Shown piece after piece: positions 1-4,470 of a stretch of 4,470 nucleotides of DNA. This stretch comes from a virus (taxonomy: Duplodnaviria > Heunggongvirae > Uroviricota > Caudoviricetes). The notes beneath the pieces were generated by a model. The model saw only the letters and a program-made list of their open reading frames with translations, made no database searches and was not told where the DNA came from. The position numbers and the translations under genes were made by a program. Location of the stretch: the IMG/VR virus record IMGVR_UViG_2698536618_000013; one strand, written 5' to 3'. The stretch's first letter is position 1; each line of letters begins with the position of its first letter.

Positions 1-421
1 TCCAGTCCAGAATACGCAGTTCTTTGATCTGCCCCCGGGAGTTACGGATTTTCAGCACCACCGTATTGCCGTGACGCAGTTTGGCGTTCAGCCACAGTTC
101 AAAAAACTGGATACGATTCTGCTGGGCATTGGGACGACGACAGAGGCGGGCAATATCTCCCCGGCGCGTTTCCCTGCGTATCCCCTGCGCATCCGTCTGC
201 ATAAGACGCAGCCGCATTTTGGCGATATCCTGGGATATCAGCGAAATACATGCAAACACCGCATGAAAGGAGAGGACAGCTTCCGGATCGGCTTTCACGG
301 CCTGCTGCCAGGCGCCGGAAAAGGGCTCAGCCACCGCCTGAAACAGGCTGGTCCAGCCCGCCTCTTTTACATCACGTCCTGATTTCTGGTTTTTTCGGGT
401 TCGTCGCAAAAAGTTCCACAT
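1..421 (-). CDS. Phage portal protein (HK97-type / Phage_portal-like), N-terminal ~140 aa; 3' end runs off the window start
   Basis: Hand translation of the minus strand from ATG at 421..419 gives MWNFLRRTRKNQKSGRDVKEAGWTSLFQAVAEPFSGAWQQAVKADPEAVLSFHAVFACISLISQDIAKMRLRLMQTDAQGIRRETRRGDIARLCRRPNAQQNRIQFFELWLNAKLRHGNTVVLKIRNSRGQIKELRILDW, open to position 1. Not in the ORF track because there is no stop inside the window. An in-frame TAG lies two codons upstream of the ATG, and GGAG sits 8 nt upstream. The pattern (M-x-FxRR start, AV.AC[IV]..IS..IA, RRPN....F.E, GN...I.N..G.I..L) matches my recollection of portal N-termini; this is recognition from memory, not a search. Confidence 0.6.
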   Translation of the reverse strand, partial: MWNFLRRTRKNQKSGRDVKEAGWTSLFQAVAEPFSGAWQQAVKADPEAVLSFHAVFACISLISQDIAKMRLRLMQTDAQGIRRETRRGDIARLCRRPNAQQNRIQFFELWLNAKLRHGNTVVLKIRNSRGQIKELRILDW

Positions 422-632
422 TCGCTATGCTCCGCATCATGTTTCTTTTTCTGACCCGCCGGACGTCGCGCTGTGATGTACTCCGCCTTCATCAGGCGAA
501 CCAGCACCTCCGCACACGGCTGTGCGACATCCCGGATATCCCCGGGCCGGGCATCATGTGTACCCTGCAGATATCGGATTTTTGCCATCAGTTACTGCGG
601 GACGCTCTCACCTCCCGCCCTCCTCATCAGAC

Positions 633-2570
633 TCAGCCGCCGGACGCACTGCCGTAGTTCACACCGGTGATCACAGCCACCGCCGCAGTACGGCGACGAC
701 GCCAGTTGATCCAGCGCTCCGCACGGATGGCCACGCTGCCGGTCTGGAACATGGAAACCAGCTCCACCGGCGACGGTGTGGTGCTGTCGCCGCCCGGCTC
801 AGACTGCATTTCCAGTGACGCTTCACGGGACATATCCACTGCCACACCGCCGTCATCCGCCAGATAAATATCCGGTGCATTCACCAGTACCAGCTGGTCA
901 CCCACATACTGGGAGACAATCACCGGAAGCCCCTGAAAGATCCCGCCCAGCAGGGTCATGTCCGGATATTCCTTCTGACCCAGCGCATTTTTACGCATGG
1001 ACAGCGCCAGGGCATTCGTGCTGGACATCAGCCAGACAGCACCAGTGGGCTGCAGATTTGCCGTCACAAACTGGCCAAACGCGGCCTCGGCATCCGCATC
1101 CGGGTTACCGGTTGATGCCGTGCCCTTCACATCATGGGTGATGGACGCCGGGGAGACATCCGCCACCGCAGCTTTTTTCGGGTCCACAAAGTCTGTGTCC
1201 AGACGCGCCACCACCGCTTCTGCCAGCGCATTACGGACCAGTGCATCAGCTGCCGGACTGGAAAAACGGATCAATTCTTCCGTCAGTACCGCAATGGCCG
1301 ACACCTTCGCATGACTGAAGGTGATGGATTCAAAATCAAACTTCGTCAGGGGTTTTGCCTTACCCTCCCCCACCCAGCCGGCAGCACCGCCGGACACCTG
1401 GGCATGCACGCGGATATTGAACGGCACCTGACGAAGAGCAGGGATCCCGCCCTGACCAAATCGCCCGATAATGGTCTGAGGACGCAGGTAATCAATAAAG
1501 TCCTGTGCGTATTCCTGATATTCAGACAGGCTGCCTGCCCACTGTGGGTCCGTGGTGGTCCCTGCCCCCACCGCCGATTTCAGGACATGATGCAGACGGC
1601 TGTCATCCGGATACTGACGACGGGCCACTTCCAGGGCTTCAGAGCGGACACCTTTAGCCGCGGCCAGTGATTTGGCAAAGCGGGCGAAACCAATCCCCTT
1701 CTCCAGTTTCTGCTCAACACGGATCACCGGCGCTGAAGCCACCGTGGCCACATTCCCGTTACCGGCCTGTTTCACCGGCTGTGCCGTGGCGGCCTTACTG
1801 GTTTCCAGTTCACGCAGACGCTTCAGGTGCGCATCCACCTGACGGATTTCCGCTGCGGTGTTGTCGTAGTGCTCTTCCTCTTCCACATCCAGTGTGCGGC
1901 CTTCCTCTGCGGCTTTGTTCATGATCTCCTCAAGGGAGGCTGCCAGCGCCGCACGCTTGTTTTCAAAACTTTTAATCTGTTCACCAGTATTCATTGCTGA
2001 CTTTTCCTTATGAAAAGAGGTTATTGACTGTGCCGAAGCGCCGGCAGAAGATGCGATTTTCACCACCGGTTTCCGGTTGCCGGACGCGGCAGAAAACGGG
2101 CGGTCGAAATATTTAATGGTCCGGATGGTGCATTCCGCATTCGCGGGCACGGTGACGGCAGACACCTCCATCAGCTCCCAGCGCAGAAAATGCAGTCCGC
2201 CTCCGTCCAGATAAGTGTATTCATGGGGCCGGAAGCCCACAGAAAGCCCCCTGACCAGCCCGGTCTTAATGGCAGCCCAGGCCTCATCCAGCCGGGCTGC
2301 CATCTGGGAGGGCATCCCCGGATCCGGCTTCACCAGCATTGCCGTGATTTCCAGCCCTTCGCTGACCCGGCGTACCGTACACTGCCCCACCGGGCGGGAA
2401 TGGTCATGCTGCCAGAGAAACGGGATCGCACTGCCAAACTCCGCGCCCTCCGGCTCCAGGATGTCACCATCCCGATCCGGAGAAGGCGTTGACGCAATCC
2501 CGGTGATCACCCGTTCATCCTCACTGAAGGATTTCACCGTCAGCAGGGAACAGGCCCGTTTAAGAGTCAC
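633..2570 (-). CDS. Prohead protease (HK97 / peptidase S78-U35 type) – delta (scaffold-like coiled coil) – HK97-fold major capsid protein, single fused polypeptide (~645 aa)
   Basis: ORF track 633..2609 (658 aa). The N-terminal ~160 aa carry protease-like motifs FLWQHDHS (His 55/57) and GLSVGF (Ser 110). A coiled-coil-like segment follows (EQIKSFENKRAALAASLEEIMNKAAEEGRTLDVEEEEHYDNTAAEIRQVDAHLKRLRELE). The C-terminal ~370 aa look like a capsid shell domain (FDFESITFSHAKVSAIAVLTEELIRFSSPAADALVRNALAEAVVARLDTDFVD, ending ...VAIRAERWINW...). I place the start at GTG 2570..2568, 5 nt after AGGAGG (plus-strand CCTCCT 2576..2581), by exact nucleotide identity with the start region of the upstream paralog. 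The track's ATG at 2609 lies inside the paralog's coding sequence, has no ribosome-binding site and would translate through the AGGAGG. Stop TGA at 635..633. Confidence 0.85.
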   Translation of the reverse strand: MTLKRACSLLTVKSFSEDERVITGIASTPSPDRDGDILEPEGAEFGSAIPFLWQHDHSRPVGQCTVRRVSEGLEITAMLVKPDPGMPSQMAARLDEAWAAIKTGLVRGLSVGFRPHEYTYLDGGGLHFLRWELMEVSAVTVPANAECTIRTIKYFDRPFSAASGNRKPVVKIASSAGASAQSITSFHKEKSAMNTGEQIKSFENKRAALAASLEEIMNKAAEEGRTLDVEEEEHYDNTAAEIRQVDAHLKRLRELETSKAATAQPVKQAGNGNVATVASAPVIRVEQKLEKGIGFARFAKSLAAAKGVRSEALEVARRQYPDDSRLHHVLKSAVGAGTTTDPQWAGSLSEYQEYAQDFIDYLRPQTIIGRFGQGGIPALRQVPFNIRVHAQVSGGAAGWVGEGKAKPLTKFDFESITFSHAKVSAIAVLTEELIRFSSPAADALVRNALAEAVVARLDTDFVDPKKAAVADVSPASITHDVKGTASTGNPDADAEAAFGQFVTANLQPTGAVWLMSSTNALALSMRKNALGQKEYPDMTLLGGIFQGLPVIVSQYVGDQLVLVNAPDIYLADDGGVAVDMSREASLEMQSEPGGDSTTPSPVELVSMFQTGSVAIRAERWINWRRRRTAAVAVITGVNYGSASGG

Positions 2571-2598
2571 ATCAGCCTCCTGAAAATAAAAAAACCGC
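1746..2598. repeat. Tandem direct repeat, copy A (853 bp): covers the 5' ~825 nt of the protease–capsid fusion gene plus its AGGAGG site and upstream T-run
   Basis: By-eye alignment with 2602..3454 at a constant offset of 856 nt. 2339..2598 is identical to 3195..3454 (260 bp); 1746..2338 versus 2602..3194 shows roughly 40-45 substitutions and no indels (~93% identity, hand count). Confidence 0.95.
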
Positions 2599-3426
2599 AA
2601 AGGCCACATTCCCGTTACCGGCCTGTTTCACCGGCTGCGCCGTGGCGGCCTTACCGGCTTCCAGTTCACGCAGGCGCTTCAGGTGCGCATCCACCTGACG
2701 GATTTCCGCTGCGGTGTTGTCGTAATGCTCTTCCTCCTCCACATCCAGCGTGCGCCCTTCCTCTGCGGCTTTGGTCATGACCTCCTCAAGGGAGGCTGCC
2801 AGCGCTGCACGCTTGTTTTCAAAACTTTTAATCTGTTCGCCAATATTCATTATGGTCTTTTCCTTATGAAAAACGGTTGTTGACTGTGCCGCAGCGCCGG
2901 CAGAAGATGCGATTTTCACCACCGGTTTCCGGTTGCCGGACGCGGCAGAAAACGGGCGGTCGTAAGATTTAATGGTCCGGATGGTGCATTCCGCATTCGC
3001 GGGCACGGTGACGGCAGACACCTCCATCAGTTCCCAGCGCAGAAAATGCAGTCCGCCTCCGTCCAGAAAGGTGTATTCATGGGGACGGAAGCCCACGGAC
3101 AGCCCCCTGACCAGCCCGGTCTTAATGGCCGCCCAGACCTCATCCAGCCGGGCAGCCAGTTGCGACGGCATATCCGGTACGGGCTTCACCAGTGTTGCCG
3201 TGATTTCCAGCCCTTCGCTGACCCGGCGTACCGTACACTGCCCCACCGGGCGGGAATGGTCATGCTGCCAGAGAAACGGGATCGCACTGCCAAACTCCGC
3301 GCCCTCCGGCTCCAGGATGTCACCATCCCGATCCGGAGAAGGCGTTGACGCAATCCCGGTGATCACCCGTTCATCCTCACTGAAGGATTTCACCGTCAGC
3401 AGGGAACAGGCCCGTTTAAGAGTCAC
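2572..3426 (-). CDS. Prohead protease + delta/scaffold domain protein (284 aa); truncated tandem paralog of the protease–capsid fusion, lacking the capsid shell domain
   Basis: ORF track 2572..3426. GTG start at 3426..3424, 5 nt after AGGAGG (plus-strand CCTCCT 3432..3437). Residues 1-77 are nucleotide-identical to the fusion gene; both catalytic motifs (WQHDHS, GLSVGF) are intact. The ORF runs through the coiled-coil region to ...QAGNGNVA, then reads 9 junction-derived codons (FAVFLFSGG) and stops at TGA 2574..2572, one nt before the fusion's GTG start. Expression is not proven. Confidence 0.7.
   Translation of the reverse strand: MTLKRACSLLTVKSFSEDERVITGIASTPSPDRDGDILEPEGAEFGSAIPFLWQHDHSRPVGQCTVRRVSEGLEITATLVKPVPDMPSQLAARLDEVWAAIKTGLVRGLSVGFRPHEYTFLDGGGLHFLRWELMEVSAVTVPANAECTIRTIKSYDRPFSAASGNRKPVVKIASSAGAAAQSTTVFHKEKTIMNIGEQIKSFENKRAALAASLEEVMTKAAEEGRTLDVEEEEHYDNTAAEIRQVDAHLKRLRELEAGKAATAQPVKQAGNGNVAFAVFLFSGG
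2576..2581 (-). promoter_or_regulatory. Shine-Dalgarno AGGAGG for the protease–capsid fusion gene; it overlaps the last codons of the upstream paralog
   Basis: Plus-strand CCTCCT at 2576..2581, 5-nt spacer to GTG 2570. The paralog's TGA stop (2574..2572) sits inside that spacer. Confidence 0.7.
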
Positions 3427-3454
3427 ATCAGCCTCCTGAAAATAAAAAAACCGC
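2602..3454. repeat. Tandem direct repeat, copy B (853 bp): contains the 284-aa protease/scaffold paralog and its ribosome-binding site
   Basis: Same alignment as copy A. The copies are head to tail, separated by 3 nt (AAA, 2599..2601). Flanking unique sequence is accGTG|GCCACATT on the left (about 1741..1753) and AAACCGC|CGGAGCGG on the right (about 3448..3462). Confidence 0.95.
3432..3437 (-). promoter_or_regulatory. Shine-Dalgarno AGGAGG for the 284-aa protease/scaffold gene
   Basis: Plus-strand CCTCCT at 3432..3437 is AGGAGG on the minus strand, with a 5-nt spacer (CTGAT) to GTG 3426. Confidence 0.7.
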
Positions 3455-3464
3455 CGGAGCGGTT
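3438..3464 (-). terminator. Candidate intrinsic terminator or attenuator between the terminase and protease genes
   Basis: The minus strand reads AACCGC-TCCG-GCGGTT (6-bp stem with 4 GC pairs, 4-nt loop; plus-strand 3449..3464) followed directly by TTTTTTTATTTT, then AGGAGG and the GTG start. The stem is short, so this may be only a partial terminator. Confidence 0.4.
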
Positions 3465-3489
3465 CGTGATGGTTACAGTGTGAACAGGG

Positions 3490-4470
3490 TTATATGAAAA
3501 AAACCGCATATTCTTTCTTTTTCGGTTCCGGGTTAAGGGACATCAGGGAGACCGCATTGAACAGCGCCATCAGCGGGTCAATTTTTCCCCGTCCACTGGC
3601 CTGTTTGGTGATAAGAATGGCGTTACCTTTAGGCTCCACCCGGGCATTGCCGACACACCAGGCCATCAGGGGCTGGTCACCATGCACCAGCACCCCTTCA
3701 GCCAGTTTGCGCTCGGTGGTTTTAATGGCCCCGCCCAGTTTCCAGCCCTGGCTTATCCCCACCACAATTCCGTCGGGGATCCCGGCTTCCGCCAGTGAAT
3801 CCAGAATCTGCCCCACCCCTGACGGGTCAATACCGATATGGTCCAGTAACTCAGCCTCATGAATGCGACGCACATATTCCGCCACTTCCGCCGTGTCATC
3901 CCCGACACGCCGGACAATGGTCATATCTCCACAGGCAACAAGATCCTGAAACCGGGACGCCTCGCTCTTCCGTCGGACCACCGCGGTTTCATGCGCCCAG
4001 GCATGGCCCCAGCCCAGCCATTCGCGGGTCTCCCGGTCACGCCCAATCACATACATCCCCAGCAGATCATCCAGCCCTCCGCCGTCAATCCCCACCGTCA
4101 CCACATCAGCACGACGCAGGATATCGTCCAGGCTGATACAACGGCCCTGCTCTTCCCAGAAATCAGCCCCCGCCCAGCGGTCAGAGCGCAGGGCAAGACC
4201 AATTTCCACATTGGCGTGTTTTGACATGAACCCCCGGAATGTCTCTTCACCGGCTTCCCGGGCTTTACGGTACTCCCGGTACAGAAAGGCCTCATCCACC
4301 GAATAACCGAGATTCGGGTTAACCATGGCGAGATTTTCCATCAGCAGGTGAGCCCCGCTTTCCACCATTTCAGGAGGATGCTCAAAAATCACCGGCAGAA
4401 AGTGCGGATCATGAATTTTGCCGTCACGGACATCCCGGGCGTACTGCAGTTTCTGTCTGAACACCCCGGC
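3490..4470 (-). CDS. terL: Phage terminase large subunit, C-terminal (nuclease) portion; 5' end lies beyond the window end
   Basis: ORF track 3490..4464 (324 aa); the frame stays open to position 4470, so the track's GTG start is an artefact of the window edge. Motifs VTVGIDGGGLDDLLGMYVIGRDRE, IGIDPSGVGQILDSLAEAG and GNARVEPKGNAILITKQASGRGKIDPLMALFNAVSLM resemble the C-terminal nuclease region of Terminase_1-type large terminases, from memory. Stop TAA at 3492..3490. Confidence 0.8.
   Translation of the reverse strand, partial: AGVFRQKLQYARDVRDGKIHDPHFLPVIFEHPPEMVESGAHLLMENLAMVNPNLGYSVDEAFLYREYRKAREAGEETFRGFMSKHANVEIGLALRSDRWAGADFWEEQGRCISLDDILRRADVVTVGIDGGGLDDLLGMYVIGRDRETREWLGWGHAWAHETAVVRRKSEASRFQDLVACGDMTIVRRVGDDTAEVAEYVRRIHEAELLDHIGIDPSGVGQILDSLAEAGIPDGIVVGISQGWKLGGAIKTTERKLAEGVLVHGDQPLMAWCVGNARVEPKGNAILITKQASGRGKIDPLMALFNAVSLMSLNPEPKKKEYAVFFI

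Follow-up and report, generated by a model that had tools for sequence, protein, structure and literature searches.

The window considered here, meaning the whole 4470-bp stretch that was analyzed, is the complete contig CYGF01000095.1 of the Escherichia coli draft assembly GCA_001285485.1 and ends inside the gene for the large terminase (TerL) on one side and inside a portal gene on the other. All genes in its list of open reading frames (ORFs) lie on the minus strand (Table 1). Profile searches assign the terminase ORF to PF20441 (TerL_nuclease, E 3.5e-10) and phrog_2699 (E 1e-111), and 325 of its 326 residues are identical to residues 228-553 of the TerL of phage YYZ-2008. The portal ORF matches PF04860 (Phage_portal, E 6.8e-18) and phrog_2271 (E 2e-90) and is identical to the YYZ-2008 portal at 135 of 140 residues. 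Compared with solved structures, a relative's full-length portal hits portal chains, with 9lbn as the best (E 4e-29), 8cez/8fql next (E 1.7e-20), and 6tba, "Phage portal protein, HK97 family," also found (E 1.3e-11). Between the capsid and portal genes lies a conserved 73-aa ORF, whose product is labeled hypothetical in the annotation of every relative. A Pfam search gave no match for it, and its AlphaFold model, a single helix with a mean pLDDT of 52, is unusable.

Table 1. Features of the 4470-bp window, listed in the direction of the genes
Feature	Coordinates	Strand	Remarks
TerL C-terminus, 326 codons, nuclease domain	3490..4470	-	Runs off contig end; stop at 3490
Terminator-like hairpin, GAACCGC-TCCG-GCGGTTT plus T-run	3448..3465	-	Consensus scan; within the TerL-protease spacer
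Duplication, proximal copy B	2602..3454	-	Copy alignment; allele b of the protease-scaffold region
Protease-scaffold ORF, 284 aa	2572..3426	-	GTG start at 3426; encoded by copy B
Duplication junction, 3 nt (TTT on the gene strand)	2599..2601	-	In neither allele; between ...GGAATGTGGCC and GCGGTTTTTTTATTTTC...
Duplication, distal copy A	1746..2598	-	Copy alignment; allele a, 5' part of the intact fusion gene
S78 prohead protease, scaffold-like coiled-coil and HK97-fold major capsid fusion, 645 aa	633..2570	-	GTG start at 2570
Internal Shine-Dalgarno-like AAGGA (2009-2005) and in-frame ATG (1994-1992, Met193)	1992..2009	-	Inside the fusion gene
Small ORF, 73 aa	367..588	-	Between capsid and portal genes; 55-nt overlap with portal start; phrog_829, E 2e-36
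HK97-family portal, N-terminal 140 codons	1..421	-	ATG at 421; runs off contig end

The fusion gene has an open frame of 658 aa (633-2609); translation from the GTG at 2570, the start annotated in relatives, gives the 645-aa product. The open frame matches both PF04586 (Peptidase_S78) and PF05065 (Phage_capsid), along with phrog_617 at E 2e-258. The 645-aa protein is an exact match to WP_053892878.1, "phage major capsid protein [Escherichia coli]," and is the same coding sequence as YYZ_gp52. Upstream of it, an 856-bp tandem duplication supplies the 284-aa ORF, which matches PF04586 (E 4e-9) and positions 7-264 of the 626 in phrog_617. This ORF consists of native residues 1-275, comprising the S78 protease and the scaffold-like coiled-coil, followed by nine junction-derived residues (FAVFLFSGG), and it stops 1 nt before the start codon of the fusion gene. 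PF04586, PF05065, PF04860, and PF20441 each score above their curated cut-offs. The components of an HK97-like head module are represented in the window: S78 protease, HK97-fold capsid, HK97-family portal, and large terminase.

The spacer between the terminase and the first protease start measures 63 nt (3427-3489). Within it, just upstream of an AGGAGG ribosome-binding site, lies the terminator-like hairpin, whose sequence is conserved in relatives. Across the window, the number of terminator-like sites found by the scan equals the shuffle expectation, and a promoter scan returned no promoter-like site.

In HK97 and lambda, the portal gene comes directly after the terminase gene and before the protease and capsid genes. 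The window resembles these systems in its S78-type protease, its HK97-fold capsid with an N-terminal scaffold-like segment, and its PF04860 portal, and the module as known from relatives also places an HNH gene near TerL. It differs from them in that the canonical order of terminase, portal, protease, and capsid is not followed, the portal gene instead lying downstream of the capsid gene, and in that protease and capsid share one gene. A sequence-only reading of this stretch had reported this departure, describing a terminase, protease-capsid, portal succession with no portal adjoining the terminase. Its coordinates hold, including the short gap between the terminase stop at 3490 and the protease start at 3426 and the portal start at 421 downstream of the capsid, and Pfam and PHROG confirm the gene identities. 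Two details can be added to that reading: the protease start at 3426 belongs to the shortened copy created by the tandem duplication, not to the full protease-capsid gene, and the 73-aa ORF intervenes between capsid and portal.

Without its duplicated unit, the window is 96-97.5% identical at the nucleotide level, with 100% coverage, to the head module of the Stx phages 1717, YYZ-2008, and 2851. These long-tailed phages belong to Pankowvirus and, together with many E. coli prophages, have the same gene order, 645-aa fusion, spacers, and overlaps, but neither the 856-bp duplication nor the extra 284-aa ORF. The module occurs with the same annotated order in 93 phage records and in 1255 of 5426 complete E. 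coli genomes. Likewise, the order TerL, protease/capsid, small ORF, portal was found in all 80 IMG/VR loci, four of which are only 74-77% identical at the amino acid level. The sequence-only reading had called the order noncanonical, naming a shared order among close relatives as one of the observations that would count against this. This shared order is what synteny comparison with the nearest relatives revealed, and the arrangement is thus routine for the clade.

In YYZ-2008, the upstream and head genes run holin, lysozyme, spanin, HNH, TerS, TerL, major capsid protein, hypothetical protein, and portal, and the genes downstream of the portal are Ad1, head closure, gp10, tail terminator, major tail, and tape measure. 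Full flanks are available for 26 loci, of which 24 have tail genes downstream and 25 have HNH upstream. Our literature search found neither the gene order nor the fusion of protease and capsid discussed in any paper on the Pankowvirus-type clade.

The same order extends to distant relatives. Two examples are Burkholderia phage vB_FUBS1 (39% identity) and contig L088, which encodes a protease identical to one named in Acinetobacter towneri. Their genes run TerS, TerL, protease, capsid, small ORF, portal, and connector, and the capsid is 40% identical to that of the E. coli fusion. Both carry a small ORF at the position of the 73-aa ORF, and BLASTP of the latter against the small ORF of vB_FUBS1 detected no similarity. 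Unlike the clade of the window, however, they have separate protease and capsid genes, and their portals, of 444-470 aa, are not followed by a 407-aa ORF. As a separate observation on portal annotation, a G5/G6 polymorphism where the portal meets the next ORF in the relatives of the window splits or fuses an "861-aa portal" and decides whether 454 or 861 aa is annotated.

Comparison with vB_FUBS1 also bears on the internal ribosome-binding-site-like sequence and ATG of the fusion gene. In that phage the capsid has a gene of its own, whose start lines up with Met193 of the fusion, and the pair AAGG(A) plus ATG is present in 85 of 85 gene copies, including the relatives at 74-77% identity in which the linker peptide differs. 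Copy B of the duplication holds the same AAGGA and ATG, with the ATG at 2850-2848. The fusion has retained this older ribosome-binding site with its ATG inside the gene, and the Met193 codon may serve as a translation start. In the nested protease and scaffold genes of lambda (C/Nu3) and herpesviruses (UL26/UL26.5), a long protease product and a commoner short product from an internal start set the stoichiometry. Such genes offer a possible analogy only; the shorter product here would be a scaffold-capsid protein rather than scaffold alone.

We interpret the window as part of the late (head) operon of an E. coli lambdoid prophage of the Pankowvirus type, with a gene order that is an old lineage trait, a reading to which we assign a probability of about 0.95. 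Of the three origins proposed by the sequence-only reading, a lineage-specific arrangement is the correct one, as close relatives all share the order; it is neither a recent rearrangement nor a satellite signature. The source element itself could be what remains of a degraded prophage; pseudogenes are found in many chromosomal copies of the module.

A second proposal, that the window represents the compact capsid module of a cfPICI, a satellite whose heads are self-made and whose tails come from a helper phage, is very improbable. Such islands are common in Enterobacteriaceae and encode HNH, TerS, TerL, protease, capsid, portal, and head-tail adaptors of their own (PMC10085698), and the window, being a whole contig, comes without flanks. 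The window does have its own capsid, protease, portal, and TerL genes, but this is true of any phage. By definition, cfPICIs lack tail and holin genes; they carry an integrase, a regulator, and a primase and measure ∼14 kb (PMC10085698). In contrast, in relatives that are 96-97% identical at the nucleotide level, the module is flanked by holin, lysozyme, and spanin genes upstream and by a complete tail module downstream. These relatives are inducible, long-tailed, lysogenizing phages (PMC12029490); the Pankowvirus phage phiSTEC799-Stx2c, for instance, has a prolate head and a 155-nm noncontractile tail and lysogenizes MG1655 (PMC12029490). With lysis genes upstream, tail genes downstream, and one member forming infectious long-tailed virions, the relatives are full phages, not satellites.

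There is next to no chance that the order is a product of the 856-bp duplication, through movement of the protease-capsid region next to the terminase or displacement of the portal: the duplication does sit exactly at the TerL-protease boundary, but the order is independent of it, since the order is retained in all relatives although none has the duplication (their matches cover 3614 bp, or 4470 minus 856), its junction is in none of the 5426 complete E. coli genomes (120-nt megablast), and the distant relatives vB_FUBS1 and L088 share the order as well.

The fixed order of the lineage is HNH, TerS, TerL, protease/capsid, small ORF, portal, head-tail adaptors, and tail genes, all transcribed one way within the late transcript. 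Where the portal gene lies has no known mechanistic consequence, as the proteins act in trans. Following the HK97 paradigm, the portal would nucleate a procapsid built of the protease-scaffold-capsid polyprotein, whose N-terminal S78 protease and coiled-coil scaffold segment would face inward and be cleaved off, and TerS, TerL, and HNH would cut and package the DNA.

The duplication is private to this contig and joins two natural alleles. Copy B is 100% identical over positions 2602-3201 to an allele found in 926 E. coli records, and copy A is 99.8% identical over positions 1746-2345 to an allele found in 229. Over their first 260 nt, the two copies do not differ from each other and carry a minor haplotype (four of 85 loci). 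Searches of GTDB genomes, IMG/VR, and JGI metagenomes for the exact 32-nt junction pattern gave no match, and a natural allele that has TTTGCGGT7 ahead of the gene start was found neither in IMG/VR nor among 73 loci. Exact look-up returned no record of either the 284-aa or the 658-aa ORF, only the 645-aa protein being on record, and the 284-aa product is missing from a collection of 15 billion proteins. A homologue search with the 284-aa ORF yielded no full-length counterpart, only fragments at contig ends and natural protease or protease-scaffold genes.

It is an even bet that this tandem repeat is an assembly artefact, in which the alleles of two co-resident prophages were misjoined head to tail in a short-read draft contig. 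Such an origin would fit a stand-alone contig that ends inside multi-copy prophage genes. Single genomes, PV15-279 among them, contain both alleles a and b, each in a different prophage, and both breakpoints fall at, or ≤3 nt from, allele-polymorphic sites, where assembly graphs branch; the absence of the junction and of the 284-aa product elsewhere, as well as the shared haplotype of the first 260 nt, point the same way. However, the two sides of the junction have no k-mer in common and are separated by three untemplated bases, which neither a de Bruijn misjoin nor read-based gap filling would produce, and both alleles are correctly phased over ∼600 nt. Moreover, real illegitimate rearrangements within the fusion gene, including IS1 insertions and chimeric fusion proteins, are known in E. 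coli prophages. A genuine chimeric duplication, formed by illegitimate joining of two prophage alleles, is a reading to which we give somewhat less than even odds.

If the duplication is real, it would have several implications. First, it would place a free-standing allele-b protease-scaffold gene directly upstream of, and translationally coupled to, an intact allele-a fusion. Second, it would represent a naturally occurring intermediate between the fused and the split states of the protease and capsid genes, both of which are seen in relatives, in the history of their fusion and fission. Finally, it would show, as an experiment of nature, what additional protease-scaffold does to the assembly of prolate heads.

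The gene order that drew attention to this locus is already known, having been present for years in annotated public genomes of Stx-converting phages, and is carried by about a quarter of complete E. coli genomes. The finding as originally stated is ordinary and carries little weight, since this is the normal layout of very common, already sequenced E. coli lambdoid phages. The conserved internal start, the G5/G6 tract, and the possible chimeric duplication offer modest leads for the study of head assembly and for the annotation of E. coli prophages. More broadly, HK97-type head modules have at least one widespread alternative order, TerL, protease, capsid, small ORF, portal, that spans Escherichia, Acinetobacter-type, and Burkholderia phages. 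Thus, a portal gene missing from beside the terminase is no evidence of a satellite or of a rearrangement.

All long ORFs with protein-family support in the window lie on the minus strand, and profile matches (Pfam, PHROG) agree on the terminase, protease–capsid and portal identities of their products. The order terminase, protease/capsid, portal, which the sequence-only reading had put forward as non-canonical, is thus confirmed by ORFs and profile matches, and the coordinates on which that reading relied (terminase stop at 3490, protease start at 3426, portal start at 421) are exact. By comparison with HK97 and lambda, this order is indeed unusual, but it is ordinary within its own clade. 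Synteny with the nearest relatives shows it to be routine there, an observation that the same reading had named among those that would refute it. Because close relatives routinely share the order, the finding is explained: it is the standard, already annotated arrangement in a lineage of E. coli phages that is very common, correctly seen but ordinary.

Features of the head module and of the portal tract of its relatives
Feature	Position	Strand	Match or content
Large terminase, C-terminal 326 codons	3490-4470	minus	PF20441; phrog_2699, E 1e-111
TerL-protease spacer, 63 nt		minus	terminator-like hairpin and AGGAGG ribosome-binding site
284-aa ORF	2572-3426	minus	Peptidase_S78 domain
645-aa gene, GTG start	633-2570	minus	Peptidase_S78 and Phage_capsid (PF05065); phrog_617, E 2e-258
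73-aa ORF (hypothetical protein)	367-588	minus	phrog_829
Portal, first 140 codons	1-421	minus	PF04860 above cut-off; phrog_2271, E 2e-90
Copy B of duplication	3454 down to 2602	minus	
Junction filler	2601-2599	minus	TTT, in no allele
Copy A of duplication	2598 down to 1746	minus	
Internal Shine-Dalgarno-like AAGGA and in-frame ATG (Met193)	1992-2009 and 2848-2865	minus	
Portal homopolymer, outside window	L001 (YYZ-2008) 15050-15080; L002/L003 about 300-330; L004		ATGTTCA-G(n)-ATACTGAGAAAATGAC

Several comparisons document how widespread this arrangement is. By megablast, 93 phage records match the window over its full length except for 856 bp, at 95–97% identity; Stx2-converting phage 1717, Enterobacteria phage YYZ-2008 (genus Pankowvirus) and phage 2851 are among them. 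Matches also occur in 1255 of 5426 complete E. coli genomes, with up to 7 copies each. The YYZ-2008 annotation runs holin, lysozyme, spanin, HNH, TerS, TerL, major capsid (645 aa), hypothetical (73 aa) and portal, followed by adaptor Ad1, head closure, gp10-like, tail terminator, major tail and tape measure, and then by minor tail proteins and the host-specificity protein. When gene order was scored by tblastn in 80 IMG/VR loci, every locus with the genes, including four at only 74–77% identity, had TerS, TerL, protease–capsid, 73-aa ORF, portal and adaptor in this order. Of the 26 loci whose 6-kb flanks are complete, 24 carry the tail terminator and major tail genes downstream, and 25 carry HNH upstream. 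More distantly, Burkholderia phage vB_FUBS1 has TerS, TerL, protease, capsid, a 58-aa ORF, a 444-aa portal and a connector, with protease and capsid as separate genes. They are also separate in contig L088, where HNH, TerS, TerL, a 202-aa protease, a 442-aa capsid, a 55-aa ORF and a 470-aa portal precede connector, head-closure, gp10-like and tail tube genes; a protease named in Acinetobacter towneri has the same sequence as that of L088.

The conserved 73-aa ORF, sited between capsid and portal, shares 55 nt with the beginning of the portal gene. Its position, reminiscent of that of lambda gpW upstream of the portal gene, is matched by the small ORFs of vB_FUBS1 and L088, to which no sequence similarity was detectable; a Pfam search with it gave no match, and its AlphaFold model was unusable. 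The terminator-like hairpin (3448-3465) and the T7 run that follows it separate the TerL stop from the protease ribosome-binding site and are kept in relatives, with a single C/G polymorphism in the loop; the duplicated copy of the hairpin lost the 5′ arm at the junction. Outside the window, the YYZ-2008 "portal" is annotated as 861 aa, whereas 3 of 3 chromosomal copies are flagged "frameshifted" (PGAP), and the two versions differ by a G6 versus a G5 run. The G5 form (31 occurrences, against 22 of G6, among the loci compared) gives a portal of 454 aa, followed after 8 nt by the start of a 407-aa ORF that lacks any recognisable domain. In the 74–77% relatives the 454-aa-type and 407-aa-type parts are in different frames. 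The polymorphism could reflect slippage, programmed frameshifting or a sequencing-error hot spot.

What sets the window apart is its 856-bp tandem duplication, whose unit extends from 28 nt upstream of the GTG start to codon 275. Copy B, the proximal unit, encodes the protease and coiled-coil scaffold segment followed by nine junction-derived residues, and a single nucleotide separates the stop of its ORF from the start codon of the intact gene, whose 5′ part is the distal copy A. The first 260 nt of the two copies are identical and the rest differ by ∼8%. Copy B is 100% identical to allele "b", present in 926 E. coli records, and copy A is 99.8% identical to allele "a", present in 229; separate prophages of one genome can hold both (e.g., O157:H7 PV15-279). 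Judged from sequence comparison, the duplication is chimeric rather than old and diverged, its diverged parts being two natural alleles. Its junction occurs in none of the 5426 complete E. coli genomes, two copies of the unit in none of the 80 IMG/VR loci, and an exact junction match nowhere in the GTDB, IMG/VR and JGI collections; the match of every relative, in phage records and E. coli genomes alike, spans 3614 bp.

An assembly artefact and a real event are about equally likely origins of this duplication. In favour of an artefact, it comes from a short draft contig that stands alone, the 260 nt common to both copies are a minor haplotype (4/85 loci), and the breakpoints, at GTGGCC before A/G and GCT[C/G]CG before GCGG, both fall at or within 3 nt of allele-polymorphic sites, which are places where assembly graphs branch. 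However, the two junction sides have no k-mer in common, neither of them templates the TTT filler, and real illegitimate rearrangements, such as IS1 insertions and chimeric proteins, are known in the protease–capsid gene.

By exact-protein match, the window corresponds to the full length of contig CYGF01000095.1 (4470 bp), part of E. coli draft assembly GCA_001285485.1; the capsid protein it encodes has the accession WP_053892878.1, "phage major capsid protein [Escherichia coli]". At either end the contig breaks off within a multi-copy prophage gene. Similarly short contigs (3.5–4.5 kb) are the source of many members of this capsid protein's cluster, so the head module is a typical repeat-bounded fragment of short-read E. 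coli assemblies. In resident prophages the protease–capsid gene is often disrupted (entries H66-H69, on E. coli chromosomes; P0042, P0047, P0116): in some cases an IS1 insertion separates an "HK97 family prohead protease" part from a "major capsid protein" part, and in others its N-terminus is fused, in a chimeric ORF, to minor tail protein L or to lysozyme domains.

Two further explanations of the gene order had been offered. The first, a satellite or capsid-forming island, would fit cfPICIs, phage satellites with capsid, portal and terminase genes and an integrase-regulator-primase module but without tail or holin genes (PMC10085698). In contrast, in near-identical relatives of the window the head module is directly preceded by lysis genes and followed by a complete set of tail genes. 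Moreover, the Pankowvirus phage phiSTEC799-Stx2c, when induced, displayed a prolate head (about 43 × 86 nm) with a non-contractile tail 155 nm long, and it formed lysogens of MG1655 (PMC12029490). Given these genes and virions, the satellite reading is not supported, a judgment drawn from the flanks of relatives, the window being a contig without flanks. The second, a rearrangement tied to the duplication, fails because no relative has the duplication and all show the same gene order, which is therefore independent of it.

The domain content of the head module and its co-linear late-operon context are directly observed. By analogy with HK97, the portal would nucleate a procapsid made of the protease-scaffold-capsid polyprotein, the N-terminal protease and scaffold segment would end up inside and then be removed by autoproteolysis, and DNA would be packaged by TerS, TerL and HNH. 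Within the E. coli fusion, Met193 aligns with the start of the separate vB_FUBS1 capsid gene. AAGG(A) lies 9–10 nt upstream of the in-frame Met193 ATG in 85 of 85 gene copies, and both elements are kept in the 74–77% relatives despite a different linker peptide, the motif there being in a different codon phase. In vB_FUBS1, AAGGA overlaps the protease stop codon (TAAGGA), which suggests that the fusion arose by stop-codon loss and that internal initiation at Met193 may still yield protease-free scaffold–capsid subunits. Lambda and herpesviruses have nested protease/scaffold genes, to which this putative internal start would be analogous. Such a start would bear on the stoichiometry of protease versus scaffold–capsid.

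Follow-up and report, generated by a model that had tools for sequence, protein, structure and literature searches.

The head-to-tail repeat at the centre of this window is best read, with a probability that we put at roughly 70%, as two naturally circulating alleles of one gene, and not as the outcome of duplication, divergence and later repair. Judged against their relatives, both copies are ordinary, common and already mosaic population alleles of a single E. coli prophage head gene, and the mosaic most likely predates the juxtaposition of the copies.

The window, i.e. the whole 4470-bp stretch of DNA that was analysed, is an entire contig of the E. coli draft assembly GCA_001285485.1 and contains the head module of an Stx-type lambdoid prophage (terL, a prohead protease-scaffold-capsid fusion gene and the portal gene); a literature search for the assembly and contig accessions found no papers. 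Its features are as follows.

1-421, minus strand: portal gene, N-terminal part, running off the window start (PF04860 Phage_portal, in L086; annotation in relatives)
367-588, minus strand: conserved 73-aa ORF of unknown function (phrog_829; hypothetical protein in relatives)
633-2570, minus strand: intact 645-aa prohead protease-scaffold-major capsid fusion gene with a GTG start (Pfam Peptidase_S78 and Phage_capsid)
1746-2598, minus strand: copy A, downstream, part of the intact gene (offset-856 comparison)
1746-2338, minus strand: divergent 593-bp segment, A allele (99.8% match)
2339-2598, minus strand: identical 260-bp block as present in copy A, a B-family haplotype (comparison with copy B and loci)
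2572-3426, minus strand: ORF of 284 aa that arises from the repeat and joins protease and scaffold-like linker/coiled-coil (Pfam Peptidase_S78; phrog_617 positions 7-264)
2599-2601, no strand: junction filler AAA, templated by neither flank
2602-3454, minus strand: copy B, the upstream one with respect to transcription (codons 1-275, preceded by a 28-nt stretch of 5' UTR that includes an AGGAGG RBS)
2602-3194, minus strand: B-allele form of the divergent 593-bp segment (matched at 100% by many genomes)
3195-3454, minus strand: identical 260-bp block as present in copy B (offset-856 comparison)
3448-3465, minus strand: hairpin resembling a terminator, situated between terL and the head gene (stem of 7 pairs, loop of 4 nt and a T run)
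3490-4470, minus strand: terminase large subunit, C-terminal part, running off the window end (Pfam TerL_nuclease, E 3.4e-10; annotation in relatives)

The repeat and its identity step

Comparison of the window with itself at an offset of 856 reveals a head-to-tail 856-bp repeat made up of 1746-2598, the filler AAA and 2602-3454, whose two arms align over 853 bp free of indels; adjacent copies in the same orientation and the novel junction ACCGC-AAA-GGCC make it, as it stands in the window, a tandem direct duplication. All 43 substitutions between the copies lie within 1782-2338 (the first at 1782, the last at 2338): the divergent 593 bp differ by 7.25%, and 2339-2598 and 3195-3454 do not differ at a single one of their 260 positions. 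The coding strand is the minus strand, with GTG starts at 2570 and 3426, and what is identical between the copies corresponds to codons 1-77 plus 28 nt of 5' UTR, the 18 amino-acid differences being found from codon 78 onward. The initial annotation had described 260 identical bp followed by some 593 bp at about 7% divergence, which is exact, as well as 40-45 differing positions without indels, which brackets the count, and about 17 amino-acid substitutions, which falls one short of it while every example cited is right.

An even spread of substitutions across the 853 bp, named in that annotation as the result that would speak against a step, is not what the alignment gives. The identical tract abuts the divergent tract at a significant breakpoint, 2338|2339: the maximum chi-square statistic places it after 2338 (chi2 19.9, a value reached in 8 of 2000 permutations), and an identical run of at least 260 positions arose in none of 20,000 permutations (hypergeometric P 1e-7). 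The proposal that the step is a signature of recombination is thus supported. Within the divergent body dN/dS is 0.31 and dS 0.16, values that indicate that both alleles are functional lineages. The filler at 2599-2601 parts the copies and brings the period to 856 = 3x285+1, so that their reading frames are offset by one.

Two alleles in the prophage population

Single-copy prophages of at least 20 complete genomes match copy B at every one of its 853 bp. With the terL flank added (2602-4045, 1,444 bp), the prophage of strain 97-3250, likewise single copy, still differs at 0 positions, an identity that stops exactly at the junction. Both bodies are common, the B body being matched at 99% or more by 926 records and the A body by 224. 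Of the 593 sites in the body of copy A, 1 departs from the common A allele, and the capsid 3' flank that follows this body is nearest to two loci of A type, L004 and L005, with 5 differences over 1113 bp; as a whole unit copy A is matched at best at 99.2% in complete genomes, and its part 2037-2598 is identical to the metagenome contig L088. The suggestion that one copy was brought in from a related element is supported in so far as one copy does trace to such an element; copy B represents the common B allele, and the body of copy A the common A allele, of the same prophage gene.

The two alleles can be found in separate prophages of one genome, as in PV15-279 at 2.97 and 3.57 Mb, and they also co-reside in RM8385, 2013C-4538 and other STEC genomes. 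Among 85 single-copy loci we distinguished 37 patterns of a and b states with many breakpoints (the pattern table has 39 rows once the window's own two copies are counted), including recombinant haplotypes whose breakpoints differ from one another, e.g. L003, L015, L029, L083 and L088. Typical A and B alleles differ at 7-9 sites inside the 260-bp block, all of them at 2361-2445, from which it follows that copy A carries a B-type 5' end.

These differences bear on the notion that strong constraint on the 5' end of the gene, in the absence of any recombination, would have kept the 260 bp identical. It is true that 2446-2598 is invariant between typical A and typical B alleles; however, 29 sites of the block vary in the population, the 7-9 differences between the allele types are mostly of synonymous scale, and the dS of the body predicts about 9 synonymous differences per 77 codons, against the 0 seen. 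The variable sites and the allelic differences refute the idea that conservation made the block identical, and we regard this explanation as hardly credible.

Single-copy relatives with the same joint

Two loci that carry the gene in a single copy, L006 from IMG/VR and the metagenome contig L088, display the same joint of A body and B-type 5' end as copy A. Their 260-bp block is identical to that of the window, and they have in common with copy A a rare variant, the 'a' state at 2322, 17 nt from the joint. They lie in different backgrounds, with an intergenic C at the position where the window has G (3457) and a difference at one terL site. The joint is rare, occurring in 1 of the 85 IMG/VR loci and in one metagenome contig, while complete genomes, examined at about 2,900 places, have it at none. 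Since single-copy loci carry it, it is not specific to the duplicated locus, as post-duplication conversion would have it, and its presence beside a different flanking haplotype means that the mosaic exists without any tandem partner; we take it, for this reason, to be most likely the older of the two structures. Collapse of a tandem into L006 and L088 is disfavoured, given that both have the intergenic C and the terL variant and not the window's G.

The initial annotation had pointed to gene conversion or later homogenisation of the 5' end. Spelled out, this reading would have a real duplication after which the A-type block of the downstream copy was overwritten from the upstream one. This would account for the B-type states of copy A at the sites where typical A alleles differ, for the lack of any complete genome pairing an A body with the window's block (99.2% at best), and for the exact identity of the two blocks, which extends to a minority variant at 2373. 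It is nonetheless not needed, for the joint, with the 2322 variant linked to it, already occurs in single copy in L006 and L088, beside another intergenic and terL haplotype, and it invokes one event more than the explanation we prefer; we hold it to be unlikely.

A second alternative supposes a tandem of two B copies in a phage X, followed by one crossover with a typical A phage in the downstream 260-bp block that replaced everything downstream. A single ordinary crossover would then account for the identity of the blocks as well as for the A-linked sequence downstream, and ACCGC does stand at both breakpoints in B-type sequence. Against this, the joint and the 2322 variant would need an origin separate from that in L006 and L088, unless those loci, whose intergenic C stands where the model predicts G, were products of collapse; moreover, searches of complete E. 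coli genomes, phages, IMG/VR, GTDB representatives and JGI metagenomes yielded no B-B tandem. This course of events seems to us quite unlikely.

Proposed history

Under the reading that we prefer, the copies as circulating alleles, one parent, X, would have contributed the B body together with the 260-bp block and, upstream of these, the intergenic G at 3457 and terL, and another, Y, the same 260-bp block with the A body and the A-linked 3' part of the capsid. Parent Y would itself be an older homologous recombinant, an A-type phage whose 5' end became X-like through a crossover somewhere from 2339 to 2360. With X and Y placed head to tail, the shared block would show 0% difference and the allelic body 7%, and no event after the juxtaposition would be required. 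The existence of both alleles, the single-copy mosaics of Y type and the heavy recombination in the population are observed; the order of events is inferred.

A rare joint of Y type stands here beside an X copy that has the same minority 260-bp haplotype. This coincidence counts against the preferred explanation, and conversion after duplication would explain it as well.

The junction

The juxtaposition itself may have arisen by illegitimate recombination, an unequal exchange that really took place at ACCGC and had one of its ends in the terminator hairpin, or through an assembler or scaffolder that chained two paralogous prophage paths of one multi-lysogenic strain; between a real junction and an artefact of assembly we see the odds as about even. 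The right-hand breakpoint, 3454|3455, lies inside the loop of the terL terminator-like hairpin, of which the junction retains the 3' half only (2592-2598). The second possibility, a chimeric assembly, which the initial annotation had also named among the results that would speak against it, is compatible with the allelic explanation of the step; it would have separate prophages X and Y, one path running through terL, the shared block and the B body to end at the first X/Y branch, another starting near the X/Y branch in the intergenic region and running through the shared block, the A body and the capsid, the two being joined end to end by scaffolding or gap closing.

Several observations point in that direction besides the status of the window as an entire short draft contig and the usual residence of the two alleles in different prophages of one genome. 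The exact 39-nt junction has 0 matches in IMG/VR, GTDB representative genomes and JGI metagenomes; in BLAST searches of 5,426 complete E. coli genomes and 50,697 phage records no record covers the 121-bp junction to 80% or more; and the gene is single copy in each of the 1,249 full-length E. coli matches, as in each of the 85 aligned loci. The positions of the breakpoints would suit paths of this kind, and an exchange at the 5-nt microhomology as well. On the left, the end of copy B at 2602 directly adjoins the equivalent of 1745, a SNP that discriminates A from B; on the right, the break lies 2 nt short of the equivalent of the intergenic SNP at 3457, which the filler spans; the upstream end of copy A plus AAA reaches exactly the site that parts X from the Y-like loci L006 and L088.

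Other features argue for a physical junction. The join has neither a shared k-mer nor a run of N, and AAA fits neither flank, so that a pure graph misjoin cannot produce it without reads; nor does the filler correspond to a variant hairpin loop of a relative, being absent from all 17 intergenic haplotypes seen. A 5-nt microhomology, ACCGC, directly precedes both breakpoints in the B-type parent, a coincidence of about 1 in 1000 if the ends were set by SNPs alone. Furthermore, the contig is recorded in 2 samples, and illegitimate fusions of the head gene are known in Mb-scale contigs (P0042, P0018 and P0024).

The head gene and the junction ORF

Peptidase_S78 and Phage_capsid domains are both found on the single 645-aa ORF, which belongs to phrog_617 (E 7e-258) and whose exact protein is on record as WP_053892878.1, with 11 entries in UniRef100. 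The GTG start agrees with the 1938 nt that RefSeq gives for the CDS of relatives, and a 658-aa version extended to an ATG has no exact match on record, in agreement with GTG at 2570 as the real start. A search of PDB sequences returned a distant capsid match alone (E 0.0025) and no solved close homologue. In phages 1717, YYZ-2008, 2851 and BP-4795, to which the window is 95-97% identical at the DNA level, the phrog_617 head protein is annotated as major head protein/prohead protease.

The 284-aa ORF at the junction ends in an 8-aa out-of-frame tail (FAVFLFSGG), and its TGA lies 1 nt ahead of the GTG of the full-length gene, overlapping the RBS region of that gene. The exact protein was not found in a collection of 15 billion proteins, and a homologue search gave no protein of matching length and tail. 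Were the tandem real and expressed, a stand-alone protease-plus-scaffold gene of this kind might be imagined as a natural intermediate in the fission of the fused head gene into separate protease and capsid genes of the HK97 kind, with subfunctionalisation open to copies that are already allelic, an idea that we consider very unlikely.

Implications and comparison with known systems

The step is a textbook signature of allele shuffling in lambdoid prophages, here resolved to parental haplotypes, and it matters little beyond bookkeeping. The practical lessons are that single-copy relatives should be checked before a sharp identity step in tandem copies is read as gene conversion, and that short draft contigs from multi-lysogenic STEC strains may present two prophage alleles one after the other. 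An artefactual join would mean inflated gene counts and spurious truncated ORFs; a real tandem would be a one-off structural variant that places a free protease-scaffold protein beside the fused gene, of modest interest for the stoichiometry of head assembly.

With regard to known systems, the window resembles HK97-family fused head modules in that protease, scaffold-like segment and major capsid are united in one polypeptide, and departs from them in the additional upstream protease-plus-linker ORF brought about by the repeat; in HK97 itself protease and capsid are separate genes. ACCGC before both breakpoints and the position of one of them in the terminator loop resemble what a tandem duplication mediated by microhomology, or a template switch at a hairpin, would show, but a clean event of this type leaves no filler, whereas AAA is inserted here and the copies are allelic, not identical. 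False duplication in assemblies, a term used for diploid assemblies in which two diverged alleles or haplotypes are put in series, is matched by the short draft contig, by alleles known from separate loci and perhaps by breakpoints at, or 2 nt from, the edges of shared sequence, and not by a join that lacks an N gap and has 3 nt of AAA next to a 5-nt microhomology. The step itself resembles lambdoid prophage mosaicism, i.e. homologous recombination among co-resident or co-infecting phages as in the Hendrix/Hatfull mosaic model and in inter-prophage recombination in E. coli O157, with which the window shares two allele classes and many recombinants, co-residence, and sharp transitions from 0% to about 7%, while differing from it in that the two alleles stand in tandem on a single contig and not at two loci.

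Results

All genes in the window lie on the minus strand, in the following order:

3490-4470, minus strand: terminase large subunit gene (terL), C-terminal part (Pfam TerL_nuclease)
3465-3448, minus strand: terminator-like hairpin
between the hairpin and the remainder of the 645-aa ORF, minus strand: 856-bp unit in two copies
633-2570, minus strand: 645-aa ORF with Peptidase_S78 and Phage_capsid domains, matching phrog_617 along its full length
367-588, minus strand: conserved 73-aa ORF (phrog_829, no assigned function)
1-421, minus strand: start of the portal gene, last in gene order

The window is 95-97% identical to the head modules of Stx-converting lambdoid phages, among them 1717, YYZ-2008 and 2851, and prophages carrying this module occur in 1,255 of 5,426 complete E. 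coli genomes. The 73-aa ORF sits between the capsid and portal genes, overlapping the portal start by ~55 nt, in all relatives. The 2.6-kb portal gene bears the PGAP label 'frameshifted' (pseudogene) in every complete-genome relative inspected (loci L001, L003, L084, L085 and L089), a recurrence that could reflect a conserved programmed frameshift or a common annotation problem rather than decay.

Self-comparison of the window at an offset of 856 aligns 1746-2598 (copy A, downstream, within the intact gene) with 2602-3454 (copy B, upstream) free of gaps; the 43 mismatches run from 1782 to 2338, and 2339-2598 is exactly identical to 3195-3454. The abrupt step, which the initial annotation had described as 260 identical bp followed by ~593 bp at ~7% divergence, is borne out by a maximum chi-square breakpoint after 2338 and by permutation (an identical 260-bp run in 0 of 20,000); the coordinates, counts and example substitutions of that description agree with the self-alignment and the codon comparison. 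The actual starts are GTG at 2570 and 3426, as in the RefSeq annotation of relatives, so that the identical block comprises 28 nt of 5' UTR with an AGGAGG ribosome-binding site plus codons 1-77, and codons 78-275 hold 18 amino-acid differences (dS 0.16, dN 0.05, dN/dS 0.31). Our comparison adds to the initial annotation a 3-nt filler, AAA (2599-2601), between the copies. Past the junction the upstream copy is out of frame and meets a TGA stop 1 nt ahead of the intact gene's GTG, read-through of the junction giving a 284-aa protease-plus-linker ORF.

The two copies belong to different allele classes. In complete E. coli genomes, 926 records match copy B across its divergent 593 bp at >=99%, many at 100%, and at least 20 genomes have a single-copy prophage that is 100% identical to the entire 853-bp copy; in strain 97-3250, not one difference is found from 2602 across the intergenic region and terL to 4045 (1,444 bp), and the identity stops precisely at the junction. 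The same strain's locus (L089, NZ_CP027599.1) has a capsid CDS at locus positions 1747-3525 that measures 1779 nt instead of the usual 1938; the 159 bp it lacks correspond to approximately 688-835 of the window. Copy A, in its divergent 593 bp, represents a second class (224 records at >=99%, top match 99.8%), and the capsid part downstream of it comes nearest to L004 and L005, two loci of A type, with 5 differences over 1113 bp. Both alleles occur together in single STEC genomes, in different prophages, as in O157:H7 PV15-279 (A at 2.97 Mb, L001; B at 3.57 Mb, L002). As to which copy is the local one, these matches of copies and flanks indicate that each is, relative to its own outer flank; the window resembles a join of two phages, to which a B-type phage, X, similar to the 97-3250 prophage, contributes its upstream half and an A-type phage, Y, its downstream half.

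Typical A and B alleles differ at 7-9 sites within the 260-bp block, all in 2361-2445, and copy A consequently has a B-type 5' end; none of the complete E. coli genomes matches the whole of copy A above 99.2%. Mosaicism is extensive in the single-copy pool, where 85 loci resolve into 37 patterns (43 sites differing between the copies plus 29 variable block sites) with breakpoints throughout the unit. L003 (E. coli C325), which matches the window as a whole better than any other complete genome, is itself an A/B recombinant with its crossover between 2036 and 2107, in the divergent segment (1746-2338, deduplicated coordinates), which illustrates that breakpoints vary among genomes. Two IMG/VR loci, L027 and L030, show a 12-nt gap when aligned with a single-copy form of the window (3614-bp alignment).

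Two single-copy loci have the joint exactly as in copy A. The IMG/VR contig L006, found again as L087, combines an A body with a 260-bp block identical to the window's. In L088 (metagenome contig ERZ857775 NODE-3658), sites 1782-2036 are in the B state and sites 2107-2338 in the A state, and the locus has zero differences from the window across 2037-2600. Both loci also show, 17 nt from the breakpoint, the rare A state of site 2322, at which typical A alleles carry a third base. Relative to the window's upstream flank, both have C instead of G at the intergenic SNP 3457, and differ at one terL site.

Discussion

The joint of L006 and L088 and that of copy A are related by descent. We rejected the notion that these loci are simple collapse products of the tandem, which would carry G at 3457. 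Given this common descent, the single-copy mosaic most likely predates the juxtaposition of the alleles: the A body with a B-type 5' end would have arisen in single copy first, and the alleles of X and Y would have come to lie side by side later. Gene conversion following duplication is a possible cause of the identical block, but it is not required and needs one extra event. Of the initial interpretation, recombination with a related element thus stands, whereas homogenisation after duplication becomes unnecessary in the light of the single-copy loci.

The tandem itself is a singleton of uncertain reality. Its junction was not found elsewhere in complete E. coli genomes, phage records, IMG/VR, GTDB representatives or JGI metagenomes, nor its 284-aa product in a 15-billion-protein collection. 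A real event is favored by a 5-nt microhomology (in B-type relatives, left boundary ACCGC followed by GGCCACATT and right boundary ACCGC followed by CGGAGC), by a right breakpoint within the hairpin loop of the terL terminator, a plausible template-switching site, and by further illegitimate fusions of the head gene on megabase-scale contigs. Conversely, an assembly join of two prophages' alleles is suggested by the window being, in its entirety, a tiny stand-alone draft contig (CYGF01000095.1, 4470 bp, assembly GCA_001285485.1), by the two alleles normally coming from two prophages of one strain and by breakpoints at the expected branch points of such a strain's assembly graph: the end of copy B adjoins an A/B SNP at 1745, and the upstream end of copy A, with the filler, reaches the intergenic SNP distinguishing X from Y-like loci. 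Neither explanation accounts for the AAA filler. By a rough estimate rather than a computed test, such SNP adjacency under a real event is about as improbable as the microhomology under an artefact; the prior would then favor an artefact, an advantage offset by a join that shows neither an N run nor a shared k-mer, leaving odds of near 50:50.

Other assemblies encode chimeras (proteins P0047, P0116 and P0042) joining protease parts to unrelated phage or host proteins. The partners are the C-terminus of minor tail protein L, attached after residue 121, the N-terminus of a lysozyme, placed ahead of residue 21, and a tail like that of the type II secretion protein GspL; such chimeras are either deletions in decaying prophages or more misjoins at a multi-copy locus.

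Were the tandem real, late-operon transcription would continue through terL and past its leaky terminator, whose stem is not re-formed at the junction, and the 284-aa protease-plus-scaffold ORF would be translated to its TGA, with possible re-initiation 1 nt on at the fusion gene's GTG, since that gene retains an AGGAGG of its own. Head assembly should remain functional, as the intact gene is unaltered, and surplus free protease-scaffold protein may be neutral or mildly disturbing.

In four genomes an IS1 lies inside the fusion gene (matches H96-H99, e.g. NZ_CP027331.1 653013-654639), whose parts are then annotated separately as 'HK97 family phage prohead protease' and 'phage major capsid protein'. 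The window's 645-aa gene is of the known fused protease-capsid type, and the identity step is the ordinary, already known signature that lambdoid prophages leave when they shuffle homologous segments.

Follow-up and report, generated by a model that had tools for sequence, protein, structure and literature searches.

A protease-scaffold-capsid fusion gene of lambdoid Escherichia coli prophages and a candidate translation start within it

HK97 encodes its prohead protease and its major capsid protein separately, as gp4 and gp5. In the 4,470-bp stretch of DNA analysed here (the window), an earlier note had described a single reading frame of about 645 aa that joins a protease domain, a coiled-coil delta/scaffold segment and a capsid shell domain, together with an extra free protease-scaffold copy, and had correctly set it against the two-gene arrangement of HK97. 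The locus raises the question of whether the fusion is genuine and, if so, how many proteases it delivers to each procapsid. It also raises the question of whether the extra copy belongs to the phage at all.

One reading frame for protease, scaffold segment and shell protein

The fusion gene, its domains and its neighbours on the contig are as follows.

633..2570, minus strand: fusion gene of prohead protease, linker, delta/scaffold coiled coil and HK97-family major capsid protein (645 aa, ORF list)
2100..2570, minus strand: protease domain, residues 1–157 (Pfam S78, HK97 gp4 BLASTP, conservation, AF2)
2408..2406, minus strand: codon of the putative catalytic His55 (gp4 alignment and conservation)
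2243..2241, minus strand: codon of the putative catalytic Ser110 (gp4 alignment and conservation)
1785..1994, minus strand: delta/scaffold-like helical segment, residues 193–262 (AF2, profile, unfused relatives)
636..1718, minus strand: capsid shell region, about residues 285–645, HK97-family major capsid protein (Pfam, profile matches to solved major capsid proteins)
3490..4470, minus strand: 3' part of the terminase large subunit gene, running off the contig end (Pfam TerL_nuclease; RefSeq annotation of locus L001)
367..588, minus strand: conserved ORF of 73 aa and unknown function, assigned to PHROG 829 and located between capsid gene and portal gene (ORF list, PHROG)
1..421, minus strand: 5' part of the portal gene, running off the contig end (called gene with PF04860 in locus L002; RefSeq annotation)

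The fusion gene starts with GTG at 2570, with GGAGG ahead of it, and stops at 635..633. The stop-to-stop ORF (2609..633) encodes 658 aa when counted from an ATG that arises at the duplication junction described below. The native GTG gives 645 aa and reproduces exactly the extent assigned to the gene in the earlier note. RefSeq CDSs of identical length are present in three complete-genome loci (L001, L003 and L004), and the match to PHROG 617 spans residues 1–639 of the protein, end to end.

Both expected domains were found by Pfam in the same polypeptide and above their cut-offs. Peptidase_S78 (PF04586) matched residues 48–151 with 33.1 bits (cut-off 21), and Phage_capsid (PF05065) matched residues 386–635 with 51.4 bits (cut-off 24.2). 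The protease part shares 30% identity with HK97 gp4 over 148 residues by BLASTP. In this alignment Ser110 pairs with gp4 Ser114 and His55 is offset by one column from gp4 His65, the two residues which we take to be catalytic in gp4, so the His/Ser motifs claimed earlier are present and can be aligned to a known protease. H55, S110 and E135 are each at least 90% conserved among 114 relatives of 36–55% identity, the set used for all residue-conservation counts. AF2 modelled a beta-rich domain at residues 6–140 with pLDDT of about 75. The protease part is a predicted S78 (HK97 gp4-like) serine prohead protease.

The coiled-coil delta/scaffold segment was likewise borne out by the model, which predicts helices at residues 195–222 and 229–261 (pLDDT about 73). 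Positions 196–266 of the family profile align with residues 4–74, the N-terminus, of the solved major head protein 9gyi_B, and unfused relatives begin at query residues 193–197. For the capsid part, the family profile matched solved major capsid proteins in the PDB (9d9w, 3.5e-18; 8gta, 4.7e-11; 5tjt, 4.2e-5). BLASTP detected no significant similarity between the capsid part and HK97 gp5, and the homology is visible only through profiles. The AlphaFold prediction, made from a 31-sequence alignment of 73–96% identity, was usable for the protease core and the delta helices but unreliable for the capsid part: residues 337–645 had pLDDT below 50, and the mean for the whole model was 43.7. Because of this, it is the sequence profiles and not the model that point to an HK97 fold of the capsid part.

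The gene is widespread. The 3,614-bp single-copy version was found in 1,250 of the 5,426 complete E. coli genomes. The gene module, with the order TerS-TerL-fusion-portal-connector-tail in locus L001, occurs in up to 7 copies per genome, giving about 2,900 copies across these genomes. The same gene is present in 93 phage records, including those of the Stx phages 1717, 2851, YYZ-2008 and BP-4795, under the annotation 'major head protein/prohead protease', and the belief that such fusions had been annotated in prophages was therefore right. The protein cluster of the fusion holds 9,916 member sequences. Orthologues of 644–648 aa with about 75% identity occur in Salmonella, Enterobacter, Klebsiella, Serratia and Pantoea, and full-length fusions make up about 130 of the best 150 representatives of 50%-identity clusters. 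A search for related loci, built on a 13-sequence alignment, recovered 80 loci from many phyla; the single ORF was retained in 68 of them and separate genes were found in 8. Neither a stop codon nor a frameshift separates the protease and capsid parts in the window, in the complete genomes inspected or in those 68 distant loci.

That a sequencing error or a pseudogene has falsely merged two genes is effectively refuted by this conservation of the frame and has negligible probability: no support for it was found, although 8 of the 80 relatives do have separate genes, and against it stand the same 645-aa frame in about 1,250 complete genomes, the orthologues in other genera and the full-length fusions that persist at 38–54% identity. 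The gene is a three-domain fusion in one ORF, with an intact frame that is conserved from E. coli to other phyla. It falls within the protease-scaffold-capsid fusion genes ('major capsid and protease fusion protein'; PHROG 617/4523), having both domains in one uninterrupted ORF that its relatives share. Such a gene is already known. Among very common E. coli prophages, Shiga-toxin phages included, it is a standard, annotated head gene.

A candidate internal start at Met193

The earlier note had reasoned that a covalent fusion makes every capsid subunit carry its own protease. This is not established, because the gene may also make a protease-free capsid protein. Two features at the boundary between the protease and the delta segment bear on this.

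1995..2099, minus strand: poorly conserved linker, residues 158–192, between protease and delta (gappy, variable alignment columns; AF2 pLDDT below 40)
1992..2009, minus strand: candidate internal translation start, with AAGGA at 2009..2005, a 10-nt spacer and the ATG of Met193 at 1994..1992 (sequence and conservation)

Met193 is kept in 104 of the 114 relatives, within a linker that is otherwise unconserved. An in-frame start codon stands 3–8 codons ahead of the conserved EQI motif in 71 of 72 candidate loci scanned, and it is ATG in 65. An SD-like core was found at the position of the internal start in 65 of the 68 fused genes examined. The anti-SD duplex energy at the internal start averaged −7.3 kcal/mol, versus −2.6 kcal/mol at 898 further ATGs that lie in frame within these genes. 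The SD-like motif occupies different codon registers among relatives (AAG GAA versus AAA GGA). In the 8 split-gene relatives, the capsid gene begins at, or within a few codons of, the Met homologous to Met193. The loci behind these internal-start counts are not phylogenetically independent of one another.

The gene family thus has what would be expected of a nested gene, a conserved internal in-frame start with a ribosome-binding motif at the domain boundary, and the motif is weak in the window itself: AAGGA with 10-nt spacing gives −6.2 kcal/mol, at the 14th percentile of gene positions. Resampling of synonymous codons at the SD motif yielded a weak excess (median 0.29), which argues weakly for selection at the nucleotide level, so a Lys/Glu/Gly-rich linker could mimic an SD. 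As for the methionine, Met193 could instead be conserved as the hydrophobic residue that opens the coiled coil.

A protease-free delta-capsid product is plausible because the conserved start and the SD-like motif lie at the protease/delta boundary and the split relatives start there. From these signals we lean towards a second product initiated at Met193, which would be a delta-capsid protein of 453 aa without the protease. The broader proposal, that the fusion is a two-product nested gene throughout this widespread prophage family and that the ratio of the two initiations sets the number of proteases per procapsid, strikes us as evenly balanced between right and wrong.

The main competitor is that the full-length 645-aa chain is the sole product. 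Each of roughly 415 shell subunits would then bring a protease, which would be removed by autoproteolysis together with the delta segment. The uninterrupted ORF, the strong GGAGG ribosome-binding site at the GTG and the weakness of the internal SD-like motif in E. coli all suit such a scheme. So does space: by our own rough estimate from HK97 prohead dimensions, about 415 × 32 kDa (13 MDa) could be accommodated in a T=7 procapsid. It does not account for an in-frame start and SD-like motif conserved at the exact domain boundary, or for split relatives that use the equivalent of Met193, and a Met without function would be expected to have been lost from an otherwise unconserved linker at 38–55% protein identity. 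We regard a full-length-only gene as a serious possibility but hold it to be somewhat doubtful.

The internal start signal at Met193 is the one new point here. No paper stating the two-product nested reading was found in a search that left most subscription journals outside, and HK97 specialists may already know of it.

The 856-bp duplication and the 284-aa ORF

Upstream of the fusion gene, the window carries the extra protease-scaffold copy.

1746..3457, strand not applicable: direct tandem duplication of 856 bp, copy B at 1746–2601 and copy A at 2602–3457 (repeat comparison)
2572..3426, minus strand: 284-aa ORF, a duplicate of the protease, the linker and most of delta, residues 1–275 (ORF list, Pfam)
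3448..3465, minus strand: terminator-like hairpin and T-run that separate the terminase gene from the protease start, with the duplication boundary inside

The two copies are 94.5% identical. All internal mismatches fall within 1782–2338, and 2339–2598 is 100% identical. Over the variable part (593 bp), copy A matches one widespread allele at 100% identity and copy B matches a second allele at 99.8%; both alleles occur in separate prophages of one complete genome. The junction at 2599–2601 reads AAA on the plus strand (TTT on the gene strand) and adjoins a 5-nt microhomology, GCGGT. The 284-aa ORF matches Peptidase_S78 with 37.2 bits in Pfam. Its last 9 residues, FAVFLFSGG, are encoded by the duplicated ribosome-binding region, and its stop codon precedes the fusion gene's GTG by 1 nt.

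No full-length match to the junction was found in the 5,426 complete E. coli genomes, 50,697 phage records, IMG/VR, GTDB species genomes or JGI metagenomes, and the exact 284-aa product is absent from a collection of 15 billion proteins. The contig of the sibling allele (L006, 4,477 bp) was considered as a second carrier of the duplication and was ruled out, since it has a single copy.

Probably the strain lacks the duplication and its ORF, and the assembly of a short-read draft genome wrongly joined two paralogous prophage alleles. The window is the entire contig CYGF01000095.1 of draft assembly GCA_001285485.1, and both of its ends lie inside genes. In draft assemblies this multicopy module typically sits in contigs of 2–5 kb. 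The two copies are different natural alleles, whereas a fresh duplication should give identical copies, and neither the junction nor its product recurs in the collections searched. The boundary also lies in a GC hairpin and T-run, where short-read contigs often break. Two observations go against a mis-join: the contig is recorded in 2 samples, and the junction has a 3-nt insertion beside the GCGGT, where a simple mis-join would be expected to leave a clean k-mer overlap or a stretch of Ns. Because of the 3-nt insertion, the junction is explained exactly neither by de Bruijn-graph logic, judged by how far it lies from the last allele difference, nor by a clean microhomology join.

A real duplication, arising by illegitimate recombination between co-resident prophages or by duplication followed by gene conversion, would provide a separate, translationally coupled protease-scaffold gene and a higher protease dose. 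The 5-nt microhomology at the hairpin is a plausible template-switch site, the 284-aa ORF is intact with its His and Ser kept and its stop 1 nt before the next start, and relatives with naturally separate protease genes exist. Weighing against this are the single occurrence on a short draft contig, the allelic difference between the copies, the absence from all other collections searched, and a product that ends in a truncated delta segment followed by 9 out-of-context residues. We consider a real duplication somewhat less likely than not, and rated the mis-join likelier.

The free protease-scaffold copy reported in the earlier note is therefore present in the sequence, but the unusual stoichiometry argued from it is doubtful, since the copy comes from a contig-specific duplication in which two different alleles are joined. 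The 284-aa ORF lies outside the normal system and derives from a duplication that, among the sequences searched, is peculiar to this draft contig. Until reads confirm it, the apparent extra protease gene is unfit for biological arguments, and the case illustrates how gene duplications can be mimicked by paralogous prophage alleles in short-read drafts.

Proposed head assembly and comparison with known systems

We are highly confident that 633..2570 encodes the head shell of an E. coli prophage of the long-tailed lambdoid (Stx-phage) type, taking this explanation as a whole with the following assembly scheme and the possible second product. By analogy with HK97, lambda and herpesviruses, the capsid part of the full-length chain would co-assemble into the procapsid shell, and because that part joins the shell, the protease and delta parts are proposed to end up inside the procapsid. 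After assembly the protease would excise both itself and the delta segment, and roughly 300–350 residues would remain as the mature shell protein. Initiation at the 5' GTG would give a protease-tagged capsid subunit and initiation at Met193 an ordinary delta-capsid subunit. A subset of subunits would then deliver the protease, as in lambda C/Nu3 and herpesvirus UL26/UL26.5, and the number of proteases per procapsid would follow from the ratio of GTG to Met193 initiation. The sources searched yielded no expression, proteolysis or particle data for this gene, and a literature search found no virion proteomics for this phage group.

The closest known systems are the Stx/lambdoid E. coli prophages whose 'major head protein/prohead protease' (1717, 2851, YYZ-2008, BP-4795; PHROG 617) is the same gene, with 645 aa and the same neighbours. 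Their records are 96–97% identical to the whole window at the nucleotide level, the duplication excepted; they have one copy, whereas the window has the extra 856-bp tandem protease-scaffold copy. HK97 gp4/gp5 resembles the fusion in its S78 protease with aligned His/Ser and in the N-terminal helical scaffold segment before an HK97-family shell domain, and the module here, too, has no separate scaffold gene. It differs in having two genes in the order portal-protease-capsid, whereas here there is one ORF and the portal gene lies downstream of the capsid gene.

Lambda C/Nu3 makes a long protease-assembly product and a shorter, 3'-coterminal in-frame product without the protease. The window has sequence signals for such nested long and short products. 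In lambda and in herpesviruses, however, the nested product is the scaffold, whereas here it would be scaffold plus shell protein. Nested expression of protease and scaffold is described for herpesvirus UL26/UL26.5 (PMC11565193). Herpesviruses achieve this with a separate promoter instead of an internal ribosome-binding site. Single genes for protease, scaffold and capsid have been reported for gp5 of Pseudomonas phage MD8 (PMC8508860), and equivalent fusions for small actinobacteriophages (Microbacterium cluster EE/EL, Arthrobacter AN and others; PMC7302621), also in genome announcements. These share the three-part architecture in one gene but belong to different sequence families and hosts, and an internal start is not discussed in these publications.

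The conserved internal start offers a cheap, testable hypothesis on how these phages set the stoichiometry of protease to shell protein. If it is true, the annotation of thousands of 'major capsid protein' genes would be refined, and the gene would be a bacterial parallel to herpesvirus UL26/UL26.5. The two-product reading, if true, would extend the logic of lambda C/Nu3 and UL26/UL26.5 to the shell protein itself, and it would account for the ease with which lineages switch between fused and split genes.

Gene layout and domains of the fusion protein

The fusion gene is real and already known. According to the ORF listing, the minus strand carries every gene in the window.

4470..3490 (-): terminase large subunit gene, 3' part (Pfam TerL_nuclease)
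3465..3448 (-): terminator-like GC hairpin with T-run, between the terminase stop and the fusion-gene ribosome-binding site
3426..2572 (-): 284-aa ORF (ORF listing)
2570..633 (-): fusion gene, 645 aa, GTG start at 2570 behind GGAGG
588..367 (-): 73-aa ORF (PHROG 829, E = 2e-36)
421..1 (-): portal gene, 5' part, matching the start of the portal region at 3837-6421 of L001, a module copy in a complete E. coli genome

An ATG at 2609 gives a longer ORF of 658 aa ending at 633; the native start is the GTG at 2570, which reproduces exactly the single 645-aa frame at 633..2570 read in the earlier note. HK97 encodes protease and capsid separately as gp4 and gp5, a difference that the earlier note drew correctly, whereas here they are fused in one ORF, which would work like gp4 and gp5 joined in one chain. 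The HK97 order is TerL, portal, protease, capsid; here it is TerL, protease-capsid fusion, small ORF, portal, so that the portal gene comes after the capsid gene, not before it as in HK97. In the complete genomes inspected, RefSeq gives the module as HNH, TerS, TerL, fusion, 73-aa ORF, portal, connector and tail. The 73-aa ORF (367-588) between the capsid and portal genes is conserved, shares about 55 nt with the portal start and is labelled 'hypothetical protein' in all relatives. At L001 3837-6421, as in every copy inspected, RefSeq has a pseudogene of 2,585 nt labelled 'phage portal protein, frameshifted', and the DNA holds two intact ORFs of 454 aa (the true portal, PF04860) and 407 aa with an ATGA overlap. 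The label is probably a systematic mis-annotation, or reflects a conserved two-gene or frameshift arrangement.

When the domain search was run on the 645-aa protein, Peptidase_S78 (residues 48-151) and Phage_capsid (386-635) were both found over the curated Pfam thresholds. The N-terminal 150 residues are 30% identical to HK97 gp4, with Ser110 opposite gp4 Ser114 and His55 one column off gp4 His65. H55, S110 and E135 are each at least 90% conserved among 114 relatives (36-55% identity). The profile of these relatives matched solved capsid proteins (9d9w, 3.5e-18; 8gta, 4.7e-11; 5tjt, 4.2e-5), and its positions 196-266 aligned with residues 4-74 of 9gyi_B, a solved head protein; this stretch is the scaffold-like N-terminus of a capsid protein that stands alone. 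In the AlphaFold model the protease core (6-140) is usable (pLDDT about 75), two long helices are predicted at 195-222 and 229-261 (pLDDT about 73), and the model is not reliable for the capsid part (mean pLDDT 43.7). Together, the Pfam, gp4-alignment, conservation, profile and AlphaFold results give the following layout.

Residues 1-157: protease
Residues 158-192: variable linker
Residues 193-262: delta/scaffold helices
Residues roughly 285 to 645: shell domain

The earlier proposal of a protease with His/Ser motifs, a delta/scaffold segment and a capsid domain in one chain was thus borne out.

Distribution of the fusion

The window was matched by 1,260 records from 1,255 of the 5,426 complete E. 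coli genomes (90-97.5% identity) and by 93 phage records, including Stx phages 1717, 2851, YYZ-2008 and BP-4795. RefSeq annotates an intact 1,938-nt CDS in each complete genome inspected, and the phage records carry labels such as 'major head protein/prohead protease', 'putative major head protein/prohead proteinase' and 'capsid and scaffold', in agreement with the earlier note, which expected such fusions to be annotated in some prophages. Nowhere in the E. coli lineage was a stop or frameshift found between the protease and capsid parts. An end-to-end match to PHROG 617 takes in residues 1-639 (E = 7e-258). Fused proteins make up other families too, among them PHROG 4523 ('major head and protease protein'), and the 90%-identity cluster holds 9,916 member sequences. 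The gene belongs to a family of protease/capsid fusions that is already annotated in lambdoid E. coli prophages, where the same gene is found at 96-97% identity.

Orthologues of 644-648 aa with about 75% identity are found in Salmonella, Enterobacter, Klebsiella, Serratia, Pantoea and Kosakonia. Among the best 150 representatives of 50%-identity clusters (38-56% identity), about 130 give one continuous alignment along the full length. Among 80 related loci in GTDB species genomes, 68 have one uninterrupted ORF, and these span Alpha-, Beta- and Gammaproteobacteria, Flavobacteriaceae, Clostridia, Acidobacteria and one Mycobacterium MAG. The same architecture has been published for gp5 of Pseudomonas phage MD8 (PMC8508860) and for small actinobacteriophages (PMC7302621), and genome announcements routinely use the label 'Major capsid and protease fusion protein'.

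In NZ_CP027331.1 and three related genomes (matches H73-H76), an IS1 insertion interrupts the fusion gene, and the annotation there lists separate fragments, 'HK97 family phage prohead protease' and 'phage major capsid protein'. Some relatives are longer: P0002 (1,079 aa, E. coli) has a terminase domain (PF03354) in addition, P0003 (784 aa) a portal domain, and P0137 and P0148 (about 1,090 aa) an N-terminal extension of 440 aa. These may be further fusions, or assembly or frameshift artefacts.

The tandem duplication

An 856-bp direct tandem repeat accounts for the 284-aa ORF.

1746-2601: copy B
2602-3457: copy A

Identity between the copies is 94.5%; all 44 internal differences are confined to 1782-2338, and the 5' 260 bp (2339-2598) show none. 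The 275 codons that the copies share contain 19 synonymous and 18 non-synonymous differences. The left boundary of the duplication is inside the hairpin at 3448-3465. In every genome or phage record that matched, the match is 3,614 bp long, equal to the window less one repeat unit. Across the complete E. coli genomes and the phage records, coverage of a 91-bp junction probe never exceeded half its length, the exact junction was not found in IMG/VR, GTDB species genomes or JGI metagenomes, and the 284-aa protein was absent among 15 billion catalogued proteins.

The window is the entire 4,470-bp contig CYGF01000095.1 of draft assembly GCA_001285485.1. The module is present up to seven times per complete E. 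coli genome, and in draft assemblies it typically falls in 2-5-kb contigs. A fresh duplication should give identical copies, whereas A and B are different natural alleles: the variable 593 bp of copy A are 100% identical to the commonest allele, the variable part of copy B is 99.8% identical to a second one, and both alleles occur in separate prophages (L003, L004) of one complete genome, PV15-279. A mis-join of paralogous prophage sequences would be expected to look like this, with two known alleles one behind the other in a short contig of repeat sequence, and the duplication is more probably than not an assembly artefact. However, the junction is no clean overlap: the native contexts are GGCC-GCGGT-GGC (allele A) and GCGGT-TTTTTT (intergenic hairpin), and the contig reads GGCC-TTT-GCGGT-TTTTTT, a 5-nt microhomology with a 3-nt insertion. 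The contig was also recorded in two samples, and a real strain-specific rearrangement is a possible, less favoured explanation. Artefact or real, the duplication is no trait of the phage family. The extra protease-scaffold ORF pointed out earlier is present, but the stoichiometry argument should therefore not rest on this contig-specific copy, which is a cautionary case.

Mosaicism is strong in the contig, different 500-bp segments being closest to different prophages (L001, L003, L004). Positions 601-1745 are 99% identical to L001 and 94-97% to L003 and L004, and positions 1-600 are 90-95% identical to all three alike, consistent with frequent recombination among co-resident lambdoid prophages.

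A candidate internal start and head assembly

In 104 of the 114 relatives, a Met (Met193 here) lies 2-4 residues ahead of the conserved 'xEQI' with which the delta helix starts, in a linker that is otherwise unconserved. Within a search window of 10 codons, 71 of 72 scanned loci have an in-frame start codon there (ATG 65, GTG 4, TTG 2); the Met of locus L080 is just beyond it. Of 68 fused genes examined, 65 have a GGAG/GAGG/AGGA/AAGG/GGGG core at -17..-5. For the anti-Shine-Dalgarno duplex, the mean predicted energy is -7.3 kcal/mol versus -2.6 kcal/mol for 898 other in-frame ATGs of the same genes, and values of -10 kcal/mol or below occur at 26% of internal-start sites versus 0.1% of controls, the loci compared being phylogenetically related. 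In many loci this SD-like site is the strongest in the whole gene. The residues encoded by the motif vary (KEG, KGK, QEK, SE, GD) and Enterobacterales use the same AAGGAAA in two codon registers, which points to selection on nucleotides. Synonymous resampling gave little excess (median 0.29), so most of the SD-like signal is carried by amino-acid choice. The window has cat-AAGGA-aaagtcagca-ATG at 2009..1992, with the same motif in copy A; this E. coli-lineage motif is a weak one, at -6.2 kcal/mol and in the 14th percentile of the gene's positions.

In eight split relatives the capsid gene starts at the homologous Met or a few codons off, after a frame change in five (L079, L081, L082, L084, L086) or an in-frame stop in three (L065, L066, L085). 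Unfused cluster representatives start at query residues 193-197. Very small changes switch related lineages between fused and separate genes: the ATG and the TGA stop of L079 share bases, and the SD-like TAAGGA of L066 and L085 contains the TAA stop. From these comparisons, we lean slightly towards a second, protease-free product of 453 aa made from the conserved internal start. No paper making this point was found in the literature searched, the key HK97 reviews being outside the search.

By analogy with the assembly of HK97, lambda and herpesvirus capsids, the full-length chain would build the procapsid shell with its capsid part, leaving the N-terminal protease and delta segment inside; after assembly, the protease would excise itself and the delta segment. 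By a rough estimate, 415 copies of the 32-kDa N-terminal part (about 13 MDa) would fit a T=7 procapsid, and one protease per subunit, as the earlier note supposed, is therefore physically possible. Lambda C/Nu3 is a parallel to the putative protease-free second product. The internal-start hypothesis is testable, and if the 453-aa product is made here, herpesvirus UL26/UL26.5 (PMC11565193) would be a further parallel.
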